64,000 nt of DNA from Chloroflexota bacterium (lineage in GTDB: Bacteria; Chloroflexota; UBA11872; VXOZ01), in the NCBI GenBank assembly GCA_963663275.1, contig OY760183.1:1664001-1728000 (forward strand), written 5' to 3'. The first letter of the stretch is position 1; each line of letters opens with the position of its first letter. This document shows positions 1-64,000 of this stretch, piece after piece. A program made the translations under genes and the position numbers. The notes beneath the pieces were generated by a model. The model worked only from the letters and a program-made list of their open reading frames with translations, made no database searches and had not been told where the DNA came from.

Positions 1-201
1 CAGGGAGAGGGGATTCGTGGGAACGCGCCCAGCCCTCATCTCGATCCTCTCCCTCAGGGAGAGGGGACAAAGGGAGGGAGCGGGGACGCGCACAGTCGAA
101 CGACAGGTGAGGATACTCGCCTTGGCTCTCTCCCTCAGGGTGAGGGGATTCAAGGGAACACACTCAATCCTCTTCTTGGTCATCTCTCTGAGAGAGAGGG
201 G
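1..201 (+). repeat. Degenerate copies of the CCCTCACCC...CCCTCTCCC-N-GGGAGAGGG palindromic repeat inside the dGTPase frame
   Basis: cagggagagggg (1-12), ccctcatctcgatcctctccctcagggagagggg (33-66), ctctccctcagggtgagggg (~128-147), ctctctgagagagaggggg (~184-202). Confidence 0.8.
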
Positions 202-990
202 GCTGTTGCAGGGAACGAGATGAAGGCGTGCTACGCCGAGGATGCGCCGTTGCTTGCGTGGATTTGCGAGAGAGGCTCGTTGGAGGAGCGGTCGTTCGAG
301 TGCCAAATCATGGATTGGGCCGACGACGTGGCGTATTCGGCGCACGATCTGGAAGACGGCATCAACGTGGGCATGATCAGCGTGCAGAACCTGCGGCGTC
401 CGGCCAACCAGGAGGCGGTCGCGCGGCGCGTGCAGGCGGGCGCGGCGGAGCGGGGGCGCTCGTGGTCGGAGGCGGACGTGGTGCGAGAACTCGACTGGCT
501 GGCGGCGCGCCTGAGCGAGTTGGAAGGCCTGCCGACGCCGCGCCACGCCCGGGCGGCATTGAAGGACTTGACCTCGCGCCTGATCAACGAATTCGTGCGC
601 TGCGCTCAAGGCGCGCCCCGGCTGGGTTGGACGGAAGGCCTATCGGAACGCTACCGCTACGGCTTGATGGTGCCCGAAGCGCAGGAACGGCGCTGCGAGG
701 TGCTGAAGCAGGTGGCGTTTGTGCTGGTGTTCGCGGAGCCGCGCGTGACGACGCTGGCGCATCGCGCGCACCACATGGTGGAGCGGCTGTTCGCGGTATT
801 CCAGGCGGAGGAGAACGCGGCGATGTATCCCTTTGAGTTTCAAGACCAGTTTACGGGCGCGCGCAACGGCGCGGCGCGCATGAGGGTGGCCTGCGACTAC
901 ATCGCCTCTATGACGGATTTCCAGGCCGAACGCGCCTACCAGCGCCTTTTCGTGCCCGGTTACGAGAGCATTCTGGATCCGTTAGTGTAG
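1..990 (+). CDS. dgt: dGTP triphosphohydrolase (HD family), 5'-partial; frame open from base 1 through repeat-derived sequence
   Basis: ECQIMDWADDVAYSAHDLEDG and C-terminal RVACDYIASMTD motifs. Frame 1 has no stop from 1 to 987, so the ATG at 220 is probably internal. Confidence 0.85.
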   Translation, partial: QGEGIRGNAPSPHLDPLPQGEGTKGGSGDAHSRTTGEDTRLGSLPQGEGIQGNTLNPLLGHLSEREGAVAGNEMKACYAEDAPLLAWICERGSLEERSFECQIMDWADDVAYSAHDLEDGINVGMISVQNLRRPANQEAVARRVQAGAAERGRSWSEADVVRELDWLAARLSELEGLPTPRHARAALKDLTSRLINEFVRCAQGAPRLGWTEGLSERYRYGLMVPEAQERRCEVLKQVAFVLVFAEPRVTTLAHRAHHMVERLFAVFQAEENAAMYPFEFQDQFTGARNGAARMRVACDYIASMTDFQAERAYQRLFVPGYESILDPLV

Positions 991-1048
991 ATTGCCGCCG
1001 CCCAACGGCAGGCCGTTCGGCCCTCAAATCCGGCATGTGTCAATCCGG

Positions 1049-1202
1049 CGTCAGGTGTAGGGGCACGACATGTCGTGCCCCTACACCTGACGTCCGGCCC
1101 CTTTACAACGTTGTTGAATTGCGTAGGGGCGGTTCGCGAACCGTCCCCACGGCGCACGGTGAATCACAATCCCGGTAGGGGCGGTTCGCGAACCGCCCCT
1201 AC
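1049..1202. repeat. Cluster of three GTAG-type REP palindromes between convergent genes
   Basis: Perfect 44-bp palindrome 1049-1092 (core GTAGGGGCACGACATGTCGTGCCCCTAC); GTAGGGGCGGTTCGCGAACCGCCCCTAC at 1175-1202 and a 2-mismatch copy from 1123. Confidence 0.9.
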
Positions 1203-1215
1203 CTGTGTGCAGTGT

Positions 1216-2304
1216 TTACCAGACCTCGTCCGTTCTGCGCCAGACCATCTGGGGCCGGACGTTTTCCAGGGGCAGGTCGGCGATCATGCCGTAGTCCTCG
1301 CCGTGGTAGGCGGCGATGATGGCTTCCATCGACTTCTTGGATTCGACGCCGTTGGTCAGCGGCGTCTTATCGTTCACGATGCAGTCGATGAAGTGCTCGC
1401 ACTCACCGGCGAAGTTCTTGCGGGCGCTGAAGGCGTCCATCAGGTCGGCCTTGCTGGGGTCGTCTTCCAGGACGAGCGTGCCTTCCTTGTCGCCCGCCTG
1501 CCAGAGCGTCAGGCGGCGGACGCCGTCGGGATCGTAGCTCAGGATCAACTCGCCGCCTTCCAGGTAGACCGCGAAGCGCAGGTGGCAATCGCTGTGCTTC
1601 GTGCCCCAGGAGGCCACGTAGTTGCCCAGAGCGCCGCTGGCAAAGCGGTAGATGGAGACGGCGGTGTCCTCGCGGCCCAGGGTATCCTTGCGGAAGCGGT
1701 CGTCGCTCAGGCAGGTGGCTTGCACCACGTCGCCTAGGTTCCAGATCATCTGGTCGACGTAATGGCAGCCGTGGCTGAGCAGGCAGCCCATGGGAAAGGT
1801 CTTCCACGACTTGCGCCAGCCGGCCGGATTCGCCATGTTGTCTTCCGTGCGCACCTGCGCCATGTAGGGCTGGCCGTAGGCGCCGCCGGTAACTTGCTCG
1901 TTGAGTTTCTGCCAGATGGGTTGGTAGCGGGTGACGTAGGCCACCATGAGCTTGACGTTCCGCTCGTCGGCCACGCGGATCATCTCGTCGGCGTCTTCCA
2001 GCGTCGTGGCCATGACCTTCTCGGTGAGCACGTGCTTGCCGCGGTGCATGGCGGCCAGGCTCATTTCGGCGTGGAGATGGGGCGGCGTGCAGATGTCCAC
2101 GGCGTCCACCTCATCGAGAATCGACAGGTAGTCCGTCGTCCACTTGGCGCCGGTGCGCTCGGCCTCGGCCTTGGCCTTCTCTTCGTCCACGTCCACGCAG
2201 TAAGCCAACTCGCAGGCTTCGCTCATGCGGGCGTAGGCGTTGATGTGGCCGGTGCTGATGCCGCCGCAACCGATGACGGCGATGCGAATCTTGCTTTCGT
2301 TCAT
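1216..2304 (-). CDS. Gfo/Idh/MocA family oxidoreductase
   Basis: IAVIGCGGIS Rossmann start, ICTPPHLH, GKHVLTEK, GCHYVD; GGAG RBS. Confidence 0.9.
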   Translation of the reverse strand: MNESKIRIAVIGCGGISTGHINAYARMSEACELAYCVDVDEEKAKAEAERTGAKWTTDYLSILDEVDAVDICTPPHLHAEMSLAAMHRGKHVLTEKVMATTLEDADEMIRVADERNVKLMVAYVTRYQPIWQKLNEQVTGGAYGQPYMAQVRTEDNMANPAGWRKSWKTFPMGCLLSHGCHYVDQMIWNLGDVVQATCLSDDRFRKDTLGREDTAVSIYRFASGALGNYVASWGTKHSDCHLRFAVYLEGGELILSYDPDGVRRLTLWQAGDKEGTLVLEDDPSKADLMDAFSARKNFAGECEHFIDCIVNDKTPLTNGVESKKSMEAIIAAYHGEDYGMIADLPLENVRPQMVWRRTDEVW

Positions 2305-2428
2305 GGCTGTGTGCTCCTCCTGGCGCTGTTGCCTGTTTCTATGCGTGTCATCTGAATGTCATCCGCTGACGAGCGGCGCTCCGCGGCGGGCGGGCGACGC
2401 GCTGCCTCTTTTTCCCTCTCCCCGAGGA

Positions 2429-2581
2429 GAGCCGACAGGGCTATGTGAGTGTCATTCCGAGCGGAGCGCAGCGGAGAGAGGAATCTAGAGCAAGGTCCCG
2501 CAATTCCAGCATCTCTAGATTCCTCGCTCCGCTCGGAATGACACGTAGAGTTGGATGGAAAGTGCGTACCCCTGTCGGCCT
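2429..2581. mobile_element. MITE family B (~150 bp) containing an inverted GTCATTCCGAGC...GGAATC pair
   Basis: Ends GAGCCGACAGGGCTA / TACCCCTGTCGGCCT, similar to the 63851-64000 element; flanked by split halves of a CCCTCTCCC/GGGA repeat. Confidence 0.7.
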
Positions 2582-2620
2582 GGGAATAGGGAACGCATGT
2601 AGTCCGTCTTTGCGAATTCC

Positions 2621-2766
2621 CCCTCACCCTAACCCTCTCCCCCGGGGAGAGGGGATGAAGGCTGCTTTCTTTGCGAGTTTCCCCTCACCCTAGCCCTCTC
2701 CCCGGGGAGAGGGAATGGAAACCGTCGCCTTTGGGAGTTCCCCCTCACCCTAACCCTCTCCCTCGG
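2621..2766 (+). repeat. Three tandem CCCTCACCCTAACCCTCTCCC-N-GGGAGAGGG repeats, the third split by a MITE
   Basis: Copies at ~2621, ~2682 and ~2742, about 60 bp apart. Confidence 0.9.
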
Positions 2767-2786
2767 GAGGCCTTTGCATAACTCTG

Positions 2787-3797
2787 TCATTCCGGCGAAA
2801 GCCGGAAGGTGGATTCACATTTCAAGTGCAACACCTGGTTGATGAATACTTCGGCTGGCGTTTGGAAGTCAAGACACTTGCGCGGGGTGTGGTTGTAGGC
2901 GTGGACCAGTTGCGCAAAGCGTTGTTGGCTCACCTGTGCCAGGTCGGTCTTGCGCGGCAGCCGGCGCCGCAGGCGGCCGATGGCGTTCTCGATGCCCCCT
3001 TTCTGCCAGGGCGAGTGGGTATCGCAGAAGAAGGTTTGGATGCCCAAGTCATGGAGGCGGTAATGCTGTGCGAACTCCGTGCCATTGTCGAACGTGACGG
3101 TCTGGCTGCACGCTGGGGGCAGCGCGGCGAACAGGTCGTGCAGGATAGTGGCGATCGGCGCTGCCGCCTTGCCGGGCGGTCGCGCGGCCAGCAACAGGCG
3201 CGAGTGGCGCTCGTGCAGGGTCAAGACTGCTTGACCGTAGGTGCGAAAGAGCATCAGGTCCGCCTCCCAGTGGCCGGGCGTTTGGCGGTCTGCCGCCGCC
3301 TGGGGCCGTTCTGCCAGCGGTCGGCGCTGGGCAATGAACGAGGCCGGACTGCCGCCCTTTCGCCCGCGCCAGCCCCGTTTGGACTTGGCGCGCGGCAGGT
3401 AATGCCGCCAGTTACCGTCCTTCGTGCGCGCCTGCTGCCCGTAGATGAAGCGATAGATGGTCTCGTGAGAGACGACCGGCGCGCCGTTCTCCCGCGCCAA
3501 ACGTCCGGATACCTGCTCCGGCGACCAACAATCCCGCAAGTATCCCAACACCACCTCCCGCAACTCGGCATCCCGCTCCAGCTTGCTGCCGCGCCAGCAC
3601 CGCGCCCACGCCTGATCATCGGCATACTTTGGCTCATAGCCTGCCGATTGCGATCCATTTCGTTTCACCTCCCGCGAAATCGTCGATGGCGCGCGACCCA
3701 GAGTTGCAGCGATTTGCCGGTGCGAGGTTCTCGCGGTGAGAAGTCGGGCAATTTCACACCGCTCTTCAATGGTAAGTTGTGTGTATTGTTTTCCCAT
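2787..3797 (-). CDS. IS30-family transposase
   Basis: N-terminal HTH (STISREVKRN), WSPEQ, SHETIY, GHWEAD, TFDNGTEF, WQKGGIEN, PRKCL (DDE intact). Confidence 0.95.
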   Translation of the reverse strand: MGKQYTQLTIEERCEIARLLTARTSHRQIAATLGRAPSTISREVKRNGSQSAGYEPKYADDQAWARCWRGSKLERDAELREVVLGYLRDCWSPEQVSGRLARENGAPVVSHETIYRFIYGQQARTKDGNWRHYLPRAKSKRGWRGRKGGSPASFIAQRRPLAERPQAAADRQTPGHWEADLMLFRTYGQAVLTLHERHSRLLLAARPPGKAAAPIATILHDLFAALPPACSQTVTFDNGTEFAQHYRLHDLGIQTFFCDTHSPWQKGGIENAIGRLRRRLPRKTDLAQVSQQRFAQLVHAYNHTPRKCLDFQTPAEVFINQVLHLKCESTFRLSPE

Positions 3798-3841
3798 GGC
3801 AACACCTTAGCAAAGTGTTGCACTTCGTTTGTGAGTCTAGG
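2808..3841 (-). mobile_element. IS30-family insertion sequence, 1034 bp
   Basis: 27-bp imperfect IRs (GGTGGATTCACATTTCAAGTGCAACAC vs CCTAGACTCACAAACGAAGTGCAACAC); GAA direct repeat at 2805-2807 and 3842-3844. Confidence 0.9.
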
Positions 3842-3982
3842 GAATCCAGAGCGGTGTCACAACTAAATAAGGCATACCGTCAAGCCATTTCATCCCAATC
3901 CCAGCCTTCCCCCTCAATGGGCAAGGGGTTATGCAAAGGTCTCCCCAGGGAGAGGGGACTAAGAGCTACGAATGCTCCAACG

Positions 3983-5341
3983 TTAGAACAGCCGGCTGAG
4001 CAGGTTGAGCGCGCACTGTTGCATGGCCGGCCCGGTGCCGACGCCGCCCAGGGATGAATAGCCGGCCCAGGTTTCGTAGCCGCCGTGCTCGGTCAGGGCC
4101 TTGTCGGTGCAGACGTAGCCGATGTAGCCGTTGGCCAGGCTCACGACGAACTGCGGCGCGGCGGGCGACTGCTCCTTGATTTCCAGGCCGAACTCCACGA
4201 AGATCTCGCCGGGCAGAGCGACAATCGCCGCCTCGCCCAGCCGCAGGGCCTGCACCGGCGCGGTGTGCGTCAGCGGCATTCGCGCCAGCCGTTGGCATTC
4301 CGCGGCGTACACGTCCGAAAGCTGATGCGGCAGCATCTGGCCGACCACCCAGCTAAACGGCCCGGAATCGTAGTCGGAGTATGTGCCGGCGGGCGCCGCC
4401 AGGATCTTCTCGGCCATGGCGAGGTCTTCTTCCGTGATGGACTTGCGCGTGAACTCGAACGTATCCACCGCCGCGTCCAGCTCGAGTTCGTCGTGCATCT
4501 CCATGAGCTGAATCTCGGTGATCAGGTGGCCGGCGAGCACGTTGGCCATTTTGATGGCCTGCTTGTGGCCGCTGGCGGTCCACTTGCGCTGGCCGCTGTA
4601 GTCATTGTTGTTGATGTCGCCGGAGGTGCCGTTCCAGAGCATGCCGACGCACTGGGGGTCGAGGTAGCGTTGCACCAGCCGGTGGAAGTGCCCGAAGTAG
4701 TCGGCGGAGATGGCCAGGCCGTTATCCGTGCCCACGTAGTGCAGCACGAAATTGGAGACGGCGGCGATTGGCCGTCCGTCCGCCCCTTCCACGTAGAGCA
4801 TGGTGACTTCAGGGTCTTTGGGATAGGTCGGTTTCACCAGGTCGGGACTGCCCGCGCCCGGGTTCATGCGCACGGTGCCGTCGCGCATGTGCCAGCGGCG
4901 GTTGAACGAGATGCGGTCCTCGTGGGCCGTGGCAAAGCCCACGCGGGCGGGTTCCAGGCGCTGGGTAGCGATTTCCACGGCGTCCGCAATCTTGCGCGGT
5001 GCCCACGCGACGTACTCCGCGTCTTCATTGGTGCCGAGCAGATCGGCGATGCCGGCCGCGGTGTGGGTGTGCGTGGCGTTGATCATGACGTTTTCGGCGG
5101 GAATGCCGCAGCGCGCGCCGATGCGCTCCTTGGCGGCGTCCGCCATGCCTTGGGGCATCACGATGAGGTCGCACGTGACGAGAGCCAGCCGCGTAGCGCC
5201 ATTGTCGATGACCAGCGCCTTGGCCAGGAGTTCGTCGTCTACGTCCGCGGCGTAGCGTGTGCGGTGGCCGCCCGGAACCTCGATGCCCAGCCACGGCGTG
5301 ATGTTCGCCGTGGCGGCGCCGGCTTGCAGTGCTGTACTCAC
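3983..5341 (-). CDS. Neutral/alkaline ceramidase-like metallohydrolase
   Basis: ATHTHTA, NFVLHY, ISADY, GTSGDIN, LPGEIF, LANGYIGY motifs; GTG start after AAGGAG. Confidence 0.75.
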   Translation of the reverse strand: MSTALQAGAATANITPWLGIEVPGGHRTRYAADVDDELLAKALVIDNGATRLALVTCDLIVMPQGMADAAKERIGARCGIPAENVMINATHTHTAAGIADLLGTNEDAEYVAWAPRKIADAVEIATQRLEPARVGFATAHEDRISFNRRWHMRDGTVRMNPGAGSPDLVKPTYPKDPEVTMLYVEGADGRPIAAVSNFVLHYVGTDNGLAISADYFGHFHRLVQRYLDPQCVGMLWNGTSGDINNNDYSGQRKWTASGHKQAIKMANVLAGHLITEIQLMEMHDELELDAAVDTFEFTRKSITEEDLAMAEKILAAPAGTYSDYDSGPFSWVVGQMLPHQLSDVYAAECQRLARMPLTHTAPVQALRLGEAAIVALPGEIFVEFGLEIKEQSPAAPQFVVSLANGYIGYVCTDKALTEHGGYETWAGYSSLGGVGTGPAMQQCALNLLSRLF

Positions 5342-5450
5342 GCGCGTCGCTCCTTGTGTACACTCATTACGCAATCATCCAGTCTCGACGCAAGTATAGC
5401 GCAGAATGATGCCGGGCGGAAGTGGGTGCGAGACCCGTGCGAGCGTGCCA

Positions 5451-5480
5451 TTGACAAGGGGCACGCGAACAACTTACGAT
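5451..5480 (+). promoter_or_regulatory. Putative sigma70 promoter for the GPP34 gene
   Basis: TTGACA-N18-TACGAT. Confidence 0.55.
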
Positions 5481-5508
5481 AACTGCAAACCCTACAGTGA
5501 AGTAAGGA

Positions 5509-6168
5509 GTGACGGAAATGTTGCGATTTGCAGAAGAGATCATGCTCCTCTTGCTCGATGATGAGAGTGGAGAGTTCGCGCACATACCCGAGTGGTCGCT
5601 GCGCTATGCTCTGGCCGGCGCGGTGCTGATGGACCTTGCGTTGGAGAATAGGATCGACACCGACCCGAAGCGGCTGATGCTGCTGGATCCTACGCCCATC
5701 GGCGACGACCTGCTGGACCCGACGCTGGCCGCCATCGTGGAGTCCAAGGACGTGCACGACATTTGCCATTGGATCGAGCACACGGCTGAGAATGCCTATA
5801 CCATTCGCGACAAGGCGATGAAGCGGCTCATCACCCACGGCATCCTGGAAAGCCGCGCCGATCGTTTCCTCTGGGTCTTCCGGGCCCGGCGCTACCCGGT
5901 GATCGACGGCAAGGCGGAGCGGGAAGTGAAGCTGCGGATCATGGAAGTGCTCTTCAGCGACGTGATCCCCGACCCGCGCGACATCGTCATCATCTGCCTG
6001 GCGGACGCCTGCGGCATCTTCCGCACGCTGCTCTCCAAGCAGGAACTGAAGCACGCGGCCACGCGCATCGAGCAGGTTCGCAAGCTGGACCTGATCGGCC
6101 AGGCGGTCTCGCAGGTGGTCTGGAACATCGAGTCGTCGCTGGCGCTCTCGATGCATCCGATGGCATAG
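5509..6168 (+). CDS. GPP34/GOLPH3-Vps74 family protein
   Basis: LRFAEEIMLLLLDD, LAGAVLMDLAL, GDDLLD, FLWVF..RRYP pattern; start may be ATG 5518. Confidence 0.8.
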   Translation: MTEMLRFAEEIMLLLLDDESGEFAHIPEWSLRYALAGAVLMDLALENRIDTDPKRLMLLDPTPIGDDLLDPTLAAIVESKDVHDICHWIEHTAENAYTIRDKAMKRLITHGILESRADRFLWVFRARRYPVIDGKAEREVKLRIMEVLFSDVIPDPRDIVIICLADACGIFRTLLSKQELKHAATRIEQVRKLDLIGQAVSQVVWNIESSLALSMHPMA

Positions 6169-6287
6169 GACTGGGATAGGGTTTGCGCCCGCGGCGGCAG
6201 GCGCGGCGGCTGTCCGCGGGCCGCTGCCGGCGGTAGCATAGAGGCCGGGGCGCGAGGACCGCGAGCGATTGATTGGGTGAAGAAAAT

Positions 6288-6329
6288 GCCCGTAACGGCG
6301 CGAAGGCGCCGTTACGGGCTGTTTTTTTT
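6288..6329 (+). terminator. Rho-independent terminator
   Basis: GCCCGTAACGGCGC-GAAG-GCGCCGTTACGGGC followed by T8. Confidence 0.85.
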
Positions 6330-6396
6330 GCTTTGCCGGAGTGCGCGGTAGCGGGCGCACGGTCCGGGGAAACGTCCGCGACCCGGCCGCTTGGCG

Positions 6397-7233
6397 CTAG
6401 GCGCTGACCCCGTAGAAGCGCGCGGCGTTGCCGCCAAAGACGCCCGCCATGCTGTTCTCGTCCAGCAGCGGCGATAGAATTTCCGTCAAAGCGCCGATTA
6501 CGTCGTCGTAGCGCGCCGCCAGGAGGCAGACCGGCCAGTCGCTGCCAAACATCACGCGCTCCGGTCCAAAGCACGCCAGGGTATGTTCCACGTAGGGCTT
6601 CAGATCGGCGGGCGTCCAGTGGGCGTGGTCGGCCTCGGTGACCATGCCGGACAGCTTGCAGTAGACGTTTTCGTGCTGGGCAATCTCCGCCAGCAGCCCG
6701 TCCCACGGCTCGAACCGCCGCGCCGCAATCTCCGGCTTGGCGATGTGGTCGATCACGGCGCGCAGGTGCGGCACGTGTGCCAGCGCCCGCAGCACGTGCG
6801 GCATGTGCTGGGGGCGCACCAGAAAGTCGAAGGGAAAGTCGTGGGCCGCCAGCAGCCTGAGGTTCTCCAGCACGTGCGGCCGGGTTATCCAGGCGTCGTC
6901 GGCCAGGTCGTGCAGCATGGGGCGAATGCCGACGAACGCCGGTTCCTGGCGGTACTTCTCGAACAGCCTGAGAAAGTCGGGAGCGGCCATGTCGAGCCAG
7001 CCGACCACGCCGCCAACGGTCTCGTCCGCGGCGGCCAGCGAGAGCATGAAGTCCGTCTCCGCTACGGTCGGCGCGGCCTGCACGATGATCGTCTTGTCGA
7101 TGTTGTGCCGGTCCAGCGCGGGCTTCAGGTCGGCGGGCAGGTAGTCCCGGTAGAGCACGCCCATGTCCGGCGTCAGCCAGCCGTAGTCGCCCCGGCTCAG
7201 CTTCCAGTAATGCTGGTGTGAATCGATACGCAT
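6397..7233 (-). CDS. Amidohydrolase_2 family protein (L-fuconolactonase-like)
   Basis: IDSHQHYW, DHIAKP, CKLSG, FGSDWPV. Confidence 0.85.
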   Translation of the reverse strand: MRIDSHQHYWKLSRGDYGWLTPDMGVLYRDYLPADLKPALDRHNIDKTIIVQAAPTVAETDFMLSLAAADETVGGVVGWLDMAAPDFLRLFEKYRQEPAFVGIRPMLHDLADDAWITRPHVLENLRLLAAHDFPFDFLVRPQHMPHVLRALAHVPHLRAVIDHIAKPEIAARRFEPWDGLLAEIAQHENVYCKLSGMVTEADHAHWTPADLKPYVEHTLACFGPERVMFGSDWPVCLLAARYDDVIGALTEILSPLLDENSMAGVFGGNAARFYGVSA

Positions 7234-7293
7234 CGCAACGCTTTCAATCCCCGGCTTGCAACCGGTACGGGCAACTCACTCAGGCAAGAAACA

Positions 7294-8286
7294 CTACCAA
7301 TAGGGGTTCTTGGTGTCTACCACGTCGGCATCGGTGATGCCGGACACGCGCCGGCAGACCTGGCGGGCCCGGTACACCTGATCGTGGTCCTGGAATTCCG
7401 CGCGGATCCTGGCTACGCCGCTCTCCGGGTCAACGCCCACGGATTCGAAGCGAATGCCGAAGAGGTATGAGTCGTCTTCCAAGACCTTCGCTAGGGCGAT
7501 GCTCTTGCGAAACCACGCGGCGCGTCCGGTGATCATGCCCAGGATGTGATTGTGGGCGATGTCCCAGTACATCCCAAAGAGGATGCCCGAAAAGAACCAC
7601 ACGGGAAACACGCTCACCGCGAGCGTCCAGCCGTTTTCCACCATGGTGCCAAGCGCGGCCATGAGACCTATGGGCACGCCGATGCCGGACAGGACCTGAT
7701 GGGGCCCGAAGTAGACGGAGACAATTGGCCCCAGGACTATGCGCCAGTAGATGTCGTGATTGGCCTGAAAGCGGCGCAGGATTCCCATCAGCAATCCCAG
7801 CACGCCCGCGCCGATGACGACGGGGGAGAGGTTCAAGATGAGCGCCACTATGGTCAAAAGGCTGCTAAGCAGCAATCTCAGGCTGAGGGGGTTTGTGCCC
7901 GGCTCCCCGGACCAGATTGTGAGCACTCCCACGGCGATGACGACGAGGATGATGATCCCAGCCGTGATTTCCAGAACTTTCAGCGTGCGCAGGCGCTCCC
8001 AAAAGCCGGACAGAATTACGAGCGGCGTGAGCACGATGGCAAAGAGCAACGCGCCCGCCATGAGCGCCACCATGAAGGAATTGAGAATGGGCCACAAGAC
8101 GACCGCAAGCCCGATCGGAATGATGAACGCCATGGGCGCGAGCGCGCCGGCAATGCCGCCGGAAAGCAGCGTTACCCGCAGGCCGGCGATCATCACCAAG
8201 GTGTCCGCTACCGTGGCGGAGATGATTTCGCGGCGCGAAAGGAATCGCGTGTCGTCGGAGCCGCCTAGGGTGTTTGGCTGTGCCAT
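7294..8286 (-). CDS. Polytopic membrane protein with C-terminal BON-like domain
   Basis: About 7 hydrophobic segments; tail LEDDSYLFGIRF...GVARIRAEF...RARQVCRRVSGITDADV. Confidence 0.65.
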   Translation of the reverse strand: MAQPNTLGGSDDTRFLSRREIISATVADTLVMIAGLRVTLLSGGIAGALAPMAFIIPIGLAVVLWPILNSFMVALMAGALLFAIVLTPLVILSGFWERLRTLKVLEITAGIIILVVIAVGVLTIWSGEPGTNPLSLRLLLSSLLTIVALILNLSPVVIGAGVLGLLMGILRRFQANHDIYWRIVLGPIVSVYFGPHQVLSGIGVPIGLMAALGTMVENGWTLAVSVFPVWFFSGILFGMYWDIAHNHILGMITGRAAWFRKSIALAKVLEDDSYLFGIRFESVGVDPESGVARIRAEFQDHDQVYRARQVCRRVSGITDADVVDTKNPYW

Positions 8287-9158
8287 TAGATTACCAGGGA
8301 GCGATCGACCGCAGCGGTGTATTCGTCCCAGATGTCATCGCGCATCTCCCACGGCAGCATTTCCACCTCTACCGCGCGGATGCCGACGATGCGGCGCGCG
8401 ACCTGGCGCGTCCGCTTCACCTGCTCCGGCGTTTGGAACCAGCCCTGTATCCGCGCCGTGTGCCCGTCCGCGCTCACGGCCAGATCGGCAAAGATGCAGC
8501 CGAAGAGGTCGCTATCGTTGTGCAGGACGAACGAGAGGCTGAGGGTCCGGCGGAACCAGACTTCGGAACCGACCCACGACTGCATCATGCCCTGGAACCA
8601 CCCCTGCCAGTATTGGTCGTAGACCAGGCCGGAGAGCAGCCAGGGTATCAGGAGGTAGCCGACCATGAACGGCATCTCTTTCCAAAGTGCGAGCCCGAGG
8701 AAGAGCAGCGGCACGCCGATGATGCTGAGCAACAGGCCGGGCAGGGAATCCCAGGTGGAGCGCAACGGCACGGGCAGGAGGCTGCGCTCTACGCCCCGCA
8801 GGATGAGGCGCGCTTTGGCGGTGCCCAAGAGGCCGCCCGCCAGCAGGGCCGGCCACAGCGCCATGAGCATGGAAACCCAGCCGAAGGTGTGGGAAAGGGC
8901 GAGCGAGAAGACGCCGATGAGGTTGAAGGTGAAGAGCATCACCATGATCGGCCAGATGGCGATGAGGATCATGATGACGGCAAAGAGACCGGCAAAGACG
9001 CCCGCCCCGGCGATGAAACCGGCAATGAGCGGTATGCGCCGGTCGGCGACGAGCAGCATGGTCTCATGGGGTGTGCCGGTCGCCCACTCTTCGCGCCGGA
9101 GCGCCCGCGGCCGCGTCCAGCCGCTCGGGTCCCACCAAGGCCGCTGTGTGCTGCGCAT
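8286..9158 (-). CDS. Polytopic membrane protein with C-terminal BON-like domain, paralogous tail to the downstream gene
   Basis: Hydrophobic segments; tail LHNDSDLFGCIF...HTARIQGWF...RTRQVARRIVGIRAVEV; TAATG stop/start overlap. Confidence 0.65.
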   Translation of the reverse strand: MRSTQRPWWDPSGWTRPRALRREEWATGTPHETMLLVADRRIPLIAGFIAGAGVFAGLFAVIMILIAIWPIMVMLFTFNLIGVFSLALSHTFGWVSMLMALWPALLAGGLLGTAKARLILRGVERSLLPVPLRSTWDSLPGLLLSIIGVPLLFLGLALWKEMPFMVGYLLIPWLLSGLVYDQYWQGWFQGMMQSWVGSEVWFRRTLSLSFVLHNDSDLFGCIFADLAVSADGHTARIQGWFQTPEQVKRTRQVARRIVGIRAVEVEMLPWEMRDDIWDEYTAAVDRSLVI

Positions 9159-9347
9159 GGCCTGCTCTGCCTTTCCACCGCAACTTCCAGACAGTGCGCC
9201 CTACGGCCTATGATACTACGTTGGACGCTTTGTCTGCACAACCCAGTCGGGATTGCGCGCTGGCGCTCCCCTCAGGCGGTGAGCGGCGGCAGAGGAGAAT
9301 GCCCCCTCTCTTGGGGGAGAGCGTAGACGGAAGTGCTCCCTCTCCTG

Positions 9348-9569
9348 GGGCTGGCACGGGTATGTAAATGTCAATTGTAAGTTGTAAAAGGCGGGGAGAT
9401 TGGGAACGCAAGGAGGAAGCGCGAGGGGCGCGTCGCCTGTCATTCCGAGCGCAGCGAGGAATCTAGGGATGCTAGTTTTGCGGGGCGGCGCCTTAGATTC
9501 CTCTCTCCGCTGCGCTCCGTTCGGAATGACACGTGAAGTCGGATATTGATTGCATACCTCAATCAGGTC
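9348..9569. mobile_element. Degenerate MITE family B variant (222 bp) in a reverse-oriented CCCTCTCC repeat
   Basis: Ends GGGCTGGCACGGGTATGTAA / TTGCATACCTCAATCAGGTC; TCCTG on both flanks; internal GTCATTCCGAGC...TCGGAATGAC pair. Confidence 0.6.
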
Positions 9570-9669
9570 TCCTGGGCGAGTGGGACGGGGTTAGGGGGGG
9601 ACTCCGGCGTTGGGGTGAAAGAGCGTGATGCGTGACTGTAATGATTGCGTTCCGTCAGGAGCGCGCGGT

Positions 9670-9846
9670 GCGCAGGTTACAAACCTACGCTACCGGAGGG
9701 AAGAGGCGAGTGCGCGCGTGCGCAGGTTACAAACCTGCGCTACCGGAGGGGAAGGGGCGAGTGCGCGCGCGCAGGTTGCAAACCTGCGCTACCGGAGGGC
9801 AAGCGGCGAGTACGGTGCGCGCAGGTTGCAAACCTGCGCTACCGGA
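9670..9846. repeat. Four tandem ~50-bp units containing palindrome GCGCAGGTT(G/A)CAAACCTGCGCTAC
   Basis: Copies at 9670, 9720, 9769, 9819; related copies at ~18232-18285, ~39002-39065, ~51219-51259. Confidence 0.9.
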
Positions 9847-9889
9847 CGGAGGGCGGTATGGACGTTTCGCGGCGGCGGGCGGGGCAAGG

Positions 9890-10702
9890 CTACGCCCGGT
9901 GGCGGAACATCCAGGTGGCCACCGGCAGGGCCACCGCGATGATGCCGACGCACCAGGCCAGCGCCAGCCAGCCGCTGTTGCCGATGGGCGTGCCGACCAT
10001 CCAGGCGCGCATGGCTTCGATGACCAGGGTTACGGGTTGGTTTTCGGCAAAGACGCGCAGCACGGTGGGCATGTTGGCCGTGGGCACGAAGGCGCTGCTG
10101 GCGAAGGTGAGCGGCATCAGCACCATGAACCCGGCCCACTGCGCAGCCTGCAGCGACTTGACAACCATGCCCAGTATGGCCGAAATCCAGGAAATCGCCA
10201 GGGTAAAGACCAGCAACAGGCCGAAGACCAGCAGCCACTCGGTGGCATCGGCGGTAGGGCGGAACCCGACGAGAAAGCTGGCCGCCAGCATGACCAGAGC
10301 CGAGATGGTGTTGCGCACCAGGTCGGCGATCACGTGCGCCGCCAGCAGCGCGGAACTGGCCATCGGCAGCGCCCGGAAGCGGTCCACAATCCCCCGTTGG
10401 AGATCGACCAAGACGCTGAAGGTGGTGGTGTTCGCGCCAAACGCCGCGGTCTGCACCAGAATGCCCGCGACGAGAAAATTGACATAACTCGTTTCACCGG
10501 TGTTGATCGCGCCGCCGAAAACGTAGCGAAAGAGCAGCAGGAACATCACCGGCATCATGAAGGTCGAGAACAACTGATCGATGTTGCGTGTGATGTGCGT
10601 CAGGCTGCGTTTCGTCAGCACCCAGTAGTTGTCGAGCATCCAGTAGATTTCCGGACGGCTTTGCGTTTCGGTTTCCGCCAGCAGAGATGCCGTTTGCTTC
10701 AT
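9890..10702 (-). CDS. ABC-2 permease, DrrB-like
   Basis: PVMFLLLFRYVFGGAI, GIVDRFRALP, FASSAFVP, NQPVT. Confidence 0.9.
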   Translation of the reverse strand: MKQTASLLAETETQSRPEIYWMLDNYWVLTKRSLTHITRNIDQLFSTFMMPVMFLLLFRYVFGGAINTGETSYVNFLVAGILVQTAAFGANTTTFSVLVDLQRGIVDRFRALPMASSALLAAHVIADLVRNTISALVMLAASFLVGFRPTADATEWLLVFGLLLVFTLAISWISAILGMVVKSLQAAQWAGFMVLMPLTFASSAFVPTANMPTVLRVFAENQPVTLVIEAMRAWMVGTPIGNSGWLALAWCVGIIAVALPVATWMFRHRA

Positions 10703-11727
10703 TGCGTCATCTTCTCCTGATCCTCTTCGCCGTTGTCGTTCGCCGGCGGCGTGGCCGCGGCCCCGGTGAGCGTGAGAAAGACGTCGTCCAACGTGGGGCG
10801 GTGCAGCGAGACGTCTTCCACCTCTACGCCGTCCTCTTCCAGGCGTTGCAGCGCCTCTCGCAGTTCGTGGACGCCCTCGTGGCTGGCGATGCTCAGCAGA
10901 CGCCGCTTGCTATCCAGATGCAGGGACTGGCCGGCCAGGGCACGCTCCGCCGCCGTCAGGTCGCTGCCGGCCGCGATGACGATGTCCAGCCGCGTGGCGC
11001 CGATTCGCGCCTTGAGTTCGTCGGACGTGCCGGCGGCAATGACGGAACCATGGTCGATGACAATGATTCTGTCCGCCAGTTGGTCGGCTTCCTCCATGTA
11101 CTGCGTGGTAAGCAGAATAGTAATGTCGCTGGCCGAGAGCCGCTTGATCATCTCCCAGAGCGCCAGGCGGCTGCGGGGGTCCAGCCCCGTCGTCGGCTCG
11201 TCCAGGAAGATCACCGGCGGCGAGGCGATGAGGCTCATGGCTATGTCCAGGCGGCGGCGCATCCCGCCCGAATAGGTACTCACCTGGCGGCGCGCCGCGT
11301 CGGTAAGCTCGAACAGTTCCAGCAGGTCGCGAGTGCGGCGTTTGGTGTCGGCCCGGCTCAGGCGGTAGAGCCGCCCCAGCATCAGCAGGTTCTCCTCGCC
11401 CGTGAGGTATTCGTCCACCGCCGCGTACTGGCCGGTAAGCCCAATGCTCTTGCGCACCCGGTCGGCCTCCCGCACCACGTCATGGCCGTTGACTGCGGCC
11501 CGTCCGCCGTCCGGCGGCAGCAGCGTGCTGAGGATGCGGATGATGGTGGTCTTGCCGGCCCCGTTCGGGCCCAGCAGCGCCAGGATGCTGCCGCGTTCCA
11601 CTGCCAGGTCGATGCCTTTCAGCACTTCCAGTTTCTTGAAAGACTTGCGCAGGCCCGTAAGGACAATTGCGTTCTGGTGGGCAGCGCCGGCGTCCGTTTT
11701 AGCAAGTGAAGTCAGGGTTTCCGTCAT
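10699..11727 (-). CDS. ABC ATPase, DrrA-like
   Basis: GPNGAGKTT, YSGGMRRR, FLDEPTTGLD, LTTQYMEEAD; start at MTETL after AAGGAG; ATGA overlap with the permease. Confidence 0.9.
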   Translation of the reverse strand: MTETLTSLAKTDAGAAHQNAIVLTGLRKSFKKLEVLKGIDLAVERGSILALLGPNGAGKTTIIRILSTLLPPDGGRAAVNGHDVVREADRVRKSIGLTGQYAAVDEYLTGEENLLMLGRLYRLSRADTKRRTRDLLELFELTDAARRQVSTYSGGMRRRLDIAMSLIASPPVIFLDEPTTGLDPRSRLALWEMIKRLSASDITILLTTQYMEEADQLADRIIVIDHGSVIAAGTSDELKARIGATRLDIVIAAGSDLTAAERALAGQSLHLDSKRRLLSIASHEGVHELREALQRLEEDGVEVEDVSLHRPTLDDVFLTLTGAAATPPANDNGEEDQEKMTQ

Positions 11728-11783
11728 TGCCTCTCCTTGTGGGATGGACTGTGCCGGTCGATGGGGTCCGCCGGGGGTCAGGT

Positions 11784-12326
11784 CTATTCCACGTCGTCCA
11801 CCGGCGGCTCGGCTGCCGGCTGGATCAGGGCGAGGGGCTGGCCGTACTCCACCGGCTGGCGCGATTCCACCAGAAAGCGTTCCAGGGTGCCGGCGATGGG
11901 CGCTTGGATCTCGTTGAGCACGTTCAGCACCTCGACGTAGCCGAGCAACTGCCCCTCGGCCACCGCCGCGCCTTCGTCGAGCACGGCGCGTTGTCCCTCG
12001 CCCCGGCTGCGGGAGAAAACCCCCACCCATCCCGCGTGCACCGTGTGCAGGCTTGGCTCACCGGCTGCCGCCGCGGCGGACGAGGCTGGAGATGTGGCCG
12101 CCGTTTCGCCGACGACTTCGGCCTGTGCCGTGCGCTTGAGGGCCACGCGCACGCCCTGGTGCTCCACGGCAAGTTCTTCAACGTCCGATTCGGCAATCAG
12201 GTCCAGGAGCGGGTGCAGCCACTCCCGCACCACTTGATCCAGCGTCTGCGCGGATTCCTTGCCGGACGCAGCCGGTTCTGGCGCGGATGACGTTTCCGGG
12301 ACGGCCTGTTCGCCTTGCTCAGTCAC
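11784..12326 (-). CDS. Biotin carboxyl carrier protein-like protein lacking the biotinylation lysine
   Basis: AccB layout (ESDVEEL N-domain, Ala/Pro linker, VGVFSRS, NEIQAPIAG, VEYGQPL) directly after efp; EVLNVLNEI in place of EAMKxMNEI. Confidence 0.75.
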   Translation of the reverse strand: MTEQGEQAVPETSSAPEPAASGKESAQTLDQVVREWLHPLLDLIAESDVEELAVEHQGVRVALKRTAQAEVVGETAATSPASSAAAAAGEPSLHTVHAGWVGVFSRSRGEGQRAVLDEGAAVAEGQLLGYVEVLNVLNEIQAPIAGTLERFLVESRQPVEYGQPLALIQPAAEPPVDDVE

Positions 12327-12889
12327 TATGAACGCACCCGTTCGATGTAGCTGTTCGTGCGCGTGTCCACGCGAATTGTATCGCCCATGTTCACGAAGAG
12401 GGGCACGTTGACCACCAGGCCGGTTTCCAGGGTGGCCGGTTTCGTGCCGCCGGCCGCGGTGTCGCCCTTAACGCCGGGCGCGGTATCCGCGATTTCGAGT
12501 TCGATGGAAGGCGGCAGGGCGACGTCCAGGACGCGCTCGCCGTGCATCTCCAGCTCGATGGTGGCGCCGTCTCTGAGGAAGTGCGCGGCATTGCCCAGCA
12601 GCGCGCCGTCCACCAGAATTTCGTCGTAGGATTCCGTATCCATGAAGTGGAAGACGTCGCCGTCCTGGTAGAGGAACTGGGCCGGGCGCTGCTCCAGCCG
12701 GATCTGGCGGAAGCGCGCGCCGGCGTCGCAGGTGCGGTCGATGATGTGGCCTTCCTGCACGTTGCGCAGCTTGAGCCGCACCACCGCGCCGCCGCGTCCC
12801 ATCTTGATGTGCTTCACTTCTTCCAGGCGGAAGATGGCGTCCTCGTATTCGATGACGACCCCTCGTCGTAGGTTACCTGTGTCGATCAA
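12326..12889 (-). CDS. efp: Elongation factor P
   Basis: HIKMGRGGA, FHFMDTESY, PGVKGDTA, KPATLETG, VPLFV. Confidence 0.95.
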   Translation of the reverse strand: MIDTGNLRRGVVIEYEDAIFRLEEVKHIKMGRGGAVVRLKLRNVQEGHIIDRTCDAGARFRQIRLEQRPAQFLYQDGDVFHFMDTESYDEILVDGALLGNAAHFLRDGATIELEMHGERVLDVALPPSIELEIADTAPGVKGDTAAGGTKPATLETGLVVNVPLFVNMGDTIRVDTRTNSYIERVRS

Positions 12890-13209
12890 TGCGCTATGCC
12901 TCCTGCGCTTGCGCCCCTCACCCTAACCCTCTCCCACGGGGAGAGGGGACTGGAGCGGAGTTTTCTGTTGTTTGCCTAGTTCATCCGGAAATGGTTGGTA
13001 TATCGGGCAATCGAGTGTGTATCCGGTAATGGTGTGTGTATGCGGCAACTATGCCTGTGTCCGGCTGCCGTGTGGGTTCTTTTCGGCTACGGTGCGTCCA
13101 ATTCTTGCTACGGCGCTTGTTCAGCCGTAAACCGTGCGTGCCAATTGGGAAATACTCACATCCCGTTCAGGCAAGGTTTACGAGCCATTGAGGTGGTAGT
13201 TATGGAGAT

Positions 13210-14304
13210 TCATCCTGAGAATCGCAGTTTCGGCGAGCCGGTGAGGATTTCGGCGCCGTCGTCGTGGAGCAGCGCCAGGTCCTCGATGCGCACGCCGCCT
13301 ACGCCGGGCAGGTAGATGCCGGGTTCGATTGAAAACACGGCCCCGGCCGGCAGCGGCGTATCGCCGGCCAGCGGCGAGAGGCGCGGGGCTTCATGGATTT
13401 CCAGGCCCACGCCGTGCCCCAGGCCGTGGCCGAAGTGGTCGAGATGCCCGGCGGCTTCGATAACGTCACGGGCGAGCGCGTCGGCCTCCACGCCGGTCAT
13501 GCCGGCGCGCACCTGCGCCGCGGCGGTTTCCTGCGCTTGCAAGACCACGCCGTAGATTTCCCGCATCTCCGCCGGCGGCGTGCCGAGGACGACGGTGCGG
13601 GTCATGTCCGAGCAGTAGCCGTCGGCAACGCAGCCAAAGTCCATGACGATGAAGGCATCGCGGGGAATGGTGTCGTCGCCGGGCCGGTGGTGGGGCATGG
13701 CGGCGTTGGGTCCGGCCGCGACGATGGACGGAAACGAAAGCCCTTCCGCCCCGGCTTCCCGCATCAGCACCTCCAAGCGCCAGGCCACCGCCCGCTCGGT
13801 CACGCCGGGGCGCAGCCACGCCAGCAGTTCGGCCAGGGCGTTGTCCGCGATGGCGATGGCGCGCCGGAGAGCGGCCACTTCATCCGGCCCTTTGGCCACG
13901 CGGAGTTTCTCCACCACGCCTTTGGTTCCGATCAGGTCAACCTCACCGGACAGGCTCTCGCCATAGGAATCATGGTTCGCCACGCTCACGTGCTCGCTCT
14001 CGAACGCCATCCGCCGGACGCCGTGCTGCCGGCAGAGGTCCAGCAGCGCCGGGCCGAGCGCGCCGGTGAGCGGCACAACCGTGAAGCCTGCCGCTTGCTT
14101 GCCCGCTTGCTCGGTGTAGCGGGAGTCGGTGATGAGCAGCGCGGCGGCGGCGCAGAGCAGCAGCCAGCCGGACGAGCCGGTGAAGCCGGAGAGGTAGCGG
14201 CGGTTGTAGTCGTTGCTCACCAGGAGCGCGTCCGCTTCCAACTCGTCGAGCCGGTCGCGCACGTTTTGCACCCTGGGAGCGGTAGCAGTTTGTGTGGTAC
14301 TCAT
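13210..14304 (-). CDS. Xaa-Pro aminopeptidase (M24)
   Basis: YLSGFTGS, DSRY, YCSDMTRT, HGLGHGVGLEIHE, IEPGIY, GVRIED. Confidence 0.92.
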   Translation of the reverse strand: MSTTQTATAPRVQNVRDRLDELEADALLVSNDYNRRYLSGFTGSSGWLLLCAAAALLITDSRYTEQAGKQAAGFTVVPLTGALGPALLDLCRQHGVRRMAFESEHVSVANHDSYGESLSGEVDLIGTKGVVEKLRVAKGPDEVAALRRAIAIADNALAELLAWLRPGVTERAVAWRLEVLMREAGAEGLSFPSIVAAGPNAAMPHHRPGDDTIPRDAFIVMDFGCVADGYCSDMTRTVVLGTPPAEMREIYGVVLQAQETAAAQVRAGMTGVEADALARDVIEAAGHLDHFGHGLGHGVGLEIHEAPRLSPLAGDTPLPAGAVFSIEPGIYLPGVGGVRIEDLALLHDDGAEILTGSPKLRFSG

Positions 14305-14361
14305 GTGTGTAAATGCGGTCGGATCTACGGAGTGTATATATCCAATTGTAGCACGCAATGG

Positions 14362-15084
14362 CTACGGAACGGCGGAGACCGCGCCCAAGCTGATGAGCCA
14401 GCGGGCGATGGCGGCGGTCACGTTCGCCTCGACCCAGGCGGCGACGACCAGGAGCGGGATTACAAGGAAGACGTACCCCTTGCCGAGGTTGGCCGCGGCC
14501 CAGACCGCGTTCTCGAGCGTGCTGAGCGCAGGCACGGGCCGCAGGAACGACCAGGCGAGCCGCATCGAAAGGACGCTGCCCACCAGGATTGCGGGTATTT
14601 CGAACACGCCGTGGGGCAGCACCAGGAGCAGGCCCACCAGCACGGCGGACGGCGTGACCGCGTCGAGTTGCGCGCCAAGCATGCCCAGGAGGATGCCGGG
14701 CAGCGTGACCACCAGCAGCGGATAGATGCCGAGCGTGAACACCGCGAGGAGCGGGCTCAGCAGCAGGACGCGCAGGTTGTTACGCAGGATGGCCCCGGCG
14801 GTAATGCCCTCGATGCCGCCCAGGCGCTCGATCTGCGCGGCGTAGGCGCGGAGCAGGGCCTGCGTGGCCTGGGGATAGAACTCCGCCAGCGCGGCCCCGC
14901 CGGCAATGCCGCAGCAGAACGCGGCGGCGGTAAGCAGCAGTAGCCAGCGGTTGAAGAACAGGAGAGCGGGGATATCGCGCGCGTAGACGCGCACCGGCGA
15001 GAACGGCGCGCGCGGCGCCTGGGGAGCGCCGCCGGAATCGCAGACGGCCGTAGCCAGCCGGCCAAGCCGCTCCCGCGTTAGCAC
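14362..15084 (-). CDS. SpoIIM (DUF95) family membrane protein
   Basis: ILRNNLRV, LPHGVFEIPA, AAWVEANVT. Confidence 0.8.
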   Translation of the reverse strand: MLTRERLGRLATAVCDSGGAPQAPRAPFSPVRVYARDIPALLFFNRWLLLLTAAAFCCGIAGGAALAEFYPQATQALLRAYAAQIERLGGIEGITAGAILRNNLRVLLLSPLLAVFTLGIYPLLVVTLPGILLGMLGAQLDAVTPSAVLVGLLLVLPHGVFEIPAILVGSVLSMRLAWSFLRPVPALSTLENAVWAAANLGKGYVFLVIPLLVVAAWVEANVTAAIARWLISLGAVSAVP

Positions 15085-15090
15085 AACGCG

Positions 15091-15339
15091 CTAGCTCTTC
15101 TTGGCCGCGTCCCCGCCGCTCGCAGCCTGCTCGGACTTTGCTTCGGTGTCCGCGGCGGATTCGGCTTTCTGCTCGCCCTCCGCGTCGCCGGTCTCTTCCT
15201 CTTCCTTCATGGCCGTGCGGAACTCGCGAATGCTCTTGCCCAAGGACCCGCCGAGACCCGCGATGCGGCTGCCGCCGAAGAGGATCACGATGATGACAAG
15301 TATGATGAGGAGTTCCGTCCACCCAAATGTGCCAAGCAT
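15091..15339 (-). CDS. tatA: Twin-arginine translocase TatA
   Basis: GWTELLIILVIIVILFGG, LGKSIREFR. Confidence 0.92.
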   Translation of the reverse strand: MLGTFGWTELLIILVIIVILFGGSRIAGLGGSLGKSIREFRTAMKEEEETGDAEGEQKAESAADTEAKSEQAASGGDAAKKS

Positions 15340-15595
15340 TCCAATTTCCCTTTCATGCCGATGGCCGTTCCAAGTGTGCTTTGTCTGCTTTCCATGATAC
15401 GCGCGCGGCGGGCGAGAATCAAATCGAACGCGGGAGCGCCCCGGCGGCGCCGCCGCTGAATGCCGCCGCCGCGGCCGTCGCGCGGGGGCGGTTGTTTCTC
15501 GTCCAATGCTATGCTATCGTGAAGAAACACATGGGCGTTGTCCGCCCGCCGTTCACCATCGCAAGGGGCGCTGTTCTCGTGCAGGGGTGTAACCC

Positions 15596-16903
15596 ATGAA
15601 GCGCAAGCCTTTCCTCTCCATTCTGCTGGCGTTGGCGCTTGTCCTGACCGTCGGCACGGGCGCTTTCGCGGCGGGCTTTACGGCGGGTTCCCATGGCTCC
15701 CCCATCCAGCCGTTGGCGCAGGTGTTGTCGGGAGTCATTCCCGGCTTGCAGTCCGCCGCGCCGCCGGAGGACCATGAGGAGAAGTGGGAACTCTTCCTGC
15801 AAGTGTGGGAAATCGTCTCCAAAGAGTTCTACCGGCAGCCGATGGATCACGATGCGATGATGCGCGGCGCGATTCGCGGCATGTTGGAGACCCTCGGCGA
15901 TCCGCACACGGTCTTGCTCGATCCCTCGGTAAGCGAGCGGGCGCGGGAACAGACCCGCCAGAAGTTCCAGGGCATCGGCGCGCGCATAGAGGATAAAGAA
16001 GGACAGATCGTCGTCAACTCGGTGTTTCCCAATTCTCCCGCGGAGAAGGGGGGCTTGAAGCCGGGCGACATCATCATGGCGGTAGACGGGACTTCGCTGG
16101 AGGGACTTTCGCCGGAAGAGAGCGCGCTGCAAATCCGCGGGACCGCGGGCACCGACGTGACGCTGACAATCAAGCGGGGCGAGGAAGAGCCGTTCGACCT
16201 GACGCTGACGCGCGCCGAGGTGGACATTCCCTCACTCTCGATGCAAATGCTCCAGGGGAACGTGGGCTATATCCGGCTCTGGGGTTTTGGGGCGCTCACT
16301 GCCGATGAATTGCGCACGTCGCTGCAATCGCTGGTGGACGACGGCGCGCCGGGCCTCATTCTGGACTTGCGGAATAATCCGGGCGGCTTGTTGGGATCGG
16401 CGATCAGGGTGACCGGCGAGTTCTTGCCGCGCGGCTACGTGGTGCTCTATGAGGAGTCGGTGGTGGTCAGCCAAGCTCCTCGCGCCGACGCGGAGGAGAC
16501 TGACGACGACGGGGAGACGCAGTACCAACTGCGCCCCTATAAAGTGCGCATAGATGGGGTGGCCCTCGATATTCCGCTGGTCGTCCTGGTCAACGAGCGC
16601 AGCGCCAGCGCCTCGGAGATCGTGGCCGGGGCCTTGGCCCACTACGACCGCGCCGTCATCATCGGCCAGCGAACGTTTGGCAAGGGCACGGTGCAGTTGC
16701 CCCACGACCTGAGCGACGGCTCGCAGCTTCGCGTCACCATTGCGCGCTGGCTGACGCCGGGCAAAGAGTCGATCTCCGATGTCGGGATCACCCCGGGCAT
16801 TGAAATGGACGCCGAAGTCACCGTCCCCCTGGAAGAAGATGAGGCGGTGCAGCGCGCGCTGCAAGAGCTTACCCAGCTTGCCGCTCTCCCCGACGTTGCC
16901 TGA
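15596..16903 (+). CDS. S41 carboxyl-terminal protease with PDZ domain
   Basis: Signal peptide, LGDPHT, FQGIG, LDLRNNPGG, SASASE, TFGKG. Confidence 0.92.
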   Translation: MKRKPFLSILLALALVLTVGTGAFAAGFTAGSHGSPIQPLAQVLSGVIPGLQSAAPPEDHEEKWELFLQVWEIVSKEFYRQPMDHDAMMRGAIRGMLETLGDPHTVLLDPSVSERAREQTRQKFQGIGARIEDKEGQIVVNSVFPNSPAEKGGLKPGDIIMAVDGTSLEGLSPEESALQIRGTAGTDVTLTIKRGEEEPFDLTLTRAEVDIPSLSMQMLQGNVGYIRLWGFGALTADELRTSLQSLVDDGAPGLILDLRNNPGGLLGSAIRVTGEFLPRGYVVLYEESVVVSQAPRADAEETDDDGETQYQLRPYKVRIDGVALDIPLVVLVNERSASASEIVAGALAHYDRAVIIGQRTFGKGTVQLPHDLSDGSQLRVTIARWLTPGKESISDVGITPGIEMDAEVTVPLEEDEAVQRALQELTQLAALPDVA

Positions 16904-16921
16904 CGGGCGCTACCAATACCA

Positions 16922-18205
16922 ATGAAAGGGCAGACCTTGCGTAGGCATACCCTGCCGAACGGACTGCGGGCGCTCATCCTGCCTATGCCGCACACCCGGG
17001 CCGTTACCGTCAGCCTCTTCTGCGGCGCCGGGTCTCGCTACGAGCCGTACGACCAGATGGGAATCTCCCACTTTCTGGAACACATGCTCTTCAAAGGCAC
17101 CGAGCAACGGCCGGACCCCCAGGAGATTGCGGAGGCGATCGAGCGCACCGGCGGGTTGCTGAACGCCAGCACCGGACGCGAGGCGACGGTAATCTGGGCA
17201 AAAGTAGCCTCGCACCACCTGCCGATTGCCTTCGACATCCTCTCCGACATCATCCTCAACCCCTCGTTTCGCGCCGACGACGTGGAGCGCGAGCGCGGCG
17301 TCATCCTGGAGGAACTGGACCTCTACCAGGATACGCCGTCGGATTGGGTGCACGTCCTCATGTCGCGCCTGCTGTGGCCGCGCCACCCGCTGGGAGAGGA
17401 CATTGGCGGCCGTCCCGAAACGATCATGGACATTACCCGGGACGACCTGCTGAAGCACCTGGAAGACTTCTACCGCGCCAACAACATGGTGCTGGTGGTG
17501 GCGGGGGGCGTGGACGCGGACCGGGCCCTGGCGCACGCGGAAGAGGCGTTTGGCGGCCTGCGCAAAGGCACCGGCCCGGCCTGGCTGCCCGCGGTGGCCA
17601 CCCAGCCGCAGGAGCGGGTGGTTACCCAGCCGGAAGACCACAACCAAGTGCAGCTTTGCATCGGCGGCGCGGGCCTCTCCCACGCCGACCCGGACCGCCA
17701 CGCGCTGGAATTGCTCAATACGGCGTTGGGAGACGGCATGAGTTCGCGCCTGGCGGTGGAGGTGCGCGAGCGGCTGGGCCTGGCGTACGACATCTACTCC
17801 TACGCCGAGCAGTACTTCGATACCGGCGCGTTCATCATTGCCGCCGGTGTTGAAGACACGCACCTTGACGGCGCTTTGTCCGCCATCTGGGAACAGGTGG
17901 AACGAATGCGGCAGGAGAAACTCACGGCGGATGAGATGGACAAGGTGCGGGAATTCACCAAAGGACGCCTGCTGCTGAGCATGGAAGACAGCTGGAACGT
18001 GGCCAGTTGGTACGGCAGCCAAGAGGTGCTGATGCATTCGACGGTGACGCTGGACGAAATGCTGGCTACCCTGGACGACATTACGGCCGACGACGTGCTG
18101 CGGGTGGCCCAGCGCGTGTTCGTGCCCGGCTGGGCGCACGTGGCGCTGGTGGGGCCGGGCCTCGACCGGGCGGCGATGGAAGACATGGTGAGCCTGTGGA
18201 ACTAG
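16922..18205 (+). CDS. M16 (pitrilysin) zinc peptidase
   Basis: GISHFLEHMLFKGT, GMSSRL..EVRE..GLAY. Confidence 0.92.
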   Translation: MKGQTLRRHTLPNGLRALILPMPHTRAVTVSLFCGAGSRYEPYDQMGISHFLEHMLFKGTEQRPDPQEIAEAIERTGGLLNASTGREATVIWAKVASHHLPIAFDILSDIILNPSFRADDVERERGVILEELDLYQDTPSDWVHVLMSRLLWPRHPLGEDIGGRPETIMDITRDDLLKHLEDFYRANNMVLVVAGGVDADRALAHAEEAFGGLRKGTGPAWLPAVATQPQERVVTQPEDHNQVQLCIGGAGLSHADPDRHALELLNTALGDGMSSRLAVEVRERLGLAYDIYSYAEQYFDTGAFIIAAGVEDTHLDGALSAIWEQVERMRQEKLTADEMDKVREFTKGRLLLSMEDSWNVASWYGSQEVLMHSTVTLDEMLATLDDITADDVLRVAQRVFVPGWAHVALVGPGLDRAAMEDMVSLWN

Positions 18206-18480
18206 CGGCTCAACGCGCTTGTATCGATGGGTAGCGTAGGTTTACAACCTGCGCCTGATGGGTAGCGTAGGTTTGCAACCTGCGCGGTTTTGTTGGCGCT
18301 GCCGCTTGGCTCTACCCGTCTATGTGACGTAGCCGCTCTACGCGGTCGTCGTCTGTGACGTAGGCGGAGGCTGCGACCAGGCCGGCGGCTGCGGCGAAGG
18401 CGGCGTTGCCGACGGTTCCAGGCGAGATGCACGCGGCGGCTTCCTCGTACACGCAACAAACCGGCGGATTTTAGGGCAGT

Positions 18481-19977
18481 ATGAAGCTGAAGGACTTTCT
18501 GCAGTGGGGAGAGCAGGCGCTGGCGCTGCGGCGCTTCGCGCTGGCGGAAGAGATTGCCCGCTTCCTGCTGGCGCAATCGCCGCAAAACCTGGCGGCGCGC
18601 ACCTTGATGGGCCACGTCTCTCTGGCGTCAGGCAACTTCGCGCTGGCCGAAGAGCACTTTGCGCAGGCGCTGGACATGGACCCGGAGAATCCACTGACGC
18701 TCACCCGCTACGCCGACGCGCTAGAAGCCCAGGAACAGGAGGCAGAGACGCTGGCGGCGCTGCGCCGGGCGTTCGAGTGCGACCCGGCGCGCATGGAGGT
18801 GAAGCAGCGCATGGTGGCGCTGCAAAGCGGCGGGGACGGCGCGCTGGCCGGTGAGGCGCTCCTGACGCGCATGGGGCTGGCGCGCATCCATCTGCGCAGC
18901 GGCCTCATCGAACATGCGATTGCCGAATTGCGCCAATTGCTGGAAGGACGCGAGGCGCACTGGAGCGCGCAAGTGGCATTGATGGAGGCGCACTGGCTCA
19001 ATGGCGATCGGCAGGCGGCCGGCGGGCTTGCCGATGAGATACTCCGCGCGCACCCGAACTGCTTGAAAGCGATCCTCCTGTCGGCGGACGTGCGCGCCCA
19101 CCTGGGGCTGATGGACCAGGCGCGGCAGTTCTTCGAGCGGTCCCGCCAGGTGGATCCGGACTTTCTGCTGGCCCGCGCCCTCTACCCGGCCAACGGCCCT
19201 TCCCGCTTGCCCTTGCCCGGCGACGACGCGGAACTGAACGTGCCGCTCGACTTCTTGCAGCGGATCGAAGCGGAACTGGCCGCCAAGGCTGAACCGGAAC
19301 AGGAAGGCGCGACGCAGGCGCCGCCTGCGCCGGAGCGGACGGACTCCGCGGAGCGGGCGGCCGCTGCTCGAGACGCAGGCGCACAGGAGCCGGCCGCCGC
19401 GCAACCGGATAGCCAGCGCGTCATCGTTACGCCTCCTCCAAGCGGGGAGCCGGAGACCGCAGACCCAGCGCCGTCCCCGCCCGACGCGGGCATGGAATCC
19501 GCAGAGGAAGCGGCCGCGGCGACCGCGTCTCCGGCCCGTCAGGATGCAGAACCCGGCCCCGCTGAGGCTGTCGATTCCGGCTCCACGGAAGACGCCGGCC
19601 TCGCTACAGAACCGGATTTCGCTGAAGTCGCCGCCGCAGACGCAGACGTTGTAACGGATGCGGAGGCCGCGCCGGACGCAGACCCCGAGGCGGACAGACG
19701 TGTTGCCGCGGAGGCGGGCGGGACCCCTGAGGCCGAGGGTGCGACGTGGGAAGCCCTACTGCACACCCTGGAGCAGCAGGCCGGCCGGCCGGACGAAGCC
19801 GCGCTGGACTCGATCGTGGAACGCCTGGAGGCGCTCGCCGATTCCGCGCCGGATAAGCTGCAAGCGTGGCAACAGCTTGGCGACGTCTACCAGCGCCTGG
19901 GACGGACCGACCGCGCCATGCGCGCCTACATGAAAGCCCTGGAAAGCAGCGGCAAGAAGGACGCCGGGAACGGGTAA
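18481..19977 (+). CDS. TPR protein with long acidic Ala/Pro-rich linker
   Basis: TPR-like helices N-terminal and C-terminal (WQQLGDVYQRLGRTDRAMRAY). Confidence 0.75.
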   Translation: MKLKDFLQWGEQALALRRFALAEEIARFLLAQSPQNLAARTLMGHVSLASGNFALAEEHFAQALDMDPENPLTLTRYADALEAQEQEAETLAALRRAFECDPARMEVKQRMVALQSGGDGALAGEALLTRMGLARIHLRSGLIEHAIAELRQLLEGREAHWSAQVALMEAHWLNGDRQAAGGLADEILRAHPNCLKAILLSADVRAHLGLMDQARQFFERSRQVDPDFLLARALYPANGPSRLPLPGDDAELNVPLDFLQRIEAELAAKAEPEQEGATQAPPAPERTDSAERAAAARDAGAQEPAAAQPDSQRVIVTPPPSGEPETADPAPSPPDAGMESAEEAAAATASPARQDAEPGPAEAVDSGSTEDAGLATEPDFAEVAAADADVVTDAEAAPDADPEADRRVAAEAGGTPEAEGATWEALLHTLEQQAGRPDEAALDSIVERLEALADSAPDKLQAWQQLGDVYQRLGRTDRAMRAYMKALESSGKKDAGNG

Positions 19978-20144
19978 CGCAGAACCGGTAGGCGCGGCGC
20001 AAGTAGAAGGTCAAGCCAAGCGACTGTATCCCATGCCGCCTGGGGCGCGCTGTGGGCAAACTGCCGCTGCCGTTGCGGACGCCGCCCAGATCGACGCGCC
20101 ACGGGCGAGCGTGACTGCCATCGACGTTGGAGAGGAGCGAGCGC

Positions 20145-21848
20145 ATGAAGAAGGTCCTGCTGTTCGCCAGCGCCCTGCTCGCGCTGCTCGTGGCGCTCCT
20201 CATTGTCGGGACGCTCTTCTTCTTTCCCGCCGCCATGTTCGATGAAGAGGGCGGCTTCTTCGGGGCCGGGGCCGCGGTGGAAGCGGAAATGGCGATGGCG
20301 TCTGCCGAAGAGGCCGACTCCATGGAAGACGCGCCGGCAGCGAAGATGGCCGCGGTTGCGCCGGAGGCCGCCCCGCAGGAAGCGCCCGCTGCCGGGGTTG
20401 CGGCCAACGCCAAGGTTGCGGCGGCGCCAGCGGCAACTTCGGCGGCAACGGACGACGCCAAGGTCATTCGCAACGGCACGCTCACCCTCGTGGTGGACGA
20501 TCCGGCCGCGGCCGTGACGGCGGTGGAAGGCATCATCGCCGGGATGCCGGGCGCGTTCATTGCCGCCGCCGAGATGCGGCGCGCCGGCGATCCCCAGCCG
20601 ACGGCGCTCACGCTGCGGGTGCCGGCGGCGTCGTTCGACCAGGCGTTGGCGGCGCTGCGGGCGCTGGCGCGGGAGACGCTGGCGGAGCAGACGACCGCCC
20701 GCGACGTGACGGAAGAGTATACCGACCTCGACGCGCGCCTCCGCAATCTCCACGCCGCCGAAGCGCAACTGCTCGCCCTGGTGGAACAGGCCGATACGGT
20801 TGAAGACCTGCTGCAGATCGAGAAGCGCCTGGCGGAAGTGCGGGGCGAGATAGAGAGGCTGCAGGGGCGCTTCAACGTGCTTCAGGACCGCATCGCGCTG
20901 GCAACGATCCGCCTGCTGCTGCACGCGCCGCCGGACCTCTCCGTGGAAATTGCGGCCGGAAGCCCGCCCACGGCCCGCGCCGTGACCTCCTTCGCGCTCA
21001 CCTATCGCAATGACGGCAGCGTCCCGGCCCGCGACGGCAGGCTCACGCTCCGCGTGCCCGAACGCCTCAGCGTGTACGAGGTGGGTGAGGGCGGCCGCTA
21101 CGATCCGGACGCCCGTGAGATTCAATGGCGATTGGCGGACGTTGCGCCCGGCGCGGTGGGGAGCGTAAACGCCTACCTGCGTGTGGAGGCGACCGACACC
21201 GACATTCTGCTGGAGGCCGCCATCCGGTCGGCAAGCGCGGAGGCGGACAGCGCCAACAATACGGCCGCCATCACGCTGACTTTCACGCCGGACCTGGCGC
21301 TGAGCGTCGAAGGCCGGGCTGCGGGCGCGCAGGGCAGCGATGTGCCCATTTGGATATTCGCGGTCAACGCCGGCACGGCTGACGCCACCGACGTGACGGT
21401 GCGGGCGGTGATTCCTCCCGGCTTGACCTTCGTGCGGGCGGACGCCGGCGGCGGCTACAACCGGGAGACGGACAGCGTCGTGTGGAACCTGGGACGGCTG
21501 GAGGCCGGCGCCGGCGTCGAGGCGGTCATGCATCTGCGGGTGGACGCCGCGGAAGGCCGCTTGCGCATTCCCATTGCCATTGCCGCCGAACAGGCCGACG
21601 CCGTCACCTTCAATAACCGCGCCGACGCGTACGTGACCGCGCTGCGCGAGGACGTCTCCACCCGTTCCGTCTGGCGGCCCGGCCGGACGCTGGAGGCAAG
21701 CCTGGCGGCGCTTGTCATCGTGGCGCAGCGGGCGGTGGACGTGCTCATCTGGCTGCTGATCTTCGGCATTCCGCTGGGCCTCATCGGCGGGGCGGTGTAC
21801 GGCGCGCTCGCGGTCATGCGCCACCGGCGGCGGAGGCGGAACGGTTGA
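20145..21848 (+). CDS. DUF4349 protein with two DUF11/Ig-like domains and a C-terminal TM helix
   Basis: KVIRNGTL, LRVPA, DVTEEYTD, IERLQG; NAGTADATDVTV...PPGLTFV...WNLG. Confidence 0.75.
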   Translation: MKKVLLFASALLALLVALLIVGTLFFFPAAMFDEEGGFFGAGAAVEAEMAMASAEEADSMEDAPAAKMAAVAPEAAPQEAPAAGVAANAKVAAAPAATSAATDDAKVIRNGTLTLVVDDPAAAVTAVEGIIAGMPGAFIAAAEMRRAGDPQPTALTLRVPAASFDQALAALRALARETLAEQTTARDVTEEYTDLDARLRNLHAAEAQLLALVEQADTVEDLLQIEKRLAEVRGEIERLQGRFNVLQDRIALATIRLLLHAPPDLSVEIAAGSPPTARAVTSFALTYRNDGSVPARDGRLTLRVPERLSVYEVGEGGRYDPDAREIQWRLADVAPGAVGSVNAYLRVEATDTDILLEAAIRSASAEADSANNTAAITLTFTPDLALSVEGRAAGAQGSDVPIWIFAVNAGTADATDVTVRAVIPPGLTFVRADAGGGYNRETDSVVWNLGRLEAGAGVEAVMHLRVDAAEGRLRIPIAIAAEQADAVTFNNRADAYVTALREDVSTRSVWRPGRTLEASLAALVIVAQRAVDVLIWLLIFGIPLGLIGGAVYGALAVMRHRRRRRNG

Positions 21849-21864
21849 GCGCGCCGCCGGAAAG

Positions 21865-23502
21865 ATGAACGCATCCGTTTCCACCGACGCGATCCTGGCC
21901 CGCGCCGCGCTGGTGCTGCTGCTCGGCAACGTGCTCAGCCGCATTCTGGGCCTGGTGCGCGAACAGACGATCGCCTACCTCTTTGGCGTGAGCGGGGACG
22001 CCTCATCCTTCGTCGCGGCGTCCCAAGTGCCGACGATGGTCTACGACCTCTTGCTCGGCGGCGCGGTGACGGCGGCGTTGGTGCCCGTATTCAGCGACTA
22101 CGCGCGCAACAACCGCGAATTTTCGGCGCTGTTCGGCGCTATGCTCGCGCTGGCTGCGGTGGCGCTGGGCGGCATGGTGGTGCTGCTCAGCCTCTTCGCC
22201 GAGCCGCTGGTGCGCGTGCTCGTGCCGGGTTTCGCCGGGCAACTTGCCAACCAATGCATCATATCGTCGCAGTCCGCGACCATGGCGGCCAGCGGCGGCC
22301 CCGCGCCGGAACTGCTGGCGCAGACCGTGTGGCTCACCCGCCTGGCGCTGCCGGCCGCCGCGTTTCTGGGATTGTCAGGCGTCGTCAACGCGGCGCTCTA
22401 CGCCGGCCGCAAGCCGCACTATCCGGCCTTCTGCGCGGCAATCTATAACCTGGCAATCATCCTCACCGCCCTGCTCTTCGTGGGCCGGTTGGGCATCGCC
22501 AGTCTGGCGATCGGCGTGCTGGCGGGTTCGGTTGGCCAGCTCGTCTTCCAATTGCCCGGCTTGTGGCGCATGGGGCTGCGACCCCGGTTGGCGTTCTCGC
22601 ACCCCGCCGTGCCGCGCATCCTGCGGCTGTACGCGCCGGTCTTTGCCGGGCTCATCATCACCCAGCTTGCCATCGTCCTGGACCGCAACCTGGCGTCCTG
22701 CACCGGCCCGGACAGCATCGCCGCCATGAACTACGCCACGCGCCTGGTGCAACTCCCGCTGGGTTTGGTCGGCTCGGCAATCGCGCTGGCGGTGCTGCCG
22801 CTGCTGGCCGCCGCGGGCGCGAGCCGGGACACGGCCGACTTCCGGCGCATTCTCAGCCAAGGCGTGCGGCTCATACTCATGTTGATGCTGCCGCTCTTCG
22901 CCTTGATGCTGGTCTGGCACCGGGAGATTGTGGAGCTAGTCTATCAACGCGGCGCGTTCGACGCCGCCGGCACCGGCGCTACCGGCCTGGCGCTCTTGCT
23001 CTACAGCCTGCAACTGCCGCTCACCGGCCTGGACCAGCTCTTCATCTTTGCCTACTACGCGCGCAAGAATACGCGCACGCCCGTGCTGGTCGGCATACTT
23101 GGCATCGGCTTCTATCTGGCGGTCGCGCTGCCGTTGCTGGGGCCGTTGGGAATGCCGGGGCTGGTGCTTGCCAATACCGTGCAGAATGCCGGCCACGCGC
23201 TGGTCATGCTCTGGCTCCTCAACCGGCTGCTGGGCGGCGTGGGTGGCGCGGGCTTTGGCCGCTTCATGGCCGTGATTGGCGCGTGCGCGCTTCTGGTGGC
23301 CGCGGCGGCCGGCGTGATGCTCTTCGCGTACACCACGCTGGCGGGGGCGGGAAGCGCGGCGGGGCTGCTGGCGCTGGTCGTGGGCGGCGGCGGGATGTTG
23401 CTCGTGGCGTATCTGGGCGCGCTGCGCCTGTGCAGGCTGCCTGAACTCGCGCTGCTGGCCGAGATGACGCCCGCTTCGCTGCGTAAGGCGCTGCGGCGCT
23501 GA
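21865..23502 (+). CDS. murJ: Lipid II flippase MurJ/MviN
   Basis: LSRILGLVRE, AALVPVF, YATRLVQLPLG, YQRGAF, YYARKNTRTP. Confidence 0.92.
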   Translation: MNASVSTDAILARAALVLLLGNVLSRILGLVREQTIAYLFGVSGDASSFVAASQVPTMVYDLLLGGAVTAALVPVFSDYARNNREFSALFGAMLALAAVALGGMVVLLSLFAEPLVRVLVPGFAGQLANQCIISSQSATMAASGGPAPELLAQTVWLTRLALPAAAFLGLSGVVNAALYAGRKPHYPAFCAAIYNLAIILTALLFVGRLGIASLAIGVLAGSVGQLVFQLPGLWRMGLRPRLAFSHPAVPRILRLYAPVFAGLIITQLAIVLDRNLASCTGPDSIAAMNYATRLVQLPLGLVGSAIALAVLPLLAAAGASRDTADFRRILSQGVRLILMLMLPLFALMLVWHREIVELVYQRGAFDAAGTGATGLALLLYSLQLPLTGLDQLFIFAYYARKNTRTPVLVGILGIGFYLAVALPLLGPLGMPGLVLANTVQNAGHALVMLWLLNRLLGGVGGAGFGRFMAVIGACALLVAAAAGVMLFAYTTLAGAGSAAGLLALVVGGGGMLLVAYLGALRLCRLPELALLAEMTPASLRKALRR

Positions 23503-23750
23503 TGGCAACGACTTCACGCTCCGGACGGCGCCTCTGTGACTAACGACGTTGAAAAAGCCAGCGGGGAACGGCGGACGCAAGCGCGCCGAGAGCGCGGCAA
23601 GGCGCGCGCCGGTAGGCCGTCCGGCGCGAGAGTGTGGCATGATAGGAGTGAATGTTTTGGTATGCTCCGGGCCGCGGCCGGGCGCGAAAATCTCTCCTTG
23701 GAAAGGGCGCTCACCGCGCGGTGAGCGGCAACATGAACGCGGTGTAGACT

Positions 23751-26588
23751 GTGGAAACTGATTCCCGGCAGACCGGCATGCGCCGGGTGCCGATCGAACA
23801 ACTGCGCGACGACGTGCACTTTCTCGGCAGCGTGCTGGGCAACGTGCTGCGCGAGCAACACGGCGCGGCGCTCCTGGACCTGGTCGAGGACATTCGCCTG
23901 CGCGCCATCTGGCAGCGGACTACCACCGCGACCGTATCGCTGCAACCGCTTGCGGATTCGGTAGCCGAATTGCGGCCGGACGAGATGTTCACCGTCGCGC
24001 GCGCGTTCTCGCTCTACTTCTATCTCATCAACGCCGCGGAAGAGCAGCACCGCCTGCGCCGCATGAGGGAGAACGAGCGCACCAGCTATCCCCAGCCGCG
24101 CTATGAATCCATTGCCGCCGCCGTGGGCCGCCTGAAGGACGAGGGCGTCACGCCGGCGGAACTGGCGCCCATTCTGGCGTTGCTTTCCCTGCGTCCCGTC
24201 TTTACGCGGCACCCGACGGAAGTGCGGCGGCGCACGCTGCTCGTCTTCCTGGAGATGCTGCGCACCTGCCTGGCGGAACGCGAGGGCAACCCGCAGGACC
24301 TCTCGCCGGAGCGGGGGGCCGGCGCGAAGATTCACGAAATCGTGACGATTCTGGCGCAAACGGACATTACGCCCTGGGAGCGGCCCACGGTGCTGGGCGA
24401 GGTGGACGACGGCCTCTACTACTTCGACCACGTGCTGCTGGACGTCATTCCGGCGCTCTACCACGAGTTCGAGGACGCGCTGCGCGCCTATGCGGAAGAC
24501 TACCCGTTCACGCTGCCGCGCTTCCTGAGCTTCGGCTCCTGGATGGGCGGCGACCGGGACGGCAATCCCTTCGTGACGCCGGCGGTGACCGAGGAGACCC
24601 TGCGCATGCACCGCTCGCTGATTCTCGATCGGTACATACGGGACCTGGACGAACTCTGGCGGGTGCTGAGCCTCTCCGCCCGCTACGCTACCGTTTCGCC
24701 TGCGCTGCTGGATTCTATCGCCGAGGACCGGGCGTCGCTGCCGGGCGCGGGCGTAGGCACGAAAGCGGACCTGACCGAGCCGTACCGGACGAAGATCCAG
24801 TTTATGCAGAAGCGCCTGGCGCGCACCAGAAGGCGCTACGCCGGGGGCGGCGCCGCGGCCGCGGGCGCGTATCACACCCCCGGCGCTTTGCTGGACGACC
24901 TGGTGCTCATGCGGCAGAGTCTGGTGGAAAACGGCGGCGAGCGCATCGCCCAGGGCCTGCTGCGCGACGTGATCCGGCGGGTGCAGGTGTTCGGCTTCCA
25001 CCTGGTGGACCTGGACGTGCGCGAACACAGCGCGGTGCACGCCGCTACTCTGGACGAATACCTGGCCGCCGCGGACGTTACGCCGCAGTACAGCGGCCTG
25101 GACGAGGCGGCCAAGGTGGCGCTGCTGACGCGGCTGCTGGCCGCCCCCGCCGCGCTCGGCTTTCCGGAAATTGCGGTATCCCCGGCGGCCCGGCAGGCGT
25201 TCGAGACGTTTGCCAGCATCGCCCGCATGCAGGTGGAGGTGGGGGTTGAGGCCTGCAACACGTACATCATCAGCTTTACCGAAGCCGTGAGCGACGTGCT
25301 GGAAGTGGCGCTGTTGGCGAAAGAGGCCGGGCTGTGGCAGGTGGACGCCGATGGCCGTGTGCGGGAAAGCCGCCTCAAGGTCGTGCCGTTGCTCGAAACC
25401 ATCGAAGACCTGCGCGGCGGCTACGACTTCATGCACGCCTTGCTCGCCATACCCGTCTTCCGCTCCCACGTGGCGCGCTGGGACGACCGCTGCGAGGTGA
25501 TGCTGGGGTATTCGGACAGCAATAAGGACGGCGGCTTCCTGACCGCCACCTGGGAACTCTACTGCGCGCAGAAGCAGGTGGTGGCCGCCTGCCGGGCGCG
25601 CGGCGTGACCGTGCAACTCTTCCACGGGCGCGGCGGCGCGCTGGGTCGGGGCGGCGGGCCGACGAACCGGGCGATCATGGCGCAGCCGCCGGATTCGCTG
25701 GCCGGCGGCATGAAGCTGACGGAACAGGGCGAGGTCATCTTCTCCCGCTACGGGCGGCGTCCGGTGGCGCACCGCAACCTGGAACAGGTAATCCACGCCA
25801 TGCTGCTGGCGCGGCTGAGCCCCAGTGTGCTGGAGTCCCGCGCTTCCCTGGAGCCGGATTGGGAGGGCGTCATGGCCGCACTATCGCAAACGGCGTTTCG
25901 CGCCTACCGCTCGTTGATCTACGAGACGCCGGAACTGCGGACGTACTACCAACAGGCCACCCCCATCGCCTACATCAGCCGCATGAACGTGGGTTCGCGG
26001 CCGGCCTCGCGGAAAGGCGGCGACCGGGTGGAGGACTTGCGGGCGATACCGTGGGTGTTCGCGTGGACGCAGAGTAGACATAACGTGCCCGGATGGTACG
26101 GCGTGGGCAGCGCCTTGCACGCCTTCATCGAGGCGGACGAGGGCAATCTGGAGCGTTTGCGCGCCATGTATACGCGTTGGGTCTTCTTCCGTTCGCTCAT
26201 CGATAACGCCCAGTTGAGCATCGGCACCGCCGACATGTCCGTGGCGCGCCTCTACGCCAGCCTGGTGACCGACGACGCCGTGCGCGAAAAGGTCTATACT
26301 GCCATTGCGCAGGAGTATCAACGCACGCGGGAGGCGCTCTTGCAGATTACCGACCAGGAGCACCTCCTGGATTCATCGCCGGTGCTCCAGCGGTCGATTT
26401 TGCTGCGCAATCCTTACGTGGACCCGCTGCACTGCCTGCAAGTGCGCATGATGCGGGAGTGGCGCGCGGATTTTGGCGGGGAGGCGGAGACGCCGCTGGA
26501 TGAACTTTCGCCGGAAGCGCGGCGCTTGCTGGAAGGGATTTTCCAGACGATCAACGGCATCGCGGCGGGCGTGCAGTCAACGGGATAA
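23751..26588 (+). CDS. ppc: Phosphoenolpyruvate carboxylase
   Basis: SWMGGDRDGNP, VPLLETIEDL, MLGYSDSNKDGG, FHGRGG, TEQGE, LRAIPWVF, RNPYVDPL. Confidence 0.95.
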   Translation: METDSRQTGMRRVPIEQLRDDVHFLGSVLGNVLREQHGAALLDLVEDIRLRAIWQRTTTATVSLQPLADSVAELRPDEMFTVARAFSLYFYLINAAEEQHRLRRMRENERTSYPQPRYESIAAAVGRLKDEGVTPAELAPILALLSLRPVFTRHPTEVRRRTLLVFLEMLRTCLAEREGNPQDLSPERGAGAKIHEIVTILAQTDITPWERPTVLGEVDDGLYYFDHVLLDVIPALYHEFEDALRAYAEDYPFTLPRFLSFGSWMGGDRDGNPFVTPAVTEETLRMHRSLILDRYIRDLDELWRVLSLSARYATVSPALLDSIAEDRASLPGAGVGTKADLTEPYRTKIQFMQKRLARTRRRYAGGGAAAAGAYHTPGALLDDLVLMRQSLVENGGERIAQGLLRDVIRRVQVFGFHLVDLDVREHSAVHAATLDEYLAAADVTPQYSGLDEAAKVALLTRLLAAPAALGFPEIAVSPAARQAFETFASIARMQVEVGVEACNTYIISFTEAVSDVLEVALLAKEAGLWQVDADGRVRESRLKVVPLLETIEDLRGGYDFMHALLAIPVFRSHVARWDDRCEVMLGYSDSNKDGGFLTATWELYCAQKQVVAACRARGVTVQLFHGRGGALGRGGGPTNRAIMAQPPDSLAGGMKLTEQGEVIFSRYGRRPVAHRNLEQVIHAMLLARLSPSVLESRASLEPDWEGVMAALSQTAFRAYRSLIYETPELRTYYQQATPIAYISRMNVGSRPASRKGGDRVEDLRAIPWVFAWTQSRHNVPGWYGVGSALHAFIEADEGNLERLRAMYTRWVFFRSLIDNAQLSIGTADMSVARLYASLVTDDAVREKVYTAIAQEYQRTREALLQITDQEHLLDSSPVLQRSILLRNPYVDPLHCLQVRMMREWRADFGGEAETPLDELSPEARRLLEGIFQTINGIAAGVQSTG

Positions 26589-26688
26589 GACTTTGTCAAG
26601 GCCCCCGTCATCGCTTGGAGGAAGAACGGCGCCGAATCCATCTTTCCCGCAACCCGCCAAAGCCCCACGAAAGCGGCGCTTCATCGGC

Positions 26689-26716
26689 GTAGGGGCGGTT
26701 CGCGAACCGCCCCTAC
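26689..26716. repeat. GTAG REP palindrome
   Basis: GTAGGGGCGGTTCGCGAACCGCCCCTAC, identical to 1175-1202. Confidence 0.9.
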
Positions 26717-26854
26717 TACGAGACACCTCATCCCATTGCGGCGCGCGCACGCGGCAGGTAGTATGAACGTGGCGGCACATAGGTCGCTGCGATTGCAATC
26801 TCGCGCAGTGCCCGCCGGTCGAATATGACGACGCGTGATTGGAGGGTTGGTACG

Positions 26855-27751
26855 ATGGCGCTGCAGACGACGGTTCTACCCGATACGCTTACCTCGAACG
26901 GCAACGCTTTCGACCTCTCCAACGAGACGTTTGGCGAGTTGCGTGAGGCCAACGGCTTGCTGGGCAATCCGGCCGCGCTGCGCGAACGCTTTGCCGAGGA
27001 CGGCTACCTGCTGCTGCGCAACTACCTGGACGTGGAGAAGGTGCTGGCGGCGCGGCGCGAACTGATCGGCCGGCTGGACGAAATCGGCCTCATCGACCGC
27101 TCCCGCCCTTTCATGGACGCGGTTTTCTCCGGGGATACCAGCGGCATCAGCGCCAGCGACCGCAAGCACTTCGCCCGCCGCCTGCGCTCCGGCCCGGCGC
27201 TGAAAGAGGTCTGCTTTACCGGGCGGGTGATGGAGTTCTTCACGCAGTTCTTTGGCGAAGAGGTGCTGCACCTCAACTACGTCTGGGTGCGCAACGTGCG
27301 GCGCGGCGCGGCTACCGGCTGCCACTTCGATTGGGTCTACATGGGACGCGGCACGCCGAACCTGATGACGGCGTGGATACCCCAGGGCGACGTGCCCCTG
27401 GGCGACGGCCCGCTGGCGATCCTGCGCGGCTCCCACCAGTGGGAAGAGTTGCAGAATACCTACGGCGCGATCGACGTGGACAAGGACAAAGAGAAGAACC
27501 CCTACGGCGGCGGCTGGCTGACCAAGAACCCGACCCAGCCCCAACAACGCTACGGCGGCCGCTGGCTTACCACGGAGTTCGAACCGGGCGATCTGCTGGT
27601 CTTCGGCATGTTCACGCTGCACTGCGCCATCGACAACGAAAGCCCGCAAAACCGCATCCGCCTCTCCACCGACACCCGCTACCAACCGGCCACCGAACCC
27701 GCCGACGAACGCTGGATCGGCGACGACCCCTTCGGCCACGGGATGATGTAG
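26855..27751 (+). CDS. Phytanoyl-CoA dioxygenase (PhyH) family Fe(II)/2OG dioxygenase
   Basis: DGYLLLR, HFD, TAWIP, GSH, GDLLVF..FTLH, RLSTDTRY. Confidence 0.88.
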   Translation: MALQTTVLPDTLTSNGNAFDLSNETFGELREANGLLGNPAALRERFAEDGYLLLRNYLDVEKVLAARRELIGRLDEIGLIDRSRPFMDAVFSGDTSGISASDRKHFARRLRSGPALKEVCFTGRVMEFFTQFFGEEVLHLNYVWVRNVRRGAATGCHFDWVYMGRGTPNLMTAWIPQGDVPLGDGPLAILRGSHQWEELQNTYGAIDVDKDKEKNPYGGGWLTKNPTQPQQRYGGRWLTTEFEPGDLLVFGMFTLHCAIDNESPQNRIRLSTDTRYQPATEPADERWIGDDPFGHGMM

Positions 27752-27805
27752 AGACCAAGTACTTGCGTGGGGGCTGGTGAGAATACTCTGTCAGAGTTTC
27801 CAGGC

Positions 27806-30472
27806 TCAAAGCCTGAAATCTGAGCGCCTAGACTGGCGCAGAAGCCTCTTTAACTCTCGGGTTTCCTTTTGCAGCGCTTCAATTTGCGTTGACTGCGCAA
27901 TACTACGGTCTTCTATAGCTTCCGCAGGTAGGCCTAGTTTCTCCTTAGCCAAAGCTCGGTTGGCGTAGTATTGGGGTGGGACCTTTCCCGTACAGAGTCG
28001 GATGGCATTGTCAAAGTCCTCTAACGCTTTCTCGAATTCCTGCAAGTTGCTATTGCAGACACCGCGGCTGTAGAACCAAACAGCGGGGCGGTTGTGAAGA
28101 CTGTTTAGAAGAGAGTTGCTAAACCGGTCAAGAGCAATTGCCATGCTAAAGTCTTCTACGGCCAGCCTGTAATCGCCTAAGCTGCGAAAGGATGCACCTC
28201 GTCTGTAGTAAGCTTCATCGTCCTCCGGATCAATTGCAAGTGCTTTTGAAAGGTCAGAAATTGCTTCCTTATGTTTTCCCAAGTGCCGGTACGAGTCACC
28301 GCGACTAAAATAGTAGTAGGCTCTCTCAGGCTCCAATTCAATAGCCTTGTCGTAGTCTCCAATAGCCAACTGGTACTTCTGGTTCTTTTTGTACACCCAA
28401 CCTCGTTGTGCGTGATATCGAACCACACTTGGGTCTAGTTCAATTGCCTTACTGTAGTGGCCAACACTACTTTCAAATTTCTCATACCTGTCGAAAAGGT
28501 CACCACATGCTTCATACACTTTGGCAAAGTCGGGACGAATTTCTAGAGCCTTCTTGAAGTCGGTGAGGGCTCGCTCAGGAATGTCGACCTCAGGGCTACT
28601 GTAAAGTGTGCCCCGGCAGAGCAGGTAATCAGCATTACTTGGATCCAGTTCAATTGCAGAGTTGAAGTCTGAAAGCGCCTCATCGTATTGATTTAGCTTC
28701 CTGTAACAGTTACCTCGACGGATGTAGTAGCTGGCATTATCTGGCTCTAACTCAACTGCCCTGGTGTAATCCTTTTGGGCAGCATTGACATGATCTTCAT
28801 CACTAAAGGGGTCACCATTCTCAAAGTGAAGGTCTCCGCGGCCCGCGTATGCCCATGCACTATCCGGCTCGAGCTCAACTATCAAGTCATGAAGGTCTTT
28901 GGCTCGATTGAAACATTGCTCAGACAAGTAGAGCGCAGCGGCCAGCTTGCAGTCTTCAACGGCAGTCTTGACTTTACCTAGATCCTTGTAAGTCAGGCCA
29001 CGGGCCGTATAGTAATCGGCATACTTCGGCCGCAGCTCTATCGCTCTATCGAAGTCGGCAATGGCTTTACGGTGCTTTCCTTGTTCATTGTAGAAGTAGC
29101 CCCGTTGTGCATAGGTCACCGCACATGTAGGAAGTCGAGAAACAAGCCTGTCGTGAAGGCTCAAGGCTTCTCGAGGCTTAAGGTCGTCTACATAGTCACG
29201 AATTCTTCTCAGGTATCCCTCGGCGTTCTCTGGATCTAGTTCTACTGCTTTGCAGCAGTCCGCGAGAGCTTCGTCCAGTCTCTCTAACCTCAAATAGCAG
29301 TAGCCCCGCTGTGCATAGGTCACCGCACATGTAGGCAGTCGAGAAACAAGCCTGTCGTGAAAACTCAAGGCTTCTCGAGGCTTAAGGTCGTCTACATAGT
29401 CACGAATTCTTCTCAGGTATTTCTGGGCGTTCTCTGGATCTAGTTCTACTGCTTTGCAGCAGTCCGCGAGAGCTTCGTCCGTTCTCTCTAACCTCAAATA
29501 GAAGTCGCCTCGATCGGAGTAGTGTTGGGCATTTTCTGGTTGTAGTTCAATTGCCCTATCGTAAAGCACCAACGCTTTTTCGGGAGGGATGATGTCCATG
29601 GTCCACCAAAGGGAATGTGGGAATTTCCCTGGATGGAAATCGACAGCTTTCAGGCAGTCTGCCAACGCTCTTTCAGCATTATTGACCCGTAGGTGAGCGT
29701 ACCCGCGGTGATGGTAGCATTCGCTTTCTTCGGGCAGTAGTTCCACGGCCTTGTCAAAGTCCTGAAGGGCTCTTTCATAGCACTTTAATCTCGTAAGGAG
29801 AATGCCGCGTTGCAAATAGTACAACCCGTTGTCTGGCTGGAGCGCGATACAGGTGCTATAGCTTTCAACGGCTTTCTCATACTCCGACTTCCCATATTGG
29901 GTGCCACGTAAACCAAAGAGTACGTCGCCACGTTCAGAAAAGAAGCTCCCAAGTGCGACGTAGTGTGACACTTCGGTTGGTTCGAGGCTGATTGCCTTAC
30001 CGAAGTCTGCCAAGTCTGCGTCTGCGTCTGCGTCAAAGCGAATCTTCCGCGCATGGTAGTTTCCGCGTGCGATATATGCTGCGGCGTTACCGGGATCCAG
30101 TTCAATGGCTCTGTCGTAATTCGGTAAGGGTATGTAGAGCTTTCCTAAGTTCTCGAATAGGACTCCACGGGCGATATAGACATCAGGGCAATCTGGCTGA
30201 AGCTCAGCTACTCTTTGATAGTCCGCCAATGCTTCTTCTGTCTTGCCCAAGTCTCTAAAGCAGTTGCCACGGGCCAAATGAGCACAAGTGTGTCCTGGCT
30301 CGATTCGAATTGATTTCGAGAATTGCCGGATGGCTTCATCCAGTTGACCTTTTTTGAAGAGTTCGGCGCCAGCCTCGTAGTGAGACTTGGCATCTCCTGT
30401 ACAATCAGGCACCACACTTTCCCCCAATCTGCGAAAACAAAATGCACCACTACCGGTTAGATAGTAGTGCAC
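27806..30472 (-). CDS. Large TPR-repeat protein, AT-richer than its neighbours; start uncertain
   Basis: Many 34-aa repeats (Y..RG..Y..L...A..D...AIELDP) and visibly lower GC. Confidence 0.88.
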   Translation of the reverse strand: MHYYLTGSGAFCFRRLGESVVPDCTGDAKSHYEAGAELFKKGQLDEAIRQFSKSIRIEPGHTCAHLARGNCFRDLGKTEEALADYQRVAELQPDCPDVYIARGVLFENLGKLYIPLPNYDRAIELDPGNAAAYIARGNYHARKIRFDADADADLADFGKAISLEPTEVSHYVALGSFFSERGDVLFGLRGTQYGKSEYEKAVESYSTCIALQPDNGLYYLQRGILLTRLKCYERALQDFDKAVELLPEESECYHHRGYAHLRVNNAERALADCLKAVDFHPGKFPHSLWWTMDIIPPEKALVLYDRAIELQPENAQHYSDRGDFYLRLERTDEALADCCKAVELDPENAQKYLRRIRDYVDDLKPREALSFHDRLVSRLPTCAVTYAQRGYCYLRLERLDEALADCCKAVELDPENAEGYLRRIRDYVDDLKPREALSLHDRLVSRLPTCAVTYAQRGYFYNEQGKHRKAIADFDRAIELRPKYADYYTARGLTYKDLGKVKTAVEDCKLAAALYLSEQCFNRAKDLHDLIVELEPDSAWAYAGRGDLHFENGDPFSDEDHVNAAQKDYTRAVELEPDNASYYIRRGNCYRKLNQYDEALSDFNSAIELDPSNADYLLCRGTLYSSPEVDIPERALTDFKKALEIRPDFAKVYEACGDLFDRYEKFESSVGHYSKAIELDPSVVRYHAQRGWVYKKNQKYQLAIGDYDKAIELEPERAYYYFSRGDSYRHLGKHKEAISDLSKALAIDPEDDEAYYRRGASFRSLGDYRLAVEDFSMAIALDRFSNSLLNSLHNRPAVWFYSRGVCNSNLQEFEKALEDFDNAIRLCTGKVPPQYYANRALAKEKLGLPAEAIEDRSIAQSTQIEALQKETRELKRLLRQSRRSDFRL
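29096..29501. repeat. Near-identical tandem duplication with 204-bp period (two TPR units)
   Basis: 29096-29297 vs 29300-29501. Confidence 0.9.
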
Positions 30473-30475
30473 CTA

Positions 30476-30551
30476 TGGTACCCCGTGAGCGACTCGAACG
30501 CTCGACCCCTGGCTCCGCAAGCCAGTGCTCTATCCACTGAGCTAACGGGGC
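30476..30551 (-). tRNA. tRNA-Arg(GCG)
   Basis: GCCCCGT/ACGGGGT acceptor stem, CTGGC-TTGCGGA-GCCAG anticodon arm, GTTCGA T-loop, encoded CCA. Confidence 0.93.
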
Positions 30552-30891
30552 ATGTGTTGTGCTTTTCTTAGTATAGCATAGTGGTTTGTGCCGGCATTCT
30601 CTACGGCGCGAGTTGAATGGGCCGTTTTGCGGGAAGCCGGGGGCTTTTGGGGGCGAGCGTGTGGGAAGAATCGAAGAGGAGGCTGCGGGAACTTTGTTTC
30701 CACAGCCTCCTTCTATCAAGGTCTTTGCGCCACGCGACGCGGCGGTCGCGGAAGACACGCTGCGCCGCGGAATCTCCCCCTCACCCTAGCCCTCTCCCCA
30801 GGGAGAGGGAATAGGACGTGGCCGTATTTCCCTCCCCAGGGAGAGGGAACAAGACGCGGCTGCGATTCCAGTGCCAGGGAGAGGGAACAGA

Positions 30892-30937
30892 GCGCGGGGG
30901 CAATTTCCTCACGTCAGTGAGGAAATTGCCCCCGCGC
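30892..30937. terminator. Perfect 21-bp stem-loop downstream of hflC
   Basis: GCGCGGGGGCAATTTCCTCAC-GTCA-GTGAGGAAATTGCCCCCGCGC; no clear U-tract. Confidence 0.55.
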
Positions 30938-30995
30938 CTCTCGGCTAGCCCAGGCGAACGGGCGCCGGGTTACTTGTCCTGCGCGCTTGCCGGGT

Positions 30996-31913
30996 TTACT
31001 CGTCCTCCACGCTTGCCGGGATGGGCGCTGGCAGAGCCGTGCCCACGTCGCGTTGCGGCGACGGGTCGATCAGGTACTTGAAGAATTCGCTTTCCGGTGA
31101 GATGACCAGCATGTCGCCTTGTTGGAGCACCTTGACGTAGGCTTCCAGGCGGCGGCGGAAGGCGAAGAATTCGGGGTCCTGGTTCAGGGCGTTGGCGTAG
31201 ATGGCGATGGCTTCCGCGTCGCCTTGGCCGCGGGTTTGGGCCGCTTGCTCCTCGGCTTCCGCGACGATCACGATGCGTTCGCGATCGGCGGAGGCCATGA
31301 TTTCGGCGGCTTGCTCCTCGCCCTCGGCGCGGTAGCGGTTGGCTTCACGGGCGCGCTCGGCACGCATACGGTCGAAGACGCTCTCCTCGACCTCTTCCGG
31401 CAGGTCGGCGCGTTTGAAGCGCACGTCCACCACCTCGATGCCGAAGTCCAAGGCGCGCTCGCGGCTGGCAATGGTAACGGCTTCCATGATGTTCTCACGT
31501 TCACCGGCGATCATCACGTCGAAGTTATACGTCGCCAGCGTCCGGCGCAATTCTGAGAAGACCACGTCGTCCAGGCGCGCCCGGGCGCCGTTCTCATTTT
31601 GCACACTCACGAAGAACGTGAGCGGGTCGATGATCCGCCAGCGCGTTACGTGGTCTACTTGAACACGCTTCTTGTCAAGCGTGAGATACTCCTGGGGCTC
31701 GGCGTCGCTGGAGAGCAGACGCCGGTCGAAGAAGACCGCTTCCTGGATGAACGGCAGCTTGAAGTAGAGCCCGGGGTCTCTGGCCGTGTAGCGATACTCG
31801 CCAAGCTGCAAGACGATGGCCTGATTGGTCTCGGTGACGACGAACGTCACTTGCGACGCGACGATGAGAATCAGCGCCCCCAGGGCGATGATTGCGGTTA
31901 GGGTTCGTCCCAT
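30996..31913 (-). CDS. hflC: Protease modulator HflC
   Basis: PGLYFKLPF, TLDKK, RWRIIDP, KRADLP, RMRAER, DPEFFAF. Confidence 0.92.
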   Translation of the reverse strand: MGRTLTAIIALGALILIVASQVTFVVTETNQAIVLQLGEYRYTARDPGLYFKLPFIQEAVFFDRRLLSSDAEPQEYLTLDKKRVQVDHVTRWRIIDPLTFFVSVQNENGARARLDDVVFSELRRTLATYNFDVMIAGERENIMEAVTIASRERALDFGIEVVDVRFKRADLPEEVEESVFDRMRAERAREANRYRAEGEEQAAEIMASADRERIVIVAEAEEQAAQTRGQGDAEAIAIYANALNQDPEFFAFRRRLEAYVKVLQQGDMLVISPESEFFKYLIDPSPQRDVGTALPAPIPASVEDE

Positions 31914-31925
31914 GCGGCGCCTCCT

Positions 31926-32963
31926 TTACTGGCTAATTCCTGATGACTGGGTTCCGGTCTGCAAGTCCCGCAGCGGGAGGAAGGGCAGCACGCTGCCGTC
32001 CGACTGCGAAATCAGCACTTTGTCCACGTTGACCATGGCTTGCTCCACGGCCTCGATGTACATGCGCTCGCGGGTCACTTCGGGAGCGCGGCGGTACTCT
32101 TCCAGGATGGAGAGGAAGCGTTCGCTCTCGCCGCGGGCGCTGCGGACGCGCTCTTCCTGGTAGGCCAGGGCTTGTTCCAGAATGCGCTTGGCCTCGCCGC
32201 GGGCGCGGGGCACCACGTCTTCGCGGTAGGCCTGGGCCTCGTTCACTTTGCGTTCGCGGTCTTCACGGGCGCGGACCACCTCGTGGAAGGCGTCCCGCAC
32301 CTGATCGGGGGCGTCCGCCACTTGCAGGCGCACGTCGGTAATCAGGATGCCGGCGTTGTACTCATCGATGAGTTGCTGCAAATAGGCGCGGGTATTCTCC
32401 TGCACCTCGGCGCGGCGCTCGGTGATAACGCCGTCAATTGGCATCTTGCCGACGGCGCTCCGCAGCGCGACCTCCGTGGTGGTATGGAGCACCGCCTCCG
32501 GATTGTTCACGTTGAAGACGAACGCGGCGGCGTCTTTCACCCGGTACTGCACCAGCAGGCCGACCTCGACGATGTTCTCGTCGGCGGTGAGCATCAGCGC
32601 TTCCTCCAGGATGCGCCGGGATTCCTGGCCTTCGATGGTGCGGAATCCGATTTCGGCGCGGCGCACGTTGGCGATGTCAACGATGACCACGTTCTGCACG
32701 GGCCAGGGCAGGTGGTAGTTCACGCCGGGTGAGGTGGTATTCACGTGCCTGCCGAATTGGAGGACGACGCCCTGCTCGGCGGGGTCTACGATGTAGACGC
32801 CGGAGCCGATCCAGATTATCACCGCGATTGCCAAGCCGAGGATGATGAAACGTTGCGCCCGCCGGGCCCGGTCGCGGGTCTGGCGGAAAACCTCGCCAAA
32901 ATCCTCATTGTCTTCGTCGTCCGGCGGCCCGCCGCGCGGCCCGCCACGATCATATACGGACAT
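31926..32963 (-). CDS. hflK: Protease modulator HflK
   Basis: EQGVVLQFG, HLPWP, MLTADENIV, PRARGEA, APEVTRERMY. Confidence 0.92.
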   Translation of the reverse strand: MSVYDRGGPRGGPPDDEDNEDFGEVFRQTRDRARRAQRFIILGLAIAVIIWIGSGVYIVDPAEQGVVLQFGRHVNTTSPGVNYHLPWPVQNVVIVDIANVRRAEIGFRTIEGQESRRILEEALMLTADENIVEVGLLVQYRVKDAAAFVFNVNNPEAVLHTTTEVALRSAVGKMPIDGVITERRAEVQENTRAYLQQLIDEYNAGILITDVRLQVADAPDQVRDAFHEVVRAREDRERKVNEAQAYREDVVPRARGEAKRILEQALAYQEERVRSARGESERFLSILEEYRRAPEVTRERMYIEAVEQAMVNVDKVLISQSDGSVLPFLPLRDLQTGTQSSGISQ

Positions 32964-33372
32964 GCCTTAGCCTCCTTCTGGCATGTTTTGCGTGGGTGCT
33001 CTCTGCCTGGGGCGGCCGCTGCCAGCGGCGGCGTCCCAGATTGCACGGTTCTTGGTTCTCTCCTACTACCGTACCATGCTACCGGCACGTTTGTAGAGCG
33101 CGACGCCTTCCCGATGCGAACGGGGCGCCGTCTCCGGTGTCCGGTTCGTTCTGCCGGGAGTCGTCACTACCATTCTACCGCTAGTCCGTAGGATAAGGAA
33201 GAAGCGGCCGGCGCTCACGCGCCGCGCGGCAGCGGGGCCGGGGCGCGCCGCCATTGCCGCCGGTTGCGGTTGGCTCGAGCCGCGCGCGCCGGTTGCGGAA
33301 CTCTTCCCGCATAGTAGAATGGGTGTGAGGGTTATGAGACTCCCACGATTACTCTAGTAAGGAGCGGCAACC

Positions 33373-33870
33373 ATGTTGTCGGAATCGATACGCACGGCGT
33401 TGAACAAGCAGATTACCGATGAACTCTATGCGTCCCACCTCTACCTGGCGATGGCGGCGTACTTCGAGTCGCAGGCGCTGCCCGGCTTCGCCCACTGGAT
33501 GCGGGTGCAAAGCGACGAGGAACGCGCCCACGCGCTGCGCGTGATCGACATGGTGGTGAACCGGGGCGGCGACATAGTCATCCGGGGCATCGAGGCGCCC
33601 TCAGCGTGCATGGGCACGCCATTGGCGGTCTTCGAGAACGCGCTGGCCCACGAGCAGGCGGTCACACAGACGATCCACAATCTCTACGCCCTGGCCGAAA
33701 AAGAGAATGACTACACTACCCAGGCGGAATTGCAGTGGTTCTTGGTGGAGCAGGTGGAGGAAGAGCGCGTCACCGGCGACATCGTGCAGCAACTGAAGCG
33801 CGTGCAGGGCGAGCCGAGCGGCTTAATGATGCTGGACCGGGAACTGGCGGGACGGGCCGGGGAAGAATAG
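33373..33870 (+). CDS. ftn: Ferritin
   Basis: LNKQITDELYAS.LYLAM, QSDEERAHA, HEQAVT, LQWFLVEQVEEE. Confidence 0.92.
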   Translation: MLSESIRTALNKQITDELYASHLYLAMAAYFESQALPGFAHWMRVQSDEERAHALRVIDMVVNRGGDIVIRGIEAPSACMGTPLAVFENALAHEQAVTQTIHNLYALAEKENDYTTQAELQWFLVEQVEEERVTGDIVQQLKRVQGEPSGLMMLDRELAGRAGEE

Positions 33871-33942
33871 TCTCGCGGCTGCGCGCGGCCAGACTGGGAG
33901 TTGCAGGCAGGGCGCGGTTTGCCGGGGCCGGTTGCGTTCGCT

Positions 33943-34017
33943 TGGAGCGGGCAGTGGGATTCGAACCCACGATCTCAACCTTGGGAAGGTCGCGTGTTGC
34001 CACTACACCATGCCCGC
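33943..34017 (-). tRNA. tRNA-Gly(CCC)
   Basis: GCGGGCA/TGCCCGC acceptor stem, CGACC-TTCCCAA-GGTTG anticodon arm, GGTTCGAATCC, CCA. Confidence 0.93.
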
Positions 34018-34197
34018 GCGCCTATAAACTACGGTAGGCGATTTTCGCGGCGTCGTCAAGCCGCCGCAGTCCGGCCGGCATGAACGGGCGGCGCGGCGAC
34101 GGCGGCGCTTCTTGAACGAAGGACGCGGCGGCGGGTACCGCGCCAGAGGCCGCAATGGCAATTCATGGAAAGAAGGCCCGCAGGCGGGAAGGGCGCT

Positions 34198-34944
34198 ATG
34201 AGTGAGAGTCTGGCCGGCCGCCGTGTGCTGGTTACCGGCGGCGGGCGCGGCATCGGACGTTCGATTGCTTTGGCCTGCGCGCGGGAGGGCGCGCGGGTTG
34301 CCGTCACCGCGCGTTCTGAAGACCAACTCGCGGCCGTTGTGGAGGAGATTCACGCGGCGGGCGGCGCGGCGGTCTCGTTTGGGTGCGACGTGGGGGACGT
34401 GAAGCAGGTAGAGCGCATGGTGGGAGAGGCCGCGGCGGCTCTGGGCGGCATCGACATCTTGGTCAACAATGCCGGCGGCGGCACGGAACACGGCCCGGTG
34501 GCGGAAAGTACGCCGGACTTGTGGGTGGCGTGCATCGACGCCAACCTCATCGGCACGTACGCCTGCGCGCGCTACGTCCTGCCGGGGATGATTGCCAACG
34601 GCGGCGGCAAAGTCATCAACATCGGCTCCGGCATGGGCCACGAGGCGCGGGCCGGCAGCGCGTCGTACAACACGGCCAAGGCGGCGGTGTGGATGTTCAC
34701 CAAGTGCCTGGCGTTGGAGGTGTGGGAGCACGGCGTCGAGGTAAACGAGATTGTGCCCGGGCCGGTGCTGACGCCGCTCACGGCGGACCGGTTTACGTTG
34801 GACGGGCCGCCGCCGTTTGCGCCCAGCGAGCGGGTCAAGCTGCCGGAAGAAGTGGCGGAACTGGCGCTGTGGCTGGCTACTCGCCCGCCGGGCGGTCCCA
34901 CCGGCCAGAGTTTCAGCCTCGCCCGCCGCCCTCCTGGAGGCTGA
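34198..34944 (+). CDS. SDR family oxidoreductase
   Basis: TGGGRGIG, NNAG, YNTAK. Confidence 0.9.
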   Translation: MSESLAGRRVLVTGGGRGIGRSIALACAREGARVAVTARSEDQLAAVVEEIHAAGGAAVSFGCDVGDVKQVERMVGEAAAALGGIDILVNNAGGGTEHGPVAESTPDLWVACIDANLIGTYACARYVLPGMIANGGGKVINIGSGMGHEARAGSASYNTAKAAVWMFTKCLALEVWEHGVEVNEIVPGPVLTPLTADRFTLDGPPPFAPSERVKLPEEVAELALWLATRPPGGPTGQSFSLARRPPGG

Positions 34945-35038
34945 GGAAGAGATACAAGCGCGTTAAGTGCTTTCTTTTGCTTACAGAGTCTATGCAGACG
35001 CATGGGGCGCTGGCGAATTGCTATCGAGAAGAAGACTC

Positions 35039-35857
35039 TCAGGCGAGGGATCTTCGCCTGAACAAGGCCACCAGTGCGAATATCCCGCTTGCTACCAGGG
35101 TCATAGCAGGAGCGGCGGGCACATTGAAGTGGTAGGAGACGTAGAGGCCTGTCACGGCGGACGCGGCCCCCAGCGCCGCGGCCAGCATCATCATCGAGAC
35201 AAAGCGCCTGACCAGCAAGTACGCCGCGGCGGCAGGCGTTACCAGCATCGCCATGACAAGCACAATACCCGCCGCCTGAATCCCTATGACGATAACGAGC
35301 GCAAGCATTACCAGGAACACGTAGTCGACCAAATTGGAACGGGAACCGACAACCTGCGATCCCACGGGGTCAAAGCTCGCGAACAGCAGCCAGTGGTGGA
35401 GAGTGAACAGCCCCAGGATGACGATCACGGTTATCCCAAGGGACACATAGATGTCGGTCGGGGATATGGCCAATACCTTGCCCAGGAGCAGGTCTTCCAT
35501 ATTGACTCTGATGGTCGTCGCGCTTGCTAGCATCACCAGTCCCAGGGCAAACATGGCCGCAAAGAGAATGCCTATGGAAGTATCGGTGCTGAGACCCGCG
35601 CGCCGGCTCACCGTTCTGACCAGAATGGCAACAGAGACCCCGGTTGGGATGGCGGCAATGGCCGGATTGATGCCGACAATGAAGCCAAGCACCATTCCCG
35701 GCAGCACGGCGTGGGCGAGTGCGTCCCCAATGAAGGCGAGATTCCTGGTGACGACGTACGCGCCAACCAGCGGACACATCACGCCCACAAGTATCGAGCC
35801 GATGAGGGCTCTCACCATGAAGCCATACTCAAGCGGGGCGACAAAGAAGTCGATCAT
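35039..35857 (-). CDS. Metal (Zn/Mn) ABC permease, ZnuB-like
   Basis: GDALAHAVLPG, DTSIGI, SFDP, LVTPAAAA. Confidence 0.9.
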   Translation of the reverse strand: MIDFFVAPLEYGFMVRALIGSILVGVMCPLVGAYVVTRNLAFIGDALAHAVLPGMVLGFIVGINPAIAAIPTGVSVAILVRTVSRRAGLSTDTSIGILFAAMFALGLVMLASATTIRVNMEDLLLGKVLAISPTDIYVSLGITVIVILGLFTLHHWLLFASFDPVGSQVVGSRSNLVDYVFLVMLALVIVIGIQAAGIVLVMAMLVTPAAAAYLLVRRFVSMMMLAAALGAASAVTGLYVSYHFNVPAAPAMTLVASGIFALVALFRRRSLA

Positions 35858-35872
35858 GTCTTCCGTCTACGG

Positions 35873-36622
35873 CTATCCATCCGCGGCAAGGCGCAAACCG
35901 TGGGCGCCGTACAGCTTCTCCATGACTTTGGACGTAAAGACCAGGTCGGGAGGGCCGCAGGCGCACACCTGGCAGTTCAGGCACAATACCTCGTCGAAGC
36001 GGCCGGCCAGGTTGGTGACGTCGTGGGTCGCCAGCATGACAATGCACCCATCATCCCGCAGCGATCGAAGGACCTCGACGAGGCCCTCTTGAGCGCCGAC
36101 GTCGACGCCGCTGAAGGCCTCATCAAGGAGAAGGACGCTCGCCTCCTGGGCCAGAGCCCTGGCGACGAACACCCTTTGCCTCTGTCCTCCCGATAGCTCC
36201 GTCATGAGCGCGGAGCGATGCTCCCACAGGCCCACACGGCAGATGCACGCCTTGACCAGTTCTCGGTCTCTCTTTCCAGGCCGCTGAAACCACTTGAGCC
36301 GGCAGCGCCGGCCCATCATGACAACGTCCGACACGGTCACGGGAAAGCGCCAGTTGACGCTCTCCCGCTGAGGCACGTACGCCAGCGCCCCGCCCCCCTG
36401 GTCTACACGGTTCAGAGTTACCTTGCCCTGGTGAACCGGAAGGAGACCGGCAATGGCATTGAACAGGGTGCTCTTGCCGGCTCCATTCGGTCCGACAACG
36501 CCCATGAGCGTTCCCGCGTCCACGTCGAAGGTGACGTCGTTCAGGGCCATGTGCCCATCGAGCTCGACAGTCACGTTCCGAAGCGATACGCTCGCTCTAT
36601 GCGCGTTCGGGGCGGTGTTCAC
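35873..36622 (-). CDS. Metal ABC ATPase, ZnuC-like
   Basis: GPNGAGKST, YVPQR..VNWRFP, LSGGQRQR, LLDE, ATHD. Confidence 0.9.
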   Translation of the reverse strand: MNTAPNAHRASVSLRNVTVELDGHMALNDVTFDVDAGTLMGVVGPNGAGKSTLFNAIAGLLPVHQGKVTLNRVDQGGGALAYVPQRESVNWRFPVTVSDVVMMGRRCRLKWFQRPGKRDRELVKACICRVGLWEHRSALMTELSGGQRQRVFVARALAQEASVLLLDEAFSGVDVGAQEGLVEVLRSLRDDGCIVMLATHDVTNLAGRFDEVLCLNCQVCACGPPDLVFTSKVMEKLYGAHGLRLAADG

Positions 36623-38826
36623 TTCAATGCCTCAACAATTCGGGTCACATTGGCGCGCACCATGCCAAGGTACGTGCCGGCGTCGCTGTCCTCCGGCCCA
36701 AGCGATCCTGAGTAGAGCTGGACCACCTCCGCGCCGGTCTCCCTCGCGACGGCCTGTGCCAGCCTGTCACTGACAGTCGTCTCGCCAAACAATGCCGGCA
36801 CCTCATGCTCGCGAATCACGTCGACCAGTGCCGCAATGTGCTCCGCGGAGGGCTCCACGTGCGTTGAGAGTGACGGGATGACCAGACCGACCACCTCGAA
36901 CCCATACGCCTTCGCAAAGTAGGCGAGGCTGTCGTGTGACGTAACCAACAGTCTGCGCTCCGGCGGCAACACGCTGACCTGCTCTTGGATCCAGGCGTGT
37001 AGCTCGTCGAGCTTCACCTCGTACTCAGCCGCATTTTGGTAGTAGAGGCTCGCGTTGTCCGGGTCTAGAATCGCAAGCCGGGCGGCTATCTCGTTGACGG
37101 CGATCTTCACGCGGATCGGATCGAACCAGAAGTGAGGATCGTACGCGCCGTGCGCGTGTCCATCATGGCCATGTTCGTCTTCGTGTTCAGCATGTCCCGC
37201 GATTCCTACGAAGGTAATCTTGGTGGGCACGCCCTCTACGTGCCAGTGCCGGACCACCTCCAGGTCGTGCTCGTCTAGCTGCAGCACCTCGCCTCCCACC
37301 GAGTCCGTGACGAAGATTGCGCCTGGCGCCACGGCCAGGTGCGGGCGCGTCCAGAAGCCTGTCTCCACCGGTGTCGCCAGGAAGCCGGCCTTGGAAGCCA
37401 TCAGATCCCCGTCGTGAGCGTCATACACACGAAGTTCACCGTCGCTCATGACCACCAACAGAGTCTCACCACCATGGCCAAACTGGATTTGGATTGGGTG
37501 GAGGCTATCCGTAGCGGCGAGGAGCAACTCCATCGTCTCCTCTTCCGGCTCCACGACGTACAGCCCGGACGCCGAGCCCAGGGCAAAGAAGTGATCCAGG
37601 CCGTGGAAGCCCCAAACGTCTGTCACCTGGAAGTCTTCAGCAACCCCGTCCGGCGCTATGAAGACATGGGAATACTCGCCATCATGAGCCTCCAGAACCA
37701 AGACGCCCCCGAGGCATCCGAATGCGGCCTCGTGGCCGTTGCTTGTGCCTCCCTGCAGCGAGTCGCAACCCTCAGCGCTGTAGAGGACAGTGCCGTCCAG
37801 TTCTCTTATCTCCGCGCCAATCGGAAGCCGAGCGTCAGCGTTGCCGGGGTAATCCGGATGCTTGATGGTTACGGCGAACAGATCGTCATCCAGGGGTACC
37901 GCCGCTCCATGCTGGGGGCCTGCGTCCATCCGTAGAGGAACATAGCTGTCCCCATGCTCTTCCAGTTCATGTAGGTCGAGAAGCACCACTTCACCGGAGC
38001 CCGCGTAGAAGATCGCCGCCCAATCATCGCCAATATGCACGTTCACGGGACTGTCCCCGCTCAAGTCCAGGGGAAGCATACGCGTGTCTGATTCTACCAG
38101 GTCTTCGTGGTCTCCATGAGCCTCCATGAATATCCCGCCATCGAAGACGTGAGCCGTGTCGGCTTCCGCGGAGACGGCGAATGCAAAGCGGCCATTCTCG
38201 GTGGAGTAGATCAGGCCGGCCCGCGAACCCAGGTCGAAGCGGTTCTGGTCCACCGCGCCGGTTTCCAGGTCGATGACGGAAACTTTCCCTTCCTCGCCAT
38301 CGCCGACGAGCAAGCGCCCTATGAGCATCTCGTCATGGTGGTCGCCTTCATCCTCGTGATCGTCATGCATAGCGATCTCGGTGAACTCGATCGGATCGAC
38401 GCTTTCACCAAGCGCGACTATCTTGGATTCATCCGCACTGGCGTTGTGCAAGAGTTCCTCCAGCCAAGCGGCCTCCAGCAAGAGGCCGACAGACAAGACG
38501 AGATCCGCATCGGCTACCCTGGCAATGTCGCGGGGTGTGGGCTGGAAGTGGTGCGGGTCGCCACCCACCGGCAGCAGGCTGAAGACCTCCACTCTGTCTC
38601 CGCCTACCACCCGCGCCCAATCTGCCAGGAAGTTGGTGGTTGTCACCACCTGTAGCCGCGGCAAGTCGGCTTTGGGCGCCTCCTCGACAGGCGCTTGGGA
38701 ATCCTCGTCACTTGCGCAGGCAGCCAGGAAAGCCATAGCGAATACGACAAGACCCACAGCTACCGTTTGCGCCAACCGCCCGAAGCGATTATTGCGACTA
38801 AGTGTCGGGAGCATTCCGATTTCCAT
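36619..38826 (-). CDS. ZnuA/AztC-type metal-binding lipoprotein with an inserted AztD-like beta-propeller
   Basis: Lipobox LAAC; N-lobe GGDPHHFQPTP; ~375-aa insert with HGDH, HGAAVP, AFGC..GV; C-part DPHFWFDP, TSHDSLAYFA. Confidence 0.8.
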   Translation of the reverse strand: MEIGMLPTLSRNNRFGRLAQTVAVGLVVFAMAFLAACASDEDSQAPVEEAPKADLPRLQVVTTTNFLADWARVVGGDRVEVFSLLPVGGDPHHFQPTPRDIARVADADLVLSVGLLLEAAWLEELLHNASADESKIVALGESVDPIEFTEIAMHDDHEDEGDHHDEMLIGRLLVGDGEEGKVSVIDLETGAVDQNRFDLGSRAGLIYSTENGRFAFAVSAEADTAHVFDGGIFMEAHGDHEDLVESDTRMLPLDLSGDSPVNVHIGDDWAAIFYAGSGEVVLLDLHELEEHGDSYVPLRMDAGPQHGAAVPLDDDLFAVTIKHPDYPGNADARLPIGAEIRELDGTVLYSAEGCDSLQGGTSNGHEAAFGCLGGVLVLEAHDGEYSHVFIAPDGVAEDFQVTDVWGFHGLDHFFALGSASGLYVVEPEEETMELLLAATDSLHPIQIQFGHGGETLLVVMSDGELRVYDAHDGDLMASKAGFLATPVETGFWTRPHLAVAPGAIFVTDSVGGEVLQLDEHDLEVVRHWHVEGVPTKITFVGIAGHAEHEDEHGHDGHAHGAYDPHFWFDPIRVKIAVNEIAARLAILDPDNASLYYQNAAEYEVKLDELHAWIQEQVSVLPPERRLLVTSHDSLAYFAKAYGFEVVGLVIPSLSTHVEPSAEHIAALVDVIREHEVPALFGETTVSDRLAQAVARETGAEVVQLYSGSLGPEDSDAGTYLGMVRANVTRIVEALK

Positions 38827-39286
38827 CTCTCCTCCTCTTTCGTCTGTTTGGTTACTCGATGCTGTCTTTGGCGCTCAGCCAAAGCGTTACGATGCGCGTG
38901 TAAACCGTGGACGGCCAATACCTTTAGAGAGATCCCTACCAATGAGGAATTCACCAATCGGTCTTGGCAGTCCCACTCTTGCGAACGCCGAGCGAATGCG
39001 ACGCAGGTTGCAAACCTACTCTACCGGAAGGAACTGATCGCAGGTTGCAAACCTGCGCTACCGGACGGGATTAACCGCGGGATACAAGCCTTCTCACACC
39101 CATCCCGGCCTCTCCCCGTCATATTGGGGAACACCCTGCGCCAGTCCACAGCCGGCCGTAATGGCCGCACGTCCGGTTCCAGTCGCGGCGGCGAGGACAC
39201 GGCGTCAACTCAATCAAGGATGATCCAGTATAGTCCAGACCTCCTATCGCAATGCATACGAACACTCACTTCCAATTGGCACAGGT

Positions 39287-39319
39287 AGTGTAGCATTTAA
39301 TGAGAACAGTTGTCAATTA
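39287..39319 (-). promoter_or_regulatory. Sigma70 promoter overlapped by a Zur/Fur-like operator upstream of the znu-like operon
   Basis: Minus strand TTGACA-N18-TACACT with extended TG; imperfect palindrome TTAATGAGAAC-A-GTTGTCAATTA. Confidence 0.7.
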
Positions 39320-39538
39320 GAGGCAAGAAGCGCCTCAATCCGCGGGCATGAAGAGGAAACGGAATGATAGACGGCCCCGGCCACCGTTGCCTGGCAGCGC
39401 TTCCTTGCCTTCACCCATGCCCACGCGAAACTTCGTTCGACCCGGCAGCGGGCCGGCCCAGGCACACGGCTCTTGGCGCCGCCTCCGCCGTGTGGGCAGC
39501 CCTCTCACACAGGCCGAGACCTGATCAATTGTCCGCGT

Positions 39539-40531
39539 TCAGCGCGTCTCGTCTTCGTATAAGTGACAGGCAACCGTATGGCCGGTGCCTACCTCCCTGG
39601 TCGGCGGCATGACCTGCTTGCACACGGGCATCACGTGGGCGCAGCGCGGGTGAAACGGGCAGCCTGACGGGGGATGGAGCGGGCTGGGCACGTCGCCGCC
39701 GAGCACGATCCGCTCCTGGCGCTCTCCCGGTCGCGGCTGCGGAATGGCCGAGAGCAGCGCCTGGGTATAGGGATGCCGGGGCTGCCGGTACAACTCGTCG
39801 CCGGGCGCGGTCTCCACCAGTTTGCCGAGATACATCACCCCGATCCGGTCCGCGATGTACCGGACCACCGCCAAGTTGTGGGCGATGAACAGGTAGGTCA
39901 GGCCGCGCGCGGCCTGTACGTCGCGCAGCAGGTTGAGAACTTGCGCCTGCACCGAGACGTCCAGCGCCGAAACCGGTTCATCGCAGACGATGAGTTGGGG
40001 TTGCAGGACCAGCGCCCGGGCAATGCCGATACGCTGGCGTTGCCCCCCGCTGAACTCGTGCGGGTAACGCCGCGCGTATTCGGGACGCAGGCCGACGGCC
40101 GTGAGCGCCTCATGCACCTGCGCCTCTCGCTCGCGCTGCGTGCCCAAGCCGTGCACAACCAATCCCTCAGCGATGCTGGCGCCGACGGTCACACGTGGAT
40201 TCAGGGAGCCATAGGGGTCTTGGAAGATGATCTGGGCCTGCCGGCGCCAGGCGGCGAGGGCGCGGCCGCGCAGTTTGAACACGTCCTGTCCGGCAAAGCG
40301 CACGCGGCCGCCGGTCGCGGGAATGAGGCGCAGGATGACGCGCCCGGTCGTGGTCTTGCCGCAGCCCGATTCTCCTACGAGGCCAAACGTCTCGCCGCGC
40401 CGGATGTGGAAGGAGACTCCATCGACTGCCCGCACCGCCGGCCGGCGACCGATCCGGCTTCCCCGCACCGGAAAGTGCTTGACCAGGTCTCTGACCTGGA
40501 GCAGCGGCTCTGTCTCGCGTGTGCCGCTCAT
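39539..40531 (-). CDS. Peptide/nickel ABC ATPase (OppF-like)
   Basis: [43 protein letters not shown]. Confidence 0.92.
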
Positions 40532-41583
40532 GGCGGCGCCTGCCCGGAGACGGATGACTGGGCGCCACCGGCCGGCGGCGCGGAAGCGTGCAGCCAGCAG
40601 CGGACGCGGTGGCCCGGCCCTGCGGCTACCTCCGGTGGCCGTTCGGTCATGCAATGTGGCAGCGCATGGGGGCAGCGCGGGGTGAAGGCGCAGCCGGCCG
40701 GCAGCCGGCTCGGATGCGGCACGCTGCCCGCGATGGCCGGGAGTTGCCGGCTGCGGTCGGTGGCAAGTGAGGGCATGCTCATGAGCAGCCCTTGGGTGTA
40801 GGGGTGTTGCGGGGCCTTGAACAAGGTCTCGACCGGCGCGTACTCGACGATTCGCCCGGCATACATAACGGCCACGTCGTCGGCCAACTCAGCAATCACT
40901 CCCAGATCGTGGGTAATGAACAGCAGACTCATCCCCAACTCTTCCTGAAGTTCCCGGAGCAGATCGAGGACTTGGGCCTGAATGGTCACGTCAAGCGCCG
41001 TCGTTGGCTCGTCCGCGATCAGCAAGGCTGGGCGGCACGCCAGGGCCATCGCGATCATTACACGCTGGCGCATGCCGCCGCTCAGTTCGTGGGGATACGC
41101 GCGGGAGCGCTCGGCCGGAGCCGGGATTCCCACCTGGTGGAGCAACGCGACCGCTTGCTCCCGCGCCGCGCGTCGATTCACGCGCCGGTGTACGCGAACC
41201 GCCTCCGCAATCTGATCCCCGACCCGTTGCACGGGATTGAGCGAGGTCATCGGTTCCTGGAAGATCATCGCGATGTCCCGGCCGCGAATCCTCTGCCGCT
41301 CCCGTTCGCGGAGCGTGAGTAGATTACGGCCTTCCAGCCGGATCTCACCGGCAAGCTCGCAGGCCGGCGGCGAGGGCAGCAACCCCATCAGGGCCAAAGC
41401 CGTGACGGACTTGCCGCAGCCGGATTCGCCGACCAAACCGAGAATGCGCCCCGGCCCGATGTCGAAGGCCGCGTCCTGCACGGCAGGCACGTCGCCGTCG
41501 GAGGTGGCAAACGAGACGCATAGCCCTTGCACCGCAAGCAGAGGCGTTTGCTCTGAGTGGGATTGCTTTGATATTTCGGCCAT
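40528..41583 (-). CDS. Peptide/nickel ABC ATPase (OppD-like)
   Basis: [34 protein letters not shown]. Confidence 0.92.
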
Positions 41584-41625
41584 CGGTGCTCGCTTGTACT
41601 CCCAGTTTAGCAAATCTTCTTTCGA

Positions 41626-42561
41626 TTAGCGGTGCCGCGAGCGCGGATCCAGGGCCGCGCGCAGCCCGTCTCCAAGCAAGTTGCACGCCAAGACGGACAG
41701 GAGAATGCACAGCCCCGGCAAGAGGACCAGATGCGGCGCTTGGTCGAGGTAGGTGCGGGCGTCGTTCAGCATCGCGCCCCATTCCGGGGTCGGCGGCTGG
41801 ATGCCCAAGCCCAGAAAGCTGAGCGATGAAATCATCAGGATGATGTGGCCCAGGTCCAGCGTGGCGAGCACCACGATGGGGCCGATGATATTGGGCAGGA
41901 TGTGCCGCGCCATGATACGCAGGTTCGAGGCGCCCAGCGCGCGTGCCGCCAGCACGAACTCCCATTCGCGGGCCGCGAGCGTCGCGGCGCGAAAGATGCG
42001 GGCGTGATCGGCCCAGCCGACGGCGATGATGGCGATCAGGAGGCTCTGGAGGCTGGGGCCGAGAAAGCCGACCAATGCCAGCGAAAGGATCAGCCGCGGC
42101 AGCGCCAGTAACACGTCGATACCGCCCACCACGACGCGGTCTACCCACCCGCCGAGAAAACCGGCCGAAATGCCGATCGCCAGACCAACGAGGAGCAACC
42201 CGATGGTCGTGGGAATGGCGCTCCCCAGGGTGGCGCGGGCGCCGTAGATGAGCCGGCTCGCCAGGTCGCGGCCCAGTTGGTCGGTCCCGAGCGGATAGCG
42301 CGCGCTGGGGCCTTGCAGTTTGTCGCTCAAGTGAATGGCGAGCGGATCGTGCGGCGCGATGAGGGGCGCCGCTGCCGCGACGGCGACGAACAGACCCAGC
42401 AAGATCAGGCCGCCGAGCGCCGCCCGATCGGCCCGTAACACCTGTCGCGCCGCGCGCCACGGGGAGTGCTCGCCGACCGCATAGAGCTCTTCGTCGCGCA
42501 GCGTCTCCGTTGGCGCCGGGGCGGCCGGCAGCGCGGGGCTAGGCATGGTCGTCGCCTCCAC
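41626..42561 (-). CDS. Peptide/nickel ABC permease (OppC/NikC-like)
   Basis: [29 protein letters not shown]. Confidence 0.92.
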
Positions 42562-43507
42562 CCTGCGCCCGCGCGCCCAAGCGGATGCGCGGATCGATTA
42601 CGGCGTAGAGCAGGTCGGTCGCCAGATTGACGAGCACGAACGTCAGGCCGGCAATCAGCACGAAGCCCTGGATGATGGGGTAGTCGCGCGCGTAGATCGC
42701 GTCCACCACCAGCTTGCCCACGCCCGGCCACGCAAAGATCGTCTCGACGATGGCCGCCCCGCCGAGGAGTTGGCCGAACTGGGTGCCGGCGACCGTGACG
42801 ACCGGGAGGAGCGCGTTCCGCAACGCATGTCTGAGCACGACCACCCCCTTGCTCAGGCCCTTGGCGTAGGCCGTGCGAATATAGTCTTGCCCCAAGACTT
42901 CCAACACGCTGGCGTGGGTCAGCCGGACGAGTGTACCCATCGTGAAGACGCTGAGGGAAATGGCAGGCAAGATCAGGTACCGGGGGTGGCCGTCGCCGTA
43001 GCCCGCGACCGGCAGAAGCCGCAGCGTCACGGCGAAAGCATAGACCAGGATCAGCGCCACCGCAAAACTCGGCAGCGAGGCGCAGAGCAAGGCGAGCACC
43101 CGGCCGGCTTCGTCCACCAGCGAGCCGCGGTACACGGCCGTCACCGTGCCAATCGAAACTCCCAAGACCAGGGCCAGGAGCAGGGCGGCCGTGGCGAGCT
43201 TGACCGTCGCGGGAATGCGCCGGGCCAATTCCGGCAACACCGGCACGCGGTCGGTGTACGTCAGTCCCAGGTCCCCGCGGGCCACGTCACCGAGCCAGCG
43301 GACGTAACGCAGCGGCATGGGAGCGTTGAGTCCCAACTCCTCCTGTTTGGCCGCGATTTCCGCCGCCGTTGGCTCCTGGTCGCCTTGGCTCAGGGCGAGC
43401 TCGGCCGGATCGCCCGGCGAAAGATTGGCCAGGAGAAAGGCCAGCAGCGAGACGCCCAGGAGCACCGGTACCAGCGCGAGGAGACGGCTCAACGTGTAGC
43501 GGACCAT
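42539..43507 (-). CDS. Peptide/nickel ABC permease (OppB/NikB-like)
   Basis: PGDPA, YIRTAYAKGL, HALRNAL, ETIFAWPG, RDYP, DPRIR. Confidence 0.92.
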   Translation of the reverse strand: MVRYTLSRLLALVPVLLGVSLLAFLLANLSPGDPAELALSQGDQEPTAAEIAAKQEELGLNAPMPLRYVRWLGDVARGDLGLTYTDRVPVLPELARRIPATVKLATAALLLALVLGVSIGTVTAVYRGSLVDEAGRVLALLCASLPSFAVALILVYAFAVTLRLLPVAGYGDGHPRYLILPAISLSVFTMGTLVRLTHASVLEVLGQDYIRTAYAKGLSKGVVVLRHALRNALLPVVTVAGTQFGQLLGGAAIVETIFAWPGVGKLVVDAIYARDYPIIQGFVLIAGLTFVLVNLATDLLYAVIDPRIRLGARAQGGGDDHA

Positions 43508-43602
43508 TGTATTGACTCCTCGCAAACGAGGCGGCGGCTGGGGCCCTCAGCCGCCAGCCGGCCCCTGCCGCCGCCTCGGACGAACCACGTTGCCGACCGG
43601 AA

Positions 43603-45252
43603 TCAGTCCACGGAGATATCCGCCAGGGTCGGCTGGTAGAGCGCGCTCACGTTGTAGCCCTTCACGGCTGGGTGGTGGGCATAGACGACGTGATCGTAGA
43701 GCAGCGCCGCGAAGCGCACGTCATTGAACGCGATCTCCTGCAACTGGTCGTACAGGGCTCTGCGCTCATTGTAGTCTAGCGCGACGGCTGCCTGTTCGAT
43801 GAGACTGTCGACCTCGGGGTCGTTATAGTCGAAGTGCCGCGTAGCATTGGTATTGCCCTGCGAGTGCATGAAGCGGCTGAAGATGTAGTCAGGATCACCG
43901 TTGGCCCAGCCGAAGGTGCTCACGGTCAGGTTATAGTCCCCGTTCGCAACCACTTCTTTCCAAGCCGCATGCTCGATGAGCTGGAGTTCGGCGTCCAAGC
44001 CCAGCGGCGCAATGACGGCCTGGATGACTTCAAACAGGCTCTTGTAGGGGTAACGGTTGTTCTGCAGCGACGAGATGGGCGCTGTGATCTTCATCCGCTG
44101 ACCGCCGAGGGCCGCTTGCGCCAACTCCTGCGCCTTTTGCGGGTTGTATTCCGGGACGAGGTCCTGGCGCGCCCACGTGGTGGCAAACGACGGCAAGATA
44201 CTCTTCCCGGCCGTGGCAAAGCCATGCCACAGGTCGGACGCCAGCGACTCCCGGTCGATGGCCATGTTCACTGCCTGGCGCATCTCGGGCTTGTCGAACG
44301 GCGGTTTCCTACTGTTGAACGACAGGTACTGGAAGAGCGCGATGGGCTTTGAATTCACGACCACTGCGCCCTCTCCGCGCAACTGCGCGCCCTGTTGCGG
44401 CTGCAAACCACCGAGGTCGACCACGCCGTCAATCTCACCGGAGCGCAACGCCGCGACACGCGTATTGGGGTCCGGCAAGGAGCGAAGGATGATTTGCTTC
44501 ACCGCCGGCGCGCCGCGATGGTACCGATCAAAGGCCTCCAGAATGAGGTGTTGGCCTTTCTCCCACTCGACAATCTTGAACGGCCCGGTGCTCGCCGGCG
44601 GCGCATTGAAGCTCCCTTCGGCCGTAAAGGATGCCGGTGAGAACATCGCCGAGTAGAAATTAGACATCGTGTGCGGCAGCGCGGGCCGGGGCTGGCCCAG
44701 AGTCAGCCGCACCGTGCTCGCGTCCACCGCCTCGACCTTCTCGAACTCGCCCAGGGCCCGTTCCTTGCTGTAGCCGAAAAAGCGCGAACTGCGCGGGCTG
44801 ATCTTGACGTAGCGCTCGATATTGGCGGCAACAGCGCCGGCATCGAACTCACCGCCATCATGGAAGGTTATCCCGGGGCGGAGCTTGATGGTCCACACCC
44901 GCGCATCGTCGCTCGATTCCCACGACTCGGCCAACTCGGGCTGGGGCACCAGATCGTTGTCCAGTTTGGAGAGACTGTTCCACGCATTCACGATTAGATG
45001 CGTGAAATACGGGTCTTCAAGACCATTGGCCAGGTCGCGCGGGGCCGCGAGGATGAGTTCCTCGCTGCTGCGGTTGCGGGGAGGCGCATCGGCCGACCCT
45101 TGTGCGCTCGGCGCCTTCGTCTCGCCCTGAGCGTCGGCTGCGTCTGCGGGTCCCGGGGAGCCCGCCGGTCCACAGGCGGCCGCCAAGGCGGCAAGTCCGG
45201 TTGCTGCCGCGCCGGCGAGAAAACTGCGCCGGTTGAGTTGCGTATCCTTCAC
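43603..45252 (-). CDS. Family 5 ABC substrate-binding Tat lipoprotein (NikA/OppA-like)
   Basis: NRRSFL Tat motif, AAAC lipobox, LAESW, LRPGITFHDG, TGPF, RQAVNMAIDR. Confidence 0.9.
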   Translation of the reverse strand: MKDTQLNRRSFLAGAAATGLAALAAACGPAGSPGPADAADAQGETKAPSAQGSADAPPRNRSSEELILAAPRDLANGLEDPYFTHLIVNAWNSLSKLDNDLVPQPELAESWESSDDARVWTIKLRPGITFHDGGEFDAGAVAANIERYVKISPRSSRFFGYSKERALGEFEKVEAVDASTVRLTLGQPRPALPHTMSNFYSAMFSPASFTAEGSFNAPPASTGPFKIVEWEKGQHLILEAFDRYHRGAPAVKQIILRSLPDPNTRVAALRSGEIDGVVDLGGLQPQQGAQLRGEGAVVVNSKPIALFQYLSFNSRKPPFDKPEMRQAVNMAIDRESLASDLWHGFATAGKSILPSFATTWARQDLVPEYNPQKAQELAQAALGGQRMKITAPISSLQNNRYPYKSLFEVIQAVIAPLGLDAELQLIEHAAWKEVVANGDYNLTVSTFGWANGDPDYIFSRFMHSQGNTNATRHFDYNDPEVDSLIEQAAVALDYNERRALYDQLQEIAFNDVRFAALLYDHVVYAHHPAVKGYNVSALYQPTLADISVD

Positions 45253-45307
45253 AGCACAAACCTCCTATTGCAATTCATACGCAATACCATTCCCAATAAA
45301 CGGGGAT

Positions 45308-45339
45308 AGTGTAGAATTAACGAGAACTGTTGTCAAGTA
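45308..45339 (-). promoter_or_regulatory. Second copy of the promoter plus Zur/Fur-like operator, upstream of the opp/nik-like operon
   Basis: Minus strand TTGACA-N17-TACACT; TTAACGAGAAC-T-GTTGTCAAGTA. Confidence 0.7.
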
Positions 45340-45537
45340 AAGAGAGGAAGCGTCCCAAGCCCCGGGCACGAAGAGGGAGCGGAAAGAGACACGATGCAGG
45401 CCGTCACGCTCGCGCCGAGCGTCCTCTGCAACAGGTTCGGATCAGGCGCGGGTCCGATGTGGACAACAGAGCTTTCCGTTTTTTGAGCCGGGAGAGTGCG
45501 GAAGCTTCTCCGGCCAGGTTACAAAGGAGTACATTGC

Positions 45538-46410
45538 GTGAAACTACCGATGGAAGGAACGAGCGAAACGCCCCGCCTGCCGTTCGACCCATTTGCGCTC
45601 TGGCGCGCGGAACAGCAAGCGGGCACAGACCGGGGCCCCAGACTGGACGATGCGGTGGATTTGGCGGTCTGGCGGGAACTCGCCCACGACTTCGACGGAC
45701 CGAATACACAGACGAAGCGCGCTCCCGACTTGCTGGGGCGGGTGCTGGAGTTGGCCCCTGCGGGCGCTTCGGTCCTCGACATTGGAGCCGGCACGGGAAA
45801 CTACGCGCTCCCGCTGGCGGAGAAGGGTTGCGCCGTGACCGCCCTTGAATACAGCCCCGACATGTTGGCCGTATTGAGGCGCAAACTGGAGGAGCAGGGG
45901 GTTGAGGGCGTCACTCCCCAGCCGGATAGGTGGGAGGATACGCAGATTGCTCCCCACGACTACGTGCTCGCCGCCAACTGCCTCTACCGCACTGACGACC
46001 TGCGCTACGCGCTGGAGCGGTTCTCGGCGCTGGCGCGTTCGCGTGTGCTCGTCATCTTCAGCATTGGCACGCCGCACGTGCTTCTGAACGCACTCAGCCA
46101 GGCGCTTGGTAGAGGTCCATTCATTACCGGCGCGGGGCCGGACCACGTTGTCTGGGGCTTGCAGGCGCTGGGCGTGCTGCCATGGGTGGAGCCCTTCAAC
46201 GTGAGGCGAAAACTGCAATTCGCGGATCTTCCTGAAGCGGCGCGCCAGCTTGGACGGACGCTGAATCTAAAGGCCGATGATCACAGTCGCGCCATTGACG
46301 TTCTCGCGTCTCTGCTGCAGCCGGTGGCAACCGGTTGGGAATATCCCTACACCTTGACGATTCCGCTTATCCATTGGGAGGCGGCGGCTCTGCGCGCCAA
46401 CGACCGTTAG
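45538..46410 (+). CDS. Class I SAM-dependent methyltransferase
   Basis: VLDIGAGTG, VTALEYSPDML; GTG start after AAAGGAG. Confidence 0.85.
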   Translation: MKLPMEGTSETPRLPFDPFALWRAEQQAGTDRGPRLDDAVDLAVWRELAHDFDGPNTQTKRAPDLLGRVLELAPAGASVLDIGAGTGNYALPLAEKGCAVTALEYSPDMLAVLRRKLEEQGVEGVTPQPDRWEDTQIAPHDYVLAANCLYRTDDLRYALERFSALARSRVLVIFSIGTPHVLLNALSQALGRGPFITGAGPDHVVWGLQALGVLPWVEPFNVRRKLQFADLPEAARQLGRTLNLKADDHSRAIDVLASLLQPVATGWEYPYTLTIPLIHWEAAALRANDR

Positions 46411-46464
46411 GCGCAGGCGCGTTGCTGGCGCGGGATTGCGCCAGCATCTTCCAGGGTTAGCGCG

Positions 46465-49400
46465 TCAGGGCGCCGGAATCCTTAGGCGTTGGCCGGCGAA
46501 GATCACATCAGGATCAGTGATCTCGTTCAACTCCGCCAGCGCCGCCACGGTCACGCCGAACTCCTGGGCGATGGCGGTGAGCGTGTCGCCGGCCTGCACG
46601 ACGTACTCGGCGGTTTCGGGCAGCGGAGTCGGCGGCGTGGGTGCGGGGGCCGGTGTTGGTGAACTGCCGGGCGTCGGAGCCGGCGCGGGAGTTGGCTGCG
46701 GCGTCTGTGGCGCCGCCAGCAATTGGGGCGTGGCGGTTGGCGTCGCGGGCGGCGTCGCTGCCGCCGCCGCGCTGGCGCCGGTGGATGCCGCCGCGGTATC
46801 CGGATACCAGACGTTGCGGGTCGCGAACGTCACCGCAATGAGCGCGGCGACGGATACAAAGACAATTCCCCGCGCCAGGCCCTGGTCGCCCCCAAGGGGC
46901 GCTCTGGTACCGGCGGGGAGGAGCGGCCACCAGTTGGCGCGCACAGAGGCCGGCCACCAATTCGCGCTGCCCACCAAGGTGGCAATACCGGGCACCAGCA
47001 GCGAGCGCACGACCAGCGCGTCGATGAGGATTCCCAGCGCGATGGCAGCGCCCGTTTGGAAGAGCATTTCCAGCGGCGCCGCCGTGAGCGCGCCAAAGGT
47101 GCCGGCCAGAATGACGCCGGCGGCGGTGATGATGGCGCCGGTGCGCGCCGAGGCCACGCGCACGCCCTCGCGCAGCGGCAGCGACGCGCTCTCTTCCCGG
47201 ATGCGGTGCACCAGGAAGACGTTGTAGTCCGCCCCGAGCGCGACGAGCATGACCATCATCGTCAGGGGCAAGAGGTAGTAGACCCCCTGGTGGCCGAGCA
47301 CGCCCTGGAAGAGGAGGGTCACGAGTCCCAGGCTGCTGCCGTACGAAAAGACGACGGTGGCGACCAGGTAGATCGGGGCGACCAGGCTGCGGAGCAGAAT
47401 GGCGAGAACGCCAAAGACTCCCACCACCGTCACGACGCCTACCGCTTGAATGTCCTGCCGGACGACGTGCCGCATGTCGGTAATCTCGGCGGTGGCGCCG
47501 CCGACGGAGATGCGCGCCGCGGACAACGGCCCCGCGCTCTGCCGCCGCAGCGTCTCGCGGATTTCCTCCAAGCCGTCGATTGCCGCCGCGTGCAGCGGAT
47601 CTTCCGCAAGGATCACGAAGAAGCGCATGGTCGCGCCGTCAGCCGAAATGAAGTGCGGCGTAAGCGCGCTCGCGGCCTGCGCCGCGCCGGGGAGCGCCGT
47701 GGGGATGAAGTACGGGTGCGGGTAGGCCGCGAAGACCGCGCGCAAGTTGGTGAGCGACTCCGCCGCAACCAAGATCGCCGGGGCAAGCGGATAGTCCGCG
47801 GACTCCGCGGCGGGCGGGCCGCTGGGCGTGAATTCCGCGTCCGGTCTCGAGTCGAAGAACGCCGCAAGCCGCTCAAGCCGGTCGGCTAGAGAGCCCGTGA
47901 GAGCGACAAACTGGGACTGCCGCGCCGCGCGCTGCTCGGCGGTGAGGCCGGACGACGCGGTCGAAGCCTGGGCGAACTGTTGGGCGGTCTCCAGCAGCGA
48001 GGCCGCTTCGCCGAAAGCCGGCTCCCCGCGAACGTCCGGGAACGCTGCGGCGAGTTCCACCAGATAACGGCTCGCTCCCGCCAATGCCGCCGTGGGGTCG
48101 GACGCGCCCGCGGACGGAGCGGGCGCGCGCAGTTGCTCCGCCATCTGCCGCAACTGCGCGCCGGGGTGGGCTTGGTTGCGGATGGCGGTGGTGATGATCG
48201 CCAGATGTGCCAGCGCGTCGCGCGCCTGTGTGAATTGCGCCCCCTGCGCCACGTCGGGAAAGGCGCTTCCCAACTCAGCCAGGTACGCCCGCAGCGCGTC
48301 CACCTGCGCCGCCAATGCGCCAAGCCGGTTCCCGGCCGGCGCTCCTTGATCTTCCGGCGGCGCGCGCAGGGAGGCCAGAATCTGGTCGAGTTGCCCCGGC
48401 ACCGAGAATACCGAGGCGGCGCCGTCGCCGGAGGGATCGATGAGGCTGCGGGTCTGCGCAACGTTGCTCAACGCCATGAGTTCATCCTGGAGCGCCGCGA
48501 GCGCCCGCAGGTACGGCGTGGACGTGAGGGCGGCGTCTTGCGGGAACTCGAGCAGCACCGACGCGGGGGCGAACTCGCCTGGCGGGTAGTGCCTGGCCAT
48601 GGCATCGAAGCCTTGGCGCGAATCCATGGACTTTGGCAGCGCCGCGATCATCGCGATGTTCTCGCGGAACTGTGTGAGACCCAGGTAGGGAAGAGCGAGA
48701 AGTACGGTGATGACGATCACCGGGATGAGCGGGCGAATGGCGACCAGGTTGCTCACCCGCACCCAGAACGCAGACGGTTGGGTATTCTCGACGCTGATCC
48801 TGCGCGGCCAGAAGAGATGGCGGCCAAAGAGGGAGAGCAAGGCGGGCGTCAGCGTAAGCCCGGCAAGCAGCGTGATGCCTACGGCAAAAGCCAGACCGGG
48901 CCCCATAGTCTGCAGGATGCCGAAGCGCGCCATGCCAAGGGCGGAGAGGCCGACCATCGTGGTAAGGGCGCTGGCGGAAATCACCGCGCCGATGCGCTGC
49001 ACGGAGCGTACCGCCGCTTCATACGCCGGATTCTGCGCCAGTTCCTCCCGAAAGCGCGAGATGAAGAAGAGCGAGTAGTCGGTGCCCGCGCCAAAGACGA
49101 GCACCACCATGTACGTATCGAGGAGCGACGAAATCTGCCAACCGGCCTGGGCCAGGTAGCCCAGAATGCCCCGGGACACGAGATACGCGAGCGTGATCGT
49201 GATGAGGGGGATGAGGACTGCCAGCGGGGACCGGTAGATGAAGAAGAGAAGGGCGATGACGAGCACAACCGTAACGATGCTGGTGCGGTCGGTGCTCTCG
49301 GCGACGCTGGCAACGAGATCGGTGCCAATCCCGGCTTCACCGGAGAAGTGCACCGTCAGCCCGTCCGGTATTCCCTGTTTCACACGCTCGCGGATGGCAT

Positions 49401-49848
49401 GGGTCAGATCGTCCGCCGCCGGCTGAAACGCCGCGATCGTGAGATTGACCGTGAGCAGCATGGCCGCGTTGTCCGGGCTGATCAGCGTGCCCGCCTGCTC
49501 CGGGTGGCTGAAGACGGAGACGACGTCCTGCACGATGGCCGGACCTTCGGGGGAAAGCAGCCAGTTGTGGATGTCCTCGGCAAAGGCGCGGTCGGCGGGG
49601 GTGAGGCCGCCCTCCCGCACAAAGACCAACAGGCCGCTGCCGGCGCTGCCGCCGGCCTCGAACTTCTCCGCCTCCAGCGCGCGGGCGGTGATGGAATCGG
49701 ACGCGGAGGGGAGGAAACTGGTCTGGTCGGATGAAGAAACGTCCCTGATGGAAGGGGCGGTGAGACCGAGGACCACCGCGAGGGCAATCCAAGAGAGAAT
49801 CACGAGGACGCGGAAGGACACGACGGCGTGCCCGATCGTGCGGAACAT
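46465..49848 (-). CDS. MMPL/RND transporter with extra TM helix, Pro/Thr linker and C-terminal LysM
   Basis: FGAGTDYSLF, ALGADYNVF, GAIITAAG, ANWWP; YVVQAGDTLTAIAQEFGV...N.I.DPDVIFAGQRLRIP. Confidence 0.88.
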   Translation of the reverse strand: MFRTIGHAVVSFRVLVILSWIALAVVLGLTAPSIRDVSSSDQTSFLPSASDSITARALEAEKFEAGGSAGSGLLVFVREGGLTPADRAFAEDIHNWLLSPEGPAIVQDVVSVFSHPEQAGTLISPDNAAMLLTVNLTIAAFQPAADDLTHAIRERVKQGIPDGLTVHFSGEAGIGTDLVASVAESTDRTSIVTVVLVIALLFFIYRSPLAVLIPLITITLAYLVSRGILGYLAQAGWQISSLLDTYMVVLVFGAGTDYSLFFISRFREELAQNPAYEAAVRSVQRIGAVISASALTTMVGLSALGMARFGILQTMGPGLAFAVGITLLAGLTLTPALLSLFGRHLFWPRRISVENTQPSAFWVRVSNLVAIRPLIPVIVITVLLALPYLGLTQFRENIAMIAALPKSMDSRQGFDAMARHYPPGEFAPASVLLEFPQDAALTSTPYLRALAALQDELMALSNVAQTRSLIDPSGDGAASVFSVPGQLDQILASLRAPPEDQGAPAGNRLGALAAQVDALRAYLAELGSAFPDVAQGAQFTQARDALAHLAIITTAIRNQAHPGAQLRQMAEQLRAPAPSAGASDPTAALAGASRYLVELAAAFPDVRGEPAFGEAASLLETAQQFAQASTASSGLTAEQRAARQSQFVALTGSLADRLERLAAFFDSRPDAEFTPSGPPAAESADYPLAPAILVAAESLTNLRAVFAAYPHPYFIPTALPGAAQAASALTPHFISADGATMRFFVILAEDPLHAAAIDGLEEIRETLRRQSAGPLSAARISVGGATAEITDMRHVVRQDIQAVGVVTVVGVFGVLAILLRSLVAPIYLVATVVFSYGSSLGLVTLLFQGVLGHQGVYYLLPLTMMVMLVALGADYNVFLVHRIREESASLPLREGVRVASARTGAIITAAGVILAGTFGALTAAPLEMLFQTGAAIALGILIDALVVRSLLVPGIATLVGSANWWPASVRANWWPLLPAGTRAPLGGDQGLARGIVFVSVAALIAVTFATRNVWYPDTAAASTGASAAAAATPPATPTATPQLLAAPQTPQPTPAPAPTPGSSPTPAPAPTPPTPLPETAEYVVQAGDTLTAIAQEFGVTVAALAELNEITDPDVIFAGQRLRIPAP

Positions 49849-50158
49849 CAAGCTATCCTCGCCCTGGCACGTGCAGAAAGGAGCGCTACGATGCGCGCTC
49901 CCGGTTTCGTTCGCTTGAGCAGCGCCCGTCAGCCCCCGGCGGACTCATTGTACCGCGCAGTACTCGTAGTCACAACGGGTACCGGCGGCAAGCGCGCGGC
50001 GCCGCAGTCCGTTCTCTCTTGCCGCTCTGTGCCGCACAATTGACTTCTGCCCCTCGAACGGGTTTCATGGTTGGTTATAGTGGTCCGCCCAACGCCGTTT
50101 CGCGCCGGCAGGATTTTGGCGCGGGACGGGTTAGCAACGAGGAGTAAGAGAGGCACTC

Positions 50159-50974
50159 ATGAAGAAAGGTCTCAACCGGGGCGCTTTGCCGGGCGATTGG
50201 CAGCCGCGCGAGATTCTGGATACCGCCAAGGCGGCGGGTTTCGACGGCGTGGAGTTGACGTTCGCGAACGAGGGGTCTCTGCACGTCAACCTCACCAATG
50301 ATGAGTTGCGGGCAATCCGCAAGCACGCGGAGTCCATCGGCCTGGAGTTGCCCAGCACCTACACCGGGTTGAACTGGCAGGTGCGCATGACCGCCGGAGA
50401 TGCGGACGAGCGGGCGCACGCGGCGCGCATCAACGAGCGCATGTTGGAAATCGCGCATGAGATCGGGGCGAATACGCTCCTGGTTGTGCCGGGCGTGGTT
50501 GACGAAGACACGGCCTACGACGACGCTTACAACCGGGCCCGCGACGCGCTCGGCGGGCTTGTGCCCAAGGCGCGCAGCCTGGGCGTGACGATCGGCGTCG
50601 AGAATGTGTGGAACAAATTCCTGCTCAGCCCGCTGGAGTTCGCCCGCTTCGTGGACGAGATCGATGATCCGCACGTCGGCGCGTACTTCGACGTGGGCAA
50701 CATCCTGGCCTACGGCTACCCGGAGCAGTGGATACGCATCCTCGGCAAGCGCATCGTGAAGTGCCACGTGAAGGATTTCGTGGTCCAGCGGCCTGGCGGC
50801 TACTTCACGACCTTGCTGGAAGGTTCGGTGGACTGGCCGGCGGTGCGCCGGGCATGGCAGGAAATCGGATACGACGACTTCGTGACGGTGGAGATTGGGC
50901 CGATGCGCCACAATCCGGCGCTGGGCGCGCGCATCATGGCGGAGTCCTTGGATACGATCTTCGGCCTGGAGTAG
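50159..50974 (+). CDS. Sugar phosphate isomerase/epimerase (xylose isomerase-like TIM barrel)
   Basis: GFDGVEL, ENVWNKFL, YFDVGN, HVKD. Confidence 0.88.
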   Translation: MKKGLNRGALPGDWQPREILDTAKAAGFDGVELTFANEGSLHVNLTNDELRAIRKHAESIGLELPSTYTGLNWQVRMTAGDADERAHAARINERMLEIAHEIGANTLLVVPGVVDEDTAYDDAYNRARDALGGLVPKARSLGVTIGVENVWNKFLLSPLEFARFVDEIDDPHVGAYFDVGNILAYGYPEQWIRILGKRIVKCHVKDFVVQRPGGYFTTLLEGSVDWPAVRRAWQEIGYDDFVTVEIGPMRHNPALGARIMAESLDTIFGLE

Positions 50975-51022
50975 CAGCGGCGGCGGAAGTCTCGCAGCGG
51001 CGAATCCTTCTCTCGATGCGGT

Positions 51023-51171
51023 CGCACTAACGTAGAGCGGGGGCGGGTCTTCTATTGGTGTCGCATCAACGCAGCGCGGGGGCTGGTTTTCTATTGGTGT
51101 CGCACTAACGTAGCGCGGGGTCTTGTCCCCTATTCGTGTAGCAATTGCGTAGCGCGGGGGCTTGTCCCCCG
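51023..51171 (+). repeat. Four degenerate ~39-bp tandem units built on GTAGCGCGGGGGCTTGTCCCCCGC
   Basis: Repeated cgcactaacgtagcgcgggg...ctatt(g/c)gtgt. Confidence 0.75.
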
Positions 51172-51289
51172 CCGGATGCGCGAGGAACGGACACGCAGAG
51201 GGTAGACCGAAGAAAGACGCAGGTTACGCGCGCGTCCGCTGCGAACCTGCGCTACCGGAATTGAGGGTCGCTGAGAGCCACGGCTTGTC

Positions 51290-51331
51290 ACAAGGTGTAG
51301 GGGCACGACTTGTCGTGCCCCTACACCTTGT
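51290..51331. repeat. GTAG REP palindrome, same family as 1049-1092 and ~56602
   Basis: ACAAGGTGTAGGGGCACGACTTGTCGTGCCCCTACACCTTGT. Confidence 0.85.
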
Positions 51332-51433
51332 TGACGTCAGGTCAGGGGCATTGTCAGCGCGGATTCGCCGTGGTTGCCAACGTCAGGGTTAAATGCGACA
51401 GCATTGCCCCCTCACCCCGGCCCTCTCCCCCAG

Positions 51434-51573
51434 GAGACCTTTGCATAACTCCGTCATTCCGGTGAAAACCGGAATCCAGAGCGGTTTTACACCTAAAGAT
51501 TGCATGATTTCAAGCCATTTCACCCCCCATCCCAACCTTCCCCCCAATGGGGAAGGGGTTACGCAAAGGTCTC
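51434..51573. mobile_element. MITE family A, intact 140 bp
   Basis: GAGACCTTTGCATAAC / GTTACGCAAAGGTCTC; CCCAG duplicated; in the loop of a CCCTCACCC repeat. Confidence 0.85.
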
Positions 51574-51675
51574 CCCAGGGAGAGGGTGTCTGGACCAGAA
51601 TGAGGGTGTCTAGACCAGGAAGAGGGTGTCAGTTCTTGTCATTTCGCGTGCGAGGCAGGAGGAGAGGACTTTGCG

Positions 51676-52629
51676 CTAGGGGGCGACGACGCCGAGGGAG
51701 CGGTAGAAGTCGTAGCGGCGCTCTACCAGGGTGGTGAGCGGCAGGGCGCGGAGTGCCTTCAACTCTTCGGCAAGAGCGGACTTGAGGGACTGAGCCGCGG
51801 CGCGGGGGTCCACGTGCGCGCCGCCGGGCGGTTCCGGCACGACGCGGTGGATGATGCCGAGCGCTTCCAGGTCGCGGGCAAAGGGCTTCAGGGAGCCGGC
51901 CGCCTCGGGCGCGAACTTCGCGTCTTTCCAAACGATGGAGGCCGCCCCCTCCGGCGAGGCCACCGAGTACATGCTGTGCTCCAGCATGAGCACACGGTCG
52001 CCGATGCCCAGGGCCAACGCGCCGCCGCTGCCGCCTTCGCCAATGACGGTGACGACGATCGGCGTGCGCAGCCGGCTCATGGTCAGCAGGTTTTCGGCGA
52101 TTGCCCACGCCTGGCCGCGTTCCTCATCGGCCAGGAAGGGGCTGGCGCCGGGAATGTCGAGGAAGGTGAAGAGCGGCAGCCCGAACTTTTCCGCCTGGAG
52201 CATCAGCCGCCGCGCCTTGCGGAAGCCCTCCGGATGCGCCATGCCGAAGTTGCGCTGCTGGTTGTCTTTGGCGTCCTTGCCCTTTTGGTGGCCCAGCGCC
52301 ATCACCGGCGTATCGTCCAGGCGCGCCGGCCCGCCGACCACGGCCAGATCGTCGCCATAGTGGCGGTCGCCGTGGAGTTCCACGAAGTCAGTGAAAGCGT
52401 GGCGGATGAAGTCCAGCGTGCGGGGCCGCTGCGGATGCCGCGCCAGTTGCACCCGCTCCCACGGCGAGAGTTGCGCGAACACCTCGGCCGTCTGTCGATC
52501 GAGCTCGGAGCGGAGGGCGTGCAGATCCTGCGCTACGCCGTCCGGCGCGCCGTTCTTGCGCCAGTCGGCCTCCAGGGCGTCGATGCGTTCGCGCAGAGCG
52601 GCAAGGGGTTGTTCGAATTCGTACGCCAT
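51676..52629 (-). CDS. accA: Acetyl-CoA carboxylase carboxyltransferase alpha
   Basis: ARHPQRP, LHGDR, GHQKG, RNFGM, EERGQ, GEGGSGGAL. Confidence 0.95.
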   Translation of the reverse strand: MAYEFEQPLAALRERIDALEADWRKNGAPDGVAQDLHALRSELDRQTAEVFAQLSPWERVQLARHPQRPRTLDFIRHAFTDFVELHGDRHYGDDLAVVGGPARLDDTPVMALGHQKGKDAKDNQQRNFGMAHPEGFRKARRLMLQAEKFGLPLFTFLDIPGASPFLADEERGQAWAIAENLLTMSRLRTPIVVTVIGEGGSGGALALGIGDRVLMLEHSMYSVASPEGAASIVWKDAKFAPEAAGSLKPFARDLEALGIIHRVVPEPPGGAHVDPRAAAQSLKSALAEELKALRALPLTTLVERRYDFYRSLGVVAP

Positions 52630-52631
52630 CG

Positions 52632-53558
52632 CTAGACTACCGTCTCCGCGTGCGCGCCGTCGCTCGACGGCGCCGAACCGTCCGCGCCGGGCTCCGCCGC
52701 CCGCGGCGCGTAGAGGCTGATCAAGCGGGCGAGGGCGCGGCGCAGGTCGCTGCGGGGCACGATGCAGTCCACCATGCCGCGTTCCAGCATGAATTCGGCG
52801 GAGTGGGTGCCGGCGGGCAGTTTGGCGTGGGTGATCTGCTCGATGAGGCGCGGGCCGGTAAAGCCAATCGTGGCCTGCGGTTCGGCGACGATCACGTCGG
52901 CGAGGGTGGCGAAACTGGCGGTGACGCCGGCCAGCGTGGGATCGGTGAGCACCGAGACGTAGAGCACGCCCGCCTCGTGCAGCCGCGACAGGGCGGCGGA
53001 GGTCTTGGCCATCTGCATGAGCGAGAACATGCCTTCTTCCATGCGCGCGCCGGCCGACGCCGACACGATGACCAGCGGCGTGCGGGTCTCCGTGGCAAGC
53101 TCGATGGCGCGGGTGATCTTCTCGCCCACGGCCGAGCCCATGGTGGCCATGAAGAAGCCGGTGTCGATGACGGCCAGCACCGCGGCCTGGCCGCGAATCG
53201 CGCCCGTGCCGTAGATGACGGCTTCCGGGATACCGGCTTTGCCCGCTTCGTCCTCGAGTTTCTGCTCGTAACTGCGCTCGGGCCGCTCGAACCCCAGGAC
53301 GTCCCGCGAGCGCATCTCGCCGTCGCGCTCCACAAACGAATCCTCATCGAGAAGATACTCGATGCGCTTGCGGGCGCTCAGGCGGGCGTGATGGCCGCAC
53401 TTGGGACAGACGCGGGCGTTCTGCGCGAACTCCGCGGCGTAGATCATCTCGCCGCAGCCGGCGCACTTCTCCCAGAGTTCGTCGGGCACGTCGGGCCGCC
53501 GCTGCCGGCCGGGCAAGAGGCCGAAGCGCCGTTCTTTGTTGCCGAATAGTCTCTGCAT
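52632..53558 (-). CDS. accD: Acetyl-CoA carboxylase carboxyltransferase beta
   Basis: LWEKC..C...CPKC zinc finger, GEKITRA, GARMEEG..SLMQMAKT, GVTASFA. Confidence 0.95.
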   Translation of the reverse strand: MQRLFGNKERRFGLLPGRQRRPDVPDELWEKCAGCGEMIYAAEFAQNARVCPKCGHHARLSARKRIEYLLDEDSFVERDGEMRSRDVLGFERPERSYEQKLEDEAGKAGIPEAVIYGTGAIRGQAAVLAVIDTGFFMATMGSAVGEKITRAIELATETRTPLVIVSASAGARMEEGMFSLMQMAKTSAALSRLHEAGVLYVSVLTDPTLAGVTASFATLADVIVAEPQATIGFTGPRLIEQITHAKLPAGTHSAEFMLERGMVDCIVPRSDLRRALARLISLYAPRAAEPGADGSAPSSDGAHAETVV

Positions 53559-53904
53559 AGGACGGATTGAGTCAAGGGGGTGTGAGAACCTACGAACGTA
53601 TTATACCAATGGCGGCACGCAAGGTATACGCTTTCACGTTGCGCTGGCAGGGGGAGGCGGGGAAAATCCACCATTCCCGGCGTCCGTGAGCGGTAAGCGC
53701 GAAGGCATTGCCCCCTCGTTCCGGGGAGAGGGAATGGAAAGCGGAGCGCGGGCCAGTCTTGTTCCCTCTCCCGCCGGGAGAGGGTTAGGGTGAGGGAGCT
53801 GAGGACCGGGGGTGCAGCACTTTTTCCCCTCACCCCGGCCCTCTCCCAGCGGGAGAGGGAGTGGAAGGCGGAGCAGGGGCCGATCCCGTTTCCCTCTCCC
53901 AGCG

Positions 53905-54044
53905 GAGACCTTTGCATAACTCTGTCATTCCGGCGAAAGCCGGAATCCAGGGCGCTTTTGCAACTAAAAACAGTATGAAGTCAAGCCATTTCACCCCCAT
54001 CCCAACCTTCCCCCTCAATGGGGAAGGGGTTATGCAAAGGTCTC
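53905..54044. mobile_element. MITE family A, intact 140 bp
   Basis: Perfect 16-bp TIR GAGACCTTTGCATAAC; CAGCG duplicated; within CCCTCTCCCAGCGGGAGAGGG. Confidence 0.88.
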
Positions 54045-54177
54045 CAGCGGGAGAGGGAGTCATTGGCGCTGCGAGGGCAAGCGGAGGAATGGGGCACAGC
54101 GGCATTGACGATAGGGATGGCGAGTGTTACCGTTATCTCGGTGGTAGTAGTTAGCCCCAATTCAAGGAGGGGTAGCA

Positions 54178-55575
54178 ATGATGAAAGCGCACGTTTCGCG
54201 ACGCGGATTCCTGGCGGGCGCCGGGGTTGGCGCGGCTACTTTGCTGGCGGCGGCCTGCGGCGTCCAGCCGGCGGCGGCGCCTGAGGCTGCGGAGCCGGAA
54301 GCAAAGGCGGAAGCGGAAGAATCCAAGGCCATGACCGAGCCGGGCGCGGTCGAAGGCGTGGTGACGGTCTGGAGTCCCACCAAGTACGACTTTGGCACCG
54401 ATACCGGCGGTGAGATCTCGAATGCCTTCCGCGAGGCGTATGACAACAAAGTTCGCGTGGTCGGCTCCACACCGGCCAGTCTGTGGAACACGATCATGAC
54501 CGCGGCCGCGGCCGGCGCGTCGCCGGACGTTGCCTCAGGCGGCGACTGGTTCTCGCCGGAGTGGGGCCTCACCGGCGTGGCGACCGACCTCTTGCCGCGC
54601 GTCAAGGCCTCCAACGTCGACATGAGCGAGTTCTGGGAATCGCTATTCCAGGAGAATTACTGGGACGGCAAGCTCTACGGCTTCTCGTATTCCCCCGACC
54701 TGCGGGTGATGTACATGCGGTCGGAGAGCTATCTGGAAGCCGGCCTCGACCCGGAGAATCCGCCCCAGTACTGGGACGAGATGGAAGAAGTGGTCGCCAA
54801 GACGTCCAAGCAGGACGCGGGCGGCGTGCTGACCGTCTCCGGCTACGCGCCCTTCTGGGGCAGCGGCGGCCACAACGAGTGGATCGTGCCCCTGACCCAA
54901 CTCGGCGGCTCGCGCTTCAGCGAGGATCGCTGGACGGTCACGATCAACAGCCCTGAGGCCGTGGAGGCGCTCACCTGGCTGAAGAAGATCTTCGACATCC
55001 AGGGCGGCTGGGATAACGTCAAGCAGCTCAGGGGCAGCGGCATCCGCTCCAACGTGCACTTCAAGGACGGCCGCATCGCCAACTACTGGGCGACGTACGC
55101 CGAGCGCGGCGAGTGGCTGCGGGTCAACGCGCCGGAACTGACCTTCCACTTCATGACGTATCCGCGCCCCCGCTCCACCGACAAGCACGCCACCTGGGGC
55201 GGCACGCATACCTGGCACATCGGCAATAGCGCGTCCAACCCGGACGGCGGCTGGGCGTTCATCGAGTTCGGGGCACGGCCCGAATGGAATCTGAAGTTCT
55301 GCAAGCGCTTCGACCGTATCCCCATTCGCATCGACGTGACCCACTCGGAGGAGTTCCACGAGAACGATCCATTCCTGCTGCTGCAGAATGAGATGATCCC
55401 CCATCGCGTGGGCAACGTGGGCATCCCCGGCGCCGAGGCTCTGCGCCGCCGCTGGCGCATCCCGTTGGTCGACGACGTGACCTCGGGCAAGTTGACGCCG
55501 CAGGAAGGCCTGGCGTCTGCCGAGCACGACATGCAGGCTATCCTCGACGAGTGGAAGGCCCGCATCGACGGCTAA
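54178..55575 (+). CDS. Sugar-type ABC extracellular solute-binding Tat lipoprotein; no adjacent permease
   Basis: SRRGFL, AAAC, DGKLYG, AGLDPENPP..WDE, INSPEAVEAL. Confidence 0.85.
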   Translation: MMKAHVSRRGFLAGAGVGAATLLAAACGVQPAAAPEAAEPEAKAEAEESKAMTEPGAVEGVVTVWSPTKYDFGTDTGGEISNAFREAYDNKVRVVGSTPASLWNTIMTAAAAGASPDVASGGDWFSPEWGLTGVATDLLPRVKASNVDMSEFWESLFQENYWDGKLYGFSYSPDLRVMYMRSESYLEAGLDPENPPQYWDEMEEVVAKTSKQDAGGVLTVSGYAPFWGSGGHNEWIVPLTQLGGSRFSEDRWTVTINSPEAVEALTWLKKIFDIQGGWDNVKQLRGSGIRSNVHFKDGRIANYWATYAERGEWLRVNAPELTFHFMTYPRPRSTDKHATWGGTHTWHIGNSASNPDGGWAFIEFGARPEWNLKFCKRFDRIPIRIDVTHSEEFHENDPFLLLQNEMIPHRVGNVGIPGAEALRRRWRIPLVDDVTSGKLTPQEGLASAEHDMQAILDEWKARIDG

Positions 55576-55611
55576 TCCACGGTCGCGTTAGGCGCTGAAC
55601 GCGCGAATTCG

Positions 55612-55648
55612 CACCCGCCCTGCGCTTGCGCAGGGCGGGTGGTTTTTT
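55612..55648 (+). terminator. Rho-independent terminator
   Basis: CACCCGCCCTGCG-CTTG-CGCAGGGCGGGTG followed by T6. Confidence 0.85.
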
Positions 55649-55790
55649 GTGTACGCGGACGCGCGCGTTGGCCGGTTCTGTGAGTAATGCGCGCTTCAGG
55701 TGCAATTTGGTGGAGCGCAGCGTAGAATTGTGCTAGGTGCGTGTGGGAAGTGACGCGGGCATCACGTCAGATTACCTTAGGAGTGCAGGC

Positions 55791-56513
55791 ATGGCCCTTT
55801 CCGATGATCAGATAAAGCTCTTTCGGCACAATGGATTTTTGCGTTTGCCGGGCCGGATGTCCGATGACACGGTGGCGCGGCTGAAAGCGGCAATTCGCAA
55901 AGACGTGGAGAACGAGGTTGAACCCTTCGTACGGGACAAGCACGGGGCCGTGATCCGGCTATCTCAGGTGCTCGACCGCGACCCAATCTTCAGAGAGACC
56001 GCCACCAGCCCGCTTGTGCTCGACTCCCTGGAATCGCTGCTGGGGCCGAACATCGAACTCATCACCAACCGGCATAACCACTCAACGCTCAACCCGCCGT
56101 CGCGCGGCTACACGGGACTGCACCGCGACGTGCTCCAGTGGACGCGGGACATCGTGACGGTGCTGTTCTACCTGGAAGAGGCTACGGTGGAGAACGGCTG
56201 CACCCACGTGGTGCCGGGCACGCACCTCTTCAATTGGATTCAGAATCCCGGCACGAAATCGAGCGTTGAGAGCGTCATCACCGACGAGATTCGCGCACAG
56301 GAAGTGCCGTTGCCCAGCCCGGCCGGCGGCCTGGCGGTGATCGACAGCCAGATCTTCCACCGCGTCGGCACGAACCTGACCGACGGCACGCGCACGAGCA
56401 TGACCATGGGCTACGTGAGCGTGGATGAACTGGCCGGCGTGCAAGACCCCTACCGGCTGCTGGTGCGGGGCGAGTCGGCCTACGGCGGCAACGTGGCGCG
56501 GAGCAAGATGTAA
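55791..56513 (+). CDS. PhyH family dioxygenase
   Basis: NGFL, LHRD, ENGCTHVVPGTH, IFHR. Confidence 0.85.
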   Translation: MALSDDQIKLFRHNGFLRLPGRMSDDTVARLKAAIRKDVENEVEPFVRDKHGAVIRLSQVLDRDPIFRETATSPLVLDSLESLLGPNIELITNRHNHSTLNPPSRGYTGLHRDVLQWTRDIVTVLFYLEEATVENGCTHVVPGTHLFNWIQNPGTKSSVESVITDEIRAQEVPLPSPAGGLAVIDSQIFHRVGTNLTDGTRTSMTMGYVSVDELAGVQDPYRLLVRGESAYGGNVARSKM

Positions 56514-56630
56514 ACCGGAACGGGCACGCGGCATCCCCCGTTAGGGGCATGACGGCGTATCACCGTCGATCATGGTCGGCAAGGATGGGCACGCCACGCC
56601 GGTAGGGGCACGACATGTCGTGCCTCTGCG

Positions 56631-56832
56631 CAGACCTTTGCATGTCTGGACCGGTAGGCGCTAAGAACCCCCTCTCCCTGGGGAGAGGGCCGGGGTGAGG
56701 GGGAATCCTCGCCAGTACCACCTCATTTCGCACGACTTTGGCATGAGTCGCCGCAGAAATTTCCCCTCACCCTAACCCTCTCCCCAGGGAGAGGGAACTG
56801 TTCGCCTCTCAGCGGGGCTCCGCAAAGGTTTC
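56631..56832. mobile_element. Degenerate element with family-A-like ends and different cargo (two CCCTCACCC repeats in opposite orientation)
   Basis: CAGACCTTTGCA ... CGCAAAGGTTTC. Confidence 0.5.
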
Positions 56833-56854
56833 CTCAGAGGTGATGTAGGCGGTT

Positions 56855-58888
56855 CTACGTTGCGGCGGCCTGGGCGCGCAGCGTCTGCGGGTCTGTGGTG
56901 GGCCGCTTGCAGACGAACCGGCGGCAGACGTAGGCGGTCGCTTGGCCGTCAACTTGCGGCCGCTCCGCCAGCAGCGGGATTGCCTGTGCCGCCGCCGCGT
57001 CTTCAGGATCGCGCGCCGCGAGCACGATGTCCGGCGCGTACTGCTCGTTGATGCTGTCCAAGAGCGCCTGGGTGTCCCGCGCCCCGGGAGCGCCCACGAC
57101 AGCGACTTCCTTGAGCGGCGCTAAGAGGCTGTCCGCCGCGCAGAGCATCCGCCCAAAGGCGCTTGGGGCTTTCGCCAACGCTTCCGCTTGCAGGCGGAGC
57201 GCCGCCTCCACCGGCTCAAGGTACGCGCCGTCGCCGGTGTAGGCATGGACCCGCAGCAGGGCCTCGCACGCCAGGGACGCGCCGGCGGGCACGGCGTTGT
57301 CGTAGAGATTGCGCGGACGCACGATGAGTTCCTCGTGCCGCGTCGAGGTGTCGTAGAACACGCCGGCGCCGTCGTAGAATTCGCGCAAGACGGTGTCGCA
57401 GAGGCCGCGCGCCGCGGTGAACCACCTGGTATCGAACATGGCCTCGTAGAGCGCCAGCAACCCGACGGCCACGCCGCCGTAGTCCTCCAGAAACCCCAGT
57501 CCCGCGGCCTTGCCGGGCGTGTAGGTGTGGGCAAGGCGGCCGTCCTGCACCATCGCGCTCAGCAAGAATTCGCCGTTGGCAACAGCGGTTTCGCGGTCCG
57601 CGGGCCGCCCCAACTGGCGGGCGGCCTGGGCGAACGATTGGAGCATGAGGCCGTTCCAGCCGCTGATGACTTTCGTGTCGGTCTCCGGCTTGACGCGCCG
57701 CGCCCGCGCCTGCAAGAGTTGCGGGTTCAGCACGTTCCGCACGCGAGCAACATCCTCCTCGCTAAGGCCCGCCTCCGCGCCGCCGCCGAGGAAGAGGATG
57801 TTCTTCCCCTCGAAGTTGCCGTTGGGCGTCACGCCGTAGTAGCCGCAGAAAAGCCGGGCGTCTTCCGCGCCCAGCGCCGCTTCGATCTCGGCAGGCGTCC
57901 AGACGTAGAACTTGCCCTCCTCGCCCTCGCTGTCGGCGTCCTGGGCCGAGTAGAAGCCGCCCTCCGGCGCGGTCATCTCCCGGCGCACGTAGTCCAGGGT
58001 CTCGCAGGCGATGCGCTCGTAGAGCGGATTGCCCGTGCGCATGAAGGCGTCCAGGTAGAGGCGGCTGAGCAGAGCGTTGTCGTAGAGCATCTTTTCGAAG
58101 TGGGGCACCAGCCACTGCGCGTCCACCGAGTAGCGGTGGAAGCCGCCGCCGAGTTGGTCGTAGATGCCGCCAAACGCCATGCTGTCCAGGGTCTTGGTGA
58201 TGGCGTTGAGCACGGTGAGGTCCTGCGCGCGGTGGTAGCGGCGCAAGAGAAACTCAAGCGACATGGCCTGGGGAAACTTCGGCGCGGCGCCAAAGCCGCC
58301 GTGAATTGGATCGTAATTGGCCTGGATGGCTTCCCCCGCCTCTCTGATGGTGGTGAGCGTGAGCGTAGAGGGCGCGAGGTCGAAGGCGGTGTGCTCGGCG
58401 ATGAAGTCGCGCAGTTTCTCCGACTGCTCTTCCACTTGGGCGCGGCGCTGCTGCCAGGCGTCGATCACCGCTTCCATCACCTGCCGGAACGACGGCATGT
58501 TCATGCGCGCCACGGGTGGAAAGTACGTGCCCCCAAAGAAGGGCTTGCCGTCCGGCGTCAGAAAGACGGTGAGCGGCCAGCCGCCTTGCCCGGTGAGGCC
58601 CTGGACGGCCTTCATGTAGATGTCGTCCAGGTCGGGGCGCTCTTCCCGGTCCACTTTGATATTGACGAAGTGCTCGTTCATGTAACCGGCGGTCTCGGCG
58701 TCTTCGAACGACTCGTGCGCCATGACGTGGCACCAATGGCACGAGGAGTAGCCGATGGAGAGGAGGATCGGCCTCTCTTGCTCCGTGGCGGCCGCGAGCG
58801 CCGCTTCTCCCCAGGCGAACCAGTGCACGGGATTGTCGGCGTGTTGCAGGAGGTAGGGGCTGGTCTCGTCGGTCAGGCGGTTGGACAT
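56855..58888 (-). CDS. YyaL/SSP411 thioredoxin-domain protein
   Basis: [48 protein letters not shown]. Confidence 0.93.
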
Positions 58889-59104
58889 TGTCGCTCTTTC
58901 TGCTTGAGCATGGCTATGGGCGTGAATAGTGCTGCCGGGCGCAAGGGTGCGCACCCGGTTTCACATTCATCGTGACAGATGGGTATGCCGCGCGGCAAGC
59001 GCCGGCCGGTGGATTGCCGGTGGCGCCGCCCCAAATCACGCGCGGGATCAGTCTTGGCGCAGTCTCCTGCAAGTAGTGGTATTGAGCGCGGTCGGCGCCC
59101 TTTT

Positions 59105-59287
59105 CCCCCTCACCCCGGCCCTCTCCCCAGGGAGAGGGGGTCTTTTCGCCTGCCGGGCCGGCTCTCCCGGAGAGGGAGCGAAGCCGCTTCTGGTCCCCTC
59201 TCCCGCTGGGAGAGGGTTAGGGTGAGGGTCTGCCATCTGCCTCACGCGTTTCCCCCTCACCCCGGCCCTTTCCCCCAGGGAGAGGGA
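59105..59287. repeat. Cluster of CCCTCACCC/GGGAGAGGG repeats in both orientations
   Basis: Copies at ~59105, ~59196 (reverse), ~59253; further copies at ~12915, ~30778, ~51408, ~53764, ~53827. Confidence 0.85.
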
Positions 59288-59407
59288 GTTTTCCTGCCTA
59301 TTATCCGGGTTTGCAGGGGTTTCCGGTGGGATATCAACGGGTCTTCGTTATTTGTCCGTTCCGGCGGGGGCGGGAGTATAATGGAAGAAAGGCAAGGAGG
59401 TATGGCG

Positions 59408-60739
59408 ATGCGAAGAGCGTTGCTGGGCGTTGTCGTTCTGGTTGCGGTTTTGCTCTCTGTGGAACAGGCGCTGGCGCAAGAGCGCACGGGCACGGTGGAT
59501 ACCGTCACCATTACCGGCGCTATCGATCCGGCGTCTGAGCGTCTTTTCGCCCGCGCCCTCGAACGCGCCATCGGCGACCAGGCGGAAGCGCTCATCGTTC
59601 TGCTGGACACCCCCGGCGGCCTGGACTCCTCCATGCGGGCGATGGTGCAGGGAATTCTGTCGTCGCCGGTGCCGGTAGTGGTGTTCGTCTCCCCGCAGGG
59701 CGGACGCGCGGCAAGCGCGGGAGTCTTCCTGGCGATGGCGGCGCACGTGGCGGTGATGGCGCCGGGCACGGACATAGGCGCGGCGCATCCGGTGACCGTG
59801 GGCGGCGGCCAGATTACCGGCGTGATGGACGACAAGGTGACGAATGAAGCCGTGGCGTACATCCGCAGTCTCGCGGAATTGCGGGGGCGCAACGCCGAGT
59901 GGGCCGAGCAGGCGGTGCGTTCCAGCCAGACCATGACCGCGCAGGAGGCGGTGGATGCCGGTGTGGTGGACTTCATGGCCCGCGACCTACCAGATCTGCT
60001 GGCGCAACTCGAGGGCCACCGGGTGCAGACGGCCTCGTGGACGCGCACGCTGGTGCTACGCAACGCGCCGCTGCGCGAGATGGAGTACAATTTCGCCGAG
60101 CAGGCGCTGAAGTTCATCGTCAATCCCAACACGGCCTACCTGCTGTTCCTGATCGGCCTCTACGCCGTGATCGCGGAACTCTACAATCCGGGCGCGGTAG
60201 TTCCGGCGGTGGTGGGGGCGATTGCCATCGTGCTGGCGCTGGTGGCGTTCGGCACGCTGCCCATCAACTGGGGCGGCGTGGCGCTGCTGGTGGTGGCCGC
60301 GGCGTTGATCGGCTTCGAGGCGCAGAATCCCGGTCTTGGCGTGCTCGGACTTGGCGGCGTGGCGGCGCTGGTGCTCGGCACGCTTTTGCTCTACCAGCCG
60401 CTCACCGCGCCGTTTGGCGGCCCGTTCTTCGTATCGCCCTGGGCGCTCGGCTTCATGGTGGCGCTCACCGTCGCGTTCCTTATCTTGCTGGTGCGGTTGG
60501 CCGCGCATTCGCAGAATGAGCCCCAGCAGTTTCGCGGCAGCCGGCGCATCGTCGGGCAGGAAGGCGTGGCGGTCACGGCGCTGGACCCGGAGGGCGTGGT
60601 GCGGGTGGCCGGTGAGGAGTGGTCGGCGCGGGCGCTGGGAGACGCGGTGGCGGAAGGAGAGGCGATCTGGGTCTATGAGGTGGACGGGCTGGCGCTGGTG
60701 GTTGGGCCGGCGCCGGAAATTCCGGTACTGTCGACGTGA
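59408..60739 (+). CDS. Long-form NfeD membrane serine protease
   Basis: LDTPGG, AASAG, IGAAHPV, GRNAEWA, C-terminal G.VRVAGEEWSA; GGAGG RBS before ATG 59408. Confidence 0.9.
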   Translation: MRRALLGVVVLVAVLLSVEQALAQERTGTVDTVTITGAIDPASERLFARALERAIGDQAEALIVLLDTPGGLDSSMRAMVQGILSSPVPVVVFVSPQGGRAASAGVFLAMAAHVAVMAPGTDIGAAHPVTVGGGQITGVMDDKVTNEAVAYIRSLAELRGRNAEWAEQAVRSSQTMTAQEAVDAGVVDFMARDLPDLLAQLEGHRVQTASWTRTLVLRNAPLREMEYNFAEQALKFIVNPNTAYLLFLIGLYAVIAELYNPGAVVPAVVGAIAIVLALVAFGTLPINWGGVALLVVAAALIGFEAQNPGLGVLGLGGVAALVLGTLLLYQPLTAPFGGPFFVSPWALGFMVALTVAFLILLVRLAAHSQNEPQQFRGSRRIVGQEGVAVTALDPEGVVRVAGEEWSARALGDAVAEGEAIWVYEVDGLALVVGPAPEIPVLST

Positions 60740-60848
60740 ACGTCCGCGGTCTCATTTGCCGTCAAGGGGCCCGGCCGCATGGGAGGCGCAAGGTGAAACG
60801 GCGCAGTCCGCATTGGTTCAACGTGCATGAAGGAGAGGGTCACGCGCT

Positions 60849-61778
60849 ATGAACGGTCAAGTCATTGGTCTGATAGTGGTTTTTACGCTACTGTTCATCT
60901 GGTTGGTCTACTCCGCGATCAAGATCGTGGCGGAGTACGAGCGGCTGGTAGTCTTCCGCCTGGGGCGCGTGCTGGCAGATCCGCGCGGGCCGGGCATCGT
61001 CTGGCTGTGGCCGATCATCGACCGGCCGGTGCGCGTAGACCTGCGCGAGCAATTCCTCGAAATCCCACAGCAGAGTTGCATCACCTCGGACAACGCGCCG
61101 ATTCTGATCGACTTCCTCATCTACTGGAAAGTTACCAATCCCCACGACAGTGTGGTGCAAGTGGCAAACTTCGCCGGCGCTTCGCAAGGTATCGCCACCA
61201 CCACGCTCCGTGCCGTGATCGGCGACATTTCCCTGGACGACGTGCTGGCCAAGCGCGAGCAGATCAACAACATCCTGCGCACGAAGCTGGATGAGGTGAC
61301 CGCCCGCTGGGGCGTGAAGGTGACGACGGTGGAAATCCGCGAGATCCTGCCGCCGCGCGAGGTGCAGGACGCGATGAACCGGCAAATGTCCGCCGAGCGC
61401 AACCGGCGCGCCATGGTCACCGAGGCCGGCGGCCAGAAGCAATCGGCCATTCTGGTGGCCGAGGGCGACAAGCAGTCCGAAATCCTGAAGGCGGAAGGCG
61501 ATCGCCAGGCCACCATCCTGCGCGCCGAGGCTGAGCGGGAGGCGCAATCGCTCCGCGCCGAGGGCTACGCCACCGCTATCGACCACGTCTACCAAATCGC
61601 GCAGACCGTGGACTCCAATACGATGCTCATCCAGTACCTGCAAACGTTGCAGAACATGGCGGAAAGCCCATCAACCAAGTGGGTGTTCCCGCTGGAGTTG
61701 GCAAAGTTGGCGGGCGGCCTGGGCGGAATTGCCGATTCGTTGCCGAACCAACCGCGCTCTAACGGCAGCGACTCCTGA
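60849..61778 (+). CDS. SPFH/stomatin-like protein
   Basis: EYERLVVFRLG, VDLRE, ITSDNA, TTLRAVIG, WGVKV, QMSAER. Confidence 0.92.
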   Translation: MNGQVIGLIVVFTLLFIWLVYSAIKIVAEYERLVVFRLGRVLADPRGPGIVWLWPIIDRPVRVDLREQFLEIPQQSCITSDNAPILIDFLIYWKVTNPHDSVVQVANFAGASQGIATTTLRAVIGDISLDDVLAKREQINNILRTKLDEVTARWGVKVTTVEIREILPPREVQDAMNRQMSAERNRRAMVTEAGGQKQSAILVAEGDKQSEILKAEGDRQATILRAEAEREAQSLRAEGYATAIDHVYQIAQTVDSNTMLIQYLQTLQNMAESPSTKWVFPLELAKLAGGLGGIADSLPNQPRSNGSDS

Positions 61779-61862
61779 GGCGGACCGCGGCGCGCGCGAG
61801 ACGGAAGATAAGAACATGGGGCCGGCCGGCAAGCCTCTGCTTCAAGCCGGTTTCTACCCGGT

Positions 61863-62168
61863 TCAGACGTGCTGATACCGCTCGACGCTGATGTCGTCTG
61901 CCCGGGCGCGCATCTGGGAAGCATCATGCCAGGCCTGCATACGCAGCAGCAGGTCCATGCTGACGTCGAACGCCTTCTCGATCCGCAGTGCCATTTCCGG
62001 CGATAGCGCCGCGTTGCCGTTCAGCAGGTCCGATAGCGTGGCGCGCCGGACGCCCAGGATGCCGGCGGCCTTGGTCACGTTCAGGCCATATTCCTCGATG
62101 ATCTCCGTGCGGATGAACTCTCCCGGATGCGCGGGGGTCATTTTCACTATGACTTCGTCGGCAGCCAT
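61863..62168 (-). CDS. higA: HigA-family antitoxin with no adjacent toxin
   Basis: HPGEFI, LGVRRATLSDLLNG, SPEMALRI, LLRMQ..HD. Confidence 0.88.
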   Translation of the reverse strand: MAADEVIVKMTPAHPGEFIRTEIIEEYGLNVTKAAGILGVRRATLSDLLNGNAALSPEMALRIEKAFDVSMDLLLRMQAWHDASQMRARADDISVERYQHV

Positions 62169-62181
62169 TAGTAATACTCCT

Positions 62182-63372
62182 TTAGCCGTTCTCGCCCGTG
62201 ACGACGCGGGCGGCGGCGAGGGCGTAGACCTGGGTGGCGGTTACCATCTCCGCGATGCTGATGCGTTCGTCCGTTGTCACCCGCCAGTTGCTCGGGCCAT
62301 AGACGATCGTCGGGATGCCGTGCCGCACGATGTCGGCGGCGTCGGTGACGTAACTGCTCACCGGCAGCCCGCTGGATGATTCCGGTTCCTCTCCCGTGAC
62401 GTCTCGGTGGGCTTGTGCCGTGAGCGCCACCACCTCCGCGTCGGCGTCGATGCGGAAGGGACGCTGGTAGACCAGGGTGCGCACGTCGGCGCGGAAGTCG
62501 GGGTCTTCTTCCCCGATGCCCGCGATGACCCGCCGAAAGTCCGCGGTGAGTGTATCGGCGGTCATGCCCGGGATGATGCGCACGTCGCCGCGCGCCGTGC
62601 ACGTTTCCGCCGTGCGCGAGGCTGCGGTGCCGCCGTTGATCTGGCCGACCACGAGCCGGGGCAGTCCCTCGATCTCATCGGCGGGGTCGAAGGTGAGCGC
62701 GCGCTCGTCCAGCGCGCCGAGCAGTTTCATCATCTTGGCGTTGGCGTCCACGCCGCCGTCGCGCCGGCTGATGTGCTCGGCAACGCCGTAGGTGGTCAGT
62801 TCGAATTGCCAGGCGCCGCCGTGGGCCAGTTGGAGGCGCAAGCCGGTAGGCTCCCCGTTAATGCACATGGCGAAGGGCCGATCGCTGGACTCCAGGAAGA
62901 ACTTGGTGCCCAGTCCGCACACGTCGTGATGGACGACGGCGGTGACCACCAGGTCGCCTGTTGGCCGCACGTCGGAGCGCGCCACCGCCTCGGCGGCTTT
63001 CACCAGGCAGGCCACCGCGCCTTTCATGTCCGTCAGGGCGAACCCGTAGAGGTACCCATCCTTCTCGTAGGAGTCGTACGGATCCCGCGACCACTCGCCC
63101 GCGGGCGCGCCGGTGTCCAGGTGACCGTTCAGCAGCAGATTCGGCCCCCCGCCGCTGCCGCGCACGACGCCGATCACGTTGGGCCGCCCCGGCACGACGT
63201 CTTGCAGATGCACTTCATCGAACGCGCCGGACGCGCGCATTTGTTCCGCCAGAAAGTGGGCAATCGGCCCTTCGTGGGGTATTTCACTGGGAATGCGGGC
63301 GAGGCCGGCGGCAAGCGCCACCAGTCCATCCGCGTCTACGTGAGCAAAGAGGTCGTCCGGGCGAATTGCCAT
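62182..63372 (-). CDS. M20 family (ArgE/DapE-like) protein with atypical metal-site motifs
   Basis: GRPNV, LLNGHLDT, DMKG, GEPT, DVRIIPG, YGP. Confidence 0.8.
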   Translation of the reverse strand: MAIRPDDLFAHVDADGLVALAAGLARIPSEIPHEGPIAHFLAEQMRASGAFDEVHLQDVVPGRPNVIGVVRGSGGGPNLLLNGHLDTGAPAGEWSRDPYDSYEKDGYLYGFALTDMKGAVACLVKAAEAVARSDVRPTGDLVVTAVVHHDVCGLGTKFFLESSDRPFAMCINGEPTGLRLQLAHGGAWQFELTTYGVAEHISRRDGGVDANAKMMKLLGALDERALTFDPADEIEGLPRLVVGQINGGTAASRTAETCTARGDVRIIPGMTADTLTADFRRVIAGIGEEDPDFRADVRTLVYQRPFRIDADAEVVALTAQAHRDVTGEEPESSSGLPVSSYVTDAADIVRHGIPTIVYGPSNWRVTTDERISIAEMVTATQVYALAAARVVTGENG

Positions 63373-63566
63373 GGTTCCTCACCTTGCGGTTATGCGTGAA
63401 TTTGGCCGCAACCTGGCTGCGGCGAATAGAATACCTGCGGCGCGCCACCGGCCGCTGTTGCCGACATTGACTTGCTTGCAAGTATACTGCGGAACAACCC
63501 GCTTTGTCCCGACGGAGGTGTTCGCATAGCCTAGGTAGCCAGGCCAAATACCCTCTTCCTGGTGAG

Positions 63567-63728
63567 AGGCTGAGAGGGGTATGTACTCCTAATTCGACTT
63601 CACTTGTCATTCCGAACGGAGCGGAGCGAAGTGAGGAATCTAATGTGCAGCCCTGCAAAACCAGCATCTTTAGATTCCGCGAACCCTGTTCGACGCTGCG
63701 CTCGGAATGACACTTAGATACCCCTCTC
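63567..63728. mobile_element. MITE family B-like element with damaged right end
   Basis: AGGCTGAGAGGGGTAT / ATACCCCTCTC; internal GTCATTCCGAAC...TCGGAATGAC pair. Confidence 0.55.
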
Positions 63729-63734
63729 CCTGGG

Positions 63735-63850
63735 GAGACCTTTGCATAACTCTGTCATTCCGGTGAAAACCGGAATCCAGAGCGCTTTTGCAACTAAACA
63801 TTGCATGGTTTCAAGCCATTTCACTCCCCATCCCAACCTTCCCCCCAGTG
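63735..63850. mobile_element. MITE family A, left part, interrupted by a family B element
   Basis: GAGACCTTTGCATAAC and body matching 51434 and 53905 up to CCTTCCCCCCAGTG. Confidence 0.85.
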
Positions 63851-64000
63851 GGGCTGACAAGGGTAGGCAATTGAATCGGCTTAACGTGTCATTCCGAACG
63901 GAGCGCAGCGCAGTGAGGAATCTGGAGTACAGCCCTGCACAATTAGCGCATTAGATTCCTCGCTCCGCTCGGAATGACACTTGCCTACCCCTGTCAGCCC
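63851..64000. mobile_element. MITE family B, 150 bp
   Basis: TIR GGGCTGACAAGGGTAGGCAA / TTGCCTACCCCTGTCAGCCC (19 of 20 match); internal inverted GTCATTCCGA...GGAATC pair. Confidence 0.85.

Follow-up and report, generated by a model that had tools for sequence, protein, structure and literature searches.

In-frame insertion of a BoxC/TM-type hairpin array into a variable loop of a predicted dGTPase in a Chloroflexota bacterium

Results

A dGTPase-type gene at the start of the window

The window analysed here is a 64,000-nt stretch (G000:C1:1664001-1728000) of the single-contig, 3.53-Mb genome of a Chloroflexota bacterium, referred to below as G000. It opens with the 3' part of a predicted dGTPase or dNTP triphosphohydrolase gene (positions 1..990, forward strand; 329 codons and a stop), recognised from the ORF list, the translation, TIGR01353, Pfam and Foldseek. 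Frame 1 contains no stop between base 1 and a TAG at 988-990, and its translation agrees exactly with the stop-free peptide quoted in an earlier, sequence-only reading of this DNA. With 1.5 kb of upstream DNA included (locus L001, in which window base 1 is position 1501), the whole gene is a single ORF of 506 codons, encoding 506 aa, at L001 970-2490; its GTG start codon at L001 970 lies 531 bases 5' of the window. A single reading frame joins the HD motif HDIGHPPFGH, the LKYKALY segment, the repeat peptides and HD_assoc with no stop or frameshift, and the break upstream of base 1 that would have marked a pseudogene is absent.

The protein scores 321.3 bits against the family profile TIGR01353, above the cutoff of 152.35. 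The best NCBIfam equivalog, NF002829, stays slightly below its cutoff (376.5 vs 385), its match being broken in two by the insert described below. Pfam places an HD domain at aa 60-109 (E 6.7e-13), with the N-terminal HD metal-binding motif (H...HD...D) present, and HD_assoc at aa 400-492 (E 5.9e-18; approximately window 667-945). The latter lies in the conserved C-terminal part of the enzyme, which runs from KACYAED to the end (223..987, forward strand) and is 79-84% identical to congeners over query residues 249/251-506. In an alignment of 62 homologous sequences H63, H92, D93 and D148 are invariant columns, and every column invariant across the alignment is retained, D285, Y289, H292, D293, D296, R472 and D476 among them. 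The closest solved structures are 7lwz, 9p8w and 2dqb; HMMER aligns the protein with solved structures up to residue ~159 and again from ~273, the middle being without a match. By profile, domains and fold, the gene product is predicted to be a dGTPase-type dNTP triphosphohydrolase, and the insert-bearing gene is the sole dGTPase match in the genome.

Four hairpin units are read within the open frame

Protein and DNA alignments with 14 congeners delimit an insert region of 282 nt on the forward strand (full window -59..222, visible part 1..222; aa 158-251) that holds four hairpin units. Unit 1 (window -21..12, with its 3' arm at 1..12) is a complete three-block BoxC/TM element of type A, CCCTCACCC-TAA-CCCTCTCCC-TCA-GGGAGAGGG, read as NPHPNPLPQGEG, and has ~200-290 HSPs elsewhere in the genome. 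Unit 2 (46..66) is the hairpin CCTCTCCC-TCA-GGGAGAGGGG, with a perfect stem and a decayed head block, read as PLPQGEG (~130-150 HSPs elsewhere in the genome). Unit 3 (128..147), CTCTCCC-TCA-GGGTGAGGGG, has one stem mismatch and is read as SLPQGEG (~40 HSPs), and unit 4 (183..202) is a decayed hairpin, TCTCTC-TGA-GAGAGAGGGGG, read as HLSEREG, with 0 HSPs elsewhere in the genome. Unit 4 is recognisable solely as a diverged duplicate of unit 2, because units 3-4 align gaplessly to units 1-2 over 74 nt (~76% identity, counted by eye). This gapless alignment shows the array to have arisen by duplication, followed by divergence, of a unit with two hairpins around a 60-nt spacer that has no relative elsewhere in the genome. 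The sequence-only reading had counted at least three to four decayed repeat copies, a count borne out by units 1-3 through their matches to the genomic family and by unit 4 through the duplication; it had also placed the repeat between genes across the window, where we find six other hairpin clusters besides the dGTPase array.

The flanks and spacers of the insert have no significant match elsewhere in the genome, the few hits being 15-20 nt long at E 0.05-0.75, and a blastn-short search for a donor array returned zero non-self HSPs of at least 45 nt. A permissive search matched the unit 1-spacer-unit 2 stretch to other G000 arrays over 79-91 nt at 77-80%. Two intergenic arrays, at 362,577-362,660 and 1,473,393-1,473,483, match it at 78-80% over 84-91 nt with equal spacing, a likeness that makes the insert resemble any ordinary array in G000. 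Permissive searching of congeners gave single-unit hits in 15 of 16, and a donor array was found neither in G000 nor in the 16 congeners. The RNA structure of the insert is unexceptional, with an MFE of -134.5 kcal/mol vs a mean of -126 and a minimum of -138 for equal-length coding windows of the same gene.

The inserted repeat belongs to an abundant BoxC/TM family

A 21-nt head signature of the repeat occurs 332 times in G000 (163+169 copies) vs 0 for a reversed-pattern control, well beyond chance expectation. nhmmer returns 253 repeat hits in the genome, and the 300 hairpin cores picked out by a regular expression fall into 232 clusters, of which 178 are single, 44 double, 7 triple, 2 quadruple and 1 quintuple. 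Across the phylum, 89 of the 301 genomes sampled carry the head signature (87/299 without two unpublished genomes), and G000 has the highest count among the genomes listed.

A full-text literature search with the 9-mers of the family led to Holder et al. 2015 (PMC4666352). The BoxC/PIT/TM motif is described there as three consecutive 9-nt blocks, CCCTCTCCC, GGGAGAGGG and GGGTGAGGG on the G-rich strand, with short loops between them, the loop being TTA in type A and CCG in type B (PMC4666352). Compared by eye with Table 1 of that paper, unit 1 in reverse complement is identical to E. coli TM no. 17 (type A) across 33 nt. In unit 1 all three 9-nt blocks are present with the TTA loop (TAA on the coding strand), and units 2-4 are hairpin only. 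Type B is represented in G000 by the CCCTCACCC-CGG-CCC variant, found in the MoeA, phosphatase and methylase copies discussed below. By its sequence the inserted repeat is the BoxC/PIT/TM intrastrand-triplex motif known from E. coli, the triplex itself being predicted here. According to the same source, the TM motif was previously named BoxC or PIT, occurs in >260 genomes and is linked with local genome instability; the E. coli sequence folds in vitro into an intrastrand triplex that is stable, as seen by CD and NMR, and the 23 TM copies of E. coli K-12 are 'always located intergenically' (PMC4666352). In the text of that paper the terms 'intragenic', 'in-frame' and 'within genes' never occur, and our literature search returned nothing relevant on the BoxC, PIT or intrastrand triplex motif as intragenic or in-frame sequence.

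Orthologues from the same genus carry a short loop at the insertion site

Among 41 relative genomes searched, G000 included, 14 same-genus orthologues were recovered. In each of these 14 congeners the N-terminal match stops at residue 157-159 and the C-terminal match restarts at 249-251, a few bases on. The orthologues are exactly 419 aa long in 14/14 congeners and lack the segment, vs 506 aa in G000 (aligned from a common start). Where the congener loop reads LKYKA[IL]H-GSRPGLR-K[SF]CYAED, 94 residues stand in for a 7-aa loop in G000, a net in-frame gain of 87 aa or 261 nt; the 'at least 70 aa' of the sequence-only reading was right about a repeat-derived gain and underestimated its size.

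The insert is absent from all 14 congeners and from 60 of the 61 other aligned homologues, the exception being P0002, a separately deposited protein of 488 aa that is 97% identical over aligned columns; it is also missing from nine close database relatives aligned besides P0002. In the 62-sequence alignment K154 and Y255 are separated by 100 aa in G000, by 82 aa in P0002 and by 11-21 aa in each of the other 60 sequences. A whole-insert search of 5.8 billion proteins yielded 318 candidates, in which P0002 is the sole relative of the block. Two congeners, G012 (97% complete) and G014 (69% complete), gave no orthologue with the dGTPase query. The repeat-derived peptide is a true insertion into an intact dGTPase, within the naturally variable loop after the LKYK motif, as the sequence-only reading had proposed in placing it in a variable surface loop.

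P0002 carries the insert minus 18 aa, exactly one unit of 54 nt, missing between two PLPQGEG repeats; its source contig is 1,733 nt long. Record 14 among the contigs of run X2 (see below) has P0002-type variants, yet it starts at L001 1520, inside the stretch absent from P0002, and the three-unit form of P0002 may because of this be an assembly collapse rather than a polymorphism.

The insert changes faster than the rest of the protein

Set against P0002, the insert has changed at 6 of 76 aligned residues and the remainder of the protein at 9 of 412, making the insert ~3.6x faster at the protein level (Fisher p = 0.018). AlphaFold2, run with the 62-sequence alignment, gives pLDDT <50 for residues 169-249, i.e. 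a predicted disordered insert. The faster change, the possible 18-aa unit variation and the want of predicted structure therefore argue for relaxed constraint on the insert, and no constraint on the peptide itself was found in the P0002 comparison, the AlphaFold2 model or the array frames.

The frames themselves deserve comment. Three of the six frames of the 282-nt insert are stop-free, which might make the absence of stops seem trivial; we rejected this view since 282-nt windows on 53 other multi-hairpin arrays average just 0.55 open frames of six, with none in 32 of the 53. As arrays elsewhere are so rarely open, the open frame in the dGTPase is therefore a product of selection, and the simplest reason for its being kept is that a stop would cost the enzyme its essential C-terminal half.

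These observations bear on the suggestion of the sequence-only reading that the repeat is being domesticated as protein sequence, in which case the loop would by now serve a purpose, such as regulation, partner binding or control of the oligomer, and selection would retain it as protein sequence. Such a loop would account for the rarity of open arrays of similar length and for the retention of the insert with an open frame in two diverged strains. It would also fit the nature of the hosts, since the dGTPase, UvrA and two methyltransferases, four of the eight genes with in-frame copies, work on DNA or nucleotides, echoing a bias noted in PMC3733652. Selection on the downstream half of the enzyme explains the open frame equally well, however, and the need for an open frame alone cannot separate 'enzyme kept' from 'peptide kept'. 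The rapid change, the possible gain or loss of a whole unit, the predicted disorder and the restriction of the block to G000 and P0002 among the homologues aligned and the 318 candidates all speak against a selected peptide, and we consider domestication decidedly unlikely. The best reading of the insert is a tolerated passenger loop, which would be functionally neutral.

The host enzyme remains under purifying selection

The remainder of the protein is modelled as a confident dGTPase core (mean pLDDT 83.2, pTM 0.82, with most 10-residue core blocks at >=90), and the top Foldseek hits are dGTPases: 7lwz at E 2.4e-21 with a target-normalised TM of 0.80-0.83, and 2dqb with a TM of 0.75-0.79. Over the 419 shared codons pairwise dN/dS between G000 and its congeners is 0.07-0.14, with dS near saturation, slightly above the among-congener mean of 0.066 (range 0.041-0.103). 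More direct evidence comes from the insert-bearing strain of run X2, in which, among the 36 differences listed, 28 core codons differ synonymously and four non-synonymously; the latter changes (A106V, S109A, R268K and G390D) are all shared with P0002. Since the core differences listed are mostly synonymous, the enzyme has been under purifying selection since the insertion; the host enzyme demonstrably stayed under such selection.

It could still be argued that the insertion crippled the enzyme and that the frame is open merely because the event is recent. The branch of G000 in the orthologue tree is long (0.124), and the failure to detect an orthologue with the dGTPase query in the 97% complete genome of G012 hints that the gene may be dispensable. 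Against a dead or dying gene stand the mainly synonymous core differences between the two insert-bearing strains, the retention of all alignment-invariant residues and the position of the gene as the only dGTPase match in its genome. Nor is the array new: unit 4 has decayed and the duplicated halves are ~24% diverged, still without a stop. We therefore regard a dying gene as very unlikely and favour a still-selected enzyme that tolerates its passenger loop. We infer that the long protein is probably made and active; solved relatives of the dGTPase have six or eight chains per deposited entry, and an 87-aa insertion could disturb oligomer assembly.

Contigs of three studies support the insertion

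Contigs of four runs (X1-X4) from three studies were compared with L001 900-2600; X1 is possibly the source sample and was not counted as independent. Both insert junctions are covered in contigs of the three studies. The N-terminal half of the gene runs unbroken into the insert's 5' flank, a sequence without relatives elsewhere in the genome, in X1 record 1 (0 differences), X2 record 9 and X4 record 24. Unit 2 is contiguous through the 3' junction in X2 record 14. X1 record 8 (0 differences) and X3 record 19 both link unit 4 and the 3' flank to the C-terminal half, and X3 record 16 is likewise among the contigs that cover the junctions. No clean joint skipping the insert was found among the contigs of the four runs. 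Two joints, one in X4 that 'skips 208' (side 25, depth 4.7) and one that passes over 1,117 nt (side 20), were put down to cross-matching between repeats.

Assemblies are well known to go wrong at repeats, and here the short-read contigs break at units 1 and 2 so that no single contig spans all four units; one might accordingly suspect an array mis-joined into the gene, the assembly chimera against which the sequence-only reading had warned. With the unique insert flanks contiguous with the gene core in three studies, and the same insert in the separately deposited P0002, such an artefact is vanishingly improbable. Removal of the segment before the mature protein, as with an intein or intron, is effectively excluded, as the segment is built of ordinary intergenic repeat units and Pfam finds HD and HD_assoc alone in the 506 aa, with no intein or Hint domain.

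Other genes carry the repeat in frame

Hairpin clusters that fall within open frames were surveyed, with codon-position GC and Pfam as checks; at least seven further Pfam-supported genes of G000 carry the repeat in frame, making at least eight sites with the dGTPase. UvrA has four near-perfect 45-nt tandem units, SPHPGSLPEGEGEEA, and MoeA has two units in opposite orientations inside MoCF_biosynth. An LCP-family protein holds two units, and a PduO-type adenosyltransferase, a metallophosphatase and two Eco57I-type methyltransferases hold one each. The genic copies are stop-free variants, with CAA or CGG loops, in frames where the type A loop gives TAA or TAG.

Of 25 other repeat-bearing open frames (>=280 aa), 20 lack any Pfam domain at E<=1e-5 and were taken to be non-coding; the locus at 3,254,148, one of these 20, was recovered in another frame as a Cob_adeno_trans gene. 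At locus L064 the repeat was assigned instead to the LCP gene, which lies on the opposite strand. Candidates at 860,836-860,932 and 3,287,008 had a non-coding look on translation, as did a candidate at 1,154,136 by eye, and these were set aside.

The UvrA site is occupied in 11/11 congeners searched and the MoeA site in 10/10 congeners with a match (11 searched); both are unoccupied in the out-of-genus relatives searched. In five congeners inspected directly, the UvrA site holds arrays of other hairpin families (MDSRFRGNDG..., RHSRESGNPS...), of up to ~345 aa in G010.

Discussion

Our preferred explanation, to which we assign a probability of roughly 0.85 as a whole, is that a BoxC/TM array landed in the loop of this dGTPase, came to be translated in frame as a disordered loop and has since drifted nearly neutrally, the insertion having occurred in the common ancestor of the G000 strain and the one close relative known, later than the split from the 14 congeners examined. 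In this scenario, a small hairpin array from a family that is normally intergenic and has amplified to >300 copies in G000 would have landed in the DNA for a short, variable surface loop. The array being without a stop in the frame of the gene, and the net length a multiple of three, translation would read through, and the outcome would be a Pro/Gly/Glu-rich disordered loop of ~90 residues on an otherwise unchanged, still-selected enzyme. Afterwards the array would have evolved as nearly neutral sequence, in which the two-hairpin unit was duplicated and diverged and unit 4 decayed, and one 54-nt unit may come or go via slippage or recombination between direct repeats.

As to how the array entered the gene, we infer rather than observe. 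Neither a cognate transposase nor an enzyme that would mobilise the inserted repeats was found in G000. The flanks of its one RAYT gene (NF047646, 95.9 bits vs a cutoff of 80) carry a different, GTAG-tagged hairpin of the GTAGCGCGGGGG... type; the inserted units have no GTAG or CGTC tag and do not resemble these flanks, an arrangement that does not suit a REP or REPIN moved by RAYT. No terminal inverted repeats were found bounding the 282-nt block. The hexamer AAGGCG stands just outside both block ends; a match of six bases may be coincidental, and it looks as though the native loop was replaced, not duplicated.

The locus offers a clean, dated case in which selfish intergenic DNA appears to have turned into protein sequence, being absent from 14 congeners and present in two diverged strains. 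The genus-wide pattern suggests that hairpin repeats settle time and again in certain protein loops, as at the UvrA site, which holds arrays of several families. Such inserts also have a practical consequence, as they split profile matches and lower scores below equivalog cutoffs, and annotation pipelines may mislabel the genes concerned. It is tempting to speculate further that, in this genus, BoxC/TM and other hairpin repeats are a standing source of length-variable disordered loops favouring proteins that handle DNA or nucleotides. Units of 54 nt here and 45 nt in UvrA, both multiples of three, would allow in-frame expansion and contraction, and perhaps such sites act as contingency-like loci that tune dNTP pools, repair and mutation rate, an idea that we consider unlikely; Di Nocera et al. 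speculated on such tuning for REP-tagged repair genes (PMC3733652).

In-frame insertion of palindromic repeats is not without precedent. The sequence-only reading likened the segment to the RPEs of Rickettsia, and the analogy is apt: RPEs are described as palindromes lying in frame in many unrelated Rickettsia housekeeping genes and were judged compatible with fold and function (PMC10969869, PMC3733652). As presented in these sources, RPEs are Rickettsia-specific families of ~150 bp in AT-rich reduced genomes, whereas the repeats described here are GC-rich hairpins of 20-34 nt, in arrays, in a free-standing 3.5-Mb Chloroflexota genome. The analogy is one of in-frame palindromic insertion alone, and we claim no sequence relationship.

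Closer still are the intragenic GTAG/CGTC REPs, reported as palindromes wholly inside ORFs for known proteins in several phyla, often as dimers or clusters, and in frame (PMC3733652). The clusters are said to encode 43-82 aa and to have hit uvrA repeatedly (Opitutus terrae, Thioalkalivibrio), and the inserts are argued to occupy linkers or loops (PMC3733652). Like them, the dGTPase repeat is intergenic and multi-copy elsewhere, lies wholly in an ORF, keeps the frame and is absent from the 14 congeneric orthologues. Unlike them, it is tagless and of the BoxC/TM family, and its net gain of 87 aa reaches or exceeds the upper end of the range reported there.

With the REP/BIME arrays of E. coli and their RAYT, G000 shares tandem hairpin arrays at gene ends and a RAYT gene, but its RAYT is flanked by hairpins other than the inserted family. 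Its repeat has the same three-block sequence as E. coli TM, in types A and B and in multiple copies. Whereas 23 copies, all intergenic, are described for E. coli K-12, the head signature occurs 332 times in G000, up to five hairpins stand together in an array, and at least eight genes contain the repeat in frame. In-frame palindromic insertion is thus already known; what is new here is the BoxC/TM triplex family and the Chloroflexota host, to which the RPE and intragenic-REP phenomenon is now extended. Also new are the length of the loop and direct evidence that purifying selection continued to act on the host gene once the array was in place.

Repeats read in frame within protein-coding genes

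Repeats from several families have landed again and again in one loop of UvrA. In the studied genome (G000), the UvrA gene (G000:C1:1162512-1165982; locus L050) carries, at residues 284-336 of its open frame, four tandem, near-perfect 45-nt units of BoxC/TM, the intergenic hairpin repeat that also makes up the dGTPase insert. These units are read in frame as PHPNPLPRGEG followed by three copies of SPHPGSLP[ER]GEGEEA, with the UvrA_inter domain on one side and UvrA_DNA-bind on the other. The same site in five congeners (G004, G010, G007, G011, and G001; loci L065-L069, respectively) holds in-frame arrays from hairpin-repeat families other than BoxC/TM, which encode peptides such as MDSRFRGNDG... 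and RHSRESGNPS... and extend from ~60 aa in G011 up to ~345 aa in G010. A second uvrA-like gene of G000 (~3,467,179-3,468,111) is without the UvrA-type repeat insert.

MoeA (G000:C1:2931183-2932748; locus L060) contains two in-frame BoxC/TM units in opposite orientations (SPSPQPSPPGEG ... SPSPWGEGRGEG) at residues ~355-395, inside the MoCF_biosynth domain. Here too, congeners have variable inserts at the repeat site, and ~53 aa are missing in relatives from outside the genus. Besides dGTPase, UvrA, and MoeA, five more G000 genes, all Pfam-supported, read the repeat in frame: those for a Cob_adeno_trans protein (G000:C1:3253924-3254577), an LCP-family protein (G000:C1:3352160-3353671), two Eco57I-type methyltransferases (G000:C1:1186601-1190374 and G000:C1:2485903-2490147), and a metallophosphatase (G000:C1:1660583-1662580) lying about 1.5 kb upstream of dGTPase.

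Relation to known repeat systems

Directly past the dGTPase stop, and before the Gfo/Idh/MocA-like gene that converges on it from the minus strand (window 1216-2304), stand three GTAG-tagged REP-type hairpins (window 1057-1084, 1123-1150, and 1175-1202; GTAGGGGC...GCCCCTAC), a repeat family distinct from that of the dGTPase insert. The only REP-associated tyrosine transposase (RAYT) of G000 (G000:C1:~382948-383439; L039 1399-1890) is flanked on both sides by GTAGCGCGGGGGCTCGTCCCCCGC-type hairpins in inverted orientation, a classic RAYT/REP layout for a family other than that of the dGTPase insert. An IS4-like transposase-like ORF lies immediately upstream of this RAYT. Within the window, a 336-aa ORF (2787-3797, minus strand) resembles IS30-family transposases; repeat arrays adjoin it, including one at 2633-2713.

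Across the phylum sample, the BoxC/TM head signature, a 21-nt search motif, was matched in 56 of 171 genera, with a patchy distribution and from 1 to more than 300 matches per genome. This Chloroflexota signature is identical in sequence to that of the Escherichia coli BoxC/TM element, which raises the question of what conserves so short a motif between phyla.
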